In this document: positions 1 through 64,000 of the stretch, one piece after another
Layout: each line of letters begins with the position of its first letter
Numbering within the stretch: the first letter of the stretch is position 1
Assembly: GCA_021809545.1 (NCBI GenBank)
Contig: JAKAYL010000002.1
Coordinates: 78,411-142,410, forward strand
Direction: 5' to 3'
Source of the DNA: Thermoplasmata archaeon
Lineage (GTDB): Archaea; Thermoplasmatota; Thermoplasmata; Lutacidiplasmatales; UBA184
DNA length: 64,000 nucleotides
The notes under the pieces: model-generated
Told to the model about the DNA's origin: nothing
Seen by the model: the letters and a program-made list of their open reading frames with translations, nothing else
The model's database searches: none
Program-made: the position numbers and the translations under genes

Positions 1-341
1 ACGCCGCCCGCCAGAGCGGAGAGGAAGTAAGCGGAGGGTTCGGGGGACAATGGCGCCGTGCACTTCGAGAAGAGGGGCCCACCCACCGTGATGTACCCTG
101 CGGCGAGGCCGGTTAAGCTGGTGACGAGCCGCGTGCCGATCCCCCCGAGGAAGGACTGCGTCACGCTGCTGGAGATCTGGTCCATGACGTCCTGAGCGTG
201 GACGCGCTGCTGCTCGGCGTTGTAGTAGAGGGCGGCCGAATAGATGATGGGCAGCATGATCGCAAGGATGAGCACGATGATGGTGAGCTCGAGCGGCATC
301 TCGATGACCCCGCGCCGGCCGGCGATCCTCGGTGCCTTCAC
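1..341 (-). CDS. pilin-like protein, C-terminus cut by window edge
   Basis: The minus-strand frame is open to position 1. GTG start at 341 overlaps the TGA of the upstream gene (GTGA). N-terminus MKAPRIAGRRGVIEMPLELTIIVLILAIMLPII has a basic stretch, RRG, Glu and a hydrophobic helix, the same pattern as the 338..802 product. Confidence 0.6.
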   Translation of the reverse strand, partial: MKAPRIAGRRGVIEMPLELTIIVLILAIMLPIIYSAALYYNAEQQRVHAQDVMDQISSSVTQSFLGGIGTRLVTSLTGLAAGYITVGGPLFSKCTAPLSPEPSAYFLSALAGG

Positions 342-802
342 TTGATCACCGTGCAGGCCGTCGAGGACTGTTGAGCGGAGGAGCTGCCGCCGAGGCTGGA
401 GGCGGAGTACTGGGCGACGATGGAGAGGCTCCCGGAGCTCGCATCGGTGGGAAGGACCGGGGCGACGGGAGAGAAGAGCACCGTCCCATTCGAAGCGGAG
501 ATCCCGCTCATGGAGATCCCCAGCCCCGTGATCTGCACGGCGACCCCGGCCATTGGGTGGCCGTGCTGGTCGAGGGTAAGGGCGGTGACGGACTTCGAGC
601 TCCCGAGGAAGAAGAAGCAGGGTCCCCCCGAGTTCGTCGAACCCGTGTAGGCCACGACGCTCCCGAGGCCCGTGGCCTGGGCGTAGGAGAGGTACATGAA
701 GATGGCCGCGGAGAACCCGCCCACGATCACAAGGGCGACCATGATCTCGAGCCCCATGCCCTCGAGGGCTCCGCGCCGGTGGCTCCGCAACTTGCGGTGC
801 AT
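338..802 (-). CDS. pilin-like secreted protein (class III / TadE-like N-terminus)
   Basis: 154-aa ORF. N-terminus MHRKLRSHRRGALEGMGLEIMVALVIVGGFSAAIF is followed by a Ser/Gly/Thr-rich region. It lies 4 nt downstream of the platform gene in the secretion-ATPase operon. Confidence 0.65.
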   Translation of the reverse strand: MHRKLRSHRRGALEGMGLEIMVALVIVGGFSAAIFMYLSYAQATGLGSVVAYTGSTNSGGPCFFFLGSSKSVTALTLDQHGHPMAGVAVQITGLGISMSGISASNGTVLFSPVAPVLPTDASSGSLSIVAQYSASSLGGSSSAQQSSTACTVIK

Positions 803-806
803 CCCG

Positions 807-2924
807 TCACACCCCCGCGGTCAGCATGGCGACCCCGAAGATGGCGGCGAACACGTAGATGAGGCTGGAGATCCACAGTGTGGACCAGAGGGACCCGAGA
901 TAGCGGACCCGGTCCCCGCTCCATTCGACCCCCACGGCAAAGTAGAGCACGATGAAAGTGATCTCCACGAGGTAGACGCCCATCACGAGGAAGAAGATGG
1001 GGGCAGGGACGATGAGCGCCCCGTTCGCTAGGACCGAGGACAGCAGGAGGTAGAGCGCCCCCGTGATCCCGATGACGACCGGGGTGAAGAACATGACCGA
1101 CCCGCGCATCATCTGGGTCGTTCCCTTCAGCGAGGTCCGGATGTTCTGGTCCGTGTTGCGGAGCTCCTTCAGGAACTCTGCCATCGGGAGCACGGTCTCG
1201 CTGATCGCCTCGGGTCCCTTCTTCGAGGCCTCAAGAAGGGCCCGCATCGCGACACGCATGGGACGCGAGGGATACTGCTCCATCACGCCGGGACCCCGGG
1301 TGGAGCCGAAGAGCACCTGCTCGGGCGTCTGCCCGGAGAGGTGCATGATGTAGAGGATGTGCTGGAAGAACTTGGCCGACTCGGTCCCCTTCGCGCCTTC
1401 CGCGCCGTGCTGGATCGCGTTGTTGAGGGAGACCCCCTCGCCCATCTGGCTGGCGATCTGGAAGAAGGTGTCCGGGAACTCCTGCTCAAGCTGGTAGAGG
1501 GCCCGGTGGCGCTTCTCCAGGAAACGGATCCGGAGGAAGGCCACGATGGAGAACATGAGGCTGATGCCGAGGACGATGAAGGCCGTCCAGGTCTCCTGGA
1601 GCACGCTCCCGACGTAGGCGTTGAAGTAGCCGAGCCCCGCAAGGACCCCGACAAAGGAGACCGCCAGCCCGACCCCGAGCCCGACGAGCGAGGCCTTGGA
1701 GAGCGACCATTCGTCCCGCGGGTTTCCCGTCCGCACCTTGGCCGGATCGAGAGTTCCGGGACGACGGTTCAGGATCTGTACAGCATAGATGTAGGCAATG
1801 AGGGGGAAGACGACCGTCATCACCACGATGAATCCCACGTTGGTGACGAGGAAGGCGCTCGAGGAGATGGTCGAGTTGTTGTTGGAGGCCCCACCTTGGA
1901 GGTTGATGGTGCCCCCGAGGTTCGCCAGGAAGATCATGGGCATCATCGCCCCGATGACCATCGGCAGCAGCACGCCGAGGCCGAAGAAGATGGTGGTGGG
2001 ACCGGCCAGGCTCGCGGCGAACTCGTCGATCTTCCGGCGCGTACCCGAGAGGATGATGTCGTGCGCCTTCTCGAGGTGCCGGGCCCGGCCCTCCGGGGTC
2101 TTTTCGGAGACCCCCATCTTCAGCGCCTGCAGCGAGCGCATGAAGTCCTCGTTCCAGTGGCCCCATTCGTTGGCGAAGGCCATGTAGGAGCGCTCCAGCG
2201 TGGGTTGCTTGCGGGTGACGGTGTCCCAGTGGATCTTCCCCAGGGCCTCGCCGAGGGTCCCCCCGACGTTCTCCGCCGAGAACTGGACCGCCTGGTGCAG
2301 GCTCGGATTGAGGCGGAGCGACATCGCCATGTAGTGGATGGCCTCGGGCGCCCTCCCCAGGGTCTGGACCCGGAGCCTCCGGGAGAGCATGCTCGGATAG
2401 TTGTAGAGGTAGAGATAAAGCAACATCGGCACGAAGAGGACGGAAAGGAGCAGGAGCAGGAAGAAGGCGTTGAGATTGACGGGAGAGCTCAGGAGGATCC
2501 CGCCGACCAGGGCGGCGAGGGCAACGGCGCTCAGGAAGAAGGTCCCGAGCGCGGCGTAGTGGATCTCGGTGGGGGTGACCTCGAGCCCGGCGAAGTAGAT
2601 CTCCCGCTGGTACTTGCGGCGCGTGATGAGCTCCTCGAGGTTATCGAGGCGCTTCTGCAGCTTCTCGAGCTTGCGCTCCTCCCGGTCCCGCACCGCCATC
2701 GAGGGGACCTCGATGAGGACGTACCGGTTGTACTCCTCCTCCTGCTGCCGGAGACGGAGGCGGACCTTCTCCCGCTGGGCCTCGAGCGTCTCCAGGCGCT
2801 TCGTGGGGTTCCCGAGGGACATGAAGATCCCGCCGAGGAAACGGACATAGTTCTCGAACCACTCGCCCGCCTTGCCCTCGTGGACAGCGGTGACTTCGGA
2901 GGATCGGCCCGACTCAGCTTCCAT
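807..2924 (-). CDS. FlaJ/TadC/GspF-family polytopic membrane platform protein
   Basis: Track ORF 807..2984; start set at ATG 2924 (MEAESG...), just past the ATPase stop at 2914-2916. It has a coiled-coil cytoplasmic N-terminus (REKVRLRLRQQEEEY...KLEKLQKRLDNLEEL), then two blocks of TM helices separated by helical cytoplasmic domains. It lies directly downstream of a FlaI/TadA-type ATPase. Confidence 0.8.
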   Translation of the reverse strand: MEAESGRSSEVTAVHEGKAGEWFENYVRFLGGIFMSLGNPTKRLETLEAQREKVRLRLRQQEEEYNRYVLIEVPSMAVRDREERKLEKLQKRLDNLEELITRRKYQREIYFAGLEVTPTEIHYAALGTFFLSAVALAALVGGILLSSPVNLNAFFLLLLLSVLFVPMLLYLYLYNYPSMLSRRLRVQTLGRAPEAIHYMAMSLRLNPSLHQAVQFSAENVGGTLGEALGKIHWDTVTRKQPTLERSYMAFANEWGHWNEDFMRSLQALKMGVSEKTPEGRARHLEKAHDIILSGTRRKIDEFAASLAGPTTIFFGLGVLLPMVIGAMMPMIFLANLGGTINLQGGASNNNSTISSSAFLVTNVGFIVVMTVVFPLIAYIYAVQILNRRPGTLDPAKVRTGNPRDEWSLSKASLVGLGVGLAVSFVGVLAGLGYFNAYVGSVLQETWTAFIVLGISLMFSIVAFLRIRFLEKRHRALYQLEQEFPDTFFQIASQMGEGVSLNNAIQHGAEGAKGTESAKFFQHILYIMHLSGQTPEQVLFGSTRGPGVMEQYPSRPMRVAMRALLEASKKGPEAISETVLPMAEFLKELRNTDQNIRTSLKGTTQMMRGSVMFFTPVVIGITGALYLLLSSVLANGALIVPAPIFFLVMGVYLVEITFIVLYFAVGVEWSGDRVRYLGSLWSTLWISSLIYVFAAIFGVAMLTAGV

Positions 2925-5037
2925 GACCCGTGGCCCACCCCTTGAGCGTGTCCTTGAGCCACGCCTCCCACTGGGCGAGCACACTTGCGTAGACCCCGTG
3001 CTTGGTACCGCCTTGGGTGGCGCTCTCCATCAGGTCCCAGAACGCGGCGTTGGACATTCCCACCCACTCGGCGCTCAGGAGCTCCGGGCGCTTGGCCCGG
3101 CGCGCAAGCTCGACCAGGCGTTCGCGATAGGTGGCGCGGAGCTGGATCTGCTCCAGCGCCTCGTCGTAACGGATCCCCCAGGAGTCGGCGATGTGCTTGA
3201 TCCGCTCAGAGCCCTCCAGATAGGCGGCCGTCGCCTTCAGTGTGTCCGAGGCCTCGTCGTAAACGAGGAGCTGACGGAAGGTCCCTGGCTCCTTCGCCGT
3301 CTTGGAAAGCTCGCTGACCTCCATGATCCTCCGCTGCTGGTTGCGCACGGAGCCTCCCGGGGAGGTGAGGCCCGCCACGACGACGATGTCCGTCGCCTGG
3401 AAGCTCACCGCCGGGATCCCGATGTCGTGGACGACCCGCTCGAAGACCGCACGGGCCGTGTTGCCGTGGATGGTCCCGAGGACCGAGCTCCCGGCCGTGC
3501 CCGCCCGCATGGCCTCGTAGAGGGTGCGGGCCTCCTCGCCGCGCACCTCACCGAGGACGATCGCGCTCTCCCCGAGACGGAGAGAGACCTTGAGAGCCTC
3601 GTTCGCGGTCATCTCGACCCCTTGGCCGCCCACCGCTGACCGGGTGAAGAGGGTCTGCACCTTGTAGCCGAGCTGCCGCATCTCGGCGCTGGGGAGCTCC
3701 AGCGTATCCTCGATCGTCAGGATCCGTTGGTTCTTCGGGAACTCGAGCATGAGCGCCCCTGTGAGCGAGGTCTTTCCCGCGCCCCGCGGACCCGCCACGA
3801 GGATCGTGGAGCGTCCGTCGATGAGGAAATTGAGGAGCCCGGCGGTCAGCGGATTGAGGGCATTCTGGCTCATGAACTTGAGGAGCGTCCACGGATCGGT
3901 GGCGTGCCGCCGGAGGGCCATCGCGATCCCGTGGGGAGAGAGGGGCTTGCCGATGGCGGTGACCCGGATGTTGTACTCCCGCAGGTCGGTCTCCAACACG
4001 GGCATCGCCTCGGAGAAGGGCTTCCCGCTGTCGAGGAGAAGACGGGAGAGCAGGGCCTCCGCCTCCTCGTCGGTCACCGTCACGTTGGTGATGCACTTGT
4101 CCCCGACCCCCTGGGAGTTGAACCCGCCGATACGGAGGTGGATGGGGTTCTCCGAGGCGGGAGCGTCGATGTACAGGTCCTGTAGGTGGGGATCCGACAG
4201 AAGGATCTCGAGGGCCCCGAGCCCCACGAGGTGCCGGGTCAGGATGTCCGCGAGCTCGGAGAAGCGCTGGACCCGGGAAGCGGCGGAGCCGGAGAGCTGG
4301 ATACCGGATTCCCGGGCCACACGCTGCATCAGGCGCTGGGCCATCTCGCGCACCACATGCCGGGTGTGGGAGAGGTGTTGGAGGGCGAGCCGCTTGGGAT
4401 AGTACTCCATGAGCTCGTCCCGGGTCAGATGGAGGAGCTCGACCTCGTCCCGGTTGAGGTGGTAGTCGGCGAGCTCAAGGTGGTAGAGGATGTCGATCTC
4501 GTTCGGGATGTGGTAGAGCGTGACCTTGCTCGGCCCGAGGTTGTAGGTGATGAGCTTGTCCCCCTTCTCCGGAGGGTGGGGGTCGACCCAGCACCCGGAG
4601 AATCCTGGGCGAGTGAGCGTGCTCCGGCGCAGGATGTCGGTTAGGTCCCGGGTGAAGGCGAGCGGCACCGCGTCCAGGCTCTTGAGGATCCCCGCGAGGA
4701 CGCCCGGGCGCTCCTCCACCGGGAGGGCCATGGGCGAGGCGAGGACGAGCATCTTCGTGGCCCCGGCCCGCGTCCAGGGGAGGGGAGCGAGGGGGTTGAA
4801 CCCTCCCGGACCCCCGATCGGCTGAGGCTGGGTGGGCTGGGCCCACGGGTTCGCCCCGTATCCCGCTTGGTTCGCCAGAAGGGGGCGGTACTGGGGCTGG
4901 TACTGGTACGCCAGGTCGGCGGTGCTCCCAGTAGCTGCGGAAGAGACCAGAGGAAAGGCGATAGGGGCATTGCAGTGGGGGCAGATGCGGCTCTCGGGAG
5001 GGATCGGGGCGCCGCAGTTGTAGCAGGAGGCCATCAT
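2914..5037 (-). CDS. FlaI/TadA/VirB11-family type IV filament assembly ATPase with N-terminal zinc ribbon
   Basis: 707 aa. Zinc ribbon CYNCGAPIPPESRICPHCNAPI, then a P/Q/G-rich linker and a GspE-type core: Walker A GPRGAGKTS, ILTIEDTLELP, LGEVRGEEA, GTIHGN. ATGA overlap with the upstream gene. Confidence 0.9.
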   Translation of the reverse strand: MMASCYNCGAPIPPESRICPHCNAPIAFPLVSSAATGSTADLAYQYQPQYRPLLANQAGYGANPWAQPTQPQPIGGPGGFNPLAPLPWTRAGATKMLVLASPMALPVEERPGVLAGILKSLDAVPLAFTRDLTDILRRSTLTRPGFSGCWVDPHPPEKGDKLITYNLGPSKVTLYHIPNEIDILYHLELADYHLNRDEVELLHLTRDELMEYYPKRLALQHLSHTRHVVREMAQRLMQRVARESGIQLSGSAASRVQRFSELADILTRHLVGLGALEILLSDPHLQDLYIDAPASENPIHLRIGGFNSQGVGDKCITNVTVTDEEAEALLSRLLLDSGKPFSEAMPVLETDLREYNIRVTAIGKPLSPHGIAMALRRHATDPWTLLKFMSQNALNPLTAGLLNFLIDGRSTILVAGPRGAGKTSLTGALMLEFPKNQRILTIEDTLELPSAEMRQLGYKVQTLFTRSAVGGQGVEMTANEALKVSLRLGESAIVLGEVRGEEARTLYEAMRAGTAGSSVLGTIHGNTARAVFERVVHDIGIPAVSFQATDIVVVAGLTSPGGSVRNQQRRIMEVSELSKTAKEPGTFRQLLVYDEASDTLKATAAYLEGSERIKHIADSWGIRYDEALEQIQLRATYRERLVELARRAKRPELLSAEWVGMSNAAFWDLMESATQGGTKHGVYASVLAQWEAWLKDTLKGWATGHGS

Positions 5038-6032
5038 GGCTTCGCTGCGCCTCCGGGGGAAGGGACCGCCCGGGCCCGACCTCCCCGCTGGGCGACCGCC
5101 CCCACCAGCCCTTCGATCTGCTGGTCCAAGAGCTCGAACTCACTCGTGGACATCCCAAGGCAACGGAGGCACTCCTTCTCGGGCCGCCCCTGCTGGAGCT
5201 GCGCCACTTTGGAACGGAAGCTGGGGAGGAAGTGCTCGACCCCTACGCGTAGGAGATCGTTGAGCTCGAGGTACATATTCTTCGGGTTGAAGGCGCAGTT
5301 CGGGCAGTTGAGGTACCGCAGCTTCCGGACGAAGGCCTGGGGGTTGGCCCGGATACGCTTCGCCTTCTCCTCGAGCGGCTCCTCCAGAGGAACTCCAGGT
5401 TCCGCGGTTGGGGGGGGACGGAACGGAGCCGGTCCGGGGACAGGTGCGCCGGGCTGGGGAAGGAAGAAGGGAGAGTTGGGTGGCTGACCGGGGGTCGAGG
5501 TCCGGGGGGGAGGAATCGCCCCGTACGGGGAAGAGGGCGCGCTGGGGGGAGGGGCGGGCGGGGGAGGCGCGGGGAGCGGGAGATCGGTATCCTCCTCTAC
5601 CTTTCGTTGCTTCTCCTCCTCCGCCTGGCGCTCGAGCACCTGGACGGTATCCTCGAGGTTGCACTCCGGGATCGCGATCCCGTCCACAAAGGGAACGGGG
5701 GGACGCGCCGCCATCTGCTCCAAGAGCTTGTCGAGTTGGAAGATCTTCTTCAAAGACTCCACGGAGGAGCCGGAGTACTGACGCATGATCTTCCCCGTGA
5801 TGGTGATGAGGTCGACGTAGTACTCGTTGCTCATCGCCTGCATGATGGCAGCCCGGCAGTGGGGGTCGCCGATCCCGTCGGGGCCCTCGCACGCTTCGCA
5901 TTTGATGACCAGGTTGACAGAGTTACCCTCGGTGCGCACCTCATACTCGAAAGGTGGAGGGGTGATCGGCTCGGCGGGAACCTCCGGCTGCCCCTGGGGA
6001 GGCTGCTTCGGAGGCACCGCCATCGGCTTCAC
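5034..6032 (-). CDS. hypothetical protein (filament-operon accessory; Cys motifs plus poly-Pro linker)
   Basis: 332-aa ORF, translationally coupled (ATGA) to the ATPase gene. N-domain contains CEACEG...DPHC, the central linker is LPLPAPPPPAPPPSAPSSP, and the C-domain contains CPNC...CLRC. I do not recognise a family. Confidence 0.6.
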   Translation of the reverse strand: MKPMAVPPKQPPQGQPEVPAEPITPPPFEYEVRTEGNSVNLVIKCEACEGPDGIGDPHCRAAIMQAMSNEYYVDLITITGKIMRQYSGSSVESLKKIFQLDKLLEQMAARPPVPFVDGIAIPECNLEDTVQVLERQAEEEKQRKVEEDTDLPLPAPPPPAPPPSAPSSPYGAIPPPRTSTPGQPPNSPFFLPQPGAPVPGPAPFRPPPTAEPGVPLEEPLEEKAKRIRANPQAFVRKLRYLNCPNCAFNPKNMYLELNDLLRVGVEHFLPSFRSKVAQLQQGRPEKECLRCLGMSTSEFELLDQQIEGLVGAVAQRGGRARAVPSPGGAAKP

Positions 6033-6038
6033 CGTTCC

Positions 6039-7910
6039 TTATCCTCCGCCAAAACCGGGCGGCAGTCGCGTCGAGGGTGAGCGCCGGGTGAGCCCCTTCT
6101 TCGAGGAGCTCCGGGGCCGCTTGGCGAAGAGGCCGCCACCCCGGCCACCACCTTCCTCGGGCGCCCGCTTCTCCGGCAAGCTCAGGACGGCGGCGATGCC
6201 CGTGAAGAGGAAGCCCGCCGAGAGGAGCCCCGCAAAGATGGCGTACGACCAGGCGAACGGGTCCGGCGGCGCAGGGGCGGGGAACGTGGTCACCGTGGCG
6301 CTCACGGTCTCGAGGTACAGTCCCCACCAGGTCGTCACGATGAGCTCGATCGTATACGTGGTGTCGGCATGCAGACCCAGGATCGGGAGTTGGTTCCCGT
6401 AGACGATCACGGCGCTCGCATTGGGGCCGTCCGCCGGGGTGAGGGCCAGGTTGATCTGCGGGAAGCCCGAGATGTCCACGAGCGTGCTCGGGGTCCAGGA
6501 CACCAAGAAACTGTCGTAGGTCACCTGGGAGATGGAGAGCGAGACCGCGGGAGGAGCCTGCGGACCGTAGTCGAAGACCACCTCAAGCTCCGAGACCGCG
6601 CTCCCTCCCCGGGAGCTCATCCCGACGGCGGTGACCGAGAGGGTGGTGGAGCTCGAGGCCGACAAGGCGGTGGAGGGTAGCTGGACGGTCCGGTACGGCA
6701 CGGGTTGAAGGCCGACATCACCGGGGGCGTAGAAGTAGCCGAGGCTACTGCTGCTCGAACTGGTGGTGACGTAGACCCCGTAGGACGCATCGTTGGGGTT
6801 GAGCTGAAGGCTGATGAGAGGGTAGTTCCCGGTCGGGATTTCCCAGATGGGCTGATCGTACCCGGCAGGGGGGGTCGCAGAGGAATAGTTGAACCCGTAG
6901 AGGTTGTTCCCCCCGGCGTCCACGACGAAGCGGGAGCCGTTGTAGCTCGCCGCGACCAGCGAACTTCCCCCGAAGACCGTCCCGGGGGTGTCTTGCGTGT
7001 CGTTGTATCCGAGGATGTTCCGGTTCGAGGCATCGTAGATCCAGTAGCCGTCCCCGCCGACCTGGAACATGGTGCTCCCGTCCGGGGAGATGATGGCCTG
7101 GGAGACCGCGGTGACCGGGCTGGTCGTGATCTGCTGGACCAGGGGAGGGGGCGAGCCGGAGTACTTGTAGATGTTCATGTAGGAACTGATCCCGTCGTTG
7201 AAGGAGAAGACCATGTACGTCCCGTCAGGGGTGATGCTGAGCCCCGTCGTGGCCATCTGCGTTCCGGTCCCGGATTCCTGGGACCAGTTCCAGACCTCAC
7301 CGGATGAGATCCCGTTGAGGTAGGAGAGCCAGACCCCGTAGTCCGACACCCCGCTCGTGGCGTTCGTGGCCGTGTAGGAGAAGGCCGCGGCGACGTACTG
7401 CGCCCCGAAAGTGACCGCGATCACGCTGGCCCGGATGGACTGGACCGTGTAGCCGATGTCCTTCGCCTGGATCTCGTGGACGGGAGAGTAGTTCCAGAGA
7501 GGGGTGGCGTTCGGGTAGGCGTACGCGTAGACGTTCCCCCCCACGCCCACCAGCACGTAGCTCGAGGTACCGACCTTCCCGTTAAGGGTCGGGGAGGCCG
7601 CGGAGATCGCGAGGGAGCCCACGTTGAATCCCCCGGCCGGGAGCTGCCAAATCGCCTCAGGCGTGTTGGAGCTGGTGTTGAAGAGGTAGAGGTCGTTGGC
7701 CGAGGAGACGGCGGCCACGTAGCCCCCGTTCCCCGAGACGGCGACATCCTCCACGTTCGCGATGCCCGTCGAGTAGTTCCAACCTGAGGGAGGCGGAGGG
7801 GCCCCGAGCGGGGTCACGGAATGGACCCCGAAGGAGGTGGCGTTCACGGGGATGGCTCCGATAATCAAGCACAGCAGCACCACACTCGCAAGTATCCCGA
7901 CGCCCCTCAT
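6039..7910 (-). CDS. secreted beta-propeller / FN3-like protein with C-terminal TM anchor
   Basis: Track ORF 6039..8126. Start chosen at ATG 7910 (MRGVGILASVVLLCLIIGAIPVNA, signal-peptide-like), which forms an ATGA overlap with the upstream stop. Repetitive Gly/Tyr/Ser-rich strands with many N-x-S/T sequons, an FN3-like segment (SLSISQVTYDSFLVSWTP...YTIELIV), and C-terminal helix AIFAGLLSAGFLFTGIAAVL plus a basic tail. Confidence 0.7.
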   Translation of the reverse strand: MRGVGILASVVLLCLIIGAIPVNATSFGVHSVTPLGAPPPPSGWNYSTGIANVEDVAVSGNGGYVAAVSSANDLYLFNTSSNTPEAIWQLPAGGFNVGSLAISAASPTLNGKVGTSSYVLVGVGGNVYAYAYPNATPLWNYSPVHEIQAKDIGYTVQSIRASVIAVTFGAQYVAAAFSYTATNATSGVSDYGVWLSYLNGISSGEVWNWSQESGTGTQMATTGLSITPDGTYMVFSFNDGISSYMNIYKYSGSPPPLVQQITTSPVTAVSQAIISPDGSTMFQVGGDGYWIYDASNRNILGYNDTQDTPGTVFGGSSLVAASYNGSRFVVDAGGNNLYGFNYSSATPPAGYDQPIWEIPTGNYPLISLQLNPNDASYGVYVTTSSSSSSLGYFYAPGDVGLQPVPYRTVQLPSTALSASSSTTLSVTAVGMSSRGGSAVSELEVVFDYGPQAPPAVSLSISQVTYDSFLVSWTPSTLVDISGFPQINLALTPADGPNASAVIVYGNQLPILGLHADTTYTIELIVTTWWGLYLETVSATVTTFPAPAPPDPFAWSYAIFAGLLSAGFLFTGIAAVLSLPEKRAPEEGGGRGGGLFAKRPRSSSKKGLTRRSPSTRLPPGFGGG

Positions 7911-8473
7911 GTGTTCCATATCTCCAGTGTCACGCTGATCGGTCCGTTCCAGCCAGGCGGTGACGGCAGACCGATTTGTTGCACATACATGTCTATCGGG
8001 GAATATGTAGATTGCGCCCCCAAATCGAGGGAAACACCGTGCTGCTGGGCCGGAGCGACCACCGTGAGATTGAAGTGCCCGAAGGATCCCTGCGTGAGGT
8101 TTTGAAGCTCCAGTTGGAGGGCCCACCCGACCGCTCCGGGGTGGAGGAGCAGCTGAGGGGAGGTCTGGCCGCTGGCGAGGAGATAGACGGCCTCCGTCAG
8201 CAGGCGGGCCACCCCCTGGTCCTGCTCGACGATCTTCCCTGAATGGAGCGGGAAGCTGGCCGTGGGGTACGTCGTCAGGACCAGCGTGTTCAGCGTGGCC
8301 CGGACGTAGCTCTGCCCGTTGGAGTTCTGTCCGGCGGACCCGACGGGGGTGAGGAAGACGTCCATCAAGAAGAAGAAGGCGAGCAGAAGGAGGGAGAGGA
8401 AGATGATCCCGTCCACGAGCGCGATCTGGCCCCTCCGGGAAAAGCGACGGCGCCTCCGGTCCCTCAGCTCCAT
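7907..8473 (-). CDS. pilin-like protein
   Basis: Start set at ATG 8473: MELRDRRRRRFSRRGQIALVDGIIFLSLLLLAFFFL. It shares the RRRFSRR motif and following hydrophobic helix with the 8464..8979 product. Confidence 0.6.
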   Translation of the reverse strand: MELRDRRRRRFSRRGQIALVDGIIFLSLLLLAFFFLMDVFLTPVGSAGQNSNGQSYVRATLNTLVLTTYPTASFPLHSGKIVEQDQGVARLLTEAVYLLASGQTSPQLLLHPGAVGWALQLELQNLTQGSFGHFNLTVVAPAQQHGVSLDLGAQSTYSPIDMYVQQIGLPSPPGWNGPISVTLEIWNT

Positions 8474-8979
8474 ACGGTCACCACCACCAAGGCATCGTGG
8501 TACTCCTGATCCGTGACGAGGAGGGAGACGGGAGCCTGGGCTGCGTAGACCCCGTAGGAAAGATGAACCCCCGGCCCAGGGATGCAGGCCGGGTATCTTC
8601 CCGACGAGTAGCTCTGCTTGCAACTGTCGACCGTCCGGTTGTAGTGCGTGTGGTAGGCGGAGAGATCAAGGATCTGGATCTCGTAACCGCTGGGCGGATG
8701 TAGGTCGTATGAAATATTCGTATAGGTCAGATTGACGACCTTGGTGGATTGGAAGAGCCCCTGCTGGTTCTGGTAGGTGAGGTTCTGGTAGCCCAGTACC
8801 GCCTGCAGGAGGGTCTGGGCCTCCTGGGAGAACTGCGAGCTCTGTTGCTTCTGCGAGAGGTTCTCAAACGCCGACACGGCCGTGGCCAGGAAGATGAGCA
8901 GGGCGGCGAGCACCACCATCAAGACCGGGAACTCTTCGAAGAAGCCGGCGACGGCACGACGAGAGAATCTTCGGCGCAC
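8464..8979 (-). CDS. pilin-like protein (first gene of filament operon)
   Basis: GTG start at 8979, with a TTATTG box 24 nt upstream. N-terminus MRRRFSRRAVAGFFEEFPVLMVVLAALLIFLATAVSAF, then a globular region. Confidence 0.65.
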   Translation of the reverse strand: MRRRFSRRAVAGFFEEFPVLMVVLAALLIFLATAVSAFENLSQKQQSSQFSQEAQTLLQAVLGYQNLTYQNQQGLFQSTKVVNLTYTNISYDLHPPSGYEIQILDLSAYHTHYNRTVDSCKQSYSSGRYPACIPGPGVHLSYGVYAAQAPVSLLVTDQEYHDALVVVTVWS

Positions 8980-9051
8980 AATTCAAAGAAGGGCCCCTCC
9001 GTCAATAAGGTTTGCTGAGGAGGATCTCCGATGGACCTCCGGGGAAAACGT

Positions 9052-9711
9052 TCACTTCGGGCTGAACGCGGGGATCACGTACTTGAGGCTCTTGCCGGTC
9101 ACGACGACGCTCGCACCGGAGAGGACAAGGTCGTCCTGGGGGTTGAAGGCGACCCCGATCCGGGAGGCCCGGAAGAGCCCCACGTCGATCTCTGAGTTCC
9201 CGACCGAGCCGGTCTCCTCGGGCGAGATCCCGAGCTCCGCCTGAAGGGCCCGGAGGACCTCCTCCTTCCGCTTCACTGGGACGCGTACGATCCCTCGCAG
9301 GAGGACCCCGTTCGCGTCCGTCTCGAAGCCGTTCGCGAGCGCCCGGTCCATCCCGAGCTCCCGGCGGATACGCTCCGCGAGGATCTCGAGCCCTCCGCTG
9401 ATGATGACGGTCTGGATGCCGTGGGCATGGAGGTGGCTCATGAGCTCGTGGGCGCCCGGCATGAGAGGGACCTCCGCGAGGATCCCCTCCAAGTCGCGCG
9501 TGGAGATCTGCGGGGCGTGACGGCGCCACAGCGCAAGGTCCCGCTGAACGAACGCGGCATCATCGATCTCGTTGTTCATGAACGCCCGGACCGCCTCGTC
9601 ATTGTTCTCACCGAAGTGATGGTGGACGTACGCCCAGGAGCTCTCGACGTCGACTAGGGTCCCGTCCATGTCGAAGGCCACGAGGCGGAGAGGACGTTCG
9701 TGATGCGTCAC
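9052..9711 (-). CDS. HAD-IB family phosphatase (phosphoserine phosphatase-like)
   Basis: HAD motifs FDMDGTLVD (I), IISGG (II) and GNSEIDVGLF (IV). GTG start overlaps the valS stop (GTGA). Confidence 0.8.
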   Translation of the reverse strand: MTHHERPLRLVAFDMDGTLVDVESSWAYVHHHFGENNDEAVRAFMNNEIDDAAFVQRDLALWRRHAPQISTRDLEGILAEVPLMPGAHELMSHLHAHGIQTVIISGGLEILAERIRRELGMDRALANGFETDANGVLLRGIVRVPVKRKEEVLRALQAELGISPEETGSVGNSEIDVGLFRASRIGVAFNPQDDLVLSGASVVVTGKSLKYVIPAFSPK

Positions 9712-12371
9712 GGCAGCTCCTCCAGGTGCGCCGAGATGCTCCGAAGACGCGCTTCGAGCTCGGCCACCTTGGATTCGAGCTCTTTGCGGACGCTCTCCGG
9801 GGCACGAGCGGAGAAGGTGGGGTCCGCCAAGCGGGCTCGGGACTTCTCCAGGAGTTGTTCGACCATCCGCTTCTCCTTCAGGAGCGCCGTGTCGCCACCG
9901 GCCTCCCGGCCCTTACGGGCAAGATAGAGGGCACCAGGGGCGATCACGAGGGAGACGCTCGCCGGTCCCCCGCGGGGCTCTCCGGCGATCTCGAGGCTCC
10001 CCAGCTTCGCCAGCGTCTGGACGAGGGCGCGGACGTCCCCGGATTCCAGGGACCGTCGGGCGAGGGGAGCCGTGGGGTGGAAGACCGCGGCGGGACGCTC
10101 GGACTCCGCCCAACCCCCCTCCTTGGAGAGGGCCCGGAACCCCCGGACGATCTCCTGCAGGTTCGCCACCTCTTCCTCCGCCCCGTCCTCGGGGAGCAGC
10201 AGCGGTTCCGGCCAGGCCGAGACCGCCAGGAACTCCCCCTCGTGGGGAAGGGCGTGCCAGAGCTCCTCCGTCACATGGGGCAAGAAGGGATGGAGGAGGC
10301 GCAGCAAACGGTCCACCGTGTAGAGCAAGACCTCTGCGGTCTCCCGCTGGGCTTCCGTCCCCTTGACCCCCTTGAGACGGCTCTTCTGGGCCTCCAGGTA
10401 CCAATCTGCGACTTCCCGCCACAGGAACTGATGGAGGACCGAGGCGGCCTTGGTGAACTCGTAGTTGGAGAGGGTGGATCCCACTTCGCGCTCGGTGTAC
10501 GCGAGGCGGCGGAGGATCCACCGGTCGAAGAGGTCCTTCGCCTCTCGGGGGGCCGCTTTCGGCGCAGGCAGACCCGGGGGAAGGGCGCCCTGGACGAAAC
10601 GGACCACGTTCCAGAGCTTGGTGACGAAGTTTCGCCCTCCTTCCAAGTGGTGCGCGTAATCCCACCATCCGTTCTGGTCCACCGGGTTCGGGAAGACGAG
10701 GGCGAACCGGAACGCGTCCGCACCCCAGTTGTCGATGAATTCGAGGGGGTCGGGAGAGTTGCCGAGGTGCTTCGAGAGCTTCCGACCCTCCTTGTCCGTC
10801 AGGATACCGGTGAGGAACACGTCGGGGAAGGGAACCGCGTTCCGGAAGTTCAAGGAACTCATGATCATCCGGGCCACCCAGAAGAAGACGATGTCGGAGC
10901 CGGTGACGAGCACGTCGGAAGGGAAGTAGCCGGCAAGGTCGGCGGTTTCTTCGGGCCAACCGAGCGTCGCGAAGGGCCAGAGCCACGAGGAGAACCAGGT
11001 GTCGAGCACATCCGGGTCGGCGTGGAGGTCCGTGCTCCCGCATTTGGCACACGCGGCGGGAGCGCTCTCCTCCGCGTCAAAGGCCCCACACTTCCCACAG
11101 TACCAGACGGGGATCTCGTGCCCCCAGAGGATCTGGCGCGAGATGCACCAGTCCTGCAGGTTCTCCATGAAATGATAGTACGTGTTCGTCCAGCGGTCCG
11201 GGACGATGCGCACCTTTCCCTCCCGAACGGCGTCCAGGGCCCGCTTCCCCATCGACGACGTGTCCACGAACCACTGCGTCGAGAGCCGGGGCTCGACGGG
11301 GGCGTTCGAGCGCTCCGAGCGTCCGACGTTATGGGTGTGCGGCTCTTCCTTGACCAGAAGGCCCGCCTCCTTCAGCGCCTCCACCACGCGGGTGCGTCCC
11401 TCGTTGCAGGAGAGCCCGCGGAACGGCTCGGGAACGAATTCCCCGGCCAAGTGGGCGCGTTCGTCCAGGACCTCCCGGCGGGTGGGAAGATCGGGATGCC
11501 GCTTGGCGATGGTCAGGTCGGCGAGGTCGTGCGAAGGGGTGATCTTGAGCGCCCCGTTGCCGAAGGCCACGTCCACCCCCGTGTCGACGATGATCGGAAG
11601 CACACGGTCCGTGAGCGGCAGCCGCACGCGCTTCCCGACGAGGTGCCGGTGGCGTTCGTCCTCCGGGTTGACGGCGACGGCCACGTCGCCGAAGAGCGTT
11701 TCGGGCCGAGTGGTGGCCACCGTGATCCCCTCGCCCTCGTTCCCCTCCAGCGGATACCGAATGTACCAAAGCTTCCCGTGGGTCGTCACCGGGATGACCT
11801 CAAGGTCGGAGATGGCGGTGAGCAGCTTGGGGTCCCAGTTCACCATCTTCTCGGCCCGGTAGATGAGGCCCTCGCGGTACAGACGGAGGAAGGCGGTCTG
11901 TACCGCCTTCCGGTACCGGGGGTCCATGGTGTACGTGTACCGGGTCCAGTCCAGCGAGAAACCGTGGGCCGTGAGCTGGCGGCGGATGTACGTTTCCTTC
12001 TCCCCCTTCCAGTTCTCTATCTCTTGGCGAAGGTTCTCCCGGCTCAGATGGTTCACATCCACCCCCTTGGCCTCGAGGGCCTTGCGCACGGCCATCTGGG
12101 TGGCAAGCCCCGCGTGGTCGACACCCGGGAGCCAGAGGGTGGGTACCCCCTGCATCCGGCGCCAGCGTGCGAGGATGTCCATGCACGTGTCTCCCAAGCT
12201 GTGGCCCAGCGTCAGGGTGCCGGTCACATTGGGGGGAGGCAACAGGATCGTGCAATGGGCGGCTCCCGGGGCGACCGGGGGGGCCACGAAGAGCTTGTGC
12301 TCCTCCCACAGGGCCTGCCAGCGGCTCTCGAAGGACTTCGGATCGTACCGCGTGGGGATGCTGTCGTTCAT
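9708..12371 (-). CDS. valS: valyl-tRNA synthetase
   Basis: Class I motifs PPPNVTGTLTLGH (HIGH-type) and KLSKHLGNS (KMSKS-type), plus CISRQILWGH and a C-terminal coiled coil. Start set at ATG 12371 (MNDSIPTRYDPKSFESRW); the track ORF extends to 12485. Confidence 0.95.
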   Translation of the reverse strand: MNDSIPTRYDPKSFESRWQALWEEHKLFVAPPVAPGAAHCTILLPPPNVTGTLTLGHSLGDTCMDILARWRRMQGVPTLWLPGVDHAGLATQMAVRKALEAKGVDVNHLSRENLRQEIENWKGEKETYIRRQLTAHGFSLDWTRYTYTMDPRYRKAVQTAFLRLYREGLIYRAEKMVNWDPKLLTAISDLEVIPVTTHGKLWYIRYPLEGNEGEGITVATTRPETLFGDVAVAVNPEDERHRHLVGKRVRLPLTDRVLPIIVDTGVDVAFGNGALKITPSHDLADLTIAKRHPDLPTRREVLDERAHLAGEFVPEPFRGLSCNEGRTRVVEALKEAGLLVKEEPHTHNVGRSERSNAPVEPRLSTQWFVDTSSMGKRALDAVREGKVRIVPDRWTNTYYHFMENLQDWCISRQILWGHEIPVWYCGKCGAFDAEESAPAACAKCGSTDLHADPDVLDTWFSSWLWPFATLGWPEETADLAGYFPSDVLVTGSDIVFFWVARMIMSSLNFRNAVPFPDVFLTGILTDKEGRKLSKHLGNSPDPLEFIDNWGADAFRFALVFPNPVDQNGWWDYAHHLEGGRNFVTKLWNVVRFVQGALPPGLPAPKAAPREAKDLFDRWILRRLAYTEREVGSTLSNYEFTKAASVLHQFLWREVADWYLEAQKSRLKGVKGTEAQRETAEVLLYTVDRLLRLLHPFLPHVTEELWHALPHEGEFLAVSAWPEPLLLPEDGAEEEVANLQEIVRGFRALSKEGGWAESERPAAVFHPTAPLARRSLESGDVRALVQTLAKLGSLEIAGEPRGGPASVSLVIAPGALYLARKGREAGGDTALLKEKRMVEQLLEKSRARLADPTFSARAPESVRKELESKVAELEARLRSISAHLEELP

Positions 12372-12432
12372 ACCGAGACAGGGGGAATTACCGGCCGATG
12401 ACTTAAGCTGTGCCCAGCGCTTCCCAGCGGGC

Positions 12433-13074
12433 TCAGAGGCCCCCGGGAGGAGATTGGGAATGACCCGGGGCGCGTCTTCCTTCAAGGATCGTGTTCAACC
12501 GGGACTTCACCGAGGGCCACTCCCCCGAGAGGATGCTGAAGTACACAGAATCGCGGGGATACCCATCCCAGGTGATCATGTGGTGCCGGAGCACCCCCTC
12601 CCGTACCGCCCCGGTCTTTTCGATGGCCCGCTGGGAGCGCAAGTTCCGCCCGTCCGTCTTGAGCTCCACCCGCTCGATGCCCTCGCTCTCGAAGGCGTGC
12701 CGAAGGAGCAAGTACTTCGCGTCCAGGTTGACGGGGGTGCCCCAGAGGCGGCGTGCGATCCAGGTCCCCCCGATCTCGGCCCTCCGATCCTCTCGGGAGA
12801 TGTTGAGAAATCGGGTCATGCCCACGGCTCGATGCTCCTCGGCGACGAGCTCGATCGTGAAGGGAAGGGCCTCACCGGCGTCGCGCTCCCGCAGGAGGTG
12901 TCCGATCCACTCCTGGAGACGCTCCTCCGTGGTGGGGGGCTCGGACCTCCACCACCTCCAGATCTCCGGATCGCGCGTTTCCGACAGGAGCCGGGCTGCG
13001 TGCTCGGCCCGCAGCGGCACGAGGCGCACCCAGTGACCTTGTAGTTCCACCTCCTTTCGGAACAAACCCTCCAT
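12433..13074 (-). CDS. GNAT family N-acetyltransferase (RimJ/RimL-like)
   Basis: 213 aa with VRLVPLRAEHA..., GGTWIARRLWGT, VELKTDGRNLRSQRAIEKTGAVREGVLR, the typical RimJ/RimL acetyltransferase pattern. Confidence 0.8.
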   Translation of the reverse strand: MEGLFRKEVELQGHWVRLVPLRAEHAARLLSETRDPEIWRWWRSEPPTTEERLQEWIGHLLRERDAGEALPFTIELVAEEHRAVGMTRFLNISREDRRAEIGGTWIARRLWGTPVNLDAKYLLLRHAFESEGIERVELKTDGRNLRSQRAIEKTGAVREGVLRHHMITWDGYPRDSVYFSILSGEWPSVKSRLNTILEGRRAPGHSQSPPGGL

Positions 13075-13213
13075 GACCTACCTCGGTCGGTACGGTCCCT
13101 CGGGCCTGATAGCTTTGTCGATGCGTTTCCCGGTCGCGTGCGGCCTGCCGGTGGGCGAGTTCGCGGGCGGGGCCCGGTCGTCAGGGGGGCGCTATGAGGT
13201 CTCCGTCAAGGGA

Positions 13214-14449
13214 TCATTTAGGGAGGACCCTAGATAGCCGGGTCTTGAACGCGGGGGGCCCGACCCGACCGAGCACGATCCGTCGCGCGCCCATCCTTTG
13301 CTGCACTCGCGCGAGGGCCCGCGCGAGAGGTTCGGCCACTTCGTCCAAGTCGACACCAAGCTCCCACCAGGCCTTGGCCACCCGCAGTTCTTTCGTGGCC
13401 GACGCGTACTGGGGTTCGATGCGCCCCACCAGCCGGTCACCCAGCAGCACGGGCAGCACATAGTAGCCCCACCGGCGCAGATGCGCGGGCTTGTAGACCT
13501 CCCAGACATACTCGAATCCGAAGAGGGACCGGGAACGATTGCGGGAAGAGACCACTTCGAGCGGAGCGAGGAGGACCGCCTCGCTCTCCTCCGAGAGAGG
13601 CTTCCAGGAGGGCGGGAGGTTGCCCGCCGAGAGCGTTTCGAGCACGGGAAGGTCCTCGGTCCGGACGTAGCTGACCCCCCGCTCCCCTTCGACCTCCACG
13701 GGGGCCAGGAGACCCTTGCGGGCCAGCCGATCCACCAGCGCGATCCTCTCGGCACGCTGCGATCCTCGCCCTTCCGGACCGGTTCGCAGGTAGGGCGCCT
13801 CGTACTTTCCGAGCCACCCCAGCCATGCGGTTCGTTCGAGGGCCATTCGCTCGTGCGTCTCCTCAAGACCGTAGGGCGTTGGCAACCGGCCAAAGATCCG
13901 GGAGGTGAGGTCGTAATACTTCAGATTGGATTCCCGATGGTGGACCATGATCTCCATCCATCGCCACAGGTGGTGGAGGGCCACTCCCTCGAGCCGACTG
14001 CTCCGGTAGTGATCGACCTTCGTCCCGTCGAGGAATGCACTGCTGCTCAAGGGGCCGCTCCGGCGGATCTTCTCCCGAACCGCCTTCATCACCGTTGGAT
14101 TCTCCGCCTCCCAGCGTTGCATGTTGTCCGAGACGCCCGCGTGATGAACCCACGACCAGTGCAACCGAAGGGTGTCCCGGGGGTAGAGGAACAGCGTGCC
14201 CCCGTACTCGAACACCGCCCGCCGGCGGTAGAGCAAGGTCTCGAGGTGCTCGGGCCGGTAGCCCTCCACCCGGCTCTCAAGCACCAGGTCGTGGGAATGC
14301 CCGATCACCGCGAGGGGGTCGACCTGGACCGCCCGGACCGTCTCGAAGGCCTGCTCGAGCCCCGCGAGCCCCCTCCAACGCCTTCCAGGCCAGAGCCCCT
14401 GCCGCCCGAGAACGAACCGGCGACGGACTTGCGGCGTGACCTTGAGCAT
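13214..14449 (-). CDS. YcaQ-like winged-helix DNA-binding protein (DUF1006 family)
   Basis: Start set at ATG 14449: MLKVTPQVRRRFVLGRQGLW...AVQVDPLAVIGHSHDLVLESRV...GYYVLPVLLGDRLVGRIEP, which matches my memory of the YcaQ family pattern. Confidence 0.7.
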   Translation of the reverse strand: MLKVTPQVRRRFVLGRQGLWPGRRWRGLAGLEQAFETVRAVQVDPLAVIGHSHDLVLESRVEGYRPEHLETLLYRRRAVFEYGGTLFLYPRDTLRLHWSWVHHAGVSDNMQRWEAENPTVMKAVREKIRRSGPLSSSAFLDGTKVDHYRSSRLEGVALHHLWRWMEIMVHHRESNLKYYDLTSRIFGRLPTPYGLEETHERMALERTAWLGWLGKYEAPYLRTGPEGRGSQRAERIALVDRLARKGLLAPVEVEGERGVSYVRTEDLPVLETLSAGNLPPSWKPLSEESEAVLLAPLEVVSSRNRSRSLFGFEYVWEVYKPAHLRRWGYYVLPVLLGDRLVGRIEPQYASATKELRVAKAWWELGVDLDEVAEPLARALARVQQRMGARRIVLGRVGPPAFKTRLSRVLPK

Positions 14450-14617
14450 GCGATTGCCAGGGAGAAGGAAACGCAACTCATGATGCTTCCCATTTTGGGG
14501 AGGGTTCAACCGACGAAGGGGCCGCTGTTCGGTCCCCAAGTGGAATTGCATCCGGGTTCCCTTGGAGGGAAACCGGGGTCGGACCGGAAAAGGGGCCCAG
14601 ACCAGGCGGGCGAAAAG

Positions 14618-14624
14618 ATTAAAT
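14618..14624 (+). promoter_or_regulatory. TATA-like box (ATTAAAT) for rpoP
   Basis: AT-rich heptamer in GC-rich DNA, 26 nt upstream of ATG 14650. Same spacing as the other boxes listed. Confidence 0.4.
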
Positions 14625-14649
14625 TGGTAGGAGAAGATGGGAACGTTCC

Positions 14650-14784
14650 ATGTTCCGCTGCGTCCGATGCGGGGAGCCGCTCCCTGCGGATTACAACAGC
14701 TATGGCGTTCGCTGCGACTACTGCCACTCCAAGATCTTCCGAAAGGAACATCCGAACGTCAAGAAGGTCCTCAAGGCACGTTAG
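14650..14784 (+). CDS. rpoP: DNA-directed RNA polymerase subunit P (Rpo12)
   Basis: 44-codon ORF below the track cutoff: MFRCVRCGEPLPADYNSYGVRCDYCHSKIFRKEHPNVKKVLKAR. It has the CxxC...CxxC zinc ribbon and the K-rich ...KAR C-terminus typical of archaeal RpoP. Confidence 0.8.
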   Translation: MFRCVRCGEPLPADYNSYGVRCDYCHSKIFRKEHPNVKKVLKAR

Positions 14785-14821
14785 GATCCCGGATCCTACC
14801 GGCCCGCCTTTCTTCGGTGGT

Positions 14822-15745
14822 CTAGTCGTTGGGCGCAAGCTTGTGGGTCAGCACGATCCCGAGGAATGCGACCACCCCGAGGAAGCTGGCGGCGCTCGCC
14901 AAGAATATCGAGGCGGGCAGCAGGATACCGTAGATCGTCCCGATCCCTGCCACGAGAGGGAAGAGGGGAGTGACCACCGCCCCGAGGCTTCCGACGACCC
15001 CCCGGGGCACTCGCAATCCCCTATAGTACCAGAATGCGCCCCACAGGGCCACCCCGCCTGCGATCACCTCGATCACGGACATCGAATAGACGATGGTCAG
15101 GTACGTCTCGAGGTCGGGGAATTCGGAATAGCCAGGATTCTGATAGACCGAGGCATTCCCTGGAACCATGCCCACGACGAGGTGGGTCAGGTTCCCGCTC
15201 GGGCTCGTGTAGAAGCTCGAGAGGAAGACCGTGACGTTGGTCGTCTCGTAACCCACCTGTGAGAATTCCAGCAGGTGGACCCCGGTGGAGAGCGACGGCA
15301 GAGCGAACTGTCCTTGCGTCCCCGTGAAGACGACCACCGGGTGCGATTGGGGATCCACTGTGACCTGGACCCCGGAAAGCGGGGTGCTGCCCGAGACCAC
15401 CACCCCGCGGACGGAGAAGGTGTGGTCGAGGGATCCCCCGACACCGAAGAACCCGAAGATCCCGGCCAATACCAGGAGGAGGACCCCGGCGCCCGCCAGG
15501 AGGAAGGTGAAGGCCCGCTTCTGCTCCCAGGTCGCCTTCCGGGGCCAGACCGGCTCGGGATAGAGGGTGCGGTAGACCTCCCAGGAATAGAGGGGCGGCT
15601 CGGTGGGAGAGGGGAGGCTGGGGCAGGGATTCCAGCATCGGGGACAGGGGACCCACGCCATGAGCCCCGGGTGCGTCGGATGGCCCGCAAGGAATAGGAA
15701 CCCGCACCGGGGACACTTGATCTCGGTGGGCTGCTGCGGGAACAC
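14822..15745 (-). CDS. membrane protein: N-terminal zinc ribbon, TM, carboxypeptidase-regulatory-like beta-sandwich, C-terminal TM bundle
   Basis: GTG start at 15745, with a TTTTAT box 25 nt upstream. CPRCGF...CPRCWNPC, then TM helix FTFLLAGAGVLLLVLAGIFGFF, then VRGVVVSGSTPLSGVQVTVDP...GQFALPSLSTGVHLLEFSQVGY (CarboxypepD_reg-like), then 3-4 TM helices. Confidence 0.65.
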   Translation of the reverse strand: MFPQQPTEIKCPRCGFLFLAGHPTHPGLMAWVPCPRCWNPCPSLPSPTEPPLYSWEVYRTLYPEPVWPRKATWEQKRAFTFLLAGAGVLLLVLAGIFGFFGVGGSLDHTFSVRGVVVSGSTPLSGVQVTVDPQSHPVVVFTGTQGQFALPSLSTGVHLLEFSQVGYETTNVTVFLSSFYTSPSGNLTHLVVGMVPGNASVYQNPGYSEFPDLETYLTIVYSMSVIEVIAGGVALWGAFWYYRGLRVPRGVVGSLGAVVTPLFPLVAGIGTIYGILLPASIFLASAASFLGVVAFLGIVLTHKLAPND

Positions 15746-15813
15746 AGTTCCTAGTACTTCGTTCCCGAGATAAAATTGCCGAAGGGCCTTCCGCCACCGA
15801 AACTAGGTGCGGG

Positions 15814-18774
15814 CTATCCGGATCCTTCCGAAGCTGGGGGAGCATCGGCCGAGGGGGCGGGGGTATCTGCCGGCGGCGAAGGGGCCGGGGACGACTCCTC
15901 CTTCCACTCCGGGTCCTTGGGGGCGTCGGTGCTCGCCGGGGTCGTCGACTCAGGCTTCTCTCCTGAGGGAGACTCGGCGGGAGGAGCGGCCCCCGACGAG
16001 GTCTCAGAGGAATCCGCGGGTTTCTCCTCCCCCTTCGTGGATCCCGCCCACGTCTGGATCGGCTCCGGCTTTTCTTCCCCCGACTTCTTCGAAGGCGGGG
16101 GAGAGGAGCGGCGGCGGGCCAGCGCCAGCAGGAGGGCGAGGAGGAGCAGGATCACCAGCCCGATGAGCAGGATCACGAGCGGGCTCGACAGGGTCGACGA
16201 GACCGAGGTTCCAGCGCTATGGCCCGCAGGGTTGATGACCGAGATCGAGGCGAACGCGCTGCTGCTCGTGTACGAGGGGGCGCTCACGACGACCGTGACG
16301 AGGATCGCCCCTGCTGTCTTCCCTGCGGTCAGGTTGAACCACGCCACACCGCTCGCGTCCGTGGTCGCGGAGGCCGGCGAGACGGTGCTCCCCGTTCCGG
16401 CGGAGAGCGAAAGGGTGACCGTGGCCGCGGACACCGGCTTCGAGCTCGTGGCGTTGATCACGACGACCTTGAGCGGGGTCACGTTGCCGGTCCAGAGGAC
16501 TGCGGAGGACGGTGTGATCGTCGCAGAGAGGGGAGTGCTACCCGGGGGCGCGATGATGGGACTGACGGAGACCTCCACCACCGCGGCGGCGGAGGTGTTC
16601 GCGTAGCCGCTGACCGAGACCTGGCACTGCACCAAGATCGGTTGGGAGGTCGTGACCGTGCTCGAGGCCACCACCTTGAGAAGCGACTTGCCCGCGGCGT
16701 CGGTGGGAGCCGGGGGTGCCGAGAGCGTGCCGGGACCCGTCAGCGTGGCGGTCACGGTGGCGTTCGGAAGCGGGCTTCCCCCGGGGCCGTTGACCGCGAG
16801 GGTGAGATTCGTGCTGTTTCCGGGAGCGATCGAGGAGTTGAGCGGGGAGAGGGCCGCGGTCATCTGGAGTACCCCTCCTCCGGAACCTCCGCCCGGAAGT
16901 ACCGTGATCCTCGTGGACCCGGAGGTGGGAAGCGCCCCCGGGAGGCTGACGTTGATCCGGGAGGTCACGTTGTACTCGACCGGGCTGGAGCTCGGGGTGA
17001 CCCAAGAGAGGGTTGCCGTCCCGGCACTGTTGGTCGTCCCGGTGACGAGGAGAGGGGTACCGAACGGGAAGGAGGCAGACACCGTAGCACCCGAGGCGGG
17101 AGAGCGGGCCAAGGCTGTCCCCGTGGTCACATTGACCTTGAGCGTGACCGTCCCCCCGGAAGTCACGGGATTGGGGGTCGCTAGGGTCGAGACGATCGCG
17201 AGCGCAGGCGGAGCGGGGGCACCGTAGGCCGCCACCTGGGCGGTCGGACCCCCGTTCACCGGGTCAGCGACCGCGTAGAGGCGGTCGTAGCCAAGGGCAA
17301 AGGAGGATCGGACGGGAGCGCCGAGGCTGGCGTTCCAGAGCGCGGCTCCGGTGCTGACGTTCAGGGCAAGGAGTCCGCCCGTGCCATTCCCCACGTAGAC
17401 CGTGTTGCCGGCGATGGCGGGGGAACCCGCGCTGACGGCCGGGGCTCCAACCGTCGTCACCCAGACTTGGGTGAGGCTAGGGGTACCCGTAGGAGGATCG
17501 TAGAAGTTCCATCGGCTGACCGTGCCGTTGAGATCGGTCACGATGAGACCGACCCCGGACGCGTTCGTCCGGACCAGGGCCGGGGCCGAGAGCACCCCAT
17601 TATCGTTCGGACCGACGAGCTGAGAGGAGGCAAGGAGGGGGTTCGCAGGATTGGAAAGGTTGACCGCGTAGAGCAGGCTGGTCTGGCCCGCAGGGTGGTG
17701 GTCCCCGAAGAATCCCACGGGAAACACGCCGCCAGGGGTCGAGATGTTGGCGATGGAGATCGACCCGGAGTTCTGCCCGCCCGCGAAGGTCATCGTCGCC
17801 GTGCCGATGGGGCTGGCGAGAGGATACCCAGCGACGAAGTTGAGGGCGCTCGCATTGCTGACGCTCACGGCGTCGATCGCGGAATTCGCCGCATCCAGGT
17901 AGAAGGACGCCCAGCCCGTGCCCGGGAGATAGGCGAGCGAGGGTGTGGAGGTGGTCCGGTCACCGCCCGCGCTGGTAGTCCGGGCAGCGATGTTGTTGCC
18001 GACCGGGAGGACGGCCGTGCCGTTCCAGGTGTAGGTGTATTCGTAGCCCATGTGGTTCAGGAAGAGGAATCCCGAGCTCCCGTTGAAGTCGCTCGCGTTG
18101 AGGGGCACGGGAGAATTGGACTCGGGGTCGCCGCTCCAGACCGTGCCGCCCGTGTTCGGTTGGGTCACATTGAGGAGGGCGCCGGTCGCCGCGTCCAGGA
18201 CATAGAGGTAGCTGCAGAGGTTCCCGACGCAGGCGGGGAACCCCCCGGGCGTGTTGGAATCCTGCGAGACGATGAGGAGGCCATTCCACAGGAGCGGGGT
18301 CTCGTCGACGACCAATCCCGCTCCGCCAGCGTTCGGGGTCAGCGTGGTGTTCCATGCCTTCAGGCCGGTCGATGCGTTGTAGGCAGTGATGGCGTTGCCG
18401 GTGGGGACGTACACGTTCCCATAGCCCGCCACGGGGGACCCGACGAACGGGGCGTGCGCGCCGTCAGCGAAGGTCGGGAGCGAGGCGTTCCACGACAGAT
18501 TCGAGCCCACGGGGGGGTTCCCGGAGACACCCGAATTCTGGGTGTCGTGCTGGAATTCCAACCAGAGGTCTCCCGAGGTGGTCGCCGAGGGGAGTGGGCT
18601 CCCACCGATTTGGGGAGACAGAGAGGGCGCCGGAGAGGAGACCGACGACGAGGCGACCGCAGTCCCAGGGAGCACCGCGAACGAGGAGACGAGGAGCGCC
18701 AGCAGCGTGCCGAGCACGAGGGCGTAGCTCGCGTAGCCTGTCGGCCGACCCTGGAGCGCGTTAAGATTTGACAT
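15814..18774 (-). CDS. large cell-surface protein (PQQ-like beta-propeller repeats, Ig-like domains, C-terminal TM anchor)
   Basis: 986 aa. N-terminal signal/anchor YALVLGTLLALLVSSFAVLP, then repeated propeller-blade motifs (GNVYVPTGNAITAYNASTGLKAWN; GNTVYVGNGTGGLLALNVSTGAALWN). Next come Thr/Ser/Val-rich Ig-like repeats with many N-x-S/T sequons, TM LVILLIGLVILLLLALLLAL, and a Pro/Glu/Ser-rich cytoplasmic tail. Confidence 0.75.
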   Translation of the reverse strand: MSNLNALQGRPTGYASYALVLGTLLALLVSSFAVLPGTAVASSSVSSPAPSLSPQIGGSPLPSATTSGDLWLEFQHDTQNSGVSGNPPVGSNLSWNASLPTFADGAHAPFVGSPVAGYGNVYVPTGNAITAYNASTGLKAWNTTLTPNAGGAGLVVDETPLLWNGLLIVSQDSNTPGGFPACVGNLCSYLYVLDAATGALLNVTQPNTGGTVWSGDPESNSPVPLNASDFNGSSGFLFLNHMGYEYTYTWNGTAVLPVGNNIAARTTSAGGDRTTSTPSLAYLPGTGWASFYLDAANSAIDAVSVSNASALNFVAGYPLASPIGTATMTFAGGQNSGSISIANISTPGGVFPVGFFGDHHPAGQTSLLYAVNLSNPANPLLASSQLVGPNDNGVLSAPALVRTNASGVGLIVTDLNGTVSRWNFYDPPTGTPSLTQVWVTTVGAPAVSAGSPAIAGNTVYVGNGTGGLLALNVSTGAALWNASLGAPVRSSFALGYDRLYAVADPVNGGPTAQVAAYGAPAPPALAIVSTLATPNPVTSGGTVTLKVNVTTGTALARSPASGATVSASFPFGTPLLVTGTTNSAGTATLSWVTPSSSPVEYNVTSRINVSLPGALPTSGSTRITVLPGGGSGGGVLQMTAALSPLNSSIAPGNSTNLTLAVNGPGGSPLPNATVTATLTGPGTLSAPPAPTDAAGKSLLKVVASSTVTTSQPILVQCQVSVSGYANTSAAAVVEVSVSPIIAPPGSTPLSATITPSSAVLWTGNVTPLKVVVINATSSKPVSAATVTLSLSAGTGSTVSPASATTDASGVAWFNLTAGKTAGAILVTVVVSAPSYTSSSAFASISVINPAGHSAGTSVSSTLSSPLVILLIGLVILLLLALLLALARRRSSPPPSKKSGEEKPEPIQTWAGSTKGEEKPADSSETSSGAAPPAESPSGEKPESTTPASTDAPKDPEWKEESSPAPSPPADTPAPSADAPPASEGSG

Positions 18775-18882
18775 GCTAGTTCAATGAACCATGCCCTATT
18801 AAGTGTGACTATCCGTCAGACGAACCCTGAGGACGGCCCGGGGGGCGGGTCCTTTAACTCCCGAAGCGGTAGGTCTTTCCCC

Positions 18883-19491
18883 ATGACACCCCCGCGAACT
18901 CCCGGGTTGCCCCCCACAAAGCCCCATCCGAGGGTCTTCGCCTTCGACGATGCGCCCTTCACCTTCGAGAGCCCTCGAACGGCGGTAGTGGGCCTCATCG
19001 TCTCACTGCCGTCCTACATCGAGGGGGTCGTCCGCGGGGAGGTCGAGGTGGACGGAACGGACGCGACCCGGGTCCTGAGGGAGCTCATCGCAGGCTCCGG
19101 GGCCGCTGAGGCGACCCAGGCCGTGCTCTTGGACGGGATCTCCTTCGGGGGCTTCAACGTGGTCGACCTCGACGAGCTCCACTCGGCGACCGGGCTCCCG
19201 GTGATCACTGTCACCCGCCGCAAACCGGATCTCGACGCCATGGAGGCGGCCCTACGACAGCATTTCCCGGAGAAGACCGAGGCCCTCCGTCTCCTGCGGG
19301 CCCATCCGCTGTTCCGTTTCCCCCAAGACCCCCAACCCCTCTGGCTCTCCGCCGTCGGGGCGACGCAGGGAGAGGCCATCCAACTGCTCCGGAAGAGCTT
19401 GGTGCGGGGCTCGTTCCCCGAGCCGCTCCGCCTCGCTCACCTCGTCGCCTCGGTGATCCCCCCGGGGCCCATCTCCCGTTCCCGGGCCTGA
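18883..19491 (+). CDS. DUF99 (UPF0215, endonuclease V-like fold) family protein
   Basis: ATG 18883 lies 24 nt downstream of a TTTAAC box. VFAFDDAPFTF...VVGLIV...VEVDGTDAT...AVLLDGISFGGFNVVDLDELHSATGLPVITVTRRKPD matches the DUF99 pattern as I remember it. Confidence 0.75.
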   Translation: MTPPRTPGLPPTKPHPRVFAFDDAPFTFESPRTAVVGLIVSLPSYIEGVVRGEVEVDGTDATRVLRELIAGSGAAEATQAVLLDGISFGGFNVVDLDELHSATGLPVITVTRRKPDLDAMEAALRQHFPEKTEALRLLRAHPLFRFPQDPQPLWLSAVGATQGEAIQLLRKSLVRGSFPEPLRLAHLVASVIPPGPISRSRA

Positions 19492-19522
19492 AGGGAGGGG
19501 GCCGCCCCGGTCGGGCCCCAGG

Positions 19523-19528
19523 TTATAT
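19523..19528 (+). promoter_or_regulatory. TATA box (TTATAT) for the VWA / Cys-cluster gene pair
   Basis: TTATAT lies 26 nt upstream of ATG 19554. The same hexamer occurs at the same spacing before thrS, tRNA-Gly, the PLP enzyme gene and the 57386 gene. Confidence 0.45.
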
Positions 19529-19553
19529 TGGGAGGGTACCATTGTATCCCCGG

Positions 19554-20819
19554 ATGCCGACCGAGGACGCAGGGGGCGAGAGCGCTCGCGTGGAGGACTT
19601 CCGGTACCTCCTGCCGCGGCAGTTCGGCTACGAGCTCTCCAAGGAGCAATTCGCCCTCTACGTCCGGATCCCCTTCGTGAACGTGACGGACGTCACTCCG
19701 GATGCGCTCAAGCTCCTCGAGCGGAACCTGGAGCGGTGGGACCGGGAGATCCGGGAGACGATGCTCACCACGTTCCTCATCGCCGACAAGGATTTCATCG
19801 AGATCGAGACCGACCGGTTCCTCGGCCTCATCAAGGACCGCACCGTCGGACCCATCCGGGAAGCGGTCCAGGACGTGATGCGCCGGATCGAGACGGGGCG
19901 GGATCAGAAGCTGCGCCGCATCATCAACGAGATCTCCACCGAGCGCGAGGGTGAGCTCCTCTCCTCGGTCCGCCACGGGGGCAAGGCCGCCCGCCGACTG
20001 GTGGTGGGGCGCCGGGGCCGCGTGGTCGCCTACCGGACCGCCGGACCCGAAGGACCGTCGGATGTCGCGGTCATCCCCACCATCCGCGCGGCCATCCGGC
20101 GCGGGGCCAAGATGGGCCGGAACTCCCGCCTCGACATTGGATTGCAAGACCTCCAAGAGAACATCCGGTACGCCCGGATCGGCTCCTATCTCGGGCTCGT
20201 GGTCGACAATAGTACCTACGACGAGGAGGCCAAGGAGCAGATCGAGGGCATCATCCGTTCCCTCCTCCTGGACGCCTATGAACGGAGGGACCGCGTGGCC
20301 CTCGTCTACTCTCGGGGGGACCATGGGCGCGTCGTGAGCGATTTCACCTCGGACCTCGAGCTGGTCCGGGCGACCTTCGAGAAGGCGGAGTGGGGCGGGC
20401 TCAGCCCCTTTGCCTCCGGAGTCATGGAAGCGACCAAGCTCTTCCTCCTCCGGCTCGCGGACACCATCGACGCTGTCAAGATCCTCCTCCTTGTGACGAC
20501 CGGCAAGTCGAACGTGGCCATGGTCCAGGGGGGGAACCTGCGCCGGGAACTGGAGTTCCTCCCGCGAACCCTGCAGTCGATCGACATCGCCACCGTGGTG
20601 GTCGACGTGACGGCCTACGGCTCCCCCTTCCTCCGGGAGTTTGCGACCCGCGCCGGGGCGCACTACTACCACCCGAGCACGGTCCGCTACCACAAGGTCA
20701 CCCTTGCGAACGAGATGCTCTCGGCCTTCGAGTCCGGGGAGAAGGAGCGCTCGGTCGAGGTCGGCAAAGCGTTCCTGGACAAACTCCGGCGGAGCCAGGG
20801 AGCGGGAACCGGATCGTGA
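19554..20819 (+). CDS. ChlD/BchD-like von Willebrand factor A domain protein lacking an AAA+ module
   Basis: Start refined to ATG 19554 (the track uses TTG 19542). GRRGRVVAYRT...DVAVIPTIRAAIRRG...DIGLQDLQENIRY...LGLVVDNSTY resembles the linker-plus-VWA half of Mg/Co-chelatase D subunits. The MIDAS DxSxS is degenerate (DNSTY). Confidence 0.75.
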   Translation: MPTEDAGGESARVEDFRYLLPRQFGYELSKEQFALYVRIPFVNVTDVTPDALKLLERNLERWDREIRETMLTTFLIADKDFIEIETDRFLGLIKDRTVGPIREAVQDVMRRIETGRDQKLRRIINEISTEREGELLSSVRHGGKAARRLVVGRRGRVVAYRTAGPEGPSDVAVIPTIRAAIRRGAKMGRNSRLDIGLQDLQENIRYARIGSYLGLVVDNSTYDEEAKEQIEGIIRSLLLDAYERRDRVALVYSRGDHGRVVSDFTSDLELVRATFEKAEWGGLSPFASGVMEATKLFLLRLADTIDAVKILLLVTTGKSNVAMVQGGNLRRELEFLPRTLQSIDIATVVVDVTAYGSPFLREFATRAGAHYYHPSTVRYHKVTLANEMLSAFESGEKERSVEVGKAFLDKLRRSQGAGTGS

Positions 20820-21934
20820 CCTCGACCGAACACGGGACCCACGTTCCCATATCCTCGCGGGCCCGGGAAGAGAGGGACGGCAAGGAACCGACGGTCGATT
20901 TCGGCCTCCTGAGCGGGTTTTCCTTTGCCTGCCGTCCCGACTGCGGGCTGTGCTGCTACGCCACCCCGGCCGTCTCGGCCGAGGAGAGTGCTCGATTGCT
21001 CCAAATCGAGCCCTCGACCCCCTTTCTCGAGGGACAGGGCGGGTATTCTTTGATCGCTAGCCGCCCGGAGGGCGGGGCCTGCCATTTCCTCAAGGCGAAT
21101 CGGTGCCGGTGCCACCCGGACCGCCCGTTCCCCTGCCGGGAATACCCCCTGACCGCCCATGTCGGCACGAGGGTGCAGGTGACGACTTGCCTCAGCTGCC
21201 CCGGGGTCGATCTCTCTCGTCTTGCCCTGTGGAACCGGGCCGATGGCGCCCACTCTCCCGCCGTCGGCTTCCAAGAGGAGATCGCGGCGATCACCGCTGA
21301 GACCCTCAAACACCCCGTGGGAGTTTGGATAGAGTTCAACTCCCGCCGGGTGGCGAAGCTACGGATGCGGATGCAGCGCCACGAACTGTGGTCAGAACCC
21401 GACGAACTGCGTGCCCGTCTGCTCGCCGAACTCCCGCTCCCGGGATCCGACGACTTCCCCCCGGGATCCCCCCCCACCGAGGAAGAGGGGCTCGCCACGC
21501 TCCCCCTCTTCTACGAAAAGGATCGAGGGTGCGTATCCTTCTATGCCCGCGAGGAAGGGTGGGCTGCGTTCGTCCTCCGGGAGACCGGTGGAAAGGGAGA
21601 TTCCCTCGGAGTCTTCGCCCCCCCGGACACCCCTCCGTCCCTCACCCCGCAGGCGGAGCAGCTCCTGCGAGGATACCTGGCCTATCTCGTACGGCGGGAC
21701 CAGTTGCTCTGGGCGGTCTACTACGAGACCGCCCACCACCCGGATGCCTCCCTGGAGGAACTCGCGGAGGCGTTCCTGCTGGAGGCGGGGACGCAAGTGA
21801 TGGCCCGCGCCTTCTTCCGGGCCCGAATGAACGGGCTGACCGGGAAGCGGCTGGAAGTCGAGGACTTGGAACGCGGGATCCGGGCCACCGATTCCGACCT
21901 CCTCGACCTCCCCACCTACGGACGGGTCCTGTAG
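20816..21934 (+). CDS. YkgJ-family Cys-cluster (zinc/iron-chelating, CxxxCxxCC) protein with long C-terminal extension
   Basis: GTG 20816 overlaps the VWA stop (GTGA). CRPDCGLCCY...GACHFLKANRCRCHPDRPFPCREYP is the YkgJ/UPF0153 signature, followed by about 250 aa that I cannot assign. Confidence 0.7.
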   Translation: MTSTEHGTHVPISSRAREERDGKEPTVDFGLLSGFSFACRPDCGLCCYATPAVSAEESARLLQIEPSTPFLEGQGGYSLIASRPEGGACHFLKANRCRCHPDRPFPCREYPLTAHVGTRVQVTTCLSCPGVDLSRLALWNRADGAHSPAVGFQEEIAAITAETLKHPVGVWIEFNSRRVAKLRMRMQRHELWSEPDELRARLLAELPLPGSDDFPPGSPPTEEEGLATLPLFYEKDRGCVSFYAREEGWAAFVLRETGGKGDSLGVFAPPDTPPSLTPQAEQLLRGYLAYLVRRDQLLWAVYYETAHHPDASLEELAEAFLLEAGTQVMARAFFRARMNGLTGKRLEVEDLERGIRATDSDLLDLPTYGRVL

Positions 21935-22063
21935 TCGCAAGGGGGCATCCCTTCGCCGACCGGGGGAGGGCTTCTTCCGGCCGCCCCGGTCGCTACATCG
22001 GGGCCTACGAACAAGGAACGGGCTAACCGGTAGCTTCATAGCCGAAACCACTATGCACGCCCC

Positions 22064-22354
22064 ATGGCGACTATCGCGAGTCTGAAAGCCAACTCCAGTG
22101 CGACGATCGAGGCTACCATCTCTGCCATTTCTCCTCCTCGCCGAGTGAGCACCCAACGCGGAGAGACCGATGTGGCGGATGCCACGCTCAAGGATGAGAC
22201 CGGGACCGTTCAGTGGACCCTCTGGGGCGACGAGATCCGGCAGTACTCCGTGGGACAGAAGATCAAGATCTCCGACGGATGGGTCAAGGAATTCCGCGGC
22301 AAGCTCCAAATCTCCAAGGGGCGCGGCGGCACCGTCACGGTTCAGTCCGACTGA
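22064..22354 (+). CDS. single OB-fold nucleic-acid-binding protein (mini-SSB-like)
   Basis: 96 aa: IEATISAISPPRRVSTQRGETDVADATLKDETGTVQWTLWGDE...GQKIKISDGWVKEFRGKLQIS, the pattern of tRNA/helicase-type OB folds. Confidence 0.65.
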   Translation: MATIASLKANSSATIEATISAISPPRRVSTQRGETDVADATLKDETGTVQWTLWGDEIRQYSVGQKIKISDGWVKEFRGKLQISKGRGGTVTVQSD

Positions 22355-22360
22355 ACCGCC

Positions 22361-23692
22361 CTATATCCCCACTAACAGCGCGCCGAAGGTCACCGCAACG
22401 GTGATCAGCGTCAGCGGGACCCCGTAGCGGACGAACCGGTAGAACGAGATCTTGACCCCGGCCCGCTCGGTCTGGGTCAGCACGATGAGGTTGCTCGCGG
22501 CCCCCATGAGGGTGAGGTTCCCGGCAAGGGTGCTCCCGGCCGCTAGGGCCATCCATACCTCCGGTGCGGAGCTTCCGTACCCCAGGTGCTGGAGGAAGGG
22601 TATCGAGAGCGCGGTCCAGGGGACATTGGAGAGAACCTGGCTCCCGAGCACGCTCGAGACGAGCACCCCCGCCAATGTCCCGGCCGAGGGATGACCCGCC
22701 GTCGCTGCGGGAATGGGAAGGATGTTCCCCATCCCTGCAAAGAGCCCTGCTATCGAGACGGCGCCCATCACAACGAACAACCCGACGAAGAGAAGGAGCG
22801 TGTCCCAGTCCACCTCATCGAGCAGGCTCTTTCCCGCCGGGTGAAGCAGGAGGAGCAGCAGGGCCCCGGCAAGGGCGATCGCCCATATCGGGAGCGCAGG
22901 CATGCCGAACAAGCTGGAGCCCAGATCGTTGAAGAGGAGGAAGGACACCGTCCCCGGAAAGATGAGGACCGAGGGACGGCGGCGGATCCAAGGCCACCAC
23001 CCGCCCGCAGGGGAGGCGGGAAAGAAGGAGATGCTCTTCGGTTCGAGCTTCTCGGGGTGGCCCCCGGCGGCCCGGGAAAGCTCCGGACCGAACCATCGTC
23101 CCACGAGGTAGCCCCCGATCGCGAGGTTCAAGAGCGTCGGGAGAACGAGATAGCGCGCGAAGGTCGAGAACGGAGAGGAGATCCCGCTCGAGAGGGCGAC
23201 CAGGGCGTTCTGAGGGTTACCGAGCGGAGTCATCACGCTGCCCACCGTGACCGCATAGGCGATCGTCAGGAGGAGCGGAATGGGGGGTACCTTCGCTCTC
23301 TTGGCGAGGGAAAGCATGAGAGGAACGGAAAGGAGGACGATGGCATCGTTGACCAGGAACGCGGAGAGGAGACCGAACCCGACGAAGAGGTAGGTGGGGA
23401 GCCGCTCCACGGTCCCTCCCCGCGCCAGGAGCCAGCTGGCAAGGTGGGTCAGGACCCCGGCCTTCTCCAGGGCGACGGCAAAGACGAACATAGAGAACAG
23501 GAAGACCAGGACGGAGAAGTTGACCGCCCCGAGCGCTTGCTGCGGGGTGAGCACCCCGAGAGCGATCATGACGGCCCCACCCGTCAGGAAGAACACCGAG
23601 AGAGGGGGTCCGCGCAGAAGCAACTGGCGGGCGATGACCGCTGCGTAGAGGACGAGGAGGACGCCCAGCGCGAGGTCGAAGGAGTCCACCAC
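22361..23692 (-). CDS. ArsB/NhaD/CitMHS-superfamily anion permease
   Basis: 443 aa with about 11-12 TM helices. LSAFLVNDAIVLLSVPL and GSTLAGNLTLMGAASNLIV are typical of this permease superfamily. Confidence 0.8.
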   Translation of the reverse strand: MVDSFDLALGVLLVLYAAVIARQLLLRGPPLSVFFLTGGAVMIALGVLTPQQALGAVNFSVLVFLFSMFVFAVALEKAGVLTHLASWLLARGGTVERLPTYLFVGFGLLSAFLVNDAIVLLSVPLMLSLAKRAKVPPIPLLLTIAYAVTVGSVMTPLGNPQNALVALSSGISSPFSTFARYLVLPTLLNLAIGGYLVGRWFGPELSRAAGGHPEKLEPKSISFFPASPAGGWWPWIRRRPSVLIFPGTVSFLLFNDLGSSLFGMPALPIWAIALAGALLLLLLHPAGKSLLDEVDWDTLLLFVGLFVVMGAVSIAGLFAGMGNILPIPAATAGHPSAGTLAGVLVSSVLGSQVLSNVPWTALSIPFLQHLGYGSSAPEVWMALAAGSTLAGNLTLMGAASNLIVLTQTERAGVKISFYRFVRYGVPLTLITVAVTFGALLVGI

Positions 23693-23713
23693 GTTGGGGT
23701 CCCGGGAGAGGGT

Positions 23714-24769
23714 CTACCCGGAGGGCCGCGGCGCCCGGGTCGCTCCGGCGGTGAGTCCGAGGGAGGAGTTCGTCAGCGCCATGGATCGGAGGGAGTCCGT
23801 CTCCAGCGAGAAGGCGGCGCGTACGGCGTCGATGTTCTCGGGCACCACGATGGATTCCTGGTGGATCGCCTGGAAGAAGTAGAGTTCCCGCCCGTCGAGC
23901 TTGATCCCATTCTCCCAGAGCACGTTCTCCATCACATCGCTTCGTGAGCCGCCGCGGTCCCGGGCCCACTCCATCACCTGAGGGGTTCCCTCCACACCGG
24001 CGGTGCCCGCGAAGAGGACGAACCGGGGCTCGCCCGAGAGGAGGCTGTGCACAGCCCCGACCCCCGATGGGGGGCGCTGGAGCGTGACGTGGTTGAAGTG
24101 CACGTGCATGAGTGTCGTAGGAACGACCACCGCGGCCGTCGTGATGTTGAGGCCGGGCAGCACGGTCTGGACATCCGGCCCGTGGTGCGACGGGAGCTTC
24201 ATCGTGGGAAGGATGCCGTTGATCGGGCCCTTCTTGGACTCCCCGGGGTCGGCCGCCCTCCGGATGAGCGTGGTCTCCCAGCGCTCGACACCGTAGTGCT
24301 GGGTCAGCAGCGCGCCGGCGCGGGCCAGCCCGGTGGTGTTGCAGGAGACCACCCTCAGGCGCTTCGCACCGACACAGGTCGCGTAGTTCGCCATCGCACT
24401 GAAGGAATGTTCGGCAATGGTGGATTTCTCGCCCCCTTGCCAGATCGCTCGGATCCCCACCTTATCGTAGAGCTCCTTGTTGACGGCCCCCACCTTCTCG
24501 GGCGTGCAGTCGATCACCACGTCCGCCTCCCGGAGCAGGTCCTCCAGTGTCCCGGACAGATGGACCCCCGCCGCCGCGAAGTCCTCCCTCTTCCCGTTGC
24601 CTGCCACGAAGAGCTTGTACCCCTTCTTCACGGCCAGCTGGGCCTCGAAGGTGGGCTGCACCTTCGCGACTCCCACGAGCGTCATGTCCTTCTGCGCGGA
24701 CACCGCATCGGCCACGCGCTTGCCTATGGTACCGTACCCGTTCACCGCCACTTTGATGGACACGTTCAC
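23714..24769 (-). CDS. gap: type II (archaeal) glyceraldehyde-3-phosphate dehydrogenase
   Basis: KVAVNGYGTIGKRVADAV and active site VVSCNTTGL. Start refined to GTG 24769 (MNVSIKVAVNGYG), 26 nt downstream of a TTAATTAT box; the track ORF extends to 24805. Confidence 0.92.
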   Translation of the reverse strand: MNVSIKVAVNGYGTIGKRVADAVSAQKDMTLVGVAKVQPTFEAQLAVKKGYKLFVAGNGKREDFAAAGVHLSGTLEDLLREADVVIDCTPEKVGAVNKELYDKVGIRAIWQGGEKSTIAEHSFSAMANYATCVGAKRLRVVSCNTTGLARAGALLTQHYGVERWETTLIRRAADPGESKKGPINGILPTMKLPSHHGPDVQTVLPGLNITTAAVVVPTTLMHVHFNHVTLQRPPSGVGAVHSLLSGEPRFVLFAGTAGVEGTPQVMEWARDRGGSRSDVMENVLWENGIKLDGRELYFFQAIHQESIVVPENIDAVRAAFSLETDSLRSMALTNSSLGLTAGATRAPRPSG

Positions 24770-24794
24770 ACCTGTTGCGACCATCCGCGGGTCG

Positions 24795-24802
24795 ATAATT
24801 AA
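24795..24802 (-). promoter_or_regulatory. TATA box (TTAATTAT on minus strand) for gap
   Basis: AT-only octamer, 26 nt upstream of the GTG that gives the canonical GAPDH N-terminus. Confidence 0.4.
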
Positions 24803-24887
24803 CATTGTGCTCCGGGCCGGGACCGGGTGCGGTCGGCGGACCCTGCATGCGATACCGCTAACTTCGCGGCCGCTCTCGGAGAGCCCG

Positions 24888-25622
24888 ATGAAGGGAGCGC
24901 TCTACCTCACCGACGCCTATCGAAAGGAGTTCGATTCCTCCGTCTCCTCCCACGTCCCAGGGGGAGTGATCCTTGAGGAGACTGGTTTCTACCCGACGGG
25001 AGGCGGACAGCCCTCGGACAGGGGCCAGCTCGTCTCCGCCGAAGGGAGACCCTGGCCCGTCGCCTCGGTGGAGAAGTCCGAACAGGGGATCGTTCACCGG
25101 ATCGAGGGGGAACTTCCCCCCGTGGGAACGAAGGTCCATGGGGTGCTCGACTGGGACCTGCGGTACTCCCACATGCGCTACCATACGTGCCTCCACATCC
25201 TGAGCGGGGTCGTGTTCCACCGCTTTGGGAGCGTCATCACGGGGAATCAGATCTACCCCGACAAGGCCCGGATGGACCTTTCGTTGCCGGAGTTCACCCC
25301 CCAGGTCGCGGACGAGATCATCGCCGAGGTGAACCGCGTCGTGGAGCGGAACCTCCCGGTGGAGGTCCGGTCCATCAGCCGGGCCGCGGCGGACCAGGAC
25401 CCGAACCTCGTTCGGGTCTCCCGGAACCTCATGCCGGACGTGAGCGAGGTGCGCCTGATCGACATCGTCGGGTTCGATGTGCAGGCCGACGGCGGGACCC
25501 ACGTCCGATCCACGAGCGAGGTCGGCCAGGTCCGGCTCCTCAAGACCGAGAACAAGGGCTCCAAGAACAAGCGGCTCTACGTGGTGGCCGAGCCTCCGGC
25601 CCTTGGGGGAAGCCCCCCGTAG
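24888..25622 (+). CDS. alaX: AlaX-type alanyl-tRNA editing protein (AlaX-M-like)
   Basis: ATG 24888: MKGALYLTDAYRKEF...FYPTGGGQPSDRG (N-terminal barrel), then HMRYHTCLHIL (HxxxH) and ADGGTHVRSTSEVG (CxxxH position). Confidence 0.85.
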   Translation: MKGALYLTDAYRKEFDSSVSSHVPGGVILEETGFYPTGGGQPSDRGQLVSAEGRPWPVASVEKSEQGIVHRIEGELPPVGTKVHGVLDWDLRYSHMRYHTCLHILSGVVFHRFGSVITGNQIYPDKARMDLSLPEFTPQVADEIIAEVNRVVERNLPVEVRSISRAAADQDPNLVRVSRNLMPDVSEVRLIDIVGFDVQADGGTHVRSTSEVGQVRLLKTENKGSKNKRLYVVAEPPALGGSPP

Positions 25623-25664
25623 CCACTTCCGAAACCCTTTATTCTCGGGACTATCGCTCCTCGC

Positions 25665-26141
25665 ATGGACGAAGCCCTCAAGAAGCAGGCGCTCCGCATG
25701 ATCAACTACGGACTTTACGTGATGACCTCCACCGACGGGAAGGATGTGGCCGCCGGCACGGTCAACTGGGTCTCCCAGTGCTCCTTCAAGCCCCCCCTCG
25801 TCATGGTCGGGGTGAAGGGGGACAGCCATCTCCACGCGCTGGTCGAGAAGAGCCGACGGTTCGCCGTGAACATCCTCGCCGACGGACAGAAGGACCTCGC
25901 CAACGACTTTTTCAAGCCCACCCAGACCTCCGAGGGCACGCTCAACGGAAGGCCCTACGTGGCCGGCTCCACCGGATGCCCCCTCCTGACGGACACGCCC
26001 GCCTCGTTCGAGTGCCGGGTGGCCGAGATCGTCCACCAAGGGGACCACAGCGTGATCGTGGGCGAGGTCGTGGACGCCCACGTGCGGAAGACGGCCGAGC
26101 CGCTCCATATGCGGACCACCGGCTGGTTCTACGGAGGATAG
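25665..26141 (+). CDS. flavin reductase-like FMN-binding protein
   Basis: 158 aa: NYGLYVMTSTDG...AGTVNWVSQCSFKPPLVMVGV...FAVNIL...HSVIVGEVV, the HpaC-like flavin reductase pattern. It ends 3 nt before the acyl-CoA dehydrogenase gene. Confidence 0.8.
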   Translation: MDEALKKQALRMINYGLYVMTSTDGKDVAAGTVNWVSQCSFKPPLVMVGVKGDSHLHALVEKSRRFAVNILADGQKDLANDFFKPTQTSEGTLNGRPYVAGSTGCPLLTDTPASFECRVAEIVHQGDHSVIVGEVVDAHVRKTAEPLHMRTTGWFYGG

Positions 26142-26144
26142 ACG

Positions 26145-27338
26145 ATGGATTTCAATCTCTCAGAAGAAGAGGCCAGCATCCAGGCCACGGTCCGACGGTT
26201 CGGGGACGAGTTTCTGCGCCCCCGCGAGCGGAAGATCGACGAGGGTGACCAGATCCCGCGCGAAGTGGCGGCCGAGATGGGGCGCCTTGGGATCCTTGCC
26301 ATGCCGGTCCCTGAAGCCTACGGTGGGATGGGAGCCAGCGCTTCCCAGACGGAGCTCGTGGCCGAGGAGATCGGTCGGGGAGACCTCTCGATGGCGACCG
26401 CGGTCTTCTTCTTGCTGGAGGCGGGCTGGGGCTACCTGCTCGCCAAGTACGGGACCGAGGAGGCCAAGAAGGAGGTGCTGCCCCCGGTGACCCGGGGAGA
26501 GCACTTCCTCGGCATCGGGAGCACGGAGCCCAGCGGAGGGAGCGACATCGCCAACATCAAGACCGTCTCCTGGCGCGAGGGGGACGAGTTCGTCATCCGG
26601 GGAGAGAAGGCCTTCATCTCCGGGGTCATCGAGGCCCGCGACTGGGGCGGAGGGCATCTCACCATCACCAAGCAGAAGGACGGACCAGGGTTCAACCTGC
26701 TGTACGTCCCGACGCAGACGAAGGGGATCGAGGTCACCCGTTTCAAGAACATGGGACGGATGGGGATCTCCACCGGCGGCCTCGTCTACGACGACGTGCG
26801 GGTACCTGCCCGCTATCTCGTCGGGAAGGAGGGAGGAGGGCTCCCGCTCGTCATGCAGGGATTCACCGTCGCGAGGACCTTCGTTTCTTCCGCCTGCGTC
26901 GGGGCCGCGGAACGCGCCCTTGAGACGGGAAAGGAATACATCAAGGTCCGCCAGGTATTCGGCCGGCCCCTCGGGAAATTCGAGGGGATCCAGTTCGAGC
27001 TCGCCGACCTCCACGCCATGGTCGAGGCGGTGAAGTGGCAGTGCCGGAAAGCGGCCTGGCTCGTGGACCAGCGGATCTTCTCGGGCAAGACCTCCCACGA
27101 TCCCGAGGTGGATCTCGCGGTCTCCGCCGTGAAGCTGATGGCCCCTGAGCTGGCCTTCGATGCGATCAAGAAGGTCATGATGTGGTTCGGTGCCGCCGGG
27201 TACACGCGCGAGGTCGGGCTCGAGATGGGCCTCCGCGGGGTCACGAGCTATGTGGTCGGCGCCGAGGGCGGGAAGAACGTCATGCGCCTCATCATGGGAC
27301 GCGAGCTTCTCGGCAAGGAGTTCCTCCCCTACCGATAG
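26145..27338 (+). CDS. acyl-CoA dehydrogenase
   Basis: 397 aa with GIGSTEPSGGSDIANIKT, GEKAFISG, QVFGRPLGKFEGIQFELADL and the catalytic-Glu region YTREVGLE. Confidence 0.9.
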   Translation: MDFNLSEEEASIQATVRRFGDEFLRPRERKIDEGDQIPREVAAEMGRLGILAMPVPEAYGGMGASASQTELVAEEIGRGDLSMATAVFFLLEAGWGYLLAKYGTEEAKKEVLPPVTRGEHFLGIGSTEPSGGSDIANIKTVSWREGDEFVIRGEKAFISGVIEARDWGGGHLTITKQKDGPGFNLLYVPTQTKGIEVTRFKNMGRMGISTGGLVYDDVRVPARYLVGKEGGGLPLVMQGFTVARTFVSSACVGAAERALETGKEYIKVRQVFGRPLGKFEGIQFELADLHAMVEAVKWQCRKAAWLVDQRIFSGKTSHDPEVDLAVSAVKLMAPELAFDAIKKVMMWFGAAGYTREVGLEMGLRGVTSYVVGAEGGKNVMRLIMGRELLGKEFLPYR

Positions 27339-27402
27339 ACCGACTTCCGGGGGAGAGGGAAATCGCCCCTCCCCGACCGCACGGGGAACCGGCGACCCCC
27401 CA

Positions 27403-27432
27403 CCTCGCGCACTTTTTCGCGTGGGCGCGAGG
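27403..27432 (+). terminator. inverted repeat with internal T5 tract downstream of the acyl-CoA dehydrogenase gene
   Basis: CCTCGCGC (27403-27410) and GCGCGAGG (27425-27432) are perfect complements flanking ACTTTTTCGCGTGG. The oligo-T at 27413-27417 is the usual archaeal termination signal. Confidence 0.3.
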
Positions 27433-27438
27433 CAAATC

Positions 27439-27444
27439 TTATAG
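27439..27444 (+). promoter_or_regulatory. TATA box (TTATAG) for carA-carB
   Basis: 29 nt upstream of GTG 27473. It supports the GTG start because no in-frame ATG is available. Confidence 0.4.
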
Positions 27445-27472
27445 ACTTCTGGGGGGGCTCTATCTCCCCTGA

Positions 27473-28642
27473 GTGTCTCACGAAAGACGGCGCCCCCCGG
27501 CACCAGCCCATGACGGAAAGAGGGGGATTCTTTTTCTTGAGGACGGGACCCTCTTCGAGGGCCAAGGGCTCGGTGCCCCGGGCACCACCTACGGGGAAGT
27601 CGTCTTCACCACCGGCATGGCCGGCTATCCTGAGTCACTGACCGATCCCTCGTATCGCGGCCAGATCCTCCTCTTCACTTACCCCCTTCTCGGGAACTAC
27701 GGGATCCCTTCCGCCAGCTCTCGGGACAAGTTCGGGCTCCCGGTGGGCCTGGAGTCACGCAAGATCCAGCCCCGGGCGACCCTCTTCCGCTCCCTCACCT
27801 CTCCTCACCACTGGCAGTCGAGCGCTTCGCTGGACAGTTGGTTGCAACGGGAGGGGATCCCCGGCATCGAAGGGATCGACACCCGCCGTCTCACCGGCCT
27901 CCTGCGGTCCGGAGGAGTCCAACGCGGGCTCGTAGTCGTGGGTCGGGAGATCCCTTCGCCCGAGGAGCTCGCGAAATCACTTTCCCGGCTTCCGCGGTAT
28001 CAAGAGGAGAATCTGGTGCGGGAGGTCGCCCCCCGACGCCCCGAGTGGATCTCCTCCGGGGAGAAGAACCGCCCGGCCGTCGCCGTTGTGGACTGCGGTT
28101 GCAAGGCGAGCATCCTGCGGGCCCTCCTGCAACGCCGGCTCGACGTCCTTCGCCTGCCCCCGGGACATCCTCTTCCTGAACGATGGGACGGGCGGCCCAT
28201 CCGGGGCTTCCTCCTCGGGAATGGCCCCGGGGACCCGGAGCTCCTGACCGAGGTGATCGAGAGCATTCGCGAGCGCCCGCGCCGGGGGCCGCTCCTCGGC
28301 ATCTGCCTCGGGCACCAGCTCTTTGCCCTCGCCTCCGGAGCCCGAACCTACAAGATGAAATACGGACACCGGGGACAGAACAAGCCTGTCCTCTTCGGGG
28401 CCCCCATCGACAAGGGCTACATCCTCTCCGAGAACCACGGCTTCGCCGTGGACCCTGCCTCGCTCAAGAAGGCGGGGCTCCGGGCCTGGGCCCACGACCC
28501 GGACGACGGCACGCTCGAAGGACTCCGTGCGACGAACGACCGGGCCTTCGCCGTGCAGGGGCACCCCGAGGGCGCGCCGGGACCCCGGGAGGCTGGCTTC
28601 ATTTTCGACGAGTTCGTGCGCCAGGTGGAGAAGGCGGCATGA
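27473..28642 (+). CDS. carA: carbamoyl-phosphate synthase small (glutaminase) subunit
   Basis: ILFLEDGTLFEGQG...VVFTTGMAGYPESLTDPSYRGQIL, and the class I amidotransferase triad region LLGICLGHQL...HGF. Confidence 0.93.
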   Translation: MSHERRRPPAPAHDGKRGILFLEDGTLFEGQGLGAPGTTYGEVVFTTGMAGYPESLTDPSYRGQILLFTYPLLGNYGIPSASSRDKFGLPVGLESRKIQPRATLFRSLTSPHHWQSSASLDSWLQREGIPGIEGIDTRRLTGLLRSGGVQRGLVVVGREIPSPEELAKSLSRLPRYQEENLVREVAPRRPEWISSGEKNRPAVAVVDCGCKASILRALLQRRLDVLRLPPGHPLPERWDGRPIRGFLLGNGPGDPELLTEVIESIRERPRRGPLLGICLGHQLFALASGARTYKMKYGHRGQNKPVLFGAPIDKGYILSENHGFAVDPASLKKAGLRAWAHDPDDGTLEGLRATNDRAFAVQGHPEGAPGPREAGFIFDEFVRQVEKAA

Positions 28643-31600
28643 AGCAGTTCCGTCCTTCCAAGGTCGCGGTCCTCGGGAGCGGCGCCCTCAAGATCGGGGA
28701 GGCCGGCGAGTTCGATTACTCGGGCAGCCAGTCCCTCAACGCGCTCGATGAGGAGGGGATCCCCTTCCTCGTGGTGAACCCGAACATCGCCACCTTACAG
28801 ACCGACCCCCGCAAGGGACGATCGATCTATTTCGTGCCGGTCACCCCCGACTTCGTCGAGCCCATCCTCGAGAGCGAGAAGGTGGATGGTCTCTTCCTCT
28901 CCTTCGGAGGGCAGAGCGCCCTCAACTGCGGGGTCCAACTCGAGGACCGGGGAGTCCTGAAGCGACTTGGAGTCCGGGTCCTCGGGACGCCCATCGAGGG
29001 CATCAAGCAGACCGAGGACCGGGCCCTGTTTGCCAAGTTGATGGAGAGTTGCGGGGTGCCCGTCCTCCGAAGCCATGCGGTCTACTCGATGGAGGAGGCC
29101 CGGACCACGGCCCAAGAGCTCGGCTATCCCCTCATCTCCCGGGTCGCCTATACGCTCGGCGGGAAGGGGGGCGGCATGGTGCGTGGGCCCGAGGACCTCG
29201 AGGCGGTCGTGGGCCGGGGGCTGCGGGCAAGTCCCGTCCACCAGGTACTCCTCGAGCGTTACGTCGGGAGCTTCAAGCAGATCGAGTACGAGGTCGTGCG
29301 GGACCGCAAGGGGAACTCGCTCACGGTCTGCAACATGGAAAACATCCTCGGGATGCGCGTCCACACGGGGGACAACATGGTCGTCGCCCCGTCGCAGACC
29401 CTGACGGACACCGAGTACCAGATGCTCCGGGCCGCGGCGCTGCGCGCGGTGGCCGCCGCCGGCATCGTCGGTGAGTGCAACATCCAATTCGCCGTGGACC
29501 CGGAGAGCCTGGAGTACTTCGCGATCGAGATCAACGCCCGACTTTCCCGCTCGAGCGCCCTGGCCAGCAAGGCCACGGGGTATCCGATCGCCTACGTGGC
29601 CGCGAAGCTCGCCCTGGGCTACACGCTGCCCGAGCTGAAGAACCGGATCACGGGCCGTACAACGGCCTTCTTCGAGCCGGCGATGGACTACGTTGTCGTC
29701 AAGTACCCCCGATGGGACCTTGAGAAGTTCCCTCACGCGGAGCGGCGCCTGGGACCTACGATGAAGTCCGTCGGGGAGGCGATGGGCGTCGGCGGATCCT
29801 TCCGGGAGGCCCTCATGAAGGCTCACCGGATGGCGAACCAGAGCGAGGACCTCGAGCCCCCGAAGGCCCCCCGGAGCCGGGAAGAGGTGCTTGCGGACCT
29901 CCGGGAGCCGAAACCTGACGTTTTCACCACCCTCATGGAGGCGCTTTCCCAGGGGATCTCGATCAAAGACATCGCCCAGGTGACGTGGATCGACGAGTGG
30001 TTCGTCCGGGAGTTCGCCGAGATCCACCAGACCCTCGGGGAGGTGGGTCGCCGCGGTGTGCGCGGCCTCTCCCGGGAGATGCTGCTCCGAGCCAAGAGGG
30101 ACGGCCTCTCCGATGGCGCCATCGCCCGGCGGGTGGGCCAAAAGGAGGAGGAGATCCGGAAGCGTCGGAAGGAGCTGCGGATCCTCCCCGCCTCCCGCAT
30201 GATCGACACGCTGGCCAACGAGTGGCCGAGCCGGACGAACTACCTCTACCTCACCTACTGGGGCGAGGGCGACGACGTGAAGCCCCTCCCCCTGGGAAGT
30301 ATCCTGGTGCTCGGCGCGGGGCCCTATCGCATCGGAAGCTCCGTGGAGTTCGACTGGTCCACCATGAACCTGGTCGAGGCCCTGCGGGCGGAGGGGGTCG
30401 GTTCGGTCTCTGTTCTGAACTCCAACCCGGAGACGGTCTCGACCGACTACGACCGCTCCGACCGGCTCTACTTCGACGAGATCACCCTCGAACGCGTCCG
30501 GGACATCCTCGACAAGGAGCGGTTCAAAGGGGTCGTGACCTCCGTCGGGAGCCAGCTCGCGCAGAACCTCACCCCCGAGCTCGCCCGGCACGGGATCCGC
30601 ATCCTCGGGACCCCGAGCGCCTCCATCGAATCCGCGGAGGACCGGAACCGCTTCTCCACGATCGTGGAGCGGGAAGGGATCCCGCAACCCCCCTGGCGCG
30701 CCTTCACCCGCCTTGAGGAAGCCCGTCAGTTCGCCTCCGAGGTCGGATACCCCGTCCTCGTGCGTCCTTCCTTCGTCCTGAGCGGCCGCGCGATGCGGGT
30801 CGTTCCTGGTGAGCGGGACCTCGAGCGCTTCCTCCTCGACGCCGCGGACGTCTCGAAGGAGCACCCGGTCGTCATCAGCAAGTTCGTCGAGGGAGCCATG
30901 GAGATCGATCTCGATGCTGTCTCGGACGGTCGCCGGGTCCTGGTGGCCGGTATCCTCGAGCATGTGGAGAACGCTGGGGTGCACTCGGGGGACGCGATCA
31001 TGGTCCTCCCTCCGCGTATCACGCCGGCCCACGTGCAGGAGAAGCTGGTCGATATCGCCCGCACCCTGGCCCGCAAGCTCCACGTCCGGGGACCGTTCAA
31101 CCTCCAGTTCCTGGTGCGCGGGGAGGATGTCTTCGTGATCGAGATGAACCTCCGGGCCTCGCGCTCCCTCCCCTTCGCCACCAAGGCGGTCGGCTATCCG
31201 TTCATGAAGGAGGTGGCCCGCTCGATGCTCGGGAAGCCACTCTCCCGCGAAGGCGTTATGATGCCACCCTTTGGCCGTTGGGGCGTCAAGGCGCCTCAGT
31301 TCTCCTTCTTCCAAGTCGACCGGGCCGACCCGCTCCTGGGGGTCGAGATGCAATCGACCGGAGAGGTTGCCTGTTTCGGACCGACGTTCGCGGATGCCTT
31401 CGTGAAGGCGATGGTCGCGACCGGGGTGAAGGTGGTCAAGGAGGGAGGCGAGGCCTTCCTCTCCGTTGGCGGTCCCGAGCTCAAGGAGCGCATCCTGCCC
31501 GGCGCCCTCGCCATGGAGCGGCTGGGGTTCAAGGTCAGCGCCACGGAGGACACCGCCGAGTTCCTTTGCGCCAATGGGGTCCGGAACGTCCGGGTGCTCT

Positions 31601-31986
31601 ACAAGCTCATGGAGCCCGAGCGCAAGCCGAACCTCCGGGACGCGATCGAGGGAGGGGAGGTGGACCTCGTCGTCAACGTGCCCTCCTCCTTCACCCAAGA
31701 GAAACTGGAGCGGATGCTCGAGGACGACTACAAGCTGCGCCGGATGGCCGTCGAGCTAGCGATCCCGCTCTTCACGAGCGTCGAGACCTACCTCGCCTAT
31801 GTGGAGGGGCTCTCCTGGCTAAGGGAGCACCCGGTGACCACGGAGGGGCTCGGGCTGCCCACCCGGACACGCTCGCTGAACCAACCCAGGAGCGTGGACC
31901 TGAGCGACACCTCCTCCCGAATGCGGTCCAAGGCGACCCCCCTCCCCTTCCGCCCCGCCGAGGCGGGCGAGAAGGGAAAGCCGTAG
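28639..31986 (+). CDS. carB: carbamoyl-phosphate synthase large subunit
   Basis: ATG 28639 overlaps the carA stop (ATGA). MKQFRPSKVAVLGSGALKIGEAGEFDYSGSQ, two ATP-grasp halves (second begins ILVLGAGPYRIGSSVEFDW), and an MGS-like C-terminal domain. The last ~45 aa are a low-complexity tail overlapping truA. Confidence 0.95.
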   Translation: MKQFRPSKVAVLGSGALKIGEAGEFDYSGSQSLNALDEEGIPFLVVNPNIATLQTDPRKGRSIYFVPVTPDFVEPILESEKVDGLFLSFGGQSALNCGVQLEDRGVLKRLGVRVLGTPIEGIKQTEDRALFAKLMESCGVPVLRSHAVYSMEEARTTAQELGYPLISRVAYTLGGKGGGMVRGPEDLEAVVGRGLRASPVHQVLLERYVGSFKQIEYEVVRDRKGNSLTVCNMENILGMRVHTGDNMVVAPSQTLTDTEYQMLRAAALRAVAAAGIVGECNIQFAVDPESLEYFAIEINARLSRSSALASKATGYPIAYVAAKLALGYTLPELKNRITGRTTAFFEPAMDYVVVKYPRWDLEKFPHAERRLGPTMKSVGEAMGVGGSFREALMKAHRMANQSEDLEPPKAPRSREEVLADLREPKPDVFTTLMEALSQGISIKDIAQVTWIDEWFVREFAEIHQTLGEVGRRGVRGLSREMLLRAKRDGLSDGAIARRVGQKEEEIRKRRKELRILPASRMIDTLANEWPSRTNYLYLTYWGEGDDVKPLPLGSILVLGAGPYRIGSSVEFDWSTMNLVEALRAEGVGSVSVLNSNPETVSTDYDRSDRLYFDEITLERVRDILDKERFKGVVTSVGSQLAQNLTPELARHGIRILGTPSASIESAEDRNRFSTIVEREGIPQPPWRAFTRLEEARQFASEVGYPVLVRPSFVLSGRAMRVVPGERDLERFLLDAADVSKEHPVVISKFVEGAMEIDLDAVSDGRRVLVAGILEHVENAGVHSGDAIMVLPPRITPAHVQEKLVDIARTLARKLHVRGPFNLQFLVRGEDVFVIEMNLRASRSLPFATKAVGYPFMKEVARSMLGKPLSREGVMMPPFGRWGVKAPQFSFFQVDRADPLLGVEMQSTGEVACFGPTFADAFVKAMVATGVKVVKEGGEAFLSVGGPELKERILPGALAMERLGFKVSATEDTAEFLCANGVRNVRVLYKLMEPERKPNLRDAIEGGEVDLVVNVPSSFTQEKLERMLEDDYKLRRMAVELAIPLFTSVETYLAYVEGLSWLREHPVTTEGLGLPTRTRSLNQPRSVDLSDTSSRMRSKATPLPFRPAEAGEKGKP

Positions 31987-32681
31987 TCCACGTCCATCAG
32001 GACGAGACCTTCTGGCGGCGCGAGCGGGAGGGTGAGCGTACGGCCACCGTTCAGGGCCTCTCGGAGCTCTCGGCGCGTCAACTTCCGATCGACCACGAGG
32101 AGCGAGGAGGCCACGATCTTCCGGACCATCCCCCAAAGGAAGGAGGGGGCCACAAGGTCGATCCGGGCCAGGTCCCCCTGGAGGGAGAGGCCGACGCTCG
32201 TAAGCTCCCGCTCGGTCCCCCGGGGTACGGCGTCCTTCCGGGAAAAGGAGGTGAAATCGTGATGCCCGACGAACTCCTCGAGGACCGAGTAGAGGTCCTC
32301 CGGGTCACGTCCGTGCAGGGGAAGGAGGTAGCGGTACCACCGCTGACGGGCCTTCCGCAGATTGAACTCCGGCGGTACGGGGGCGTACCCGAAGCAGAAG
32401 ACCCTGTCGTCGATGGAGTTGAGCATCCCAACGAGGCCCACGCCGGAGATCCGCCCGCCCTCCAGGGCGATGACGTTCCCCAGGGCATGCACTCCCCGGT
32501 CCGTCCGGCTCGCGATCGGGAGACGGTGGTTCGCTAGCGCGAGTCCCTGTCGCTCAATCCCGGAGACCAGGAGGGATTCTACGGTCGGCTTCCCGGGCTG
32601 CTGAGCGTACCCGAAAAGTCCCTCGGAAAGGTACCCTATCTTGAGGGCAAACCGGCGGGGAGGGTTCTCTCGGTGAACCAT
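31797..32681 (-). CDS. truA: tRNA pseudouridine(38-40) synthase
   Basis: FGYAQQPG..., catalytic ASRTDRGVHALGNV, and the archaeal-type C-terminal region GLVLMDVDY. Confidence 0.9.
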   Translation of the reverse strand: MVHRENPPRRFALKIGYLSEGLFGYAQQPGKPTVESLLVSGIERQGLALANHRLPIASRTDRGVHALGNVIALEGGRISGVGLVGMLNSIDDRVFCFGYAPVPPEFNLRKARQRWYRYLLPLHGRDPEDLYSVLEEFVGHHDFTSFSRKDAVPRGTERELTSVGLSLQGDLARIDLVAPSFLWGMVRKIVASSLLVVDRKLTRRELREALNGGRTLTLPLAPPEGLVLMDVDYGFPFSPASAGRKGRGVALDRIREEVSLRSTLLGWFSERVRVGSPSPSVVTGCSLSQESPST

Positions 32682-32744
32682 GTACCGTCAACAGGCAGGG
32701 TAAGATAACCTGCGTCGGAGCCCCGCGGACGGGGAAAGGGGACC

Positions 32745-33446
32745 TCAGAGGGGAAGCTTGGTGATGGTGTACTCGGGGACCATGGTGGAGGTGTCCTCGA
32801 CCCCGCCCACCTTGGCGACCTTCTCGATGATGAATTCGAGCACGTGGCGCTTGCCCGCACCCTCCTTCGGAGGGAACTCGAGCATGACGAGGAGATCCCA
32901 GTCTCCCGTGATCACATGGATTTCCTTGACTTCGGGGAAGGCGAGCAGGGCGCTCTTCACCTTCTCGAGCTCGGCGGTCTTGACCTTGAGATAGCTGAAG
33001 GATCGGACGAACGTGGGTTCCGCAGGCAGAGCCGTCGCCAACCGTTCGGTGGTGAAGGCTTCCGGGCCCTCCAGCCGGTGGGGAGTACCAGGCACGAGGA
33101 GCACAGGGTAGCGGTCGGATCCCTTGAAGTGCTCCACCACTTGGGTGAGCGGGTTCGCCCGGCCAAGGTCGGTGACCTTGAGCGAGTACCCCCGTTTCGC
33201 GGCCACCTCCTCAACGAGGGCCACCACGCGGGCCTGGTCGTCGGAGAGCATGTATTCCACTTGGGCATCGCCCATGCCGCTGGAACCGGAGTCCACCCAT
33301 CCGGGAGAAACTCCGGCAGTGTCGGGTCCGGGAGCCTGCAGCTGGGACGACTTGGGGCGATAGAAGGAAGTTACCACCTTCCGGCTCTTCACGTAGAGAT
33401 GAGCTTCGGGCGGATTCTTTGTCTCCATCGATCCCCTCGTACGCAC
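32745..33446 (-). CDS. Lrp/AsnC-type ligand-binding (RAM) domain protein without recognisable HTH
   Basis: C-terminal ~80 aa: SFSYLKVKTAELEKVKSALLAFPEVKEIHVITGDWDLLVMLEF...IEKVAKVGGVEDTSTMV, the AsnC/RAM pattern. The N-terminal ~100 aa is unassigned. The start is uncertain; ATG 33275 is an alternative, since codons 33276-33446 are AT3-richer. Confidence 0.65.
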   Translation of the reverse strand: MRTRGSMETKNPPEAHLYVKSRKVVTSFYRPKSSQLQAPGPDTAGVSPGWVDSGSSGMGDAQVEYMLSDDQARVVALVEEVAAKRGYSLKVTDLGRANPLTQVVEHFKGSDRYPVLLVPGTPHRLEGPEAFTTERLATALPAEPTFVRSFSYLKVKTAELEKVKSALLAFPEVKEIHVITGDWDLLVMLEFPPKEGAGKRHVLEFIIEKVAKVGGVEDTSTMVPEYTITKLPL

Positions 33447-33481
33447 CAGACTGTCAGGCTCCCGCGTTGGGTTGGGTCGGT

Positions 33482-33940
33482 TTAGAACCGGCGGGGCCGG
33501 TCTCGTCCGCCTCGGTCGTCGCCGCGGCCGTAGCCGCCGCCACCACCGCCACCGCCCCCGAAGGAGCGGCGCTCGGACATGAACTCCTGAGAGCTCATGT
33601 CAACGCTGGTGTTGACGTTGTCGATGGGGTCGGTCGCAGGGTTCATGTTCCCGTATCGGCCGACGTTCAGGCGCATGTGGCCACGGACGAGGCTCACGTA
33701 CCCGTTGTCGACCAGGATGATGTCATCCTTCTTGATCTTTCCAATCTGCTCGTTCCAGAGCGAGAGCGTAACCACGGCGCTGTCGTCTCCGATGATCGCT
33801 TCCGCGACCTTCTTCGACTCACCGTAGCGCCCCATCACTTCCTTGGCTTCTCCCACATTGACCACTTTGGCCAATATGTTCACTTGCTTCGAGCTCGGCG
33901 TCAGGTCCTTTATCTTCGTCAATACTTTCTCTTCTGGCAT
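33482..33940 (-). CDS. ssb: single-OB-fold ssDNA-binding protein with Gly/Arg-rich tail
   Basis: 152 aa: KIKDLTPSSKQVNILAKVVNVGEAKEV...AIIGDDSAVVTLSLWNEQIGKIKKDDIILVDNGYVSLVRGHMRLNVG (OB fold). The tail is GGGGGGGGYGRGDDRGGRDRPRRF. Confidence 0.75.
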   Translation of the reverse strand: MPEEKVLTKIKDLTPSSKQVNILAKVVNVGEAKEVMGRYGESKKVAEAIIGDDSAVVTLSLWNEQIGKIKKDDIILVDNGYVSLVRGHMRLNVGRYGNMNPATDPIDNVNTSVDMSSQEFMSERRSFGGGGGGGGGYGRGDDRGGRDRPRRF

Positions 33941-34230
33941 ATCTCTTTCCTCTTGTTTTCTTTGGCTTTTTCTTGAACTCGTCAGAACTGTCGAACGACC
34001 GTCATGCCTTCGGCAAGGGAATACAAGTGTTGAAACACTGCGCGTCCCACAGGCGAAATCACTCTTGTCGCTCTCCGGCTCTTCTTAGCTCAAGGGGCCT
34101 TGAGAACGGAAGGGGTATATGAATCTTGCCATCTTCGGGGAGAATCGGCCGGGGGCCTGTCGCTAGCCTTTCGGAGCCCGGCGTGGCCCGGACGGCCGGG
34201 AGTGTCGACGTTGCCATGGCAGGGAGGGGA

Positions 34231-34238
34231 TTCATATG
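34231..34238 (+). promoter_or_regulatory. TATA-like box (TTCATATG) for thioredoxin gene
   Basis: 30 nt upstream of ATG 34268. Confidence 0.35.
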
Positions 34239-34267
34239 CTTTCCACCCGATAGGACCCAAGATTACC

Positions 34268-34759
34268 ATGGAAGCTGAGAGCGGGAAAGAGAGCGATTCC
34301 CCGACCAAGGGAAAGTGGACCGGGTTCTTCCGAGGCATCTTCTCCCGGGAACCCACCGCCACGGAGGAGACTCCTGGCGAGGACGAGCCCGTCTCGCGCC
34401 CTACCCCTACGTCCACGAACGGGAACAAGGGAAAGCCGGTCGTGCTGACGACAGTGAACTTTTCCCGGGTCGTGGAGGAGAATCCCCGAGTGGTCGTCGA
34501 TTTCTGGGCGCCGTGGTGCCGACCCTGCCGTGCCCTCTCCCCCATCCTCGAGGCGACCGCCCACCGGATCCCGGACGGTGTCGTCGTGGGGAAGGTGAAC
34601 ATCGACCATCAGCCCACGCTCGCACGAAAGTGGAACGTGAAGAGCATCCCGACCCTCGTCGTCTTCTGCGAGGGGAAACCCGTGGACCGGATGGTCGGCG
34701 TCATCGGAGCCGAAGCGCTTCAGGCCAAACTCACTCGCTCCTTCAAACGCTGCGATTAG
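34268..34759 (+). CDS. thioredoxin with ~55-aa disordered N-terminal extension
   Basis: VVDFWAPWCRPCRALSPIL (WCxPC active site)...VGKVNIDHQPTLARKWNVKSIPTLVVF. Start set at ATG 34268; the track ORF begins at 34100. Confidence 0.85.
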   Translation: MEAESGKESDSPTKGKWTGFFRGIFSREPTATEETPGEDEPVSRPTPTSTNGNKGKPVVLTTVNFSRVVEENPRVVVDFWAPWCRPCRALSPILEATAHRIPDGVVVGKVNIDHQPTLARKWNVKSIPTLVVFCEGKPVDRMVGVIGAEALQAKLTRSFKRCD

Positions 34760-35475
34760 CGCCCCGGGAGAAGGTTCCTAGGGCGTCCCCCCTGTGGGAC
34801 CAGCTCCGCTTCCTCGACCATGAGGGTCGCTTGGGTCCCAGAACGGTAGATATGGCTCCGCACGAACTCGATCCGGGAGTCGAGGAAGGGTGCGTCAACG
34901 ACCAGGGACTCGTATTCCCCACCCTCCCCGGAGACATTGAACTCGCGGACGGAGGAAGAGAGCTGGGTCAGGTGCTCGAGGAGCGCCTCGTCGATGCGCC
35001 GGTCGAGGAGCTCCTCGGTCAGGGGTTCGCTGGCGACGGAGACGATCCGTGCATCGATCCCGGCGGAAATCATCTCTCGGAGGACTTCGGGCTGGGAGGC
35101 GCGCCACAGTGGTGCAAATATTTGGGTGCCTGTTTGGTGCGCTGCCTGCCACACTCGGGACCACTGGTACGTAGATTGGATGGCCCCCACGACGACCCCG
35201 TCAAGGCCCCGCTCGGCAACCCCGGAGAACGCTTCGACGAGCGCCTGGAGCTCGGCGGGCTCCCCCGTTCCGTGGACCTCGCCCCGGACGAACCGCTTTC
35301 CCCACGCCTTGGCGAGCAGCGGGACGCAGGAGAGATTGGGGGTGTGGAAGAGCATCGAATCGCTCTCGGAGGGAAAGAGGGTCAGGAGCTCCTCTACGGA
35401 CCACCCGTGCGTCTCGCACAGGTAGGCGGAGAACACCGAGTCCTTGCCGCCGGAGACGAGGGCGGCGAGCCTCAC
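34756..35475 (-). CDS. Dph6/MJ0570-like PP-loop ATP pyrophosphatase (diphthine-ammonia ligase family)
   Basis: GTG 35475 gives MRLAALVSGGKDS (PP-loop SGGKDS) and lies 5 nt after the purL stop. ...GAIQSTYQWSRV...FNVSGEGGEYESLVVDAP is typical of the family. Confidence 0.8.
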   Translation of the reverse strand: MRLAALVSGGKDSVFSAYLCETHGWSVEELLTLFPSESDSMLFHTPNLSCVPLLAKAWGKRFVRGEVHGTGEPAELQALVEAFSGVAERGLDGVVVGAIQSTYQWSRVWQAAHQTGTQIFAPLWRASQPEVLREMISAGIDARIVSVASEPLTEELLDRRIDEALLEHLTQLSSSVREFNVSGEGGEYESLVVDAPFLDSRIEFVRSHIYRSGTQATLMVEEAELVPQGGRPRNLLPGR

Positions 35476-35480
35476 CCGGC

Positions 35481-37799
35481 CTACCTCTCCCCGCGAAGGA
35501 AGTCCCGCCATTGCGGATAGAGGGCGGCGAGGTCTAGGCGCGCTTGGATCTTCCCTTCCGCCCGGTAGATCCCTTCCGAGGGGGTGACCTTTCCTATCTG
35601 CCGGAAGGCGAAGCGGGAGAGCGCGGACTCGACCTGGGAGGAGTGTCGCGGCTCCACCTCAAGGATCCATCGGGAGGTGCCCTCCGCCACAAGGGCCCGC
35701 CAGGCCGGGAGCCCCTTCCCCTCGGGGACGGTCACGTCGAAGCCCAGTCCCCGACCGAAGGCCATCTCCGGGAGGGCCACACCCAGCCCGCCCTCCGAGA
35801 GGTCGTGACAACTCCGAACCCATCCCTGCCGGGCCAGTTCTCCGATAGCCGTCCCCATCGCTCGGACCGTCGGGACGTCGCTAGGTGAGAGGGAGGTCTC
35901 GTGACCCCCAAAGATGCGCTGGTAGAGCGAACCCCCCAGCGAAGGGTCCGTTTCTCCTAGGAGATAGAGCAGGTTGCCCGGGGAATGGAGGGACGTCGTG
36001 ACCACCCGGTCCACGTCCGGATGTATCCCCACGGCGAGCACGACTGGGGTGGGAGGGATGCCCGACCCGAATCCTAGGTTGTAGAAGCTTACGTTCCCTG
36101 AAGGAACGGCCATGCCGAATCCCCGGGCTGCGGTGGCGAGCCCGCGGAGCGTGCTCTCGAAGTCACCCATCACCGCAGGGTCTTCCGGGTTCCCGAAGTT
36201 CAGGCAGTCGGTAAGGGCGTCTGGTCGGGCGCCCGTCGCATACAGGTTGCGGACGGCCTCGACCACCGCTTCGCTCCCGCCGACCTCAGGGTCGATGGCT
36301 CCCACGAACGGAAGGGAGGCCACGGCGAGGGCAAGTCCCTTGGGGCCCCGCGGATCGATCCGCAGGATCGTTGCATCGGAGTGGGTCGGTGTCCGAACAT
36401 CCCCGGAGACCGGGGCAACCTCCGTCCGACCCTGCACCTCGTGGTCGTAGAGCCGGACGACCGGTTCCCGACTGCACCCATCGTAGGAGAGCAGAAGGCG
36501 GGAGAGGATATCCTCCCAGGAGTTGGTGGGCGCGGGTAGAGGAGTCCCGTGGCTGCGACCGTGCTTCCGCACCGGGCGCTCCAACAGTATGGGATCCACC
36601 CGGAAGGGGACCTGAAGCCGGGCGATAAGTTTCCCCTTCCAGTACAGGCGTTCCCAAGGCGCCTCGGCGACTTCGCCGATGACGGAGACCGGGACTTCGT
36701 GGAGATGGAAGAGCGTCTCAACGGCCGGGACGTTCTCGGGCTTCACCGAGAGGAGCATCCGTTCTTGGCTCTCGGAGACCCAGATCTCCCAGGGTTCGAG
36801 CCCCTTCTCCCGCACCGGAACCCGGTCCAAGTGAAGGATGGAACCGAACCCGCCGGCGCTGACGAGCTCCCCGGAGGAGGTGGCGAGCCCTCCGCCCCCC
36901 AGGTCCTTCATCCCCGAGACAAGTCCTGCTTCGACCGCAGCGAGGACCGCGTGGATGAGGGGTTCCTTCATGATCGGGTTCCCGAGTTGCACGGCCGGGC
37001 GGGATTCCTTCTCGCTCTTTCCCGAAAGCTCCTTCGAGGCAAAGGAAACTCCACCGATACCATCGCGGCCGGTCAGCCCGCCGGCGAGCACGAGCTTCTC
37101 CCCCAAGGCACCCACGCGGTTCTTCACGAGGTCCTTGCGGCGGAGGAGACCGACGCAGCCCACGTTCACCAACGGGTTCCCGATGTAGGAGCGGTCAAAG
37201 GTGAGCGACCCGCTCACCGTGGGGACCCCGACCCGGTTCCCGTAGTCTGCGATCCCCGAGACCACATGCTGGAACAGGTAGCGGGGGTGCTTCACCCCGT
37301 CCGGGAGATCCTTTCGCGGGAGGTCCATCGGACCGAAGAAGAGGGGATCCGCTAGGGCCACCGGTTTTGCGCCCATGGCCAGGACGTCCCGCAGGATCCC
37401 TCCGATCCCCGTGGCCGCCCCCCCGTAGGGCTCGATGGCGCTCGGATGATTGTGGGACTCGATGCGAAGGGCGTACGCCCACTCCTCGTCGATCGGCATG
37501 ACCCCGGCGTCACCCATCGCCAGCGACCGCGCGTTGTCCGTGAGGAGGGCGAGGTACTTCTTGATCCATATCTTTGAGGACTTGTACGAGCAGTGCTCGC
37601 TCCAGGACTGCGCGATCCCCGCCAGCTCGACGAGGGTCGGGTCCCGGCCCTCCTTCGAGAAGTACTCTCGCAACCGCTCGATCTCCGGTGGCGAGAACCC
37701 GAGACGAAACTCCGAGAGAAGACGGGTCAGCTCGGGCAAGGGGGTCTTCAGCATGGGGAGAGTGGGGCCCTCCGGGATATCCCGCTCCGACTGGGTCAT
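35481..37799 (-). CDS. purL: phosphoribosylformylglycinamidine synthase II
   Basis: Start ATG 37799 lies 2 nt after the purS stop. ...LVELAGIAQSWSEHCSYK...ESHNHPSAIEPYGGAATGIGGILRD and the duplicated AIR-synthase-like domains. Confidence 0.95.
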   Translation of the reverse strand: MTQSERDIPEGPTLPMLKTPLPELTRLLSEFRLGFSPPEIERLREYFSKEGRDPTLVELAGIAQSWSEHCSYKSSKIWIKKYLALLTDNARSLAMGDAGVMPIDEEWAYALRIESHNHPSAIEPYGGAATGIGGILRDVLAMGAKPVALADPLFFGPMDLPRKDLPDGVKHPRYLFQHVVSGIADYGNRVGVPTVSGSLTFDRSYIGNPLVNVGCVGLLRRKDLVKNRVGALGEKLVLAGGLTGRDGIGGVSFASKELSGKSEKESRPAVQLGNPIMKEPLIHAVLAAVEAGLVSGMKDLGGGGLATSSGELVSAGGFGSILHLDRVPVREKGLEPWEIWVSESQERMLLSVKPENVPAVETLFHLHEVPVSVIGEVAEAPWERLYWKGKLIARLQVPFRVDPILLERPVRKHGRSHGTPLPAPTNSWEDILSRLLLSYDGCSREPVVRLYDHEVQGRTEVAPVSGDVRTPTHSDATILRIDPRGPKGLALAVASLPFVGAIDPEVGGSEAVVEAVRNLYATGARPDALTDCLNFGNPEDPAVMGDFESTLRGLATAARGFGMAVPSGNVSFYNLGFGSGIPPTPVVLAVGIHPDVDRVVTTSLHSPGNLLYLLGETDPSLGGSLYQRIFGGHETSLSPSDVPTVRAMGTAIGELARQGWVRSCHDLSEGGLGVALPEMAFGRGLGFDVTVPEGKGLPAWRALVAEGTSRWILEVEPRHSSQVESALSRFAFRQIGKVTPSEGIYRAEGKIQARLDLAALYPQWRDFLRGER

Positions 37800-37801
37800 G
37801 G

Positions 37802-38074
37802 TCAGTGTTCGAGCGCCCGAAGCGAGACCTGGTGGATCACAGGGTTGGCGAGAAGTCGCTCCACGCATTCGCGAGCCCGGTCCATCGCCGCCTCGGCGTC
37901 GATCCCCGTGAAGGTGAGCTCGTAGACCCGGGCGATGTGAACCCCGTCCAGGTCCTTGACTCCCAGGAGGCCCAGGGCTTTCTCCGTCGAGAGAGCTTCG
38001 GCATCCATGACCCCAGGTTTGAGCTCGACTCGCACCTCCACACGCCGCGGGGGCGTTCCCTTGGCCTTCCCCAT
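37802..38074 (-). CDS. purS: phosphoribosylformylglycinamidine synthase subunit PurS
   Basis: 90 aa: VEVRVELKPGVMDAEALSTEKALGLLG...ELTFTGIDAEAAMDRARECVERLLANPVIH. It lies directly upstream of purL. Confidence 0.85.
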   Translation of the reverse strand: MGKAKGTPPRRVEVRVELKPGVMDAEALSTEKALGLLGVKDLDGVHIARVYELTFTGIDAEAAMDRARECVERLLANPVIHQVSLRALEH

Positions 38075-38466
38075 CAGGGGGACGAGAAAAACCGGTACGT
38101 ATTAGGCTGACGGTTTACTAGTTGTCCTTGTCCATGTCGTTCAGGAACGTTCGGAGGAAACTCGTGGCTCGTTCCATATCGCCGTCCCGGAGGAGCAAGA
38201 AACCGCGGCAGAGTTGGGCCAAATGGAAACGACGGCGGTCATCAAGACCCCCGCTTCCCTCGCGCGAGCTCTGAGCCATCGTACCCTGTCCCTATGTAAG
38301 AAAGGGGAAGGAAATCAAGGCGGACCCGGACATGTTCGGTATGACATGCCATGTCGAGGCAATACTTGCCCCGCTGCCCTGCATGCAAGACCCCTTTCCG
38401 GAGGCGGGCGGGGGTCCCGTGCCGTGCGAGCAAGCGGCCGCACCTACCTAGTTCGCCACCGATACC

Positions 38467-38473
38467 ATTTTAG
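38467..38473 (+). promoter_or_regulatory. TATA-like box (ATTTTAG) for tRNA-Val
   Basis: 27 nt upstream of the tRNA 5' end at 38500. Confidence 0.4.
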
Positions 38474-38499
38474 CCTTGCGGAAATACCTGAGCGAACGC

Positions 38500-38572
38500 G
38501 GGCGCGTGGTCTAGCGGTTATGACGTCTCCCTGACACGGAGGAGGTCCCCAGTTCAAATCTGGGCGCGCCCA
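38500..38572 (+). tRNA. tRNA-Val (anticodon GAC)
   Basis: Hand-folded cloverleaf. Acceptor GGGCGCG/CGCGCCC, anticodon stem TCTCC/GGAGG with loop CTGACAC, variable loop AGGTC, T arm CCCAG-TTCAAAT-CTGGG, discriminator A. No encoded CCA. Confidence 0.9.
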
Positions 38573-38687
38573 TGGAGACTTCTTCCATCCCCCCACCGGA
38601 TTCGAGCCATTTCCTCGGGGGACTCATCTTCGGTGTCCCGCCAGGCCGGGAGAACCGGGGCGAAATTCCCGGATGTCCGGATCTTGT

Positions 38688-39299
38688 TCAGGTGGGGGAA
38701 GTTCCCGGTGGGTTCGATGGAGTGGACAAGAGAGAAGCGCAGACCTTGCAAAGGAAGATCTTGAGGACGAACTCCTTCTCGATCCTCTCGACATCGTTCC
38801 CCGCGGGGTTGAGCTGGTAGAAGGGTGCGTAGAGCAGGATCTCCCGCAGTGAGAAGGGCAGGGAGACCTCGGTCCGCGGCTTGTCCTTGAGCAGGTCGAG
38901 CGCGGCCTTGACCCGCTGCAGTTCCAGTTCCAGGTGCCGGATGGTAAGGCGGGACTGCGCAGAGAGGGTGTGGCTCTGAGCCATCTCCGGTTCGGTGCTG
39001 AAGAGCGTCGGCCACACTTCCTTCAAGCCCGGGATGAATTCCATCATCGCTTCCGGCTCCCGGATCGCGGTCTCCCATGAGATGTCCTTCTTCAGCTTCT
39101 TCTGAAAGGATTCCAAGGCGGAGATCTGCTTCTGGATCTCCTTGACCTTCTTCTGGAGGTCGGTGACCTGACCGACCGTGGACTTGGCGATCTCGGCCAG
39201 TTCTTCTTGGAAGAACTGTCCCACCTCCGTCTTTGAACGGCGGCACACGTAGCATCTCTCTTCCGGAGTTGGCGACGGTCGGTCTTTCTTCGACGGCAT
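38688..39299 (-). CDS. hypothetical coiled-coil protein with terminal CxxC pairs
   Basis: 203 aa, Lys/Glu-rich and heptad-like (VTDLQKKVKEIQKQISALESFQKKLKK). CYVC near the N-terminus and CKVC near the C-terminus. A TTTTATA box lies 29 nt upstream of ATG 39299. The overlapping 38554..39309 frame is Arg/Gly/Pro junk. Confidence 0.55.
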   Translation of the reverse strand: MPSKKDRPSPTPEERCYVCRRSKTEVGQFFQEELAEIAKSTVGQVTDLQKKVKEIQKQISALESFQKKLKKDISWETAIREPEAMMEFIPGLKEVWPTLFSTEPEMAQSHTLSAQSRLTIRHLELELQRVKAALDLLKDKPRTEVSLPFSLREILLYAPFYQLNPAGNDVERIEKEFVLKIFLCKVCASLLSTPSNPPGTSPT

Positions 39300-39449
39300 G
39301 AGGACTCAACCGTGCAATGTTCTATCGTATAAAACGGAACCCTGGCTCGGGTTTCCCCCTCGGCCCAGACCGGTCCCGATCCTGGGATCTCGACGGTTCT
39401 CGGAAGAGGCAGGGGCCGTCCTGCACGCCGACAAAGACAGGCTAGACCC

Positions 39450-41360
39450 TCAGATCTCCTTCATCAGGTCCTTTGTCCGCCGGTGGGATTGCCGCCAGCG
39501 GCGGTAGCAGAGATAGGCGACGAAGACTCCTGCGACAGCCCCCGCCACGAGGGCGAGGAAGCCCGGCAAGCCGAGCCCCAGTGGATTCAACCACCAGGGA
39601 ACGGTGCTGGCGGGCACGATAGATATCGAGATGGGGGCGCTCGACACCGTCGTCCCGTTCATGGTGACGTTCACCGTGAGGAACAACAATCCCACGATGT
39701 TCCCTGCCCGGAAGGTCGTCGAGCTCGAGAGGGGGGAGGCGAGCGTGCCCAAGGCCGGGCGGTCAAGCCACCAAAGATAACCGAAGTGGGTCGTCGGGCA
39801 GAGATAGGTGCAGACCACGGTCGCCTCAAACGCAACCGAGGTCGAGCCCTCCCCCACCGTGGCCTGGGTCGGGGTGACCTGCACGGACTTGATCGTGATG
39901 TTCGTCACCGTGATGCGGAGGGGGTTGCTCTGGTTGGTCGCCGAGGTGTTGTCAGTGACATTGACCCGGGCCTCATACGTCCCCGGGCGGGAATAGGTGA
40001 CGTTCGGGTTCTGGAGGGCGCTGGTCCCTCCGTTGCCGAAGCTCCACGCCCACCGGGTGTAAAAGCCCGTGCCACCGAAGGGAAGGGCCGTGAAGTTCAC
40101 CTTGAGCCAAGCGGGTCCGGAGGGGGGGCTTGCGATCGCCTGGACCGAGAGGGGGACGAACCCCCCGCCCGGGATGACGCTCACGTTATTCGAGTACCAG
40201 TTCGCAACATAGATGTTCCCGTTCCGGGGATCGAAGGTCGGAGTGGTGGGGGTGTTCCCCACGGGGATGACCGCAAAGCGGGTGATGCCGAGGATCACGC
40301 TCACGTTGGTGGCCCGGTAGTTCGGAACGTAGACGTTCCCGTTCTGCGGGTCGTACGTTGGGGTGTAGGAGGTGGAACCGGACGGGATCTGGGCCAGGAC
40401 TTGGGAGGTCTTCCCGGAAAGGACCGTGACGTACGGGTCCCCGTTGCTCGGTACGTAGATGTCTTCGTCCATGGCATCGAAGGCGGGGGTGGTGGGCTGC
40501 CGCTTGACGTCGATGTTGGCGACCACACGGTTCGTGGTCCCCGAGATGACGGTCACGTTGTTCGACACGTAGCAGGGAACGTAGAGGTCCCCGTTCACGG
40601 GGTCGTACAGGGGAGTGTAGGGATGCTGGCCCACGGCAACGGTGGCGGCCACGGTGTTCGAGGTCCCGTTGAGGACGGACACCGTGTCGGAATAGACGTT
40701 CGGCACGTAGATGTCACCGTTGGCGGGGTCGTAGGTGGCCCCGGTGGGACCGACCCCGACCGGGATGGTGGCCACGACCGAGTTGGTCGCCCCGGTGATG
40801 ACCGTCACGCTCGACGAGGAGAAGTCCGGGAAGTAGAGAAACCCGTTCCCGGCATCGTAGGCCCCGACATAGGGATGCACGCCCACCGAGAGGGTGGCGA
40901 TCACGGAGACCGAGGCCCCGTCGACCACCGTCACGGAAGTCCCGTTGAGGTCGGGGATGTACATGTTGCCGTTGGCCGGGTCGTAGGTGGGGGTCTCCGG
41001 GAAGGCCCCCGCGGGAAGGGTCTTCAGGACCGTGTCGGAGGCCCCGTCGATGACGCTGACCGTGTTGTCGAAGCTGTTCGCCACGTAGAGGTACCCCATC
41101 GCCGTATCCACGGTCGGCGTCTCGGGAAGACGACCGACGGGGAGGGACGACGTCACGCAGTTCGTGCATCCGGGAATTGCTCCGGGAGAGTTCCCGGAGA
41201 CAGCCAGAACCTGAGCCGTGCTCTCGAAGGACGCGCCGGGAAGGACGCTCGAACGAATCGGGCCCGAAGGAGGAAGAACGAGGAGCGAGGATAGCACCAC
41301 TACGAAAGCAAGCGCGGAGGGGACGAACTTTCCCTCCCGCGCTCGGTCCCAGAACGCCAC
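39450..41360 (-). CDS. YVTN-repeat beta-propeller / PKD-domain surface protein with C-terminal TM anchor
   Basis: Start set at GVG-free GTG 41360 (MAFWDRAREGKFVPSALAFVVVLSSLLVL, signal-like). About nine ~40-aa repeats of the type P..P.YD..NG.(L/I)YV.N..S..VSVI.G..N.V. Then a PKD-like domain (WSFGNGGTSALQNPNVTYSRPGTYEARVNVTDN), an Ig-like domain, and TM GFLALVAGAVAGVFVAYL. Confidence 0.8.
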   Translation of the reverse strand: MAFWDRAREGKFVPSALAFVVVLSSLLVLPPSGPIRSSVLPGASFESTAQVLAVSGNSPGAIPGCTNCVTSSLPVGRLPETPTVDTAMGYLYVANSFDNTVSVIDGASDTVLKTLPAGAFPETPTYDPANGNMYIPDLNGTSVTVVDGASVSVIATLSVGVHPYVGAYDAGNGFLYFPDFSSSSVTVITGATNSVVATIPVGVGPTGATYDPANGDIYVPNVYSDTVSVLNGTSNTVAATVAVGQHPYTPLYDPVNGDLYVPCYVSNNVTVISGTTNRVVANIDVKRQPTTPAFDAMDEDIYVPSNGDPYVTVLSGKTSQVLAQIPSGSTSYTPTYDPQNGNVYVPNYRATNVSVILGITRFAVIPVGNTPTTPTFDPRNGNIYVANWYSNNVSVIPGGGFVPLSVQAIASPPSGPAWLKVNFTALPFGGTGFYTRWAWSFGNGGTSALQNPNVTYSRPGTYEARVNVTDNTSATNQSNPLRITVTNITIKSVQVTPTQATVGEGSTSVAFEATVVCTYLCPTTHFGYLWWLDRPALGTLASPLSSSTTFRAGNIVGLLFLTVNVTMNGTTVSSAPISISIVPASTVPWWLNPLGLGLPGFLALVAGAVAGVFVAYLCYRRWRQSHRRTKDLMKEI

Positions 41361-41507
41361 AATAAGAATAGACAGGGGGAGGTATTTGTACTCTCGGTCC
41401 TGGCCGAGGGCGTGCTTCCGCCCTCGGTGAGGGAGGGAACTGCCCGAGGCCGGGCCGAATCCACCGAAAGCATTACATACGCTCGGGGGCCTTTTACCGG
41501 TGGGGTT

Positions 41508-42179
41508 ATGAGAAGGGTTCTCCGTCGCCGTCTGCGTCTTCGCCGGGCGGTCACTCCCATCATCGCGACGATCCTTCTCCTTGCACTGACGATCGTGGCC
41601 GCAGGGGTCCTCTACGCGTCCCTCACGCTCAACCTGCCTCCCCAGGCGACCAACCTCTACTACTCGGTGGGGACCCCTTTCCAAGAGCCCGCCTACGGGG
41701 ACGGGTCGGACTGCACGCTGAACAAGACGACCGGCCAGGAGATGTGCCAGTCCATCCCGGCCGTTCGGATCCTCATCACCGGGACCGTGCCCAGCAATGG
41801 CATCCCGACCTCGTCGGTCACCTTTGTGTTTCAGTGCAATGGCACGACCTACCTCCGGGGAACCCTGCAGGCCATCACGTGGGTCCCGGGATCGAGCAGC
41901 CCGGTGCCCAGCACGGCCCCCCAGCTCGGCATGTGCGGGAGCTTCGTTCCTCCCAAGGCCAGTTTCAACCGCCTGGCGTTCTTCCAGCAACTCACTCCCG
42001 GCTCGCCGGTCATCCATGTGGGGGACTCGATCGTGTTCTTCGTGGGCACCATCCCAGGGGACGACGATTTCCATGGCGCCCCATCCTGGTGCTTCACCTC
42101 TGGGGACTCCGCCTGCACGATCATTCTGATCGGCCCCTCGGGACCCGTGGCTACCATCCCCATCGAGAACTTCTTGTGA
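41508..42179 (+). CDS. archaeal type IV pilin-like protein (canonical class III signal peptide)
   Basis: ATG 41508 lies 29 nt after a TTACATA box. MRRVLRRRLRLRRAVTPIIATILLLALTIVAAGVLYA is the classic archaeal pilin/DUF1628-type N-terminus. Confidence 0.7.
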   Translation: MRRVLRRRLRLRRAVTPIIATILLLALTIVAAGVLYASLTLNLPPQATNLYYSVGTPFQEPAYGDGSDCTLNKTTGQEMCQSIPAVRILITGTVPSNGIPTSSVTFVFQCNGTTYLRGTLQAITWVPGSSSPVPSTAPQLGMCGSFVPPKASFNRLAFFQQLTPGSPVIHVGDSIVFFVGTIPGDDDFHGAPSWCFTSGDSACTIILIGPSGPVATIPIENFL

Positions 42180-42285
42180 CCCTGGGGAGACCCCCTCCAC
42201 GACTTCAGTGATTGAGTCCGACCGACGGCTTCCTCCAATTCCTTGAGGAGAACGCACGGCGACCCTCGGCCGCGCGGGCCAGTTC

Positions 42286-42291
42286 TTATAT
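42286..42291 (+). promoter_or_regulatory. TATA box (TTATAT) for thrS
   Basis: The CTTATATGC context is identical to the tRNA-Gly promoter. It lies 25 nt upstream of GTG 42316. Confidence 0.45.
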
Positions 42292-42319
42292 GCCGACCCC
42301 TGTTCTCGGGGAAGGGTGA

Positions 42320-44230
42320 CCCCGTACGAAGCTCCTCTTCATCCACGCGGACCAGATCGCCTTCGAGGCGAAGTCCCCGGCGATAAAATCCCTGCCCGAA
42401 CTCCCTGCCCCGGATAGGACCGGCTCCGCCCAAGAAGCGCTGGTCGTCTTCTACTGCGTGGAGTCGGACGACTCCGCAGACATCGGGACCATCGTCAAGA
42501 AATCCGTGGAGGCGATCGCTGCGGTCCAGGCACAGGTCAAACCTGAGCGACTGGTGCTCTATCCGTACGCCCACCTCTCCAACCGGCTCGCCAAGCCCGA
42601 CGTGGCGCTCCGCGCGGGCCTTGAGCTCAAGGAGGCGGCCGCCTCTCTGGGCCTTCCTGTCCTCGCCGCCCCGTTCGGCTACTACAAGGCCTTCAACCTG
42701 AAGGCCAAGGGACACCCGCTGGCGGAGCTTTCCCGGACCATCACCCTAGACGGTGGCCCTCCGGCCGGCCCGGCCCAGAAGCCCGCGCCGAAGACCACTC
42801 AGAAGGAGAGCGAGGCCCTCACCAAGGAGAAGGGCATGAAGAGCTCCTGGCACGTGCTGACGCTCGATGGCGAGGTCGTCCCGGCCGAAGGGGCCCTCGC
42901 GAACACGGACGATTCCTTCCGCGCCTTCTTCCGCTACGAGACCGGGGGTTCCCGGTCGAAGGGGGAGGAGCCCCCTCACGTGCGGCTCATGCAGGAGCAG
43001 GAGCTCGTCGACTACGAACCCGGCTCGGACTCGGGGAACTTCCGCTTCTACCCCAAGGGACAGCTCATCAAGCGCCTCTTCGAGGAGCGGGTCTCCCAGG
43101 TGGTCGCGCAACTGGGCGGCATGCGGGTCGAGACGCCCATCATGTACGACTACGAACACCCGGCCCTGAAGAAGTACCTCAACCGGTTCCCGGCCCGTCA
43201 GTACGTCCTTGAATCCGACGACAAGGACTTCTTCCTGCGCTTCGCGGCGTGCTTCGGCCAGTACCTCATCTTCCACGACATGACCATAGGGGCCTCCGAC
43301 CTTCCCGTCCGGCTCTACGAGCTGACCCACTACTCCTTCCGCCGGGAGCAGAGCGGGGAGCTTTCCGGGCTCCGCCGCCTGCGCACCTTCACCATGCCGG
43401 ACATGCATACCCTCGTTTCGGACGTCGAGGGGGCCAAGGTAGAGTATCTCGCCCAGTTCCGCGCCTGCAAGGCCTGGATGGACGAGCTCGGGATCCCCTA
43501 CAACGTGGCCATCCGGTTCACCCGCGAGTTCCTCGACCAGAACCGCGACTTCGCGAAGGAGCTCTCCCGCATCGTCGGGCGTCCCCTCCTCCTCGAGATC
43601 TGGGAGGAGCGGATCTTCTATTTCGTCATGAAGGCCGAGTTCCATCCCCTCGATACCCAGGGGAGGGCCGCTGCGCTCTCGACCGTCCAGATCGACGTGG
43701 AGAACGCGGAGCGCTTCGGGATCGGCTACACCGGACATGACGGGGGGCGGAAGACCCCCCTCATCCTCCATGCGAGCATCTCGGGAGCGATCGAACGCAA
43801 TATCTACGCGCTCCTGGAGAACGAGGCGGGGCGCATCGCCAAAGGAGGCAAGGGCACCTGGCCCTTCTGGCTCGCCCCCACCCAGGTCCGGGTCATCCCT
43901 GTCACCAACATCTACAACGAGACGGCGCTCAAGATCGCGAAGGACCTCGCCGAAGCGACCGGCGCCAGGGTCGATGTGGACGACCGGGACGAGACCGTGG
44001 GCCGGAAGATCCGCGATGCGGAACGGGAATGGATCCCCCTCTCCCTCGTCTACGGGGAACGGGAGGCCAAGAGCACGCAACTCGCCGTCCGGGTCCGCGG
44101 AGAGAAGAACCCCAGGGAACTCTCGCCCGAAGACCTGCGGAAGGAGATCCAGACCCTCCAGGCGGGAAAGCCGTTGATCGGTCTGCCCCTCCCCGGACGC
44201 CTCTCCCAGCGCCCCATCTTCAGGGGTTAA
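42320..44230 (+). CDS. thrS: threonyl-tRNA synthetase, archaeal type with N-terminal editing domain (start codon unresolved)
   Basis: The frame is open from 42320 (after TGA 42317-42319). (T)KLLFIHADQIAFEAK...LVLYPYAHLS...APFGYYKAFNLKAKGHPLAELSRTI aligns with the archaeal ThrRS editing domain, and the class II core and anticodon-binding domain follow. The first in-frame canonical start is GVG-free GTG 42458, which would cut off about 45 conserved residues. Confidence 0.93.
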   Translation, partial: PRTKLLFIHADQIAFEAKSPAIKSLPELPAPDRTGSAQEALVVFYCVESDDSADIGTIVKKSVEAIAAVQAQVKPERLVLYPYAHLSNRLAKPDVALRAGLELKEAAASLGLPVLAAPFGYYKAFNLKAKGHPLAELSRTITLDGGPPAGPAQKPAPKTTQKESEALTKEKGMKSSWHVLTLDGEVVPAEGALANTDDSFRAFFRYETGGSRSKGEEPPHVRLMQEQELVDYEPGSDSGNFRFYPKGQLIKRLFEERVSQVVAQLGGMRVETPIMYDYEHPALKKYLNRFPARQYVLESDDKDFFLRFAACFGQYLIFHDMTIGASDLPVRLYELTHYSFRREQSGELSGLRRLRTFTMPDMHTLVSDVEGAKVEYLAQFRACKAWMDELGIPYNVAIRFTREFLDQNRDFAKELSRIVGRPLLLEIWEERIFYFVMKAEFHPLDTQGRAAALSTVQIDVENAERFGIGYTGHDGGRKTPLILHASISGAIERNIYALLENEAGRIAKGGKGTWPFWLAPTQVRVIPVTNIYNETALKIAKDLAEATGARVDVDDRDETVGRKIRDAEREWIPLSLVYGEREAKSTQLAVRVRGEKNPRELSPEDLRKEIQTLQAGKPLIGLPLPGRLSQRPIFRG

Positions 44231-45005
44231 GCTCGAGCCGACCCAGATCGGAGCCATCGAGCAGGTAGGCCCGGGCACTCCCCTGCCGGAGGAAACGGTC
44301 CGCCAAGAAGCGGTGGCTCTGCCGCGGACGCTCGACGTTCAGGGACTCCCCGCTGCAAAGGTCATTGAAGGCCGGGACCACCAGGATCTCCCGGAGATGC
44401 GGAGCCCCGGGAGAGAGTGAGCTCTCCCTAGGGAGCTCGACCCGGATCCAACAGCGCTGCCGCCCTTCGGCAAGACGGATCCCGGGATGGAGGTGCCCGG
44501 TCACGAACATCCGCGCCCCTTCGAGCACCTCCGGTGAGGGCCAGGCGTGCCCGTGGAAGTACCCGATGCCGTCCCGCAGGAACCCGCGGGCGGGATGGAA
44601 GACCACACCTTCGGGAACCATCCGCTCGAGACCGATGTCGTGATTCCCCTTCGTGACCTCCACCCGGTAACCCTCCGCGAGGAGGGTCTCGAAGAACCGC
44701 CACACCTCGCGGCGCACGTTCCAGGGGGCCCCGAGGATGGGCTCCTTCACGTCCCCGAGGAGGAGCAGTGTCCGGGCACGGGCCCTCTTCAGGCCAGCGA
44801 TCAGTGCGGCGGCGAGCTCCACCGCGTTCCCGCTGCCCTGGGCCACCCCTTGCACTTCCCTCCGGGAGAGCCCGACGTGGATGTCCGTTGCCACCACCAT
44901 CCCCGTCCCTCCCTTCACCTGCAGGAGGGGAGCCCCCCAGAGCGGTTGCGGTCGCTCGGAAGAGGGACGGCGGACGGCGACGGAGGGAGGTCGGCGAGGG
45001 GGCAT
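44220..45005 (-). CDS. metallophosphoesterase (MJ0037/SbcD-related family)
   Basis: VVATDIHVG, LLLGDVKE, GNHD, GHAWP and GHLHP motifs. Start set at ATG 45005 (MPPRR...), supported by an ATATAT box 32 nt upstream. Confidence 0.8.
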   Translation of the reverse strand: MPPRRPPSVAVRRPSSERPQPLWGAPLLQVKGGTGMVVATDIHVGLSRREVQGVAQGSGNAVELAAALIAGLKRARARTLLLLGDVKEPILGAPWNVRREVWRFFETLLAEGYRVEVTKGNHDIGLERMVPEGVVFHPARGFLRDGIGYFHGHAWPSPEVLEGARMFVTGHLHPGIRLAEGRQRCWIRVELPRESSLSPGAPHLREILVVPAFNDLCSGESLNVERPRQSHRFLADRFLRQGSARAYLLDGSDLGRLELNP

Positions 45006-45013
45006 GATGTATG

Positions 45014-45019
45014 TTATAA
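45014..45019 (+). promoter_or_regulatory. TATA box (TTATAA) for the 45041 regulator gene
   Basis: 22 nt upstream of ATG 45041, inside a 35-bp divergent intergenic region. Confidence 0.4.
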
Positions 45020-45040
45020 ACCTTACCATCAAGCCCATAT

Positions 45041-46063
45041 ATGGACCTTGCATCAGTACTACCGATGACGGAGGGGGTGCTGCCTCGACAGGAAACGGTG
45101 GTCCGGACGGCCCAGATGCTCCGCCAGGTGGGGTTCTACGTGGCCGACCTCCATACGGTCCGTCCCAGTTGCTTCGACATCATCGCACGGCGCGATTCCC
45201 AACTGCTCCTCATCAAGATCCTGAAGAACATCGACGCCATCGGCCAGACCGGGGCCCACTCCCTCATCTCCCTCGCCCGACTCATGCGAGGTGCTCCGCT
45301 CCTCATCGGGAGCACATCGGGCGGACAGCCCCTCGAAGAGGGAGTGCTCTACACCCGCTACGGCCTGGGGATCCTCACCTTCGAGACCCTCGAGGACTAT
45401 CTTCTGAAGGCCATCCCACCCTTCCTCTTCTCCAGCCCAGGAGGCACCTTCGCCAAGGTCAACGGACACCGCCTGCGGATGGCCCGCGAGCAGTCCCAGA
45501 CCTCGCTCGGTGCCATCGCCGCGATGGTGGGGGTCTCCCGCCGGACCATCCAGCTCTACGAGGAGGGCGGCGGGGCCGAGGTGGACGTCATCGAGCGTCT
45601 GGAGAGGATCTTCGAGATCCCACTGGCCATGCCGCTGAACCCTTTCGAGGAGTCCGCGAGGATCCCCCGGGATTCGGAGATCGAAGTGGAGGGCGAGCCC
45701 GTCGAAGAACCCACCCCGGACACCGAGAAATCCCTCACCAGCATCATCAGCGCCCTGGGAGGACAGGGCTGGACCGTCGAGGTGACGGTCCGCAGCCCCT
45801 TCGACGCCATCGCCCGCCACCATGTGGTCCGGCAGCGGAGCCTCGTCGTCCTGGGGGTAGGGGACCTCTCCAACGCTGTTCGCCGGGCCCGGGGCCTCCA
45901 CGAGATCGCACGGGTGGCGGAGGGTTGGTCCGCCTTCATCGTGCCCGAACGCAAGGACCGCGACAACATCGAGGGAACCCCGATCATCGCCTACAGCGAG
46001 CTCAAGCGACGGCGGGACCCCGAGAGCCTCTTCGAGCTCATGGAAGAGCGGACCGACGGGTGA
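45041..46063 (+). CDS. archaeal COG1395-type putative transcriptional regulator (XRE-type HTH flanked by alpha/beta domains)
   Basis: 340 aa. N-domain ...CFDIIARRDSQLLLIKILKNID..., central HTH REQSQTSLGAIAAMVGVSRRTIQLYEEG, and C-domain ...FDAIARHH...LVVLGVG. Confidence 0.7.
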   Translation: MDLASVLPMTEGVLPRQETVVRTAQMLRQVGFYVADLHTVRPSCFDIIARRDSQLLLIKILKNIDAIGQTGAHSLISLARLMRGAPLLIGSTSGGQPLEEGVLYTRYGLGILTFETLEDYLLKAIPPFLFSSPGGTFAKVNGHRLRMAREQSQTSLGAIAAMVGVSRRTIQLYEEGGGAEVDVIERLERIFEIPLAMPLNPFEESARIPRDSEIEVEGEPVEEPTPDTEKSLTSIISALGGQGWTVEVTVRSPFDAIARHHVVRQRSLVVLGVGDLSNAVRRARGLHEIARVAEGWSAFIVPERKDRDNIEGTPIIAYSELKRRRDPESLFELMEERTDG

Positions 46064-46070
46064 CCCACCC

Positions 46071-46721
46071 GTGCGCCGAGCGGACCTTCCCGGATTGATC
46101 CTTCTCGGGGCCGTGCGCGGCCCGGCGACCGAGGAACCCGCCGTCCTCGCGGAACTGGACCTGTCCCGTCCGAAGACGATCGTGCTCGACCTCTCCCCAG
46201 AGGAGCTCAAGGGGCTCCAAGAGTACTTCGTCGATCCGAGGGCCGAGCCGCTCGTGCCGCTCACGCAGGCCGAGACCGCTCTCGCCCGGGCCCTCTCAGA
46301 CTTCACCGAGGTACGCATGCCCGCCCCCGCCTTTGTCGGTGCCGTCCGCTGGGCCGAGGCCCGGGGAGCCGAGGTACTGCCGATCGACCAGAGCGATGAG
46401 AGCTTCGCCGATCTCTTCGTCAAGCATGTGGGATATGTGGATCTCCTCCGGCGGTCCCGGGCCGAGCGCGCGCTCTCCAAGGGGAAGTACGGAAAGCCCG
46501 GAAGCTCCGAGGAGATGGCCATCGCCTGGGCCGGACGCCTCCATTCGAGAGGAGGTTCCCTCCGGTTGTGGAACGAGCGCTGCCGGATCGCGGCCGCCCG
46601 GCTCCGGGAGATCACCCAGGGGGACCATCCGAAGCCGATCGCGTGCGTGCTGGATGTGGAGCGGTGGCAGCAGATCGTTCAAATGCTCTCGGTCGCTGGT
46701 TCCGCTCCTTCCGCGATCTGA
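46071..46721 (+). CDS. hypothetical protein (weak TraB/GumN-like N-terminus)
   Basis: 216-aa ORF beginning 8 nt after the regulator gene. [37 protein letters not shown] loosely resembles the TraB-family N-terminal pattern. Function not supported further. Confidence 0.5.
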
Positions 46722-46773
46722 CCGCTGTGCAAGCCTATTAACCCCTCCCGTCTCGGACAAGCGAGGCACTGCA

Positions 46774-47244
46774 ATGGCGAACCCCCACGTGCAACTGGAA
46801 ACGAGCATGGGCAACATCGAGATCGAACTCTTCGCGGACAAGGCCCCGAACACGGCCAAGAACTTCGCCGATCTCACGAAGAAGGGATTCTACAACGGAC
46901 TCATCTTTCACCGGGTCATCGAAGGGTTCATGATCCAGGGCGGTTGCCCGAAGGGCGACGGCTCCGGGGGACCGGGCTACACCATCAAGGACGAACTGGT
47001 CCGGGACCTCAGGCACGATGGCCCAGGGATCCTCTCGATGGCGAAGACGGCTGCGCCGAACACGGGAGGGAGCCAGTTCTTCATCACCCTGGCCGCGACT
47101 CCTTGGCTCGACATGAAGCACTCGGTCTTCGGCAAGGTCGTCAACGGGCTGGATGTGGTCAAGAAGATCGGCAAGACCCCCACGGACAACGACGACCGGC
47201 CCAAGACAACGGTCAAGATCCTCAAAGCAACCCTCCTCCCCTAA
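46774..47244 (+). CDS. cyclophilin-type peptidyl-prolyl cis-trans isomerase
   Basis: ATG 46774: [31 protein letters not shown]...[15 protein letters not shown]...GSQFFITL...[11 protein letters not shown]. Confidence 0.92.
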
Positions 47245-47307
47245 GACGAGAGCCAGGAGGACCGGATCCGCGGGGGCAGGCCCCTGGGCACCGCCCAGGG
47301 ACCGCGC

Positions 47308-47313
47308 TTATAT
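47308..47313 (+). promoter_or_regulatory. TATA box (TTATAT) for tRNA-Gly
   Basis: CTTATATGC lies 31 nt upstream of the tRNA 5' end. Confidence 0.4.
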
Positions 47314-47343
47314 GCTCCGTTTCAAATCCCCCCACGCCAAAAC

Positions 47344-47417
47344 GCGGCCTTAGTATAGCCTGGTTAGAACGGTAGCTTGCCAAGCTATCGGCGCGGGTTC
47401 AAATCCCGCAGGCCGCA
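47344..47417 (+). tRNA. tRNA-Gly (anticodon GCC)
   Basis: Hand-folded. Acceptor GCGGCCT/AGGCCGC, anticodon stem GTAGC/GCTAT with loop TTGCCAA, T arm GCGGG-TTCAAAT-CCCGC, discriminator A. No encoded CCA. Confidence 0.9.
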
Positions 47418-47654
47418 CTCCTCCTTGCTCCACTGCCCACTCTGGAAACCCCCCCGCTGCCGCGGGTTCCTGAATACCGTAGAATAACGAGAGGGGGACT
47501 AAATACCCCGTTCCAATCCTCGACTCGTGGAATCACAATCGAGGGAGGCCGAACTGACCGCGACCTGGCGTGTTGCTCTCAGCACAACGGTTGCTGGGGC
47601 GGCAGCAGGGTTGCCCGGTGCTCTCCCACCCCTTCGTTCGTTCCAAGGTGCTTG

Positions 47655-48002
47655 ATGGTCGGATACAAGAAGCCGTGCCGATTCTGCGGAAATCTCGTGG
47701 ACGAACTCTCGGCGATGTGTCCGTTCTGTAACCGAGCCCATCCCCTCCAGTCGGTGTGTCCGTACTGCATGGCGCCCATCTCTCCGGGCTGGACCGTGTG
47801 CAATGCGTGCGCGAAACCGCTGGTCATCCCCTGTCCCCGATGTGGTGCTCCGGCCGGGCCCGACTCGGATGTTTGTGAACGCTGCCGATCGGTCGTCCGG
47901 TACCGATGCCCGACCTGCGTTGCGGTGGTGATGCCGGGCGCCAAGAAGTGCGACCGCTGCGGTGCCAAGCTCAAGGAGTACTGGAAATCCAAGGGACTTT
48001 AG
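47655..48002 (+). CDS. tandem zinc-ribbon protein (eight CxxC motifs in ~115 aa)
   Basis: CRFC, CPFC, CPYC, CNAC, CPRC, CERC, CPTC, CDRC at regular spacing, i.e. four consecutive zinc ribbons (double-zinc-ribbon type). ATG at 47655. Confidence 0.7.
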   Translation: MVGYKKPCRFCGNLVDELSAMCPFCNRAHPLQSVCPYCMAPISPGWTVCNACAKPLVIPCPRCGAPAGPDSDVCERCRSVVRYRCPTCVAVVMPGAKKCDRCGAKLKEYWKSKGL

Positions 48003-48079
48003 GGTGAAAGCACAGAGGTCACAGAACTTGTCGTTCAAGCTAATATACCACAGAAGACTTACATTCGTGAGGAAATAAG

Positions 48080-48736
48080 ATGCCCCTGCTTGACCACCCG
48101 AAGAACGTCGATGACCTGAGCGGCGACAAGGGATTCCAGTGGAAATTCCACTGCGACATCTGTGGAAACGGATTCGACACGAGCTTCATTCCCTCCCGGA
48201 GCGCCAACAGTGCCCGGAAGCTGGGCTTCCTGAGCTCGGGGTTCGGGGCGCTGGGATCTGTTACGGGCAGCAGCGGTCTCTATGGCGCCAGCCAAGCCTC
48301 CAGCGGGGCCCAGCAGTACCGGAACCAGTCCGCCGACTGGCACCGGGAACACGACAACGCCTTCCTTCAGGCCGTGAACGAGGCCAAGGTTCACTTCAAG
48401 AAGTGTCCCAAGTGCAAGGCCTTCGTCTGTGACGACGACTGGAATCAGCAGGCGGGCCTCTGCACGACGGACGCGCCGGCCATGGCCTCCGAATATCAGG
48501 CGGCCAAGGCCCAGGCTGCGGTCGAGCAGATGAAGGCCTCGGTCGCCGCCCAGAAACAGTACAACGGAGACACCACCGACCGTGCCACCGTCTGCCCGAA
48601 GTGCGGAAAGACCGCAGGCGCCGAGAAGTTCTGCCAGAACTGCGGAACTCCCCTCGCCTTCAAGGAGTGCGCCAGCTGCCACCATCAGAACCCGCCGAAC
48701 ATCAACTTCTGCGGGGAATGCGGTTCCAAGCTCTAG
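48080..48736 (+). CDS. zinc-ribbon protein (YdjG-like?)
   Basis: 218 aa. ATG preceded by GAGG 8 nt upstream and a TAATATA box. CDIC, CPKC...VCDDDW...LC, then a Gln/Ala-rich helix, then CPKC, CQNC, CASC, CGEC (C-terminal double zinc ribbon). Confidence 0.65.
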   Translation: MPLLDHPKNVDDLSGDKGFQWKFHCDICGNGFDTSFIPSRSANSARKLGFLSSGFGALGSVTGSSGLYGASQASSGAQQYRNQSADWHREHDNAFLQAVNEAKVHFKKCPKCKAFVCDDDWNQQAGLCTTDAPAMASEYQAAKAQAAVEQMKASVAAQKQYNGDTTDRATVCPKCGKTAGAEKFCQNCGTPLAFKECASCHHQNPPNINFCGECGSKL

Positions 48737-48762
48737 GGGCTGGCTCCTAGGGATACCTCGTC

Positions 48763-50082
48763 ATGTGCGACTATTGCACTTCGGATCGCGAGTGCACGAA
48801 TCCCACCTGCGCTTCGAACGGCAGAGGTTGCGCCTGCTCCCTGAGCGGGAACGAGCAGTGCCCCTCCTGTGGACACCCGTGTGTACCGTGGTACTGGGGA
48901 ATGGGCCTGGACGACTGCCCCGACATCGTCCGAGATTTCTTTGGAGGCGATGGGACCGAGAGCCCGGGATTTGACAAGTATCCGGCCACCAAGGCCCAGC
49001 TACTGGCCGGCGTTCGCGAGTTGCAGGCCGATATGGAGGAGGGAACGACCCCGGAGGATCTGGTCTGGCTGGACCAGCGCCTCCCCGAGGGAACCTACCC
49101 GGACGCCGGGGAGGTATTCCGTGTCATGACCTCGGTCCTCAGGGCACCGCCTTTGGACAGCACCCGATGGGTCCGGGGGGGATACCTCCGGACCTTCGCG
49201 GCCGGGACCCGCCTCGTGGTCGGGGCCAACGAGTTTGCGCTCCTCGTAGGGACCGACGGCAGTACCTTCGATGCGTTCGGCCCGGGAGAGCACGTCCTTT
49301 CCGCCGATACCGCTCCGCTAGCCGCCGCGGTCTCTCGCTTGCCCAAACCCGGGTTTCCCAAGTGGGCTCTCCGGGCGGGCCCCCTCTATCTCTCGACCTC
49401 GGACCAGAACGGAAGGGTTCTGGGTTCGGGCAAGACCAAGTCCGGGGAACCGATAGGCATCATGGCCAAGGTCTCGTTCTGGTTGCAGGACCCTTCGAAG
49501 TTCGCCCGATCGCCTGCGGGGCGGAGACTGGACCCCAATCTCGACATCGATCGCATGCTGGCCTCCCTTGCGAAGGGTGCGCTCGATACTCTGGTCGCGT
49601 CGCTGGAATCCCCATCGCTCGAGGCGATCCAGTCTTCAGCGGAATCGGCAGTCCGTTCCTCGCTCGAAGCTGCCGGGCTCGGAGTTCGGACCGTGTCCAT
49701 CGAGGTTTCCGGCCCCCGATTCGGTTTCGGGGCGAGCTTCCGTGCTTCCCCGCCGACTTTGCCCCCCGAGGTGCTGGCGAGACTTCCGCCGGAGACCGTC
49801 GCCAAGATGAACGCGGCAACGCAACGGCGCGAAGAGATTCTGCGCGCGGCGGCCGCTAACCCCAACGCTTCCCACGCAGCTCCTCCCGGAAGTCCCGGCA
49901 CTCCCCTCCCGGTCGTGACCTGCCCCTCGTGCCACACCCCGAACGCACGTGCCGCCCCCTTTTGCCGCAACTGCGGGGTCGCCCTGGCTGCCCAGAAGTT
50001 CTGTCCCTCCTGCGGTCACGCGGTTGCTCCCGGTGTGAAGTTCTGCGGAAAATGCGGGACCCGAGTGGTGCCGTCGGCATAA
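48763..50082 (+). CDS. Cys-rich / DUF2795-like / SPFH-related (YdjI, COG4260-like) / double zinc ribbon fusion protein
   Basis: 439 aa with 10 Cys in the first 52 residues. YPATKAQLLAGVRE...LPEGTYPDAGEV is DUF2795-like. GTRLVVGANEFALLVGTDGSTFDAFGPGEHVLSADTAPL...IGIMAKVSFWLQDPSKFA is the COG4260 'virion core protein-like' pattern. C-terminal CPSC, CRNC, CPSC, CGKC. Confidence 0.7.
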   Translation: MCDYCTSDRECTNPTCASNGRGCACSLSGNEQCPSCGHPCVPWYWGMGLDDCPDIVRDFFGGDGTESPGFDKYPATKAQLLAGVRELQADMEEGTTPEDLVWLDQRLPEGTYPDAGEVFRVMTSVLRAPPLDSTRWVRGGYLRTFAAGTRLVVGANEFALLVGTDGSTFDAFGPGEHVLSADTAPLAAAVSRLPKPGFPKWALRAGPLYLSTSDQNGRVLGSGKTKSGEPIGIMAKVSFWLQDPSKFARSPAGRRLDPNLDIDRMLASLAKGALDTLVASLESPSLEAIQSSAESAVRSSLEAAGLGVRTVSIEVSGPRFGFGASFRASPPTLPPEVLARLPPETVAKMNAATQRREEILRAAAANPNASHAAPPGSPGTPLPVVTCPSCHTPNARAAPFCRNCGVALAAQKFCPSCGHAVAPGVKFCGKCGTRVVPSA

Positions 50083-50154
50083 TCGTACGAGACGTCTCTC
50101 TCGCTTCCGACGTGCTCTCCGCACCGCACTTGGGAGGGGGTCACCGAACGGGGC

Positions 50155-50658
50155 TCACGCCGCCTCCTGCTGGATCCGACGTTCCCACCAAGAGATGTAG
50201 TTTCGATGGCCCTGGGCCCTCCGCTCCCACGCCTCCCGGGCCAGCGCCTGCGCGCTCAGGGCGTAGATCGGCCATTCCTTCCGCGCCGCTCCGACGTTAA
50301 GGTAAAACGGGGGGCGCGGGAACTCTGCACCGCACCGGGCCAACCAGATGAGATCGCAGGCCCTCTCCCCATCGGGCCATCGCCGGTCCACGGACTGGAG
50401 AAGGTGCCCTAGCTCGTGGGCCAGTGTCTTCCCGAGGGAGATGGGGTCTCCGCGGACCGTGCGGCGCGTGATGTAGATGACCGGACGCCGTTTCGGGTCT
50501 CCGAAGGCGCGGAAATAACCGGCGACCCTCCGGGCATCGGAGAGCCGTACCTCGAAGGCATCGGACCGGAGCTCCGGGTAGTGCGACAGCACTCGGGTGG
50601 TGGTCGAGAGAAGAGCGGACTCAAGCCATTCATCTCCCGGGGAAAGGCGCGGAGCCAT
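50155..50658 (-). CDS. HExxH metallopeptidase-like protein (family unresolved)
   Basis: 167 aa with a single TLAHELGHLLQ motif after a beta-rich segment (RRPVIYITRRTV). This is compatible with SprT/ImmA/DUF45-type minimal metalloproteases. Confidence 0.55.
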   Translation of the reverse strand: MAPRLSPGDEWLESALLSTTTRVLSHYPELRSDAFEVRLSDARRVAGYFRAFGDPKRRPVIYITRRTVRGDPISLGKTLAHELGHLLQSVDRRWPDGERACDLIWLARCGAEFPRPPFYLNVGAARKEWPIYALSAQALAREAWERRAQGHRNYISWWERRIQQEAA

Positions 50659-50784
50659 CGGTCGGGAATCACCGGGGCCCTCATGAACGCTTCGAGGGGC
50701 CGGGCCGCCCGGGAGTCTCCACCGAGGATGGCGGGAACTGGTCTCCGGGAGGAGCCGTTATTCGGAGTGGGCCTTTGCGGGGGT

Positions 50785-51297
50785 ATGGAAGAAGTGGATT
50801 TCTACCGGCGTCTCTACAAGTACAATCGAAAGGTCCTGGAGAATCTTCTCGGAAGGATGCGCCGGATGTCCTGGAAGGAGGTCATCAAGGACCGGGGCAC
50901 CGGGCTCGGCTCCTTCCGCGACACCTTCGTCCACATGGTGCGGGTCCACGATGCCTGGGTGAACTTCATCGTCCCAGGGAGAGTGTCGGAATTGCCCAAG
51001 CATCGCCCTCCCTTGTCCTCGTATCGCTCCTGGGCGAGTCTTCGGGAGCTCTTCCTTGCCACGTGGAAGCATATCGACAAGTTCCTCGCCCAGCTGAGAC
51101 CCAAGGACCTGCGGAAGGTCGTGCGGGCCCCATGGATGCCGGGACGTTACACACTGGCCGACGTCCTGATGCAGTGCACTTTCGAGGAAGCCCATCATCT
51201 GGGCGAGCTCATCGGCGCCTCGTGGCAGGAGGACAAAGCGCCTCCCCAGATGATGTGGATCCCCATCCTCTACGATCAGAGGGTCCGCGTGTACTAG
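50785..51297 (+). CDS. DinB-family four-helix-bundle protein
   Basis: ATG 50785 lies 22 nt after a TTATTC box. FYRRLYKYNRKVLENLL...RDTFVHMVRVHDAWVNFI...CTFEEAHHLGEL, with the His triad spacing of the DinB superfamily. Confidence 0.8.
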   Translation: MEEVDFYRRLYKYNRKVLENLLGRMRRMSWKEVIKDRGTGLGSFRDTFVHMVRVHDAWVNFIVPGRVSELPKHRPPLSSYRSWASLRELFLATWKHIDKFLAQLRPKDLRKVVRAPWMPGRYTLADVLMQCTFEEAHHLGELIGASWQEDKAPPQMMWIPILYDQRVRVY

Positions 51298-51339
51298 CCT
51301 GACGGATGGCCTGCGGGGCGAGGTCCCCCGCCCCGCGCA

Positions 51340-52641
51340 CTACAACTCGCGGAAGGCCCGATCCAGGTCTGCGATGATGTCCTTGTAGTGCTCGGTTCCG
51401 ATGGAGAGGCGTATCATCCGGTCGTCGATCCCTAGGGCCAACCGCTCCTTCGGGTCGATATCCGAGTGGGTCATCGTGGCGGGATGCTCGGCCAGCGTCT
51501 TCGTGCTGCCAAGGCTGACGGCCAACTTGACGAGCTTCAGGGCGTTCAGGAACTTGAAGGCCTGTTTCTTCCCGCCCCGGATGTAGAAGGTGACCATGGA
51601 GCCCGGCTCCACGCACTGCTTCTCCAAGATCGTACGTTGAGGGTGTCCTTCGGGCAGGAGTCCGGGGTAGCACACAGACTCGACGTGGGGTTCCTTGGCG
51701 AGCCACTCGGCCACGTGCTTGGCGTTCTTCAATTCCGAGGTCATCCGCATCTTGAGGGTGTCCAGGCTGCGGAGGAGCAAGTACCCGTCGAACGGGGAGG
51801 GGACGGTGCCGAGGATCGTGCGGGTGACCTTGACGTGGTCTGCGATGAGTTTCTTGCTTCCCAGGACCGCACCGGCGACCACATCGCTGTGCCCCCCGAT
51901 GAACTTGGTCGCGGAGTAGATCACGAGGTCCGCCCCCAGCTTGGCGGGGTGCTGCCACATGGGTCCAAGGAAGGTGTTGTCCACCGCGAGGTAGATGGGT
52001 TGCTTCCTCCCATGCTGGACTTCGTCGATCGCCCTTCGCGTCTCCGCGATGTCGGTCAGCGTGCATGTAGGATTCGCCGGAGTCTCGAGAAAGACCAGGC
52101 ACGCACCGCGGGTGGAACGCAGAATGCGGTGGAGGGCCGAGCGGATACCCTGGGGATCGATCCCCGCATGGAATGGCTCCGTCCGAATACCCAGGCCCGG
52201 GAGGATGTGGTTGAACAGGTAGTCCGTTCCTCCATAGACCGGAGCGCTGTAAAGCACGGAGCCTCCTGTCTGGACCAGGGAGAGGATCGTGGTGGCGATG
52301 GCCGACATCCCGCTCGAGAAGACCGCACATTGCTCGGTGCCGGGTTCGAAGAGTGTGAGACGCTCCTCGAGGATCTCGAGGTTGGGGTTGTTCAACCGAG
52401 TGTAGATCAGGGGGGAGTGGACCGGGATGCTATCCTCGGTCAGGTGGTAAGCGATCTTGAACGCCCGTTCGCCCTCCTCGGCGGTGGAAAAGACGAAAGT
52501 GGAGGAAAGGAAGATGGGAGGGACCAGGGCTCCTTCGGAGCGTTGCGGGTCGTAGCCGTACGTCGAGACGATGCTCTCGGGACGGGTCTTCTTCCGCAGG
52601 GCCTCCTCGGGAGTACGGACACGCCGATCTCGGTTCTTCAT
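51340..52641 (-). CDS. Cys/Met-metabolism PLP-dependent enzyme (methionine gamma-lyase / cystathionine gamma-synthase family)
   Basis: 433 aa with the PLP-lysine motif YSATKFIGGHSDVVAG and C-terminal SLGSTKTLAEHPATMTHS. Confidence 0.9.
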   Translation of the reverse strand: MKNRDRRVRTPEEALRKKTRPESIVSTYGYDPQRSEGALVPPIFLSSTFVFSTAEEGERAFKIAYHLTEDSIPVHSPLIYTRLNNPNLEILEERLTLFEPGTEQCAVFSSGMSAIATTILSLVQTGGSVLYSAPVYGGTDYLFNHILPGLGIRTEPFHAGIDPQGIRSALHRILRSTRGACLVFLETPANPTCTLTDIAETRRAIDEVQHGRKQPIYLAVDNTFLGPMWQHPAKLGADLVIYSATKFIGGHSDVVAGAVLGSKKLIADHVKVTRTILGTVPSPFDGYLLLRSLDTLKMRMTSELKNAKHVAEWLAKEPHVESVCYPGLLPEGHPQRTILEKQCVEPGSMVTFYIRGGKKQAFKFLNALKLVKLAVSLGSTKTLAEHPATMTHSDIDPKERLALGIDDRMIRLSIGTEHYKDIIADLDRAFREL

Positions 52642-52664
52642 GGAAAGAAACGAGGCGGGTGGAG

Positions 52665-52670
52665 ATATAA
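52665..52670 (-). promoter_or_regulatory. TATA box (TTATAT on minus strand) for the PLP enzyme gene
   Basis: 24 nt upstream of ATG 52641, implying a leaderless or near-leaderless mRNA. Confidence 0.45.
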
Positions 52671-52967
52671 CACCATTAACTCAGATTCGTTACCGCGCTC
52701 AAGACTGGCGATTTTGCCTCTGCCTGGCGACACGGTCCCTGGGACCGGTATCCCGCAGCGGGTTCGCAACCCCCGTCGCAGAGGGGCACCTTTGCCAAGA
52801 ATTGTGGTACGAGTCCTGCGGGGCGAGACGGAATCGGTGACGTTCGTTCCTAACGTCACGCAGTCTGGAGAAGGATAGGACGCCCAAGCCAGGTTGCCGG
52901 GAACCTGCACTTCTCGGAAGGTTCTGCGGGATGACCTGCATCGACGGTAGGTGTGTGCCCGCCACCG

Positions 52968-53699
52968 TTATTGGACGTTCTCTGAATTGCCCGAAGTTGG
53001 GGGAGGTGAAGTCGAGTGAGGTGGCCGTTTCCGAGTGAGAAGGAAGATCACGGCCACCGCAACCATTACCGCCAAGATCACCCCGAAGAGCAGGTAGGAT
53101 GCGGTCAGGGAAGGTGCGCCAGAGGAACCTGAGGGGGCTACGTTGCCCTCCGTGAGGGTTCCCCACATTCCGGCCTGGAAGTGGCCCGGAACGAGGCACA
53201 CGAAATAGTAGGTTCCGGCCCCCGAGGGGAGCTCCGTCGGGGCTGACCGGTTGGTACCCCCGGCGTTCACAGAGAGGCCGACCAGAGTATGATTCGCGAA
53301 GTAAGAGTCCAACTGGCTGGGAGAGACCGTCGAGGCGTGGGCGGTCCAATTCGCAAGGATCGGATCGTTGGGGACATTATCGAGCGCAAAGTTGTGCGGA
53401 AGACCCACGGCCCCCGCCTCTATGACCACAGTCGAGTTGTAGGGCACGGTGAGGGCCGAGGGAATCCAGGTGATGGAAGTGGTGCCGTTCAGGAAGCACT
53501 CGACGGTGGTACCGTTCCCAACGCGGGCCCGGGAAAGGGTGTGGTCGCACGCGGTGGACCCCTGTGGCGAACTCAAGGAAAGCGACGAGGGGCCGTAGAT
53601 CGCACCTAGCGACCCGAGCAGGACGACGGCGGCAAGCAGCGGAAAGACGAGAACTCTGGAGATCCCAGCAGTTCTAGGAAATTGAGGGGGAGGAAACAT
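52968..53699 (-). CDS. membrane-anchored type 1 blue copper protein (cupredoxin; halocyanin/sulfocyanin-like)
   Basis: Signal-like N-terminus, His ligand region GLPHNFAL, C-terminal ligand loop YYFVCLVPGHFQAGMWG (C-x4-H-x4-M), then TM YLLFGVILAVMVAVAVIFLL. Confidence 0.8.
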   Translation of the reverse strand: MFPPPQFPRTAGISRVLVFPLLAAVVLLGSLGAIYGPSSLSLSSPQGSTACDHTLSRARVGNGTTVECFLNGTTSITWIPSALTVPYNSTVVIEAGAVGLPHNFALDNVPNDPILANWTAHASTVSPSQLDSYFANHTLVGLSVNAGGTNRSAPTELPSGAGTYYFVCLVPGHFQAGMWGTLTEGNVAPSGSSGAPSLTASYLLFGVILAVMVAVAVIFLLTRKRPPHSTSPPPTSGNSENVQ

Positions 53700-53743
53700 G
53701 GTCTTCGAGCCATCCTTATCGGAGATTGTATCGCATTCACCCC

Positions 53744-54580
53744 TTATGCTCCTTTTGTCGCTAGAGTTCCTTCAGAGCGCGGCGCCGGACCCATCGCGAG
53801 GTCGTACCTGAGGGAAGGCAGCCCCAACTCCTTCCGGAAGAGATTCACGGATTCGGGTGCGAATCCCTGGAAGTGATTGTTGAAGTACACATACCTTGCG
53901 TGGGTGCGGTCCTCGACCTCCTGCAGCCTCCTGGCCCACTGCCGCATCTCTTGAGTACGGTCCTGCCGGATCTCTCCGTGGGTCTCGGCGGGGATGCTGG
54001 AATGGTCCCCGATGAACCGGAGGTACACGAAATCCGAAGTAAGTTCCGGAGGAATCTCCACATAGGTCAGGTAGGACCAGGCCAAGGCGACTTGACGATC
54101 GCTGAGCCGCTTCCGGAGATCTTCCCAGGGGCTCCCCGAGAACCACTCCGCGGACCGCAGTTCGATGGAATACCGGAAGCGAGGGTCCAGGATCTCGAGG
54201 AGGGAGTCCAAGTACTTCGTAGCTTTCCCGGGACGCACCCAGGGAGGGAACTGGAGGAGCAGGGCTCCGAGCTTCGGTCCCAGTGCTTCGACGTTCTTCA
54301 GGAAAGTGTGGATCTTCTCCGTGTCCAGCGGTTTGCGGATATCCATGAGGTCCCGGGGAAACTTCAGCGTGAAGACGAAGTTCTCGGGGGTCACTGTCCT
54401 CCATCGGTGCAGGAGAAAGGACCCCGGGTCGCGGTAGTAGGAAGAGTCGACCTCAACGGTATCGTAAACCTTGGAATAGAGTGCCAGGCGATCCCCCGGC
54501 CGAATCTCCTTGGGATAGATTCTCCCCCACCAGGCGTCCGAGGTCCAGGAGGAGCAGCCGATCCGGAGCCCAGCGTCCAT
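53744..54580 (-). CDS. DUF72 family protein
   Basis: 278 aa: IGCSSWTSDAWWGRIYP...YDTVEVDSSYY...FVFTLKFP...LLLQFPPW...YLRFIGDH...VYFNNHFQGFAP, the typical DUF72/UPF0759 pattern. Confidence 0.8.
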   Translation of the reverse strand: MDAGLRIGCSSWTSDAWWGRIYPKEIRPGDRLALYSKVYDTVEVDSSYYRDPGSFLLHRWRTVTPENFVFTLKFPRDLMDIRKPLDTEKIHTFLKNVEALGPKLGALLLQFPPWVRPGKATKYLDSLLEILDPRFRYSIELRSAEWFSGSPWEDLRKRLSDRQVALAWSYLTYVEIPPELTSDFVYLRFIGDHSSIPAETHGEIRQDRTQEMRQWARRLQEVEDRTHARYVYFNNHFQGFAPESVNLFRKELGLPSLRYDLAMGPAPRSEGTLATKGA

Positions 54581-54652
54581 GGAGAACAGAGCCTCCTCCG
54601 GGTTATCCTGTTTTCGAAGGTCTAAGGAAGATCGGCAAGCCCGGAATCCTCC

Positions 54653-56311
54653 CTAGATGGGAAGGTTCTTTCCACGGAGGACGAGTACACCGATCGGTAT
54701 GAGCATCAGGCACGCCGTGACCGCCATCCAAGCGATCGGGGGGAGGTAGGGAAGGGAGAGGTAATTGTAGACCGCAAGCGGGGCCGCGGATACAAGCAGG
54801 CCAGGAAGCACGACCAGGGTGGTCCACCACGCCCCGCTGTAGAGGCTCGCGATGGGGACCCCGGTCCGCTTGGCCCGCTCAAGGAGGACCCCGATCTCGA
54901 GGAGGGCCGCCGCCACCACCGCCGGGAGCTCCAGGAGGGCGAAGAGCACGAAGGAAGGGAAGTTGTGGACCTTCGAGGAGACCAAGACCGCGACGACGGC
55001 GAACGCAAGGAGATAGACGATGGCGATGAGGAGGGTCTTGCTCAGGATGAGGGTGCGTTGCGATAGGGGGAGCGTCCGGGTCAGTGAGAACCCGATGATC
55101 TCGGTCGCGAAGAAGACGGGACCGAAGAAGGTGGCCAGGAGCACGGCGACGGTGACCCCGGCGAAAGCGTACCTCTCGGCAAGAACGGGAGCGGGGCTTC
55201 CCAAATAGGTGAAGAGGCCCAGAACGAACGCGTCGAGGAGGGGCAAGAGCAGCAGAAAGGCGTAGGCAGGGGTGCGCGAAGCGATCCGAAGATCCTTCTT
55301 CAGTACCGCGAGCGTCGGGCGGCTCACGACCAGGGGAGCGGAATTCATACTGCGCTCTCCCGAGACGTTGACGACACGGCTGAGCGCGATCGGAGCATCG
55401 AGGAGCCAACGCGCCGAGAGCGCCATAAGCACCAGATAAGCCCCTGCGAGAGCCAGGGGGACGAGGAAGCTGCTGAGCGGATCTCCGGACAGGGCGGCGG
55501 TGGCTGCCGAGAGGTATCCGAAGGGGAAGGGGAACAGTGCGAACACTACGTTGAGGAGGGTTGGGTCACCGTTCTCCCAACTTCCCAGGGCACTGATGAT
55601 CTGGTAGGAGAACGTGATGAAGATCGTGATCACGAGGCTAGGGATCGTCCACAGGATGAGGTAGGCCCACCGCACGGCGAGGCTCCGAAGGCTCCCCCCG
55701 CTGGCCCCGCTCACGCTCCGGGAGAAGAACTTCGCTGTGAGGAGCGAGAGGGAGAGCGCGAAGATCTCGGTGCTCACGACCCCGGGCACGACAGCGAGAC
55801 CCGCCCAGAGCGACCCGATCCCGTACCCGACGGCGATGGGGAAGAAGATCAGCGCGGTCACGAGGGGGGCATCGAAGAGGCGGAGGAAGGCGAGGAACGA
55901 GATCCATGCGGCATCCTCCTCGTCCACCGGGAGGACGAGGAGCGCCGTTGTCGCCTGGGAAGAGACGAAGGGGAGGGCAACCTGCAGCCCGGTAATCCAG
56001 ACGAGCGAGAAGAGCACGACAAGGACCAGGGAGATGATGGCCCCGTCGAAGTAGACCGGGGAAAGGGTCGTCGGGAAGTATCTCCGCCCGGTCGAGAGGG
56101 CGAAGGACGAGGCCAGGAAGGTGAGCATGAAGAGGACGGCCACGGTCATCTTCGACTGGAAGACCCTCCGTTGGGCGCGGGCGGGTCCCTCCTCCCCCCT
56201 CTTTCGCTCGCTGGCGGCGAAGACGTTCCCGCTCTTCAGGGCGTAGATCGCTTGGAAGGTGACTTCCCGGTAGAGGATGTTCGCCGCACGGAACCGCTGC
56301 TTCCAGTCCAT
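54653..56311 (-). CDS. ABC transporter permease (ABC-2-like, ~12+ TM)
   Basis: 552-aa polytopic protein beginning 3 nt after the ATPase gene. No soluble domains. Confidence 0.65.
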   Translation of the reverse strand: MDWKQRFRAANILYREVTFQAIYALKSGNVFAASERKRGEEGPARAQRRVFQSKMTVAVLFMLTFLASSFALSTGRRYFPTTLSPVYFDGAIISLVLVVLFSLVWITGLQVALPFVSSQATTALLVLPVDEEDAAWISFLAFLRLFDAPLVTALIFFPIAVGYGIGSLWAGLAVVPGVVSTEIFALSLSLLTAKFFSRSVSGASGGSLRSLAVRWAYLILWTIPSLVITIFITFSYQIISALGSWENGDPTLLNVVFALFPFPFGYLSAATAALSGDPLSSFLVPLALAGAYLVLMALSARWLLDAPIALSRVVNVSGERSMNSAPLVVSRPTLAVLKKDLRIASRTPAYAFLLLLPLLDAFVLGLFTYLGSPAPVLAERYAFAGVTVAVLLATFFGPVFFATEIIGFSLTRTLPLSQRTLILSKTLLIAIVYLLAFAVVAVLVSSKVHNFPSFVLFALLELPAVVAAALLEIGVLLERAKRTGVPIASLYSGAWWTTLVVLPGLLVSAAPLAVYNYLSLPYLPPIAWMAVTACLMLIPIGVLVLRGKNLPI

Positions 56312-56313
56312 GT

Positions 56314-57087
56314 CTAGGCGGCCTCGAGACGGCTCACGATCTTCGAGAGCTGTTCCCGGTCCGTCGTGAGCTCGAGGAAGATGTCCTCCAGCGAGGCGGA
56401 CGGGAGGCCGACCTGCTGGCGGAGTTCCGTCAGGGTACCCTCCCCCCGCAGGAGCCCGCGGTCCAGCACTCCCACCCGGTGGCAGAGCTTCTCGGCAACT
56501 TCCATCGTGTGCGTGGAAAAGAGGATGGTGCGCTTCCCGTTCTTCACGTAGGCCCCGAGGAGGTCCCGCATGATCCGCACCGAGCGGGGGTCGAGGCTGT
56601 TGAAGGGCTCGTCCAGGATGAGGAGGCGGGGCTGGTGAAGGAGGGCGCTCACCACCAGCACCTTCTGGCGCGTCCCGTTCGAGAGCGTGGAGATTGCCCG
56701 GTCCATCTCCCCGTCGATCTGGAGCGCCAGGGTGAAATCGACCAGACGGTCGTCGAAGCCGCTGAGGCCCCGGACGCTGGCGACGAACTCCAGGTACTCC
56801 CGGGGGGTGAGGGCATCGTAGAGGATGGACACCTCGGGGACGTACCCCGTCACGGACCGGGTAAAGATCCCCTCGGGGACGGGGTCCTTCCCGAAGACCC
56901 GGACCTTCCCCGACGAGGGCACGAGCAGCCCCATCACGGATTTGATGGCGGAGGTCTTGCCCGCGCCGTTGCTCCCGATGAGACCGTAGATCTCACCCTC
57001 CCGGAGCCCGAGATCAAGCTTCTCCACGGCGACGACGTCGCCATAGGTGACGCGCAAACCCTCGATCTGGAGCGGTGCTTCCGACAT
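56314..57087 (-). CDS. ABC transporter ATP-binding protein
   Basis: Walker A GSNGAGKTS, signature LSNGTRQKV, Walker B LLILDEPF, H-loop STHTM. Confidence 0.92.
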   Translation of the reverse strand: MSEAPLQIEGLRVTYGDVVAVEKLDLGLREGEIYGLIGSNGAGKTSAIKSVMGLLVPSSGKVRVFGKDPVPEGIFTRSVTGYVPEVSILYDALTPREYLEFVASVRGLSGFDDRLVDFTLALQIDGEMDRAISTLSNGTRQKVLVVSALLHQPRLLILDEPFNSLDPRSVRIMRDLLGAYVKNGKRTILFSTHTMEVAEKLCHRVGVLDRGLLRGEGTLTELRQQVGLPSASLEDIFLELTTDREQLSKIVSRLEAA

Positions 57088-57167
57088 GTGGCCCCCGGAT
57101 ACCCTGTGGGGATAGAGAGAGCCGCCGTGCTAGTTAATGTATGGTACGGATGAGGGAGAACGACGCC

Positions 57168-57386
57168 TCAGGCCTTCATGACCTTGAGGAAGCCGCCGGA
57201 CTCGTACACCGCGAGCTTGCGCTTCTTGAGGTGCTTCTCGAAGTCCTCCCAGGTGATGAGCTCCACGTGGGCGTTCTTGCCCTTGGTGAACTGGATGCCG
57301 TCGGTCCCCTTCACCAGGCCGGGCTTGAGCCCCTTCTTCTCTGCGATCTTCCGGGCTTCCGAGAACAGGATCTTTTCCATGGCCAT
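57168..57386 (-). CDS. small basic hypothetical protein
   Basis: Start refined to ATG 57386 (MAMEKILF...), 23 nt downstream of a TTATAT box (57409-57414); ATG 57380 is an alternative. Lys-rich 72-aa product, with a visibly lower-GC coding region. Confidence 0.5.
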   Translation of the reverse strand: MAMEKILFSEARKIAEKKGLKPGLVKGTDGIQFTKGKNAHVELITWEDFEKHLKKRKLAVYESGGFLKVMKA

Positions 57387-57408
57387 GACCCGATACAACT
57401 TCGGACAA

Positions 57409-57414
57409 ATATAA
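57409..57414 (-). promoter_or_regulatory. TATA box (TTATAT on minus strand) for the 57386 gene
   Basis: Located between the lysS stop (57418) and the small ORF. It lies too close (11 nt) to the track's TTG 57398 start and is correctly spaced for ATG 57386/57380. Confidence 0.45.
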
Positions 57415-57417
57415 CGG

Positions 57418-58887
57418 CTACTTCGACCGGGTGGGAGGGAAGAGGATCACGTCCTTGATGGATTCCGCACCGAGGAGTATCATCCAGATCCGGTCGAGCC
57501 CGATCCCAAGCCCGCCGGCCGGGGGCATCCCGTACCGCAGGGCCTCCACGTACTCTGCGTCGTAGGCGAAATTCTCGTCGTCCCCCTTGGCCGCCGCCTG
57601 GGCCCGGAAGCGCTGTTCCTGGTCCTCGGGATCATTGAGCTCGCTGTAGGCGTTCGAGAGCTCCATCGAGCGGTAGTAGAGTTCGTGCCGCTCCACCCGC
57701 CCGGGCTTGGACCGGTGGGTCTTGGCGAGCGGAGTGGTCGACGCCGGATGGTCGTAGACGAACGTGGGCTCCACCAGCTTGGGCTCGACATAGTGGGCGA
57801 AGAGCTTCTCCAGGCAGGTTCCCCCGGGGGTCTCGGCCGTGATCTTGGCTCCCACCTCGCGGGCCATGGTGCGCAACCGGTCCACGGGCAGGTCGAGGAT
57901 CCCGGAGATGCCGCTCTCCTTCTCGAGCGCCTCCCCGAAATCGACCCTCGCGAAGGGAGGGGTGAAGGAGCGGACCAGCCCCTCCGTGCGCTCTCCCGGG
58001 AGAAGGTCGCGGGCCTTCCCGGCCAAGTGGTGGAGCAGGCGCTCCACCAGGGCGCGGACATCCTCGTAGTCGGCGAAGGCCCAGTAGAGCTCGAGCTCGG
58101 TGAACTCCGGGGAGTGCATGGAGTCCATGTCCTCGTTCCGGAAGACCTTGCCGATCTCAAAGACCCGTTCGTAGCCCCCGATGAGGAGCCGTTTCAGGGG
58201 AAGCTCGAGCGAGACCCGGAGGCGGAAGTCCTCGTCGAGGTAGTTGTAGTGGGCCTCGAAGGGGCGGGCGGCGGCCCCGGAGGCCACGCGGCCGAGCACT
58301 TGCGTCTCGACCTCGAGGAAGCCCTCCCGGTGAAGCACCGACCGGAGTTCCCGGGTCAGCTCCGAGCGGGCCCAGAAGGTCCGTTGCACCTGGGGCGAGG
58401 TGAAGAGGTCCACGTACCGATGCCGCATCCGGAACTCCGGGTCCTTGACCCCGTGCCATTTCTCGGGGGGAGGGGCGAGCGCTTTGGTGAGGAGATCTAG
58501 GTGCTCGACGAGGAGCGAGGGCTCCCCGGTCTTCGACCGGCTGGCCCACCCCTCGGCGCCTACGATATCCCCGCCGTCTAAGACGGAGGTGACCCGGTCG
58601 TACTCCGCTTCTCCCAGGACGTCGGCCTGAAAGTGGAGCTGGAGGTCCCCGCTCTGGTCCCGAAGGGGAGCGAAGGTGTTCTTTCCCACCTTCCGCAGGA
58701 GGAGGAGACGCCCGGCGACCCGGAACTTCCGTTCCCTGTCGACTCCCTGGGGTGCGAGCTTCCCGGCGGCTTCCCGCACTTGCGAGGAGGGGGAGCGCTC
58801 GCGGTAGGCGTAGGGGTAACGAGGATTTCCCTGCTGGGCCCAGAGCTCCAGCTTGCGCTTCCGTTGGAGGGTCAGTTCGTTGTCCAT
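57418..58887 (-). CDS. lysS: lysyl-tRNA synthetase, class II type
   Basis: N-terminal OB anticodon-binding domain (RVAGRLLLLRKVGKNTFAPLRDQSGDLQL). Class II core with ...RPFEAHYNYLDEDFRLRVSLELPLKRLLIGGYERVFEIGKVFRNEDMDSMHSPEFTELELYWAF... and the motif 3 region GLGIGLDRIWMIL. Confidence 0.9.
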   Translation of the reverse strand: MDNELTLQRKRKLELWAQQGNPRYPYAYRERSPSSQVREAAGKLAPQGVDRERKFRVAGRLLLLRKVGKNTFAPLRDQSGDLQLHFQADVLGEAEYDRVTSVLDGGDIVGAEGWASRSKTGEPSLLVEHLDLLTKALAPPPEKWHGVKDPEFRMRHRYVDLFTSPQVQRTFWARSELTRELRSVLHREGFLEVETQVLGRVASGAAARPFEAHYNYLDEDFRLRVSLELPLKRLLIGGYERVFEIGKVFRNEDMDSMHSPEFTELELYWAFADYEDVRALVERLLHHLAGKARDLLPGERTEGLVRSFTPPFARVDFGEALEKESGISGILDLPVDRLRTMAREVGAKITAETPGGTCLEKLFAHYVEPKLVEPTFVYDHPASTTPLAKTHRSKPGRVERHELYYRSMELSNAYSELNDPEDQEQRFRAQAAAKGDDENFAYDAEYVEALRYGMPPAGGLGIGLDRIWMILLGAESIKDVILFPPTRSK

Positions 58888-58951
58888 GGGTCTAGGGCGT
58901 TAGCCCATAGGGCCGCCCCTTAAAAGGCCATCACGAGCGGAGAGGTGGTGC

Positions 58952-59386
58952 TCAGGCACCCACGGTGAGGTTGCCTCCCTCGCCGCCCCCGCTGCCCCCT
59001 GCTCCCATGCCCCCCCGGCGCTCGAAGTGGGGCACGAGCACGGCCAGGATGATGAAGACCACAAAGGCGAAGACGATCACGACCGCAGCGATGGAGGAGA
59101 AGATGTCCTCGGCTAGCGTGGTGTAGAGCAAGGAGGACCCGACGAAGGGGATCGGCTTCGGCCCGACGATGATGAAGACGACCCACGTCGTGGCGATCAG
59201 GAGTATGCTCGTCAGGGTCTCCGAGACGTTGTAGGGGTAGTTCTCGACCACGTGCCCGTAGCGCGCCGCCAGGTACGCCAGGATCACCATCATGGTGATC
59301 AGGAGGGACCAGAGCAGGAAGACTCCGATCCCGATGTACAGGGCGGCGAAGGCCACGAGGGCGATCATGAAGAGCGTGGTGTCCAT
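58952..59386 (-). CDS. small 4-TM membrane protein with Gly-rich tail
   Basis: 144 aa with four hydrophobic helices and tail RRGGMGAGGSGGGEGGNLTVGA. It starts 15 nt after the AAA+ gene stop. Confidence 0.6.
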   Translation of the reverse strand: MDTTLFMIALVAFAALYIGIGVFLLWSLLITMMVILAYLAARYGHVVENYPYNVSETLTSILLIATTWVVFIIVGPKPIPFVGSSLLYTTLAEDIFSSIAAVVIVFAFVVFIILAVLVPHFERRGGMGAGGSGGGEGGNLTVGA

Positions 59387-59400
59387 TGCCTACGCTCTCC

Positions 59401-62400
59401 TCACGCCCTCGTCCCGTAGCTCTGGATGAAGCTTTGCGCCCATTCCAGCGTTTCCGGGGTGATCGAGGACTTCGTCCTGCCAATAGCCTCGAGCAGGTTC
59501 GCCATCTTCACTCCGATGACCTTCTTCGCGCCGGCCGGAGCACCCTTCTCCAGGAAGTCCCGGAGCTGGGAGGTCGCGGGCGAGGAGCGGCCTTCGAACC
59601 GGTCGGCCTGGGCGGCCTCCTGCCGGAGCTGCTCTCTCAGCGCGATGAGCTTCGCCTCGTCGACGATGCTCGCGATGTCCGCGCCCGAGTACCCCTCGGT
59701 GCCGAGGGAGAGGAGGTCGACGTCGACCTCACCGTCGAGGGGGATGCCCTTCAGCTGGATCCGGAAGATGTCCGCGCGTGCCTTGAGGTCGGGTGGGGGC
59801 ACGTAGAAGATCTTGTCGAACCGGCCCGGCCGTAGGAGGGCGGGGTCCAGGATCTGCGGCCGGTTGGTCGTGGCCACGATGATGACCCGGTCCTTGGGTT
59901 TGATCCCATCCATCTCGGTCAGGAACTGACTGACGGCCCGGGAAACCTCCGGCGTCTTCATGGAGTCCTTGCTGGCCAACGCATCGATTTCATCGAAGAA
60001 GACGATGCTCGGGGAGTTCTCACGCGCCCGGTAGAGGATGTCGCGCACGGCGGCTTCGCTCTGACCGGCCAGGGCGCTCACGAGCTCAGGCCCGTTCACG
60101 ATCTGGATGGGCACGTTGAGTTCGTTCGAGGCGGCCCGCATGATGTGGGTCTTTCCGCACCCGGGCGGACCGAAGAGCAGGATGCCCCGGCCCGTCTTGA
60201 GCTTGTACTCCTCCATGAGCTCGGGCTTGGTCAGCGGGAGTTCGACGTACTCCCGGAGCGCCTTCTTGACGTCCTCCAGGCCTCCGACATCGTCCCACTT
60301 GACGACGACCTTCCGCTCGGCCCGCTGGACCTGGTGCATCTTCCGCTCGAAGTCGAGTTTCATCCGCTCGTACTCCTCGATCATCCGCAGGCTGATCGAC
60401 GGCTTGATGCGGGGCAGAATGGTCCGGAAGTCCTCCATCGCGATGAGGGAGGGGGCCCCGGTCATCATCGAGCGCTTCATGGCCATGGTGGCGGCTTCGC
60501 GCACCAGGTTCGCAAGGTCGGCGCCGGAGAACCGCTCCGTCTTCTTCGCGATCTCCGGGAGCTCGATGTCGGGCGCGACCGGCTTCCCGAAGAGGTGGAC
60601 CTTGATGACGTCCGTCCGCTCATTGAAGTCGGGCGGGGGCACGTAGATGATCTTGTCGAGCCGCCCCGGACGCATCATGGCCGGGTCGATCATCTCCGGT
60701 TTGTTCGTGGTGGCGACCACGATGACCCCGGAGGACTTGTCGAGACCGTCCATGTCCGAGAGCATGATGGACAGAAGACGAGGGGACACATCGTCAGCGC
60801 TGTAGAGGTCGCGGCGCTTGGCGAGCGCATCGACTTCATCCATGAACAGGATGCACGGCGCCCGCTCCTTGGCCGTCTTGAAGAGCTCGGCGACCTTGTT
60901 TTCGGACTCACCGTACCACTTGCTCATCAGGTCCGAGCACTTGACGGAGATCATCTCGACCCCGAGCTCGTTGGCCAGGGCCTTCATGAGCATGGTCTTC
61001 CCGCATCCGGGAGGCCCGAAGAGCAGGATCCCCTTGGGGGGCTCCAGCCCGAAGCGGCTGGTGACATCCTTCCGCATCAGCGGGATGATCATGGACTCCT
61101 TGATGTCGGCCTTGACATCGCCCAGGCCCCCGACCATTTCAAAGGTGGTCTTGGCGAGCCCCTTCATCTCGCTGACCCGCGTTCCGACCGCGGCGCCTCC
61201 GAGCTTGCTGGTGAAGTAGCCCTGGAAGTCCTCCCGGACGATCATCGAGCCCGCGGTGATGGCGAGCGTGGCGGGGATGATGAGGACGATCGTCAACGCG
61301 TAGAAGGAGAGGTCCCCGAAGGCCGAGAGGGCCGCAAGGGCACCGAGGGCGATGGCTCCGCCACCCACACCGGAGTTCATGATCCAGCGGTTCATGGTCA
61401 TCTTGGTGCGGTCGGCCACGATCTCACGGGAGAGCGAGCAGGCAATGCACCAGGTGACGATCCCCACCAGGCTCCAGATGAGGGCGCTCAGCCCCTGGCT
61501 GCCGACGGAGAGCACGGTCATGTTGGGGGCGGTCAGGTTTCCGAGGGCGGTCCCGAAGTTGAGCGGGGACCACATCCACATGGTGGGCTTCAGTGGTTCG
61601 ATGTGTCCGTTCACGAGAGTGGGAGTACCGTTGGCCGACGGCCCGACGAGCCATCCCAACAACGGGAGGTTCCCGAGAGTGACGAACAGGGACACCAGGA
61701 GTCCTCCGGCGATGGCCACCCCGATCCCGAGCAGAAGCGAGAAGACCATGGCGAGGAAGATTGGGGCCACGAACGAGAGCCCGTAGGGAGCGAGACCCAG
61801 GACGAAGAGTGCGCCCATGCCGATCCTCCAGTCAAAGAGGGAAGCCCCCAAGAGCGGGATGAGGGGGAGGAGCAGGACAAGGGCCAGTTCCGGTGACTGG
61901 TATCCCACCTCCGCCAAAAAGAGCACACCCAGCACTAAGAGCGAGAGCTGCGGATACCTGCTCGAAAGCATGGCCAACACGATCGAGAAGATCAGCACGA
62001 TCCACCAGGGGTAGAAGGGCAGGAAGACCAGGACGAGGAGCGAGAGGATGAAGAAGAGACCGATAACGAGGCCGTGGGGGTCCCTCACGGACTCCTTGAA
62101 GAACTTCTTCAGCTTGTCCGGGTACGAGTAGGAGATGAAGAGGGTCAGGCCTCCGACGATGGCGAGGAAGATCCCAAGTCCCCCGTAGAGCGGAGCAATG
62201 CCGTAGAAGCTCGGCTGCATGTAGGCCGGGTCGATAGCATAGGCCTGGGGCCCCGTGTAGCCGTTCGCGTTGGCGCTGTTCGCTGCGTTCCAGTCGGCGT
62301 CCAGCGCGACGTAGCTGGCATTGCTGCCAGGCTGGTTCCCCTGGACCACGGTGAAGGTCAGTGTGATGCTGTCCCCAGCGTGGTAGACGTTGGCGATGTT

Positions 62401-63102
62401 ACCCTGGAAGGTACCGAAGGTGTGGTTGGCGATCTGCCCGGCGGGGTTCTGGTTGGCATAGTTGATGGTGGCATACTCCACCTGGGTAACCCCGGCCGTA
62501 GAATTGTAGTAGATCCAACTGATCTGATCGTTGATGACGATGGTCTGTCCCGGTTGCACGTTCTGGGTCAGGTTGACGAAGGAGTTGGCGGGGTTTCCGC
62601 TGATCTCCGCCCCGCTCGTCCCGAGGAAGGAAGCGGCCTGCTGCGTCCCAACCACGAAGTTGTAGCCGACGACGACCACGAGCCCCGCGATGATGAGCGC
62701 AAAGCCGACGGCGAAGAAGGTCATCTCCTCCTTGGACATCCCGAACTTCTTCGGGGGAGGCCGACGGGGAGCGGGGGGACCCCCGCGGGGAGGGATGGCG
62801 AGGGGCGGGCCCCGTCCGGGAGGATAGGGAGGGCGAGGGGCTCCCGGAGCCATGGCCGGAGCCGGACCGCCGGGCCGCAGGGGAACGGGCCGGTAGCCGG
62901 GGCGGGCGCCTGGGCCGGGTCTCGGAGGAGGAACCCCTGCCGGGGCCCCACCGGGGGGACCCTGCAGAGGGTAGAATCCCCCGTACATGGAGGCATAGGG
63001 ATTGCCACCCTGTGGGGGCGGAGGCGGGTGCATGGGTCGAGGCTGCCATCCCTGCGGCGGGCGCGGTCTCTTGTTCGGATCCTGTGGTGGCTGTCCGCTC
63101 AT
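59401..63102 (-). CDS. polytopic-membrane-anchored Cdc48/VCP-type double AAA+ ATPase
   Basis: Single 1233-codon frame. aa 1-120 Pro-rich; TM FFAVGFALIIAGLVVVVGY; ~170-aa N-x-S/T-rich domain; ~11 further TM helices. Then D1 (GILLFGPPGCGKT, ILFMDEVD, TTNKPEMIDPAMMRPGRLD) and D2 (GILLFGPPGCGKT, IVFFDEID, TTNRPQILDPALLRPGRFD). Confidence 0.9.
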   Translation of the reverse strand: MSGQPPQDPNKRPRPPQGWQPRPMHPPPPPQGGNPYASMYGGFYPLQGPPGGAPAGVPPPRPGPGARPGYRPVPLRPGGPAPAMAPGAPRPPYPPGRGPPLAIPPRGGPPAPRRPPPKKFGMSKEEMTFFAVGFALIIAGLVVVVGYNFVVGTQQAASFLGTSGAEISGNPANSFVNLTQNVQPGQTIVINDQISWIYYNSTAGVTQVEYATINYANQNPAGQIANHTFGTFQGNIANVYHAGDSITLTFTVVQGNQPGSNASYVALDADWNAANSANANGYTGPQAYAIDPAYMQPSFYGIAPLYGGLGIFLAIVGGLTLFISYSYPDKLKKFFKESVRDPHGLVIGLFFILSLLVLVFLPFYPWWIVLIFSIVLAMLSSRYPQLSLLVLGVLFLAEVGYQSPELALVLLLPLIPLLGASLFDWRIGMGALFVLGLAPYGLSFVAPIFLAMVFSLLLGIGVAIAGGLLVSLFVTLGNLPLLGWLVGPSANGTPTLVNGHIEPLKPTMWMWSPLNFGTALGNLTAPNMTVLSVGSQGLSALIWSLVGIVTWCIACSLSREIVADRTKMTMNRWIMNSGVGGGAIALGALAALSAFGDLSFYALTIVLIIPATLAITAGSMIVREDFQGYFTSKLGGAAVGTRVSEMKGLAKTTFEMVGGLGDVKADIKESMIIPLMRKDVTSRFGLEPPKGILLFGPPGCGKTMLMKALANELGVEMISVKCSDLMSKWYGESENKVAELFKTAKERAPCILFMDEVDALAKRRDLYSADDVSPRLLSIMLSDMDGLDKSSGVIVVATTNKPEMIDPAMMRPGRLDKIIYVPPPDFNERTDVIKVHLFGKPVAPDIELPEIAKKTERFSGADLANLVREAATMAMKRSMMTGAPSLIAMEDFRTILPRIKPSISLRMIEEYERMKLDFERKMHQVQRAERKVVVKWDDVGGLEDVKKALREYVELPLTKPELMEEYKLKTGRGILLFGPPGCGKTHIMRAASNELNVPIQIVNGPELVSALAGQSEAAVRDILYRARENSPSIVFFDEIDALASKDSMKTPEVSRAVSQFLTEMDGIKPKDRVIIVATTNRPQILDPALLRPGRFDKIFYVPPPDLKARADIFRIQLKGIPLDGEVDVDLLSLGTEGYSGADIASIVDEAKLIALREQLRQEAAQADRFEGRSSPATSQLRDFLEKGAPAGAKKVIGVKMANLLEAIGRTKSSITPETLEWAQSFIQSYGTRA

Positions 63103-63148
63103 TGGCTCTGTTCCCCCTGCATTCGCATTCTCCTCATGAAAAGGATCG

Positions 63149-64000
63149 TCATAGGGTCACCCGCTTCTCCTCAGCTTCGGCCTTTCGGCGGATCTCCTGC
63201 CAGAGCAGGTAGATCGGTCCCACAATGGCCGTGGCCAGAATCATCCCCACGATCACGGCCGGAGGGAAGGGGAAGACACTCTGGGAATAGACCGGCGGCA
63301 CCGTGTGATGGCTGTTGAAGTAGAAGGTGAGGGTCTTGTTGGACGTGGCCGTCAACTGATACTGTACGAATTGCGTCTGGCCGTCCCAAACGACCGTCAC
63401 GTTGTAGGTCTGATTGAGGCGCAGATAGACGGGGAAGTTGGACGCAGAAGCGTTAGGATAAGCGAATCCGAGGGCGTTGGTCGAGGTGTTGTCGACCCAC
63501 GTGTGATTGGCGAACTGGACGCGGGCGCCCGAGACATAGGAATGCGTCCCCAGGTCATAGGCCACGACATAGAAGTACGTCCGCCCGTTGACGATGGCGG
63601 GCGGCGCGGGGGACGTGTGGAACGTGTACTGCCTCGAGGTGATGGAACAGCGCAGGTTGTCGAACGCCTCGACCCAGAAGGTGATCGTAGAGCCCGGCTG
63701 GAACGGGCCGAAGGGAGGATGGGTGATCGAGTTGAAATTGTCGCCGGTGTACTGCGTGGTGGCGTTCGCCCGGTACATCGGCATCGTGCTCACGCTGCCC
63801 CCGTTGGACTGACCCTTGACGACCTCGCGGAAGTGCAGGTAGGCATAGGCGATGGTCGTGTTCGCAAAGTTGCTCTCGACGGAAACGTTCACCGGCTGGC
63901 CCGCGGGGACGACCGAATTGTTCTGGGCCGTGATGTTGGAGTAGGGGGCCGTGGACAAGCTCAGGAAGTGGTAGAAGGTGTAGTTCGTATTGCACCAGGT
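63149..64000 (-). CDS. secreted beta-rich protein rich in N-x-S/T sequons, with C-terminal TM anchor (N-terminus beyond window)
   Basis: The frame is open to the window edge; the track's 63958 'start' is an internal TTG and no stop lies upstream. Many N-x-S/T sequons, TM VIVGMILATAIVGPIYLLW, and tail EIRRKAEAEEKRVTL. Confidence 0.65.
   Translation of the reverse strand, partial: TWCNTNYTFYHFLSLSTAPYSNITAQNNSVVPAGQPVNVSVESNFANTTIAYAYLHFREVVKGQSNGGSVSTMPMYRANATTQYTGDNFNSITHPPFGPFQPGSTITFWVEAFDNLRCSITSRQYTFHTSPAPPAIVNGRTYFYVVAYDLGTHSYVSGARVQFANHTWVDNTSTNALGFAYPNASASNFPVYLRLNQTYNVTVVWDGQTQFVQYQLTATSNKTLTFYFNSHHTVPPVYSQSVFPFPPAVIVGMILATAIVGPIYLLWQEIRRKAEAEEKRVTL

What the first reader, a model, noticed from the sequence alone, without database searches (positions are those of the whole stretch)
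59401..63102. Cdc48/VCP-type double AAA+ ATPase fused to a ~680-aa polytopic membrane and extracytoplasmic module instead of the canonical N domain
One uninterrupted 1233-codon frame encodes, in order:
- a ~120-aa Pro-rich segment (PPPPPQGG..., RPPYPPGRGPP)
- a TM helix
- a ~170-aa segment with several N-x-S/T sequons (NLT, NST, NHT, NAS) that should face outward
- about 11 more hydrophobic helices, with a second sequon-bearing loop (NGT, NLT, NMT)
- two complete Cdc48-clade AAA+ modules, both with GPPGCGKT Walker A, DEVD/DEID Walker B and SRH.

Archaeal Cdc48/VAT proteins as I know them are soluble and use a double-psi-barrel N domain for substrate recognition. Here that domain is absent. A type II AAA+ unfoldase welded to a large membrane domain suggests a dedicated membrane-protein extraction, quality-control or polypeptide translocation machine. 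The membrane part (about 61150-62730) matches no family I recognise.
Basis: partly seen in the sequence, partly recalled or inferred. Interest (0 to 1): 0.75.

Follow-up and report, generated by a model that had tools for sequence, protein, structure and literature searches.

The report
Membrane-embedded Cdc48-like ATPase with surface partners
A soil archaeon (Thermoplasmata) encodes a Cdc48/VAT-type protein-pulling motor fused to a previously undescribed ten-helix membrane domain, always next to genes for two surface glycoproteins and a small membrane protein, which points to an uncharacterised ATP-driven cell-envelope machine.

Summary
Window 59401..63102 (minus strand) is one 1233-codon gene. 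It encodes a Pro-rich cytoplasmic head, TM1, a 150-aa sequon-bearing ectodomain, TM2, a roughly 300-aa polytopic domain and two classical AAA modules closest to Thermoplasma VAT. The fusion is not an artefact. The identical protein lies on 22 contigs from independent assemblies, and at least 17 other genomes carry the same architecture.

The membrane domain has no Pfam or NCBIfam match. A confident AlphaFold model has no fold match in PDB or BFVD. The family is rare: 35 clusters among 1.84 billion representatives. Every labelled genome but one (titled only 'bacterium') is Thermoplasmata or 'Methanobacteriota'.

New findings:
- The gene sits in a conserved cassette of two paralogous Ig-like single-pass glycoproteins, the membrane-AAA gene and a small membrane protein.
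- In other family members the glycoprotein ectodomain is fused to the ATPase's N-terminus.
- D1, next to the membrane, is the invariant motor (pore loop SKWYGESE). D2 is often degenerate or lost.

Best reading, inferred rather than shown: a hexameric, FtsH/Msp1/ERAD-like motor that pulls membrane-anchored envelope proteins towards the cytoplasm, with the glycoproteins as fixed outer subunits. I rate it a new variant of a known kind, interest about 0.65.

The parts
59401..63102 (-). Whole gene: 1233-aa membrane-embedded tandem AAA ATPase (stop codon at 59401-59403)
   Evidence: ORF. (exact protein on 22 contigs). (dN/dS 0.33 overall against the orthologue in L035).
62740..63102 (-). Pro-rich N-terminal segment, aa 1-121, inferred cytoplasmic
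   Evidence: 45 Pro in the first 125 aa. Conserved in P0004. dN/dS 0.18. Some gene calls in near-identical genomes start at M122, but conservation supports the long form.
62653..62724 (-). TM1, aa 127-150
   Evidence: Hydropathy peak of 2.73.
62209..62652 (-). Extracytoplasmic segment, aa 151-298, with four N-x-S/T sequons; fast evolving
   Evidence: Sequons at aa 177, 200, 226 and 261. dN/dS 0.79 for aa 122-330. Present only in the closest subfamily (P0001, P0003, P0004).
62128..62208 (-). TM2, aa 299-325, followed by a K-rich inside loop
   Evidence: Hydropathy. The loop SYPDKLKKFFKESVRDPHG fits the positive-inside rule (read directly from the sequence).
61195..62100 (-). Conserved polytopic membrane domain, aa 335-636. 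About 10 helices. Motifs PFYPWW, RYP, (A/G)YQ, DW(R/K)(F/I)G, VT.GN and WC. Outside loop at aa 477-535 with three sequons.
   Evidence: Profile search: 35 clusters. Alignments A2 and A6. AF2 model with pLDDT 82.4 and pTM 0.79. No fold match in PDB or BFVD. No Pfam or NCBIfam family.
60286..61152 (-). AAA module D1, aa 651-939: the membrane-proximal, invariant motor
   Evidence: PF00004 and AAA_lid_3. Motifs including pore loop SKWYGESE. S(K/R)WYGESE in 22/22 family members. 92% aa identity and dN/dS 0.10 against L035. Scores best against VAT D2, 251 bits.
59404..60285 (-). AAA module D2, aa 940-1233: catalytic motifs intact here, non-aromatic pore loop SALAGQSE, no HbYX at the C-terminus (...SYGTRA)
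   Evidence: Canonical Walker A plus B in only 4/22 family members, and D2 is absent in about 9.
63149..64000 (-). 3' part of the upstream partner gene (630 aa in full; it runs off the window). It encodes a glycosylated tandem beta-sandwich ectodomain, a C-terminal TM helix and the conserved cytoplasmic tail ...KAEAEEKRVTL.
   Evidence: gene. (homologous to the N-terminal ectodomains fused in P0009 and 11 others). (conserved order in 16 loci). (tail conservation). (Ig/FN3/pilin-like fold).
58952..59386 (-). Downstream 144-aa small polytopic membrane protein, starting 14 nt after the ATPase stop
   Evidence: A small hydrophobic protein follows the ATPase gene in most loci that have downstream DNA. 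Alignment A5. A profile of the distant members scores it at 20.0 bits against at most 5.0 bits for 500 shuffles. dN/dS 0.57.

Best explanation
The gene encodes the motor subunit of a conserved cell-envelope module restricted to Thermoplasmata.

Shown:
- A VAT/Cdc48-derived tandem AAA ATPase is covalently joined by a linker of about 30 residues to a novel membrane domain of about 10 helices.
- It is co-encoded, in fixed order, with two paralogous single-pass Ig-like surface glycoproteins and a small membrane protein.
- In other family members the glycoprotein ectodomain is fused to the ATPase itself.

Inferred:
- Like every classical AAA protein, it forms a hexamer. The D1 ring then lies directly under a ring of six membrane domains, with its aromatic pore loops (SKWYGESE) facing the bilayer.
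- ATP hydrolysis in D1 grips cytoplasmic tails or TM segments of single-pass envelope proteins and pulls them out of the membrane towards the cytoplasm, as FtsH, Msp1 and the Cdc48-Hrd1 ERAD system do.
- The membrane domain serves as anchor and conduit.
- The two glycoproteins are fixed extracellular scaffold or receptor subunits.
- Released polypeptide would be degraded by cytoplasmic proteases, since the protein has no protease domain and no HbYX proteasome-docking motif.
For: - Architecture and authenticity.
- AAA modules closest to T. acidophilum VAT, with all catalytic motifs.
- D1 pore loop and Walker A invariant in 22/22 family members, while D2 is degenerate or absent in most. The ring next to the membrane is therefore the conserved engine.
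- The linker between the last TM helix (about aa 622) and the AAA fold (about aa 651) is short and conserved: YF..K.G...VGTR..EM.
- The cassette order ecto-747, ecto-630, ATPase is conserved on one strand in all 16 loci with enough upstream DNA.
- The ectodomain is fused N-terminally in 12 long family members. This is a Rosetta-stone argument for a stable complex.
- Ecto partners are Ig/FN3/pilin-like beta-sandwiches on a long TM-plus-cytoplasmic helix.
- The cytoplasmic tails of both paralogues are near-invariant across 15 genomes, ending R(I/V)(T/S)L-COOH.
- The membrane domain has only aromatic, Pro, Gly and one Gln invariant. That fits a scaffold or conduit, not an enzyme active site.
- The same membrane domain is fused to a different hexameric ATPase (KaiC-like) in a Cdv-encoding archaeon. 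It behaves as a portable membrane platform for ring ATPases.
Against: - No experiment, transcript or structure of the complex exists.
- Hexamerisation and the direction of translocation are assumed from family knowledge.
- The fused forms show that the ectodomain is a subunit, but they do not say what the client is.
- The family's rarity and narrow taxonomic range argue against a general housekeeping quality-control role.
- Several members have Walker B DD instead of DE in D1, so hydrolysis rates may be unusual.
- Pulling heavily N-glycosylated ectodomains through a membrane is physically implausible unless the membrane ring forms a wide conduit, which I could not test.
- The monomer model says nothing about a pore.
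Confidence: 0.45

Rival explanations
1. The two co-encoded glycoproteins are the clients, not subunits. The D1 ring recognises their conserved free C-terminal tail (...KAEAEEKR(V/I)TL-COOH) as a degron-like handle. It then removes or recycles them from the membrane, giving regulated turnover of a fast-evolving surface coat.
For: - The tails of both paralogues are conserved over 15 genomes while the ectodomains diverge fast: dN/dS 0.63-0.69 against 0.10 for D1.
- At about 17 residues, the tail could reach a pore under the membrane.
- From knowledge of ClpX and FtsH: AAA unfoldases often start from short non-polar C-termini such as the ssrA tag.
Against: - In 12 family members the homologous ectodomain is fused upstream of the membrane domain and has no free C-terminus. 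That is hard to reconcile with being a substrate.
- The P0002-type subfamily's ecto partner ends in ...ARRRRRSGR, not RVTL, so the tail motif is specific to one lineage.
- A 600-aa glycosylated ectodomain is a poor candidate for threading.
Confidence: 0.2
2. It is an outward-acting machine. The ATPase energises export of polypeptides, or assembly and anchoring of a surface structure, through the membrane-domain ring. It would work like the ATPase, platform and outer-subunit logic of type VII secretion (EccC/EccD/EccB) or type IV filament systems, or like Bcs1.
For: - The layout resembles those systems: a ring ATPase, a polytopic membrane platform and single-pass proteins with large ectodomains.
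- The neighbourhood is rich in large secreted, anchored proteins: a PKD/InlB-repeat protein of about 1250 aa downstream in 11 loci, a giant Big/LTD protein in L032 and vWA proteins in L031 and L032.
- The ecto partners' fold resembles Gram-positive pilins and adhesins.
- The membrane domain also pairs with KaiC-like ATPases, a class that takes part in the archaellum motor (from memory: ArlH).
Against: - From established knowledge: classical AAA tandem unfoldases thread from the N-terminal (D1) face to D2, which here means away from the membrane.
- The only conserved aromatic pore loop is in the membrane-proximal ring, and the distal ring is often lost. That is the opposite of what a pusher needs.
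- No signal-less candidate cargo gene is conserved in the cassette.
- The Foldseek similarity to ESX EccD is insignificant (6sgx_C, E=2.1, TM 0.16).
Confidence: 0.15
3. It is a polypeptide-import device for a protein-scavenging archaeon. The extracellular Ig-like or vWA crown captures detrital protein, and the motor reels unfolded chains into the cell.
For: - The motor orientation suits inward pulling.
- The extracellular partners are binding-type modules.
- The window's genome carries a large secreted sedolisin-like peptidase next to the cassette.
Against: - It is entirely speculative and has no precedent.
- The peptidase neighbour is not conserved in other loci.
- No conserved polar lining is evident in the membrane domain.
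Confidence: 0.07
4. It is an assembly or annotation artefact: a membrane protein gene and an ordinary Cdc48 gene joined by a missed stop or frameshift.
For: One relative (L005, P0001) is split into a 676-aa and a 350-aa ORF.
Against: - The identical 1233-aa product is on 22 contigs from separate assemblies.
- Collinear full-length matches occur in more than 17 genomes.
- Purifying selection runs across the junction.
- The split in L005 lies inside the AAA part, not at the membrane/AAA junction, and that sequence shows local garbling typical of long-read errors.
Confidence: 0.01
5. It is an anti-phage defence ATPase of the IetA/IteA type.
For: PADLOC IetA models hit at E=7e-72, and NCBIfam IteA_antiphage scores 222 bits.
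Against: - The hits cover only the generic AAA modules and fall far below the NCBIfam cut-off (222 against 510).
- No IetS-like protease partner is conserved.
- Nothing was found in IMG/VR.
- The cassette lies in conserved chromosomal synteny with LysRS in two genera.
Confidence: 0.02

Closest known systems
VAT / Cdc48 / p97 (type II classical AAA unfoldases; T. acidophilum VAT, PDB 5g4g, 5vc7)
   Same: Two tandem classical AAA modules with Walker A and B, sensor-1, SRH arginine fingers and AAA_lid_3. VAT is the best PDB sequence match (E=5e-182). The origin is probably a Thermoplasmata VAT paralogue.
   Different: - There is no double-psi-barrel/beta-clam N domain. A Pro-rich head, two TM helices, an ectodomain and a novel 10-helix membrane domain take its place.
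- The score is below the TIGR01243 cut-off (537 against 802.65).
- There is no C-terminal HbYX motif.
- The first module resembles VAT D2 more than VAT D1.
- D2 has a non-aromatic pore loop and is dispensable in much of the family, whereas D2 is the main motor in p97.
FtsH and the mitochondrial m-/i-AAA proteases
   Same: A classical AAA ring is tethered by N-terminal TM helices that flank an extracytoplasmic domain. The pore entrance faces the membrane across a short linker. These enzymes extract membrane proteins. This is the closest model for how it works.
   Different: FtsH has one AAA ring plus a C-terminal M41 zinc protease and only 1-2 TM helices. Here there is no protease domain, there are two rings and about 12 TM helices, and the TIGR01241 score is below cut-off (451 against 600).
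Hrd1/Derlin-Cdc48 retrotranslocation (ERAD), with Hrd3 as luminal receptor
   Same: The combination of parts: a single-pass glycoprotein with a large exoplasmic domain, a polytopic membrane component and a Cdc48-type motor on the cytoplasmic side.
   Different: - In ERAD these are separate proteins, and ubiquitin adaptors recruit them.
- Here the motor and the polytopic part are one polypeptide.
- I detected no similarity of the membrane domain to Hrd1 or to Derlin/rhomboid (the Foldseek PDB search gave nothing significant).
- This cassette contains no ubiquitin-like system.
MBA, the 'membrane-bound AAA' proteins of Sulfolobus (Serek-Heuberger et al. 2009, cited in PMC3493965)
   Same: Archaeal classical AAA proteins anchored in the membrane.
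   Different: In cluster analysis MBA forms its own AAA cluster, separate from CDC48 (PMC3493965). From memory it has a single AAA ring and few TM helices and is crenarchaeal.
Msp1/ATAD1 and Bcs1 (N-terminally anchored AAA proteins)
   Same: Membrane-anchored AAA rings that move proteins out of or across a membrane.
   Different: They have a single TM helix, a single ring and no extracytoplasmic partners. Bcs1 is a heptamer that moves folded cargo by a mechanism without threading.
ESX/type VII secretion core (EccC ATPase, EccD polytopic, EccB single-pass ectodomain)
   Same: The overall layout: a ring ATPase, a polytopic platform and a single-pass subunit with a large ectodomain.
   Different: EccC is an FtsK/SpoIIIE ATPase, not a classical AAA. 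There is no sequence or fold similarity (6sgx_C, E=2.1).

Membership tests
Cdc48/VAT/p97 (NCBIfam TIGR01243 'CDC48 family AAA ATPase') | Two tandem classical AAA modules with intact Walker A/B, sensor-1 and SRH arginines | tested here: met
   Best PDB hit is VAT at E=5e-182.
Cdc48/VAT/p97 (NCBIfam TIGR01243 'CDC48 family AAA ATPase') | N-terminal substrate/adaptor-binding N domain (double-psi barrel plus beta-clam; Pfam CDC48_N / CDC48_2) | tested here: not met
   Aa 1-690 match no Pfam family at E<=1. The region is Pro-rich and membrane-spanning.
Cdc48/VAT/p97 (NCBIfam TIGR01243 'CDC48 family AAA ATPase') | Whole-protein score above the curated family cut-off | tested here: not met
   537.2 bits against a cut-off of 802.65.
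Cdc48/VAT/p97 (NCBIfam TIGR01243 'CDC48 family AAA ATPase') | C-terminal HbYX motif for 20S proteasome docking (present in at least one Cdc48 of PAN-less archaea; PMC3493965) | tested here: not met
   The C-terminus is ...FIQSYGTRA. No family member has a penultimate Tyr.
FtsH (NCBIfam TIGR01241) | Single AAA module followed by an M41 zinc metalloprotease | tested here: not met
   No peptidase family is among the hits shown. 451.6 bits against a cut-off of 600. There are two AAA modules.
FtsH (NCBIfam TIGR01241) | N-terminal TM helices flanking an extracytoplasmic domain, with the AAA ring close to the membrane | tested here: met
   TM1, ecto segment and TM2, plus a linker of about 30 residues before D1. 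This is analogy only; no sequence similarity was found in that region.
MBA (membrane-bound AAA of Sulfolobus) | Membership of the MBA sequence cluster, which is distinct from CDC48 | not testable with these tools
   No MBA sequence or paper was available. The AAA modules here score as Cdc48/VAT, which argues against membership.
IetA/IteA anti-phage ATPase | Score above the NCBIfam NF042959 cut-off and an adjacent IetS protease | tested here: not met
   222.5 bits against a cut-off of 510. PADLOC hits cover only the AAA modules. No conserved protease neighbour.
MoxR-vWA systems | AAA+ ATPase of the MoxR clade paired with a vWA protein | tested here: not met
   vWA proteins do precede the fused-type family members. 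The ATPase is a classical AAA (PF00004, Cdc48-like), no MoxR-family model is among the hits shown, and no vWA gene is recognisable in the window's cassette.
New family proposed here (membrane domain with PFYPWW / RYP / YQ / DW(R/K)FG motifs, plus ring ATPase) | Homologous membrane domain directly upstream of AAA D1 with pore loop S(K/R)WYGESE, and co-encoded Ig-like single-pass glycoprotein(s) | tested here: met

The most novel reading that the evidence does not exclude
This would be a one-polypeptide archaeal retrotranslocon: a Cdc48/VAT motor covalently joined to its own membrane conduit and crowned by Ig-like (in relatives, vWA) receptor subunits. It would recognise aberrant or unwanted extracytoplasmic and surface proteins and pull them back across the cytoplasmic membrane for degradation. 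That would be a prokaryotic, ubiquitin-independent counterpart of ERAD, built on a membrane fold not seen in any solved structure.
Probability: 0.2. Interest if true: 0.85.

Novelty: new variant of a known kind. Interest (0 to 1): 0.65.

Why it matters
Archaea lack FtsH. How they remove or remodel membrane and surface proteins is poorly understood, and Cdc48/VAT is known there only as a soluble proteasome partner.

A VAT-derived motor permanently built into the membrane would be a new solution to moving protein out of, or across, a membrane. It comes with its own uncharacterised membrane domain and dedicated extracellular subunits. It would also be a compact system for studying how an AAA ring couples to a membrane conduit, a question still debated for ERAD.

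The membrane domain pairs with unrelated ring ATPases (AAA, KaiC-like). This suggests a general 'platform' module that has gone unnoticed. The family is small, has clear motifs and is easy to define, so it could be registered as a new domain family and targeted for structure determination.

Tried and rejected
- The search for homologous proteins with the ecto-partner fragment and with the eight-sequence membrane-domain alignment A6 both returned nothing, not even the queries' own proteins. The word index is probably swamped by hydrophobic or low-complexity words, so two of the three searches were lost.
- The search for related loci with the 21-sequence alignment A2 failed because no stretch was conserved enough. 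A1 worked.
I modelled only the 283-aa part inside the window, aligned with the fused ectodomains.
- Foldseek of the membrane-domain model against PDB and BFVD gave only noise (best E=0.48 and 0.89, TM<=0.26). The GPCR, ABC and EccD rows are chance helical-bundle matches. No AlphaFold DB library was available.
- The MBA paper (BST 37:118) is not held.
- Literature searches for a membrane-fused Cdc48 in archaea found nothing relevant.
- My greedy ORF caller picked spurious Arg/Ser/Pro-rich ORFs between the ATPase and the next gene in high-GC loci. I corrected this by choosing the most hydrophobic frame.
- Downstream LysRS, ABC ATPase and 12TM_1 as part of the module: rejected. They are syntenic only in the sister genus and absent in other loci.
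- Sedolisin-like peptidase neighbour as a partner: rejected, because it is not conserved.
- Defence-system (IetA) and viral origin: rejected.
- There are no tandem repeats in the region, and the only RNA features in the window are two tRNA genes well outside it.

Full report
**1. The observation**

Window 59401..63102 holds one uninterrupted 1233-codon ORF on the minus strand.
- The first 125 residues contain 45 prolines.
- A strong hydrophobic helix lies at aa 127-150.
- A 150-residue segment carries sequons at aa 177, 200, 226 and 261.
- A second helix lies at aa 300-325. About ten more hydrophobic helices follow, up to aa 622, with a sequon-bearing loop (aa 491, 522, 527).
- Two complete classical AAA modules follow (PF00004 plus AAA_lid_3).
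- Their motifs: Walker A GPPGCGKT at 696 and 978; Walker B ILFMDEVD and IVFFDEID; sensor-1 TTN(K/R)P; SRH arginines RPGR(L/F)D.

Aa 1-690 match no Pfam family even at E<=1. In NCBIfam only the first residues of the AAA fold score. The Cdc48 N domain is therefore absent.

**2. The fusion is real**

The identical protein is called on 22 contigs from independent assemblies: two NCBI MAGs (GCA_027382145.1 on a 596-kb contig, and GCA_027382135.1) and ENA ERZ27237009.

A sister genus (L035, 69% aa identity) has the same gene in the same synteny. Codon-level comparison shows purifying selection in every segment:

| Segment | dN/dS |
|---|---|
| Pro-rich head | 0.18 |
| TM1 plus ecto segment | 0.79 |
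| Membrane domain | 0.49 |
| D1 | 0.10 (92% aa identity) |
| D2 | 0.15 |

The Pro-rich head also aligns in frame with P0004. Some gene calls in near-identical genomes start at M122, but the long form is supported.

**3. The family**

A profile of the membrane domain alone (A1) was searched against 1.84 billion representatives. It found only 35 clusters, 24 of them at E<=1e-30. Almost all full-length hits are the membrane domain followed directly by AAA modules.

A scan of one genome per species found 25 loci. All but one are labelled Thermoplasmata or 'Methanobacteriota'; the exception is titled only 'bacterium'. Most come from soil MAGs, including Candidatus Lutacidiplasma silvani. Nothing was found in IMG/VR.

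Public names are generic: 'AAA family ATPase', 'SpoVK/Ycf46/Vps4 family'. I found no paper describing the architecture. The only archaeal 'membrane-bound AAA' in the literature I could reach is the Sulfolobus MBA group, which forms a cluster separate from CDC48 (PMC3493965).

**4. The membrane domain**

Conserved motifs are PFYPWW, RYP, (A/G)YQ, DW(R/K)(F/I)G, VT.GN and WC. Across 21 sequences only P, F, Q, W, G, P and W are invariant. There is no acid, His or Ser constellation that would suggest an enzyme.

AlphaFold with the 21-sequence alignment gives a confident model (pLDDT 82.4, pTM 0.79). It has 10-11 helices and one long loop with a beta-hairpin. Foldseek finds nothing significant in PDB (best E=0.48, TM<=0.2) or BFVD (best E=0.89).

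The topology is inferred from the positive-inside rule:
- The K/R-rich loops at aa 326-342, near 381, near 426 and at 558-573, and the segment after aa 622, are cytoplasmic.
- That places PFYPWW, the YQ motif and the sequon loop at aa 477-535 outside.
- It gives an even number of spans with both ends inside. This matches the fused relatives, in which an outside ectodomain and one TM helix precede the domain.

Distant homologues carry the same domain fused to other modules:
- a KaiC-like ATPase (P0033, PF06745 E=6e-35), in a Cdv-encoding MAG next to a second KaiC-like gene;
- a coiled coil with a possible C-terminal HTH, for which Pfam gives only weak sub-threshold matches (P0035 scanned; P0036 has the same layout by eye);
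- a single AAA module (P0037).

The domain therefore behaves as a portable membrane platform, mostly for ring ATPases.

**5. The ATPase**

The best PDB sequence match is T. acidophilum VAT (5g4g, E=5e-182), ahead of eukaryotic p97/Cdc48 (about 1e-120). The first module scores higher against VAT D2 (251 bits) than against VAT D1 (185 bits). The second scores about equally against Cdc48 D1 and D2.

The membrane-proximal module D1 carries the aromatic pore loop SKWYGESE. D2 has SALAGQSE, like p97 D1.

Across 22 family members:
- The D1 pore loop, S(K/R)WYGESE, and Walker A are invariant.
- D2 keeps canonical Walker A plus B in only four members (the window, P0004, P0005, P0010).
- D2 never has an aromatic pore loop.
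- D2 is missing in about nine members, where charged tails replace it.

No member ends in HbYX. The last TM helix and the AAA fold are about 30 residues apart, joined by a conserved linker (YF..K.G...VGTR..EM). The conserved engine is therefore the ring that must sit right under the membrane.

**6. The neighbourhood (the main new result)**

The gene directly upstream runs off the window end (63149..>64000; 630 aa in L001). The gene before it is 747 aa. They are paralogues. Each has a signal peptide, a heavily sequon-rich beta-rich ectodomain, one C-terminal TM helix and a short charged tail.

The order 747-like, 630-like, ATPase, all on one strand, is kept in all 16 loci with enough upstream DNA.

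The same ectodomain is fused to the N-terminus of the ATPase in 12 long family members (P0009, P0012-14, P0017, P0019, P0020, P0022, P0024, P0026, P0027, P0032), and also in the truncated hit P0023. There it is followed by one TM helix and a K/E-rich linker into the membrane domain (BLASTP E from about 1e-4 to 1e-28). Such fusion and fission is the classic sign of a stable complex.

A model of the part encoded in the window (pLDDT 74.7) shows tandem beta-sandwiches on a long TM-plus-cytoplasmic helix. Foldseek's best matches are adhesin, pilin and FN3/Ig proteins: UafA, BcpA and RbmA, at E=2.5e-6 to 1e-4.

The cytoplasmic tails of both paralogues are nearly invariant over 15 genomes...W(F/W).ERR.KAE.EQ.R(I/V)(T/S)L-COOH. 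The ectodomains, in contrast, evolve fast (dN/dS 0.63-0.69).

In the fused-type loci the gene overlapping the ATPase start encodes a vWA protein (PF00092, E=3.8e-14). It has the same layout of signal peptide, ectodomain, Pro-rich stalk, TM helix and basic tail.

A small polytopic membrane protein follows the ATPase in most loci that have downstream DNA. The window's 144-aa ORF (58952..59386, 14 nt after the stop) belongs to the type found with distant members. A profile of those scores it at 20.0 bits against at most 5.0 bits for 500 shuffles.

LysRS, the ABC ATPase and 12TM_1 further downstream are syntenic only in the sister genus. They are not part of the module.

**7. How it most likely works**

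Shown: a VAT-type motor is covalently tied to a novel membrane domain, and is encoded with, or fused to, Ig-like single-pass surface glycoproteins and a small membrane protein.

Inferred from what is established for classical AAA proteins (FtsH, Msp1, Cdc48, VAT):
- It forms a hexamer.
- The D1 entrance faces the membrane.
- Pore-loop aromatics grip a polypeptide and move it from D1 towards D2, that is, from the membrane into the cytoplasm.

I therefore favour a dislocase that pulls single-pass envelope proteins out of the membrane. The membrane ring would be anchor and conduit, and the glycoproteins fixed outer subunits. My confidence is about 0.45.

The rivals:
- The glycoproteins are themselves the clients, engaged through their RVTL tail (0.2). 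Their fusion to the ATPase in relatives weakens this.
- It is an outward-acting secretion or assembly machine (0.15). Motor polarity and the loss of the distal ring weaken this.
- It imports polypeptide (0.07).
- It is an artefact (0.01) or a defence system (0.02).

**8. Comparison with known systems and novelty**

It works most like FtsH/Msp1 and the Hrd1-Cdc48 system. It is not a member of the Cdc48 family as curated: it has no N domain, scores 537 against a cut-off of 802, and has no HbYX. It is not FtsH (no protease domain, 451 against 600) and not IetA (222 against 510).

The AAA part is ordinary. New are the membrane domain, its coupling to ring ATPases, and the conserved cassette with extracellular partners. 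I rate it a new variant of a known kind, with interest 0.65.

The boldest reading not excluded is a one-polypeptide, ubiquitin-independent archaeal retrotranslocon (probability about 0.2).

Noticed in passing
window 57418..58887 (-): This is a class II-type lysyl-tRNA synthetase (tRNA_anti-codon plus tRNA-synt_2), directly downstream of the cassette and syntenic in the sister genus. From memory, most archaea use a class I LysRS, so a class II enzyme in a Thermoplasmata-like genome may be worth a look.
   Followed up: no
window 54653..57087 (-): An ABC ATPase (257 aa) and a 552-aa '12TM_1' (PF09847) membrane protein form an adjacent pair, also kept in the sister genus L035. It is probably an exporter of unknown substrate.
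   Followed up: no
L001:1551-5627 (-), just outside the window beyond 64000: A 1358-aa secreted protein with a Pro-kumamolisin activation domain and several CarboxypepD_reg repeats (sedolisin-like peptidase) is divergently oriented from the cassette. It is not conserved next to the cassette in other genomes.
   Followed up: partly
L010:11343-15179 and 10 other loci (cluster c1): In 11 related Thermoplasmata loci, including Ca. Lutacidiplasma silvani, a secreted protein of about 1250 aa follows the ATPase and the small gene. It has InlB B-repeat and PKD domains and is anchored by a C-terminal TM helix. It is absent from the window's genome at this position.
   Followed up: partly
L010:10938-11312 and similar positions in L005-L026: In those same related loci the small downstream protein is of a different type from the window's. 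It has two TM helices and a conserved C-terminal (S/P)SFE(V/I)Y motif. Its relation to the ATPase is unknown.
   Followed up: partly
L033:7203-9674: In a Cdv-encoding (TACK-type) MAG the same membrane domain is fused to a KaiC-like ATPase. A second, stand-alone KaiC-like gene precedes it, and the pair lies a few kb from CdvA and Vps4.
   Followed up: partly
family members P0002, P0007, P0011, P0015, P0031: D1 Walker B reads DD instead of DE (for example IIFFDDID) in one subfamily. The catalytic glutamate is thus replaced by aspartate, although the pore loop stays invariant. The effect on ATP hydrolysis is unknown.
   Followed up: no
window 38500..38572 and 47344..47418 (+): tRNA-Val(GAC) and tRNA-Gly(GCC) are the only RNA genes that Rfam and ARAGORN found in the window.
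   Followed up: yes
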